Part shown: in pieces, positions 1-4,270 of the stretch
Position numbering within the stretch: position 1 is the first letter of the stretch
How the letters are laid out: every line of letters starts with the position of its first letter
Source: a virus
Lineage: Duplodnaviria > Heunggongvirae > Uroviricota > Caudoviricetes
IMG/VR virus record: IMGVR_UViG_2602041568_000004
Reading direction: 5' to 3' (one strand)
DNA: 4,270 bases
Made by a program: the position numbers and the translations under genes
Notes under the pieces: generated by a model
The model's database searches: none
What the model was told of the DNA's origin: nothing
What the model saw: the letters and a program-made list of their open reading frames with translations, nothing else

Positions 1-62
1 AGATCCATTAGCCGATTTCTGCATAGCTCCGGAGGCTTTATTTATCGTTTCTCCCAAACCAA
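1..62 (-). CDS. Possible 5' part of an inverted alternative tail-fibre C-terminal segment (partial; would continue past the window start)
   Basis: Only one minus-strand frame is open from the crossover site to position 1 (reads CIFLNVGLGETINKASGAMQKSANGS going leftward from 78); the other two hit stops at 66-68 and 38-40. In Mu G, P1 C and e14 P segments the invertase-proximal site abuts an inverted variable tail-fibre part. A 26-codon open frame is weak evidence alone (roughly 0.3 by chance). Confidence 0.25.
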
Positions 63-74
63 CGTTTAAGAAAA
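49..74. other. DNA-invertase crossover site (hix/gix/cix/pix-like 26-bp imperfect palindrome)
   Basis: TTCTCCCAAACCAACGTTTAAGAAAA: two 12-bp imperfectly inverted half-sites (8/12 symmetric) around a central AA (61-62). About 20/26 matches to hixL (TTCTTGAAAACCAAGGTTTTTGATAA) as I recall it. Lies 55 bp upstream of the invertase ATG, the usual place for the proximal site of Gin/Cin/Pin systems. Confidence 0.7.
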
Positions 75-129
75 TGCAAAGATTACGGCTAACTGGCATC
101 ATCTCCGGTTTTTATTCAGGGGATCCATC

Positions 130-723
130 ATGCTTATTGGCTATGTCCGCGTGTCAACAAATGACCAGAATACGGAATTGCAGCGTAACGCGCTGGAGTG
201 CGCAGGATGTGAGCTGATTTTTGAGGATAAAATCAGCGGCACGAAGTCCGACCGACCGGGGCTGAAAAAACTGCTCAGAACATTATCGGAAGGTGACACT
301 CTGGTAGTCTGGAAGCTGGACCGGCTGGGGCGTAGTATGCGGCATCTGGTCATTCTGGTTGAGGAGCTGCGCGAACGCGGCGTTAATTTTCGCAGCCTGA
401 CGGATGCTATTGATACCAGCACGCCGATGGGGCGTTTTTTCTTTCATGTGATGGGTGCCCTGGCTGAAATGGAGCGAGAACTCATTGTCGAGCGGACACG
501 CGCCGGACTGGAAGCGGCCAGAGCCAAAGGTCGTATTGGTGGCAGACGACCGAAACTCACCGCGAGTGAGTGGGAGCAGGCCGGGCGTTTGCTGGCTGCA
601 GGGGAGTCACGTCAACGCGTGGCACTGATTTTTGATATTGGTCTGTCCACGCTCTATAAAAAATTTCCCTCATCAGCGACAAAGAATAAATTGTGTCATC
701 CCTTAGCCAACCGGGACAAATAG
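130..723 (+). CDS. Site-specific DNA invertase, serine recombinase of the Hin/Gin/Cin/Pin family (Pin-like)
   Basis: 197-aa ORF. N-terminus MLIGYVRVSTNDQ carries the catalytic Ser at codon 9 (154-156). Conserved resolvase/invertase motifs LVVWKLDRLGRS and GRFFFHVMGALAEMERELIVERT. C-terminal helix-turn-helix VALIFDIGLSTLYKKFP resembles the Hin DNA-binding domain. Weak Shine-Dalgarno (AGGGG) upstream of the ATG. Confidence 0.95.
   Translation: MLIGYVRVSTNDQNTELQRNALECAGCELIFEDKISGTKSDRPGLKKLLRTLSEGDTLVVWKLDRLGRSMRHLVILVEELRERGVNFRSLTDAIDTSTPMGRFFFHVMGALAEMERELIVERTRAGLEAARAKGRIGGRRPKLTASEWEQAGRLLAAGESRQRVALIFDIGLSTLYKKFPSSATKNKLCHPLANRDK
213..237. promoter_or_regulatory. Candidate recombinational enhancer element (Fis-binding region) inside the invertase 5' coding region
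   Basis: Perfect 9-bp inverted repeat GCTGATTTT (213-221) / AAAATCAGC (229-237) with a 7-bp spacer, over codons about 28-36. In hin, gin and cin the Fis-dependent enhancer lies within the first 100-170 bp of the invertase gene. I could not verify Fis-site spacing by eye. Confidence 0.3.
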
Positions 724-782
724 CCTGACATCTCCGGCACAACTGAAAATATCACTCACCCATTAACCACGGAGTTAAACGG

Positions 783-1973
783 ATGAGTGACTATCATCAC
801 GGCGTGCAGGTGCTGGAGATTAACGACGGCACCCGCGTCATTTCCACCGTATCCACTGCCATTGTCGGCATGGTCTGCACGGCCAGCGATGCGGATGCGG
901 AAACCTTCCCCCTCAATAAACCGGTGCTGATTACCAATGTGCAGAGCGCAATTGCAAAGGCCGGTAAAAAAGGCACGCTGGCGGCGTCGTTACAGGCCAT
1001 CGCCGACCAGTCAAAACCGGTCACCGTTGTCGTGCGCGTGGAAGACGGAACCGGCGACGACGAAGAAACGAAGCTCGCGCAGACCGTTTCCAATATCATC
1101 GGCACCACCGACGAAAATGGTCAGTACACCGGACTGAAAGCTCTGCTGGCGGCAGAGTCGGTAACCGGTGTTAAACCGCGTATTCTTGGTGTGCCGGGAC
1201 TGGACACCAAAGAGGTGGCTGTTGCACTGGCATCAGTCTGTCAGAAGCTGCGCGCTTTCGGGTATATCAGCGCATGGGGCTGTAAAACCATTTCCGAGGT
1301 GAAAGCCTACCGCCAGAATTTCAGCCAGCGTGAGCTGATGGTCATCTGGCCGGATTTCCTCGCATGGGATACGGTCACCAGTACCACCGCCACCGCGTAT
1401 GCCACCGCCCGTGCGCTGGGTCTGCGCGCTAAAATCGACCAGGAGCAGGGCTGGCATAAAACGCTGTCCAATGTCGGGGTGAACGGTGTTACCGGCATCA
1501 GCGCATCCGTCTTCTGGGATTTGCAGGAGTCCGGCACCGATGCTGACCTGCTTAACGAGTCAGGCGTCACTACGCTGATTCGCCGCGACGGTTTCCGCTT
1601 CTGGGGTAACCGTACCTGCTCCGATGACCCGCTGTTCCTCTTTGAAAACTACACCCGCACCGCGCAGGTGCTGGCCGACACGATGGCTGAGGCGCACATG
1701 TGGGCGGTGGACAAGCCCATCACTGCAACGCTGATTCGCGACATCGTTGACGGCATCAATGCCAAATTCCGTGAGCTGAAAACAAACGGCTATATCGTGG
1801 ATGCGACCTGCTGGTTCAGCGAAGAATCCAACGATGCGGAAACCCTCAAGGCCGGAAAACTGTATATCGACTATGACTATACCCCGGTGCCTCCTCTTGA
1901 AAACCTGACCCTGCGCCAGCGTATTACCGATAAATACCTGGCAAATCTGGTCACCTCGGTTAACAGCAATTAA
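783..1973 (+). CDS. FI: Contractile tail sheath protein (P2 gpFI family)
   Basis: 396-aa ORF starting MSDYHHGVQVLEINDGTRVISTVST, which I recognise as essentially the P2 tail sheath protein along its length. GGAG at 771-774 sits 8 nt before the ATG. Gene order sheath-tube-E-T is the P2 FETUD arrangement. Confidence 0.95.
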   Translation: MSDYHHGVQVLEINDGTRVISTVSTAIVGMVCTASDADAETFPLNKPVLITNVQSAIAKAGKKGTLAASLQAIADQSKPVTVVVRVEDGTGDDEETKLAQTVSNIIGTTDENGQYTGLKALLAAESVTGVKPRILGVPGLDTKEVAVALASVCQKLRAFGYISAWGCKTISEVKAYRQNFSQRELMVIWPDFLAWDTVTSTTATAYATARALGLRAKIDQEQGWHKTLSNVGVNGVTGISASVFWDLQESGTDADLLNESGVTTLIRRDGFRFWGNRTCSDDPLFLFENYTRTAQVLADTMAEAHMWAVDKPITATLIRDIVDGINAKFRELKTNGYIVDATCWFSEESNDAETLKAGKLYIDYDYTPVPPLENLTLRQRITDKYLANLVTSVNSN

Positions 1974-1985
1974 GGAGCCTGACCG

Positions 1986-2504
1986 ATGGCAATGCCGCGC
2001 AAACTCAAGTTAATGAACGTCTTTCTGAACGGCTACAGCTATCAGGGCGTTGCAAAGTCCGTCACGCTGCCAAAACTGACCCGTAAGCTCGAAAACTATC
2101 GCGGTGCGGGGATGAACGGCAGCGCACCGGTAGACCTCGGCCTTGATGACGATGCGCTGTCAATGGAGTGGTCGCTCGGTGGTTTCCCGGATTCGGTTAT
2201 CTGGGAGCTTTACGCCGCAACCGGTGTGGATGCCGTGCCGATTCGTTTTGCAGGCTCTTACCAGCGCGACGATACCGGCGAAACGGTGGCCGTCGAAGTG
2301 GTCATGCGTGGACGTCAGAAAGAAATCGACACTGGCGAGGGTAAACAGGGAGAAGACACTGAGTCGAAAATCTCCGTGGTCTGCACCTATTTCCGGCTGA
2401 CGATGGACGGTAAGGAGCTGGTCGAAATTGACACCATCAACATGATTGAGAAGGTGAACGGCGTCGACCGGCTGGAGCAACACCGCCGCAATATCGGCCT
2501 GTGA
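1986..2504 (+). CDS. FII: Tail tube protein (P2 gpFII family)
   Basis: 172-aa ORF (MAMPRKLKLMNVFLNGYSYQG...) directly after the sheath gene, with AAGGAG at 1972-1977 overlapping the FI stop. Length and sequence match my recall of P2 gpFII. Confidence 0.95.
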   Translation: MAMPRKLKLMNVFLNGYSYQGVAKSVTLPKLTRKLENYRGAGMNGSAPVDLGLDDDALSMEWSLGGFPDSVIWELYAATGVDAVPIRFAGSYQRDDTGETVAVEVVMRGRQKEIDTGEGKQGEDTESKISVVCTYFRLTMDGKELVEIDTINMIEKVNGVDRLEQHRRNIGL

Positions 2505-2511
2505 TTTTCAT

Positions 2512-2532
2512 CCGGTCAGCCTGGCTGACCGG
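2512..2532 (+). other. Intercistronic RNA stem-loop (9-bp perfect stem, 3-nt loop) between FII and E
   Basis: CCGGTCAGC (2512-2520) / GCTGACCGG (2524-2532), beginning 8 nt after the FII stop (TGA 2502-2504). GC-rich stem with no downstream U-tract (followed by TTAACCCC), so not a canonical intrinsic terminator. Confidence 0.5.
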
Positions 2533-2560
2533 TTAACCCCGATTCATAAGTGAGAAAACC

Positions 2561-2836
2561 ATGAACAAAGAAAATGTCATTACCCTGGACAATCCGGTCA
2601 AACGTGGTGAGCAGGTTATCGAACAGGTCACGCTGATGAAACCCAATGCCGGGACGCTGCGTGGTGTCAGTCTGGCAGCGGTCGCGAACTCCGAAGTCGA
2701 TGCACTGATTAAGGTGCTGCCGCGCATGACGGCACCGATGCTGACCGAGCAGGAAGTCGCCGCGCTGGAACTGCCTGACCTTGTGGCGCTGGCCGGTAAG
2801 GTGGTCGGTTTTTTGTCGCCGAACTCGGTGCAGTGA
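2561..2836 (+). CDS. E: Tail assembly chaperone gpE (zero-frame product)
   Basis: 91-aa ORF (MNKENVITLDNPVKRGEQVIEQ...) between tube and tape-measure genes, matching P2 gpE in position and length. Contains the slippery heptamer near its 3' end. Confidence 0.9.
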   Translation: MNKENVITLDNPVKRGEQVIEQVTLMKPNAGTLRGVSLAAVANSEVDALIKVLPRMTAPMLTEQEVAALELPDLVALAGKVVGFLSPNSVQ

Positions 2837-2988
2837 CGTTTCCAAAAAATCTCTCGGTCGATGACCTGATGGCGGATGTGGCAGTGATATTTCACTGGCC
2901 GCCATCAGAACTGTATCCCATGAGCCTGACCGAACTCATCACATGGCGCGAAAAGGCGCTCCGGCGAAGCGGAAACACGAATGAGTAA
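2561..2988 (+). CDS. E+E': gpE+E' fusion made by programmed -1 ribosomal frameshift (shift at 2809-2815)
   Basis: After a -1 slip at TTTTTTG the -1 frame is open from 2815 to the TAA at 2986-2988, reading ...FVAELGAVTFPKNLSVDDLMADVAVIFHWPPSELYPMSLTELITWREKALRRSGNTNE. Predicted fusion is 85 + 57 = 142 aa (counted from the sequence), matching the known P2 E+E' product and the lambda G/GT paradigm. Confidence 0.8.
2809..2815 (+). promoter_or_regulatory. Slippery heptamer T TTT TTG for the -1 frameshift in E
   Basis: TTTTTTG in phase with E codons TTT (2810-2812) and TTG (2813-2815); the zero-frame stop is 19 nt downstream (2834-2836). Same heptamer as the P2 E/E' shift site. Confidence 0.75.
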
Positions 2989-4270
2989 CAATGTAAAATT
3001 ACAGGTATTGCTCAGGGCTGTTGACCAGGCATCCCGACCGTTTAAATCCATCCGCACAGCGAGCAAATCGCTGTCGGCGGATATCCGGGAAACACAAAAA
3101 TCACTGCGCGAGCTGAACGGTCAGGCATCCCGTATTGAGGGATTTCGCAAGACCAGTGCACAGCTCGCCGTGACTGGTCATGCACTTGAAAAGGCACGGC
3201 AGGAGGCCGAAGCCCTTGCCACACAGTTTAAAAACACCGAACGTCCGACACGTGCTCAGGCGAAAGTGCTGGAATCCGCAAAGCGTGCGGCGGAGGACTT
3301 ACAGGCGAAATATAACCGCCTGACGGATTCCGTTAAACGCCAGCAGCGGGAACTGGCCGTTGTGGGAATTAATACCCGCAATCTTGCACATGATGAGCAG
3401 GGACTGAAAAACCGTATCAGTGAAACCACCGCACAGCTTAACCGTCAGCGTGACGCGCTGGCGCGTGTCAGTGCGCAACAGGCAAAACTTAACGCAGTAA
3501 AACAGCGTTATCAGGCAGGCAAGGAACTGGCCGGAAATATGGCCTCAGTGGGCGCTGCCGGTGTGGGGATTGCGGCGGCGGGAACGATGGCCGGAGTTAA
3601 GTTGCTGATGCCCGGTTATGAGTTTGCGCAGAAAAACTCAGAATTGCAGGCTGTGCTCGGTGTGGCAAAAGACTCCGCCGAAATGGCCGCATTACGCAAA
3701 CAGGCGCGCCAGCTCGGCGATAATACCGCAGCCTCGGCAGATGATGCAGCCGGTGCGCAGATTATTATTGCGAAAGCCGGTGGGGATGTTGATGCCATTC
3801 AGGCGGCAACGCCGGTCACGCTGAATATGGCGCTGGCGAACCGTCGCACGATGGAAGAAAACGCCGCCCTGCTGATGGGGATGAAATCCGCCTTTCAGCT
3901 TTCAAACGATAAGGTCGCTCATATCGGGGATGTTCTCTCCATGACGATGAACAAAACCGCCGCCGATTTTGACGGCATGAGCGATGCGCTGACCTATGCC
4001 GCACCTGTGGCAAAAAATGCCGGTGTCAGCATTGAAGAAACCGCCGCAATGGTCGGGGCGCTGCATGATGCAAAAATTACAGGCTCAATGGCGGGGACGG
4101 GAAGCCGTGCCGTGTTAAGCCGCCTGCAGGCACCGACGGGAAAAGCATGGGATGCACTCAAAGAGCTTGGAGTGAAAACCTCAGACAGCAAGGGAAACAC
4201 CCGGCCAATATTTACCATTCTGAAAGAAATGAACCGCCCCGGGTTTCCTGGAGAGTGTTTTATCTGTGAA
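2981..4270 (+). CDS. T: Tail tape measure protein gpT, 5' part (open to the window edge; only 2981-4229 appears T-derived)
   Basis: Frame open for 430 codons from the ATG at 2981 with no stop in the window (hence absent from the ORF track). Start MSNNVKLQVLLRAVDQASRPFKSIRTASKSL matches my recall of the P2 gpT N-terminus. The ATG overlaps the E' stop (ATGAGTAA), indicating translational coupling. From about codon 417 the frame reads into an IS-like sequence. Confidence 0.9.
   Translation, partial: MSNNVKLQVLLRAVDQASRPFKSIRTASKSLSADIRETQKSLRELNGQASRIEGFRKTSAQLAVTGHALEKARQEAEALATQFKNTERPTRAQAKVLESAKRAAEDLQAKYNRLTDSVKRQQRELAVVGINTRNLAHDEQGLKNRISETTAQLNRQRDALARVSAQQAKLNAVKQRYQAGKELAGNMASVGAAGVGIAAAGTMAGVKLLMPGYEFAQKNSELQAVLGVAKDSAEMAALRKQARQLGDNTAASADDAAGAQIIIAKAGGDVDAIQAATPVTLNMALANRRTMEENAALLMGMKSAFQLSNDKVAHIGDVLSMTMNKTAADFDGMSDALTYAAPVAKNAGVSIEETAAMVGALHDAKITGSMAGTGSRAVLSRLQAPTGKAWDALKELGVKTSDSKGNTRPIFTILKEMNRPGFPGECFICE
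4230..4270 (+). mobile_element. Terminal inverted repeat of an IS3-family insertion sequence (IS629/IS3411-like end), partial, inserted in gene T
   Basis: TGAACCGCCCCGGGTTTCCTGGAGAGTGTTTTATCTGTGAA begins with the 5'-TG...TGAACCGCCCCGGG motif I recognise from IS3-family (IS629/IS1203/IS3411 group) ends. The peptide it encodes in the T frame (NRPGFPGECFICE) is unlike a tape-measure protein. Only 41 bp are visible, so this is provisional. Confidence 0.5.

Follow-up and report, generated by a model that had tools for sequence, protein, structure and literature searches.

This locus raises the question of whether the DNA just upstream of the invertase gene is the end of an invertible tail-fibre segment, as an earlier note on the same DNA had proposed, and, if it is, whether the prophage can still change its receptor specificity by flipping that segment. 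The window, by which we mean the whole stretch of 4270 bases that was analysed, comes from a P2-like (Peduovirus) prophage of E. coli, of whose late region it forms the right-hand part, and its features are collected in Table 1. We are highly confident that this prophage carries an invertible tail-fibre segment equivalent to e14 P, Mu G and P1 C, and that positions 49-74 form the segment's invertase-proximal crossover site. The site, an intact invertase and an open frame are found directly in the window, and the partner site, the contents of the segment, both of its orientations and the position of the crossover are observed in related loci. The window contains a single site with 48 bases of the segment; its source genome probably keeps the partner site.

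Table 1. Features of the 4270-base window, with the evidence on which each assignment rests
Feature	Position	Strand	Evidence or remark
Silent tail-fibre C-terminal cassette, first 16 codons (TINKASGAMQKSANGS)	1-48	-	Open frame and homology
26-bp crossover site, Pin/Gin/Cin/Hin type	49-74	.	Match to e14 site
Inner half-site TTCTCCCAAACC	49-60		Encodes GLGE on the minus strand
Core dinucleotide AA	61-62		
Outer half-site CGTTTAAGAAAA	63-74		
Spacer, site to invertase start	75-129	+	Conserved across 12 loci
Serine DNA invertase, 197 aa, intact	130-723	+	Pfam Resolvase and HTH_7
Tail sheath, P2 FI-type	783-1973	+	Pfam Phage_sheath_1, Phage_sheath_1C, Gp18_domIII_N
Tail tube, P2 FII-type	1986-2504	+	Pfam Phage_tube 2e-60
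Tail assembly chaperone genes, E and E' extension frame	2561-2988	+	Pfam Phage_TAC_7
Gene E	2561-2836	+	
E' extension frame	2833-2988	+	
Tape-measure gene T, 5' half, truncated	2981-4231	+	Pfam PhageMin_Tail
IS3-family terminal inverted repeat (IS1203/IS629), inside T	4230-4270	.	Multicopy match; boundary +/-3 nt

In Peduovirus, the late tail genes run in the order FI (sheath), FII (tube), E, E' and T, with H and G upstream and U, D and ogr downstream, and the window shows this P2-like gene order, with sheath, tube, TAC_7 chaperone and tape measure following one another. The relatives carry the full P2 gene set, including Ogr_Delta, at 94-98% nucleotide identity, and their ORFs homologous to E/E' belong to Phage_TAC_7 and Phage_P2_GpE. 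Four prophages with an identical sheath protein (L017, L018, L022 and L024) are without an invertase and have a long H gene and other cargo instead; these loci (around 5910-5921) align to the window only from 691-703 on, which indicates that the invertase module occupies the variable slot between G and FI. The C-terminal tail of the window's invertase is 13 aa longer than that of PinE and is encoded partly by P2 backbone DNA, and the last ~10 codons of the gene (691-723), the extension beyond PinE, appear to derive from that backbone.

The site itself reads TTCTCCCAAACC AA CGTTTAAGAAAA, a 2-bp core between two 12-bp halves whose symmetry is imperfect, and it is separated by 55 bp from the invertase ATG at 130. 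The invertase-proximal site of e14 in the MG1655 record, TTCTCCCAAACCAACGTTTATGAAAA, is equal to it at 25 of the 26 bases, with a single mismatch, and Mu gixR in the Mu record is equal to it at 17/26 positions. When the window was shuffled 200 times, no match to the site arose at up to 3 mismatches, and the related loci that were checked depart from it at 0-3 positions. A 26-bp site just upstream of the invertase, as the earlier note had claimed, is therefore confirmed by the near identity to e14 and by the empty shuffles.

For the DNA on either side of the site, we compared 26 related loci (L001-L012, L015, L017-L026, plus e14 and Mu), all oriented with the invertase on the plus strand. The best match of window 1-780 in a complete E. 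coli genome is 98.1% identical, and L001, the closest full-length relative, stands at the same 98.1% over this stretch. The site and the sequence to the right of it are conserved across the related loci, and the 48 bases to the left are unrelated in most of them (17-40 mismatches in 48). BLAST alignments to the window start at 49, or at 46 or 40 through chance extension, and homology breaks off sharply at the left edge of the site, position 49. Among the related loci compared, the window's cassette is shared from position 1 only by L001, L002 and L020.

Just as had been claimed from the letters, a single minus-strand frame is open from the site to the window edge; it spans 111 to 1 and reads KPEMMPVSRNLCIFLNVGLGETINKASGAMQKSANGS, with ...FLNVGLGE across the site followed by TINKASGAMQKSANGS, and the other two of the three minus-strand frames contain stops. 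As stand-alone evidence we rejected this open frame, because 37 stop-free codons are expected by chance with a probability of about (61/64)^37 = 0.17 per frame, and its meaning is therefore taken from homology to an annotated ORF in the relatives. In the closest of these the same frame is annotated as a gp53-like tail-fibre C-terminal ORF: bases 1-48 of the window show no mismatch to L002 and 1 mismatch to L001, the 16 codons are identical to those of the L002 cassette, and the cassette ORF of both loci, annotated as a gp53-like domain protein, matches Pfam Gp53-like_C. On the strength of this homology, positions 1-48 are read as the invertase-proximal end of the invertible segment, with a C-terminus of the gp53-like type. 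The cassette that starts TINKASGAMQKSANGS is in the silent orientation and promoter-less; it abuts the invertase, lies on the minus strand, points away from the invertase and has no H constant part before it. In L015 and in about 90 genomes, this cassette sequence forms an in-frame fusion with H.

The other end of the segment can be followed in the relatives. Their partner site is TTCTCGCATACC TT GGTTTGGGAGAA, inverted and with a complementary core (TT as against AA), and it lies inside the tail-fibre gene H. Ten of the first 12 loci have it, as do 6 others, at a distance upstream of 1.2-1.9 kb in most relatives, 3.2 kb in one class (L005, L021 and L025) and 4.5 kb where an IS66 has been inserted. 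Between the two sites, the plus strand carries a fibre C-terminus (Gp53-like_C or Collar) and a Caudo_TAP (tfa-like) chaperone gene, and in most loci a second pair of C-terminus and chaperone lies on the minus strand, so that the pairs are divergent; in Pfam terms, Phage_tail_fib is linked with Gp53-like_C or Collar and accompanied by Caudo_TAP. Both the second, inverted site 1-4 kb upstream and the divergent tail-fibre C-terminal and tfa-like genes between the sites, which the earlier note had predicted, were thus found in the relatives, the genes usually as two pairs. The H constant part reads ...SGKDVAG-LLAYLGLGE across the left site and is in frame with either cassette. The reason is that GLGE is encoded by the inner half-sites, which form perfect inverted repeats, and either cassette can therefore be joined to H without a change of frame.

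Inversion was evident when individual loci were compared with one another. The segments of L010 and L012 are 98.8% identical over 1869 bp and reversed, those of L006 and L008 are 97.6% identical and likewise reversed, and in such reversed pairs the cassette that one locus expresses is silent in the other. Inversion is seen for the cassette type of the window as well, L015 being a flipped L002 with the same tfa protein accession on opposite strands. We also built the predicted flipped junction from the H constant part, the left site and the reverse-complemented window-type cassette, and 90 complete E. coli genomes aligned to this junction without a break, at 98-99.8% identity. The junction in the window's orientation, with the cassette silent and abutting the invertase, was found in 89 complete E. 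coli genomes. The census of orientations (89 as against 90) is thus close to 1:1, and such near-equal counts argue that most copies are active. Researchers have already detected inversion in the P2-like prophages of EPEC E2348/69 by whole-genome sequencing of clonal cultures, reporting it as phase variation, and have confirmed inversion at the e14 locus of K-12 by PCR (PMC4272514). The claim that fibre C-termini and their chaperones are exchanged by inversion is upheld by the reversed segments of the relatives and by an H that is in frame with either cassette, and both orientations occur across the relatives' genomes, the window's cassette type included. The Mu G / P1 C / e14 P arrangement proposed for the window is in turn supported by the site, the invertase identity and the partner, contents and orientations in the relatives.

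Whether the switch still serves this prophage is a separate matter, because tape-measure gene T is interrupted. Homology of T to every relative ends at 4227-4231, and full-length T is 815 aa in the relatives. Used as a query, the 42-nt end of the window matched 3889 of 5426 complete E. coli genomes, at 17,694 places in all and up to 49 in one genome, and its identity was at least 99% in 5176 of 5338 records. The copy in O157:H7 lies next to an 'IS3-like element IS1203 family transposase'. None of the listed complete E. coli genomes spans the junction of T and the IS. Exact-pattern scans gave no match either, whether with a signature specific to the left end of the window (genome and metagenome contigs) or with the T/IS junction (genome contigs). 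The cut of T by IS1203/IS629 at about 4231 indicates that the prophage is probably defective and that it probably no longer makes tails, so that the switch may now be without a phenotype. The earlier statement that the prophage can switch receptor specificity thus holds for the mechanism, which is seen in relatives, and in the window the ability may be ancestral, since T is cut by the IS. The window may also be a short contig bounded by repeats.

These insertions bear on the first rival reading, in which the segment is a frozen relic that no longer inverts in the source genome, the partner or H having been lost to an IS or a deletion, or the segment having become locked. In L001, an IS2 lies in H and no partner site was detectable at up to 3 or up to 7 mismatches, nor as an inverted repeat; L009 has an IS26-type insertion and no partner, and the H gene of L002 is broken. 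The window's prophage already bears an IS in T, which points to a host rich in IS elements and makes a frozen segment plausible. However, the window's invertase ORF is intact and its site is perfect, 16 related loci keep the partner, and the two orientations are roughly equal in number; we therefore consider a frozen segment unlikely. As an observation in its own right, the H/invertible region of the relatives has repeatedly been struck by IS2, IS66, an IS26-type element or deletions (disrupted at L001 6345-7573, L004 6687-9272, L009 9076-9780 and L002 3715-4076). Since these events break H or remove the partner, many copies appear to be decaying.

A second rival reading is a multi-site, shufflon-like switch with at least three crossover sites and more than two alternative C-termini, of which 49-74 would be one end. 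A published EPEC P2-like prophage indeed has three inverted repeats and four variants with three alternative C-termini (PMC4272514), and the class formed by L005, L021 and L025 has segments of 3.2 kb. Nevertheless, a search that allowed up to 7 mismatches gave exactly two sites in the loci with the window's cassette type (L002, L015 and L020), and a shufflon-like switch is accordingly very improbable for the window.

The position of the crossover is given by L020 and L023, whose 1169-bp segments are 100% identical, lie in opposite orientation and have identical flanks. One inner half-site is a variant (GGATTTGGAGAA, or TTCTCCAAATCC as its reverse complement); L020 has it in the left site and L023 in the right site, and the outer halves are unchanged. 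Because the inner halves change sides and the outer halves stay, strand exchange must have taken place at the centre of the 26-bp site, which is what this family of enzymes would lead one to expect. That the break at position 49 is instead a module boundary left by homologous recombination at the GLGE coding motif might be suggested by the notorious mosaicism of tail-fibre genes and by an inner 12-bp half that is coding sequence in all cassettes, but it is effectively excluded by the identical segments inverted between identical flanks with exchanged inner half-sites (L020/L023) and by the equal orientation census, and is opposed as well by the dedicated invertase next to the site and by a site all but identical to that of e14, where inversion has been shown experimentally (PMC4272514).

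L020 and L023 (both at 4483-5703) also lack the same ~400 bp of the invertase gene; the deletion is in frame, lies between CTGATTTTTGA direct repeats, corresponds to window 225-624 and leaves a 60-aa product. Their segments are nonetheless inverted relative to each other, which suggests that a Pin-family invertase encoded elsewhere in the genome acted on them in trans; alternatively, the deletion may have arisen more than once at these repeats. We tentatively speculate that the Pin-family invertases of co-resident prophages keep flipping defective P2-like segments, including those that have lost their own invertase, although we regard this as less probable than its opposite, and the idea draws more on the related loci than on the window. 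If it were true, the switches in E. coli genomes would form a network with cross-talk, in which the IS-disrupted but invertase-intact prophage of the window would be one node, and this network could be kept for a function at the level of the host, such as tailocin-like particles or the exchange of cassettes with superinfecting phages.

Site-specific inversion by the adjoining enzyme, which is the reading that we prefer, is also consistent with the invertase gene itself. The product has the architecture of its family, with an N-terminal catalytic domain that contains the nucleophilic serine (Ser9, in the motif YVRVSTNDQ) and a C-terminal HTH domain; the Pfam matches are Resolvase at 2e-52 (residues 3-135) and HTH_7 at 1e-12 (138-181). 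Over 181 aa it is 86.7% identical to e14 PinE and 79.6% identical to Mu Gin, and the top matches among solved structures are 3uj3 and 4m6f, both with chains named 'DNA-invertase' (E=1.6e-94). The exact protein occurs in 4932 blocks of a public assembly collection, and the window's enzyme is probably active. A plus-strand ORF at 74-217 (47 aa), which runs out of frame over the invertase start, was set aside as a mechanical ORF.

The leader in front of the gene is well conserved, with only 2-9 mismatches in its 55 nt across 12 loci, and it has a GGGGA Shine-Dalgarno sequence about 8 nt before the ATG. The spacer presumably holds the invertase promoter; a simple scan of 1-800 returned no sigma-70 consensus promoter, and the terminator-like matches in the same scan were weak, lay within coding or leader sequence and were not interpreted. 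The same leader contains a weak hairpin with a T-run behind it (AACTGGCATCATCTCCGGTT TTTATTCAGG, window 91-118); it is kept in all related loci that were checked and is recognisable in e14.

In this family of enzymes, the Fis-dependent recombinational enhancer lies in the 5' part of the invertase gene and contains two Fis sites about 48 bp apart. The first 360 nt of the window's invertase gene are 86-90% identical to pinE, and a G-N13-C motif that resembles a Fis site and is AT-rich in its centre (GAGGATAAAATCAGC) lies at window 223-237, that is, at gene positions 94-108, a position common to the window, pinE and gin. This motif is a candidate for one half of the enhancer. Candidate second Fis sites were found 37-50 bp away by a simple motif scan of the window, pinE and gin, and their register is not conserved. 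As in the characterised members of the family, inversion would be expected to depend on Fis and the enhancer.

We propose that the invertase pairs the site at 49-74 with an inverted partner, which would be expected about 1.9 kb upstream inside H, in a Phage_tail_fib gene, and close in sequence to TTCTCGCATACCTTGGTTTGGGAGAA. Both sites would be cut at the central dinucleotide, and the strands would be exchanged by rotation of the subunits, upon which the intervening DNA would be inverted. This would join the constant N-terminal region of H, about 280 aa long and with ...LLAYLGLGE at its end, in frame to one of two C-terminal receptor-binding cassettes, each of which would have its own gene for a tail-fibre assembly chaperone behind it.

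Inversion in P2-like prophages of E. coli has already been published, and the finding in the window is correct but ordinary: it is a textbook phase-variable host-range switch, the confirmation of which matters mainly for annotation. Short ORFs with a 'gp53-like domain', as called by annotation pipelines beside the invertase, are really promoter-less alternative C-termini of H. The orientation given in an assembly is an arbitrary snapshot, and contig breaks and apparent mis-assemblies are to be expected at this locus.

Several well-known systems can be set beside the window. Salmonella Hin and its hix sites, which flank the H segment, belong to the same enzyme family and share the design of the 26-bp site with its 2-bp core, but the DNA that Hin inverts carries a promoter for flagellin genes in place of tail-fibre coding cassettes. 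For this reason, the label 'hix-like', which the earlier note had attached to the site, is accurate only at the family level; in detail the site, which we compared with those of e14 and Mu, is essentially that of e14. The G segment of Mu has the same architecture as the window's module (Sc-gixL-Sv-U-U'-S'v-gixR-gin), and its first codons past the site resemble those of the window (GLQE-TVNRA in Mu, GLGE-TINKA in the window). Mu differs in gixR, in its transposable-phage backbone and in the greater length of its G segment (about 3 kb).

The P segment of e14, a cryptic prophage of K-12 (stfP/ycfK-tfaP-tfaE-stfE-pinE), has an invertase that is 86.7% identical and a proximal site with only one base of difference. 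Its distal site, CTCTCGAAAACCTTGGTTTGGGAGAA in the MG1655 record, has the inner half GGTTTGGGAGAA in common with the partner site of the relatives, and its layout is the same: fibre constant part, site, C-terminus with tfa, tfa' with C-terminus', site and invertase. However, e14 is a lambdoid remnant, whereas the module of the window sits in a P2-like prophage between G and FI, and the cassettes differ. The nearest counterparts are the P2-like loci, namely the EPEC E2348/69 prophages, phages pro483 and S164 and 'P2' of O157:H43 T22, which share the backbone, the place of the module and the invertase, and are 93-96% identical to window 49-780 at the nucleotide level; in the phage records of the pro483/S164 type, the module is found at about 95% identity, annotated as 'DNA invertase' and 'tail fiber protein'. 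Only the silent cassette (gp53-like, TINKASGAMQ...) and the IS1203/IS629 in T set the window apart from these loci.

What the first reader, a model, noticed from the sequence alone, without database searches (positions are those of the whole stretch)
4230..4270. Tape-measure gene T appears interrupted by an IS3-family element, suggesting a defective prophage
The T frame runs cleanly for about 416 codons, then at 4230 the DNA becomes TGAACCGCCCCGGGTTTCCTGGAGAGTGTTTTATCTGTGAA, which matches the characteristic terminus of IS3-family elements of the IS629/IS3411 type. A truncated tape-measure protein would abolish tail assembly, leaving a cryptic prophage whose invertase and other genes may still be expressed.
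Basis: partly seen in the sequence, partly recalled or inferred. Interest (0 to 1): 0.6.

Follow-up and report, generated by a model that had tools for sequence, protein, structure and literature searches.

The report
IS629-type insertion splits P2 tape-measure gene
A P2-like prophage in a Shigella sonnei draft genome has its tail tape-measure gene cut at codon 417 by the end of a common IS3-family insertion sequence (IS629/IS1203 type), which is an ordinary way for a prophage to be disabled.

Summary
The window is the whole 4,270-bp contig AURV01000092.1 of a Shigella sonnei draft assembly. It carries a Din-type invertase and the P2 genes FI, FII, E, E+E' and T, 97.8% identical to phage P2 over 703-4231. 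T codons 1-416 match an intact 815-aa E. coli T gene base for base. Homology to every intact T stops at 4229-4231, where intact genes read ATG|CAGGCC.

Bases 4230-4270 match 41/41 the outer end of a 1,310-bp IS1203/IS629 element. That element has TG…CA inverted repeats, orfA/orfB in a -1 frame relation and a 3-bp duplication in the reference copy. The 41-mer occurs about 17,500 times in 3,878 of 5,426 complete E. coli genomes. None of those genomes has this T-IS junction.

One correction: this is the right end of the IS, so the transposase would lie on the opposite strand to T.

The contig ends inside the repeat, so the rest of the IS and of T cannot be read. Indirect support exists: the predicted leftover ORF (Met417-815, 399 aa) is a separately called protein on five short contigs.

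The verdict is a routine IS insertion that most likely abolishes tail assembly. It is already known biology and of low interest.

The parts
49..74 (.). 26-bp Din-type (hix/gix/pix-like) crossover site TTCTCCCAAACC-AA-CGTTTAAGAAAA, the right boundary of the invertible tail-fibre segment. Bases 1-48 lie inside that segment.
   Evidence: Window 1-62 matches L001 772..711 on the opposite strand (100%), and window 49-122 matches L001 2650-2723. The 14-bp overlap ends at the central AA. L007 matches window 4-130 colinearly at 98.4%, so it has the same orientation as the window. Reading this as a Din-family site rests on my own knowledge of such sites.
130..723 (+). Serine DNA invertase (Hin/Gin/Pin type), intact, 197 aa.
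   Evidence: PF00239 Resolvase E = 2e-52 and PF02796 HTH_7 E = 1.1e-12. Annotated as DNA invertase or recombinase in related phages and prophages.
783..1973 (+). P2 FI tail sheath gene, 396 aa.
   Evidence: Phage_sheath_1, Phage_sheath_1C and Gp18_domIII_N domains. 97.8% nt identity to P2 over 703-4231. The same exact protein is listed in 25,082 blocks of the collection.
1986..2504 (+). P2 FII tail tube gene, 172 aa.
   Evidence: PF04985 Phage_tube E = 2.3e-60.
2561..2988 (+). P2 E (2561-2836) and the -1 frame extension E' (2833-2988), the tail assembly chaperone pair. The heptamer T-TTT-TTG lies at 2810-2816.
   Evidence: PF10109 Phage_TAC_7 and PF06528 Phage_P2_GpE. The heptamer is read from the sequence. 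The frameshift itself is established P2 knowledge and was not tested here.
2981..4229 (+). 5' part of tape-measure gene T: codons 1-416 plus the first base of codon 417. It is truncated from the 815 codons of the intact gene.
   Evidence: 0 nt differences from the intact T of L001. PF10145 is cut at profile position 181/201. Intact relatives are all 815 aa.
4227..4229 (.). Predicted 3-bp target-site duplication AAA (left copy).
   Evidence: Inferred from the junction and from the 3-bp CTT duplication flanking the reference 1,310-bp copy. The right copy was not observed.
4230..4270 (-). Terminal 41 bp of an IS629/IS1203-type IS3-family element. This is the right end (IRR), and the element is oriented opposite to T. 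The contig ends here.
   Evidence: 41/41 match to L003 2501-2541, the end of a 1,310-bp element. 17,522 places in E. coli genomes. In 5 of 5 sampled places an IS3-family transposase CDS on the other strand ends 2 bp beyond it.

Best explanation
A copy of an IS629/IS1203-type IS3-family insertion sequence transposed into the tape-measure gene T of a P2-like prophage of Shigella sonnei. It entered between the first and second base of codon 417, in the opposite orientation to T.

Shown: T is broken exactly there, and the foreign DNA is the exact right terminus of that IS.

Inferred:
- The element is a full 1.3-kb copy flanked by an AAA duplication.
- The 3' half of T (Met417-815) followed by U, D and ogr lies beyond it on another contig.
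- The upstream fragment would be translated as T(1-416) plus IS-encoded residues. About 78 such residues are expected if the copy resembles the O157 reference.
- The 399 C-terminal residues, including the hydrophobic segment and the C-terminus, are no longer joined to the N-terminal half.
- Late transcription from upstream of FI must cross 1.3 kb of antisense IS before reaching U and D, so it is probably polar on them.

T, U and D are all required for P2 tail assembly. The prophage is therefore most likely unable to make infectious particles. The invertase, sheath, tube and E/E' genes in the window remain intact.

The contig stops 41 bp into the IS because a short-read assembler cannot resolve a multi-copy repeat.
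For: - The window is the whole contig AURV01000092.1 of GCA_000467205.1. The partial T protein is named as Shigella sonnei in UniRef.
- Gene identities come from Pfam and from 97.8% nt identity to phage P2 over FI-T.
- T codons 1-416 are identical to an intact 815-aa T, and the sequences diverge at 4230-4232.
- The 41-mer equals the end of a 1,310-bp IS1203 copy. That copy has 13/13 identical TG-led terminal repeats, a 3-bp CTT duplication, a 108-aa orfA (HTH_Tnp_1) and a 296-aa orfB (rve) in the -1 frame.
- The 41-mer is multi-copy in E. coli.
- No intact T contains it: 0 of 5,426 genomes hold the junction, and the listed phage alignments stop at or before 4231.
- The left IS terminus would place an in-frame TAG nine codons upstream of Met417. 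The exact 399-aa Met417-815 protein is on record on 5 contigs, the longest 5,726 bp.
- IS629 is documented as a frequent cause of gene inactivation (PMC9943667). Active IS accumulation is documented in S. sonnei (PMC7373316).
Against: - Only one junction and 41 bp of the IS are visible.
- The five contigs that carry the 399-aa fragment could not be fetched or tied to this assembly.
- Read-through chimeric proteins of 494 and 469 aa, built from two E. coli IS variants, are not in the protein collection. No assembly was found that spans the junction into the IS.
- In 3 of 5 sampled E. coli places the same end belongs to a truncated IS.
- One full-length copy lacks matching flanks, so IS-associated rearrangement is a real alternative.
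- Loss of phage function was not tested.
Confidence: 0.82

Rival explanations
1. T abuts an IS629-type end, but not through a simple insertion. Either the end belongs to a truncated IS remnant, or recombination between IS copies (deletion or inversion) has removed or relocated the 3' half of T together with U, D and ogr. The prophage would then be a rearranged remnant.
For: - 3 of 5 sampled copies of this end in E. coli are remnants of about 0.17-1 kb.
- A full-length copy in strain E2863 has unmatched flanks, GTC versus GAC.
- Shigella genomes carry a heavy and active IS load (PMC7373316).
- Nothing beyond 4270 can be read.
Against: - The exact Met417-815 ORF, identical to the C-terminal half of the T allele whose N-terminal half matches the window base for base, is on record as a separate protein on five short contigs.
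- That start point is the one predicted for a simple insertion with an AAA duplication.
Confidence: 0.14
2. The junction is an assembly artefact. A chimeric contig end joins an intact T to reads from an IS elsewhere in the genome, and T is in fact whole.
For: The IS part lies in the last 41 bases of a draft contig, where misassembly is most likely.
Against: - A contig running a short way into a repeat and then stopping is the normal signature of a true repeat boundary.
- If T were intact, the assembler would have continued into unique T sequence.
- The break coincides to the base with the IS terminus.
- The contig is recorded for two samples.
- The complementary Met417 fragment exists.
Confidence: 0.03
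3. The 41 bases are a native variant of the T coding sequence and only resemble an IS end.
For: The T frame stays open through 4270.
Against: - The match to the IS terminus is 41/41.
- None of 5,426 complete E. coli genomes holds the junction.
- All listed phage T alignments stop at or before 4231.
- All intact relatives read KEMQASFEKNR at this point.
Confidence: 0.01

Closest known systems
IS629 / IS1203 / IS3411 (IS3 family; 1,310 bp; first described in Shigella sonnei and E. coli)
   Same: The 41 visible bases are identical to the right terminus of a PGAP-annotated IS1203-family copy. They start with TG and share 13/13 terminal bases with the left inverted repeat. The element is multi-copy in E. 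coli. The host species is the one IS629 was first isolated from (own knowledge).
   Different: Only one terminus is visible. Which isoform is present, and whether the copy is complete, cannot be told from 41 bases.
Bacteriophage P2 tail gene block FI-FII-E-E+E'-T (AF063097 / NC_001895)
   Same: Same gene order, with 97.8% nt identity over window 703-4231. The Pfam families are the same.
   Different: T stops being T at codon 417 of 815. An invertase gene and an invertible tail-fibre segment lie upstream of FI, as in the 'P2' prophage of O157:H43 T22, pro483 and S164, but not in canonical P2.
IS629-mediated inactivation of prophage and chromosomal genes in EHEC O157, with IEE-promoted excision
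   Same: Same IS group and the same consequence, insertional gene inactivation (PMC9943667; PMC9397093).
   Different: The host here is S. sonnei. Whether iee is present is unknown, and no excision was examined.

Membership tests
IS3 family, IS629/IS1203/IS3411 group | Terminal inverted repeat beginning 5'-TG, matching the known element end | tested here: met
   4230-4270 is 41/41 identical to the end of the 1,310-bp IS1203 copy in L003. The two ends of that copy share TGAACCGCCCCGG.
IS3 family, IS629/IS1203/IS3411 group | orfA (HTH) and orfB (DDE/rve) overlapping, with a -1 programmed frameshift | not testable with these tools
   These lie beyond the contig end. They are present in the reference copy: orfA 108 aa with HTH_Tnp_1, orfB 296 aa with rve in the -1 frame, annotated 'programmed frameshift'. 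In 5 of 5 sampled places the transposase CDS ends 2 bp beyond the 41-mer on the other strand.
IS3 family, IS629/IS1203/IS3411 group | Second inverted repeat about 1.3 kb away | not testable with these tools
   The window ends at 4270. The junction patterns are absent from the collections that could be scanned.
IS3 family, IS629/IS1203/IS3411 group | 3-bp target-site duplication | tested here: inconclusive
   AAA (4227-4229) is predicted. The reference copy has CTT/CTT, but another full-length copy has unmatched flanks. The separate Met417-815 ORF fits the prediction, but the right junction DNA was not seen.
IS3 family, IS629/IS1203/IS3411 group | Repeated, mobile distribution in varied genomic contexts | tested here: met
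   17,522 places, up to 49 per genome, on chromosomes and plasmids and next to unrelated genes.
P2-type tail tape-measure protein gpT | PhageMin_Tail domain, position after FI-FII-E-E', and near-identity to P2 T | tested here: met
   PF10145 E = 1.1e-42. Synteny. 97.8% nt identity to P2.
P2-type tail tape-measure protein gpT | Complete 815-codon reading frame | tested here: not met
   Only codons 1-416 are T. The Pfam domain is cut at profile position 181/201.

The most novel reading that the evidence does not exclude
The interruption might not be a dead end. It could be a reversible or tolerated state in one of two ways. The IS could be excised precisely, by IEE-type transposase-dependent excision as shown for IS3-family elements in STEC, which would restore T and an inducible P2-like phage. 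Or the two T halves (T1-416 plus IS-coded tail, and Met417-815) could be expressed separately and still support assembly of a tail or tailocin. Neither was examined, and nothing in the data points to either.
Probability: 0.03. Interest if true: 0.4.

Novelty: already known. Interest (0 to 1): 0.08.

Why it matters
This has little importance beyond annotation. It explains why the contig ends where it does. It shows that the 'partial' tape-measure protein in the record is a real gene disruption and not only a contig-edge truncation. It marks this P2-like prophage of a Shigella sonnei isolate as probably unable to build tails. IS-driven decay of prophages and other genes is a well-documented theme in Shigella and EHEC. 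This particular junction is rare: it is absent from 5,426 complete E. coli genomes and was seen on one contig. It could therefore serve as a lineage marker for the strain.

Tried and rejected
1. Extending the sequence rightward. The window turned out to be the whole contig.

2. Exact-pattern scans, all with 0 matches:
- left junction in GTDB representative genomes
- predicted right junction in JGI metagenomes
- predicted right junction in GTDB representative genomes
- left junction in JGI metagenomes

3. Fetching the contigs that carry the 399-aa Met417-815 fragment or a read-through chimera.

4. Exact look-up of nine edge-truncated variants of the C-terminal fragment and of two T'-IS chimeric proteins. 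None is in the collection. Only the plain Met417 start was found.

5. Looking for the assembly accession AURV00000000 in the literature. No paper holds it.

6. Looking for a paper on IS629 in S. sonnei prophages. Nothing specific was found. The Shigella IS paper does not mention IS629.

7. Considered and rejected: the 41 nt as a native T variant, and an assembly chimera (see the rival explanations).

Full report
WHAT THE WINDOW IS

The 4,270 bases are the complete contig AURV01000092.1 of NCBI assembly GCA_000467205.1. UniRef attributes the partial protein encoded at its right end to Shigella sonnei.

Six genes lie on the + strand:
- a serine invertase, 130-723 (Resolvase E = 2e-52, HTH_7)
- tail sheath FI, 783-1973
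- tail tube FII, 1986-2504 (Phage_tube E = 2.3e-60)
- E, 2561-2836
- the -1 frame extension E', 2833-2988 (Phage_P2_GpE)
- T, from 2981 to the end of the contig without a stop (PhageMin_Tail E = 1.1e-42)

Bases 703-4231 are 97.8% identical to phage P2 itself. Bases 63-4231 are 96.8% identical to a P2-like phage of E. coli O157:H43 that also has the invertase. 'P2-like tail block' is therefore correct.

THE OBSERVATION

Related prophages all have a T gene of 815 codons. The first 416 codons of the window's T (2981-4228) show no nucleotide difference from the intact T of E. coli strain 600055.

In the alignment, both sequences read ...CTGAAAGAAATG. The intact gene then continues CAGGCCAGCTTTGAG, while the window continues AACCGCCCCGGGTTTCC. 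The Pfam tape-measure domain is cut at profile position 181 of 201.

The 41 bases 4230-4270 were found at 17,522 places in 3,878 of 5,426 complete E. coli genomes, with up to 49 places per genome, on chromosomes and plasmids.

In O157:H7 strain PV15-279 the 41-mer is the first 41 bases of a 1,310-bp element:
- It is bounded by TGAACCGCCCCGG...CCGGGGCGGTTCA and flanked by a CTT/CTT duplication.
- PGAP annotates it as 'IS3-like element IS1203 family transposase, programmed frameshift'.
- It has a 108-aa orfA (HTH_Tnp_1) and a 296-aa orfB (rve, HTH_21) in the -1 frame.

In all five places I inspected, an IS3-family transposase CDS on the opposite strand ends 2 bp beyond the 41-mer. The 41-mer is therefore the right end (IRR) of an IS629/IS1203-type element. 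In the window the element points against T.

The test asked whether any intact T gene contains these 41 nt. It fails. An 81-base query centred on the junction has no place covering at least 80% in any of the 5,426 genomes. The best T matches stop at window 4231. The listed phage matches stop at 4227-4231.

WHAT CANNOT BE SEEN, AND WHAT STANDS IN FOR IT

The contig ends inside the repeat. The transposase, the other inverted repeat, the duplication and the 3' half of T are therefore out of reach. Exact-pattern scans for the left junction and for the predicted right junction found nothing in GTDB representative genomes or JGI metagenomes. This was expected, because those collections hold no S. 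sonnei isolate assemblies.

I predicted the right junction from the intact gene: IS left end, then the AAA duplication, then TGCAGGCC. In that arrangement the IS terminus supplies an in-frame TAG nine codons upstream of the native Met417. A gene caller should then report a 399-aa protein starting exactly at Met417.

That exact protein was built from the C-terminal half of the strain 600055 allele, whose N-terminal half matches the window base for base. It is in the 15-billion-protein collection, on five contigs from NCBI, Logan and ENA, the longest 5,726 bp. Nine variants with extra N-terminal residues are not in the collection.

This is good indirect evidence that the other half of T survives next to an IS left end. 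I could not fetch those contigs, so I cannot tie them to this assembly. Read-through chimeras built with two E. coli IS variants are not on record.

CAVEAT

The same IS end also occurs as part of truncated copies:
- a copy of about 1 kb lacking the transposase N-terminus in strain E2865
- a remnant of about 170 bp at a conserved chromosomal site in two strains

One full-length copy has unmatched flanks. An IS-associated deletion or rearrangement, as opposed to a clean insertion, therefore remains possible. I give it about 0.14.

MECHANISM

Shown: T is split at codon 417 by IS629-type DNA.

Inferred from established P2 biology:
- T, U and D are essential tail genes transcribed in the same direction as FI.
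- The N-terminal fragment would carry IS-coded residues. Fourteen are visible (MNRPGFPGECFICE). About 78 in total would be present if the copy resembles the O157 one.
- The C-terminal 399 residues are detached from the N-terminal half.
- Transcription must cross an antisense IS to reach U and D.

The likely result is that no functional tails are made. The prophage would be defective for particle production although its invertase, sheath, tube and chaperone genes are intact.

COMPARISON WITH WHAT IS KNOWN

IS629 is a well-known agent of gene and prophage inactivation in EHEC (PMC9943667; PMC9397093). S. sonnei accumulates IS insertions continuously (PMC7373316). Nothing in this finding departs from that picture. 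It is a correct reading of an ordinary event, so novelty is 'already known' and interest is low.

The only speculative extension is reversibility through IEE-type excision, or function of a split T. No data here support either.

SEEN IN PASSING

- Both contig ends stop a few dozen bases inside repeats. The left end lies 48 bp inside the invertible tail-fibre segment, next to a 26-bp Din-type crossover site at 49-74.
- That segment is flipped relative to strain 600055 and matches the orientation in L007.
- The E/E' slippery heptamer TTTTTTG is at 2810-2816.

Noticed in passing
window 1-4270: The window is an entire draft contig (AURV01000092.1, GCA_000467205.1, Shigella sonnei). Both ends stop a few dozen bases inside repeated or invertible DNA: 48 bp into the invertible segment on the left and 41 bp into the IS on the right. 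This is the signature of short-read assembly breaks.
   Followed up: partly
window 1-74: There is a 26-bp Din-type crossover site, TTCTCCCAAACC-AA-CGTTTAAGAAAA, at 49-74. Bases 1-48 are the reverse complement of sequence that sits inside the tail-fibre gene of E. coli 600055 (L001 725-772). The invertible tail-fibre segment is therefore flipped relative to that strain, and it has the same orientation as in L007.
   Followed up: partly
window 2810-2816: The slippery heptamer T-TTT-TTG lies near the end of E, with the E' ORF (2833-2988) in the -1 frame. This is the known P2 E/E+E' tail-chaperone frameshift arrangement.
   Followed up: no
L016 1601-1774 and L017 1601-1774: The same IS right end exists as a remnant of about 170 bp (an IS3-family transposase fragment) at a conserved chromosomal site beside a ymgB/ariR-like gene in unrelated E. 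coli strains. This may account for part of the 3,878 genomes that hold the 41-mer. It also shows that the 41-mer alone does not prove a full-length IS.
   Followed up: partly
L015 1601-2909: A full-length (1,309 bp, frameshifted) IS1203 copy in E. coli E2863 has unmatched flanking triplets (GTC versus GAC). This suggests recombination between copies or decay of the duplication.
   Followed up: no
L001 5582-8029 and flanks: E. coli 600055 (stool, Bangladesh) carries an intact prophage whose T is identical to the window over all 1,249 shared bases. Its right end is ogrK, next to trhP-yegP-baeR. It is a close intact counterpart of the S. sonnei prophage.
   Followed up: partly
predicted right junction (not in window): The IS left terminus read in the T frame gives ...V * S P G F P G R F K M417. 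The 3' half of T thus becomes a free-standing ORF starting at its native Met417. That exact 399-aa protein is on record on five short contigs.
   Followed up: partly
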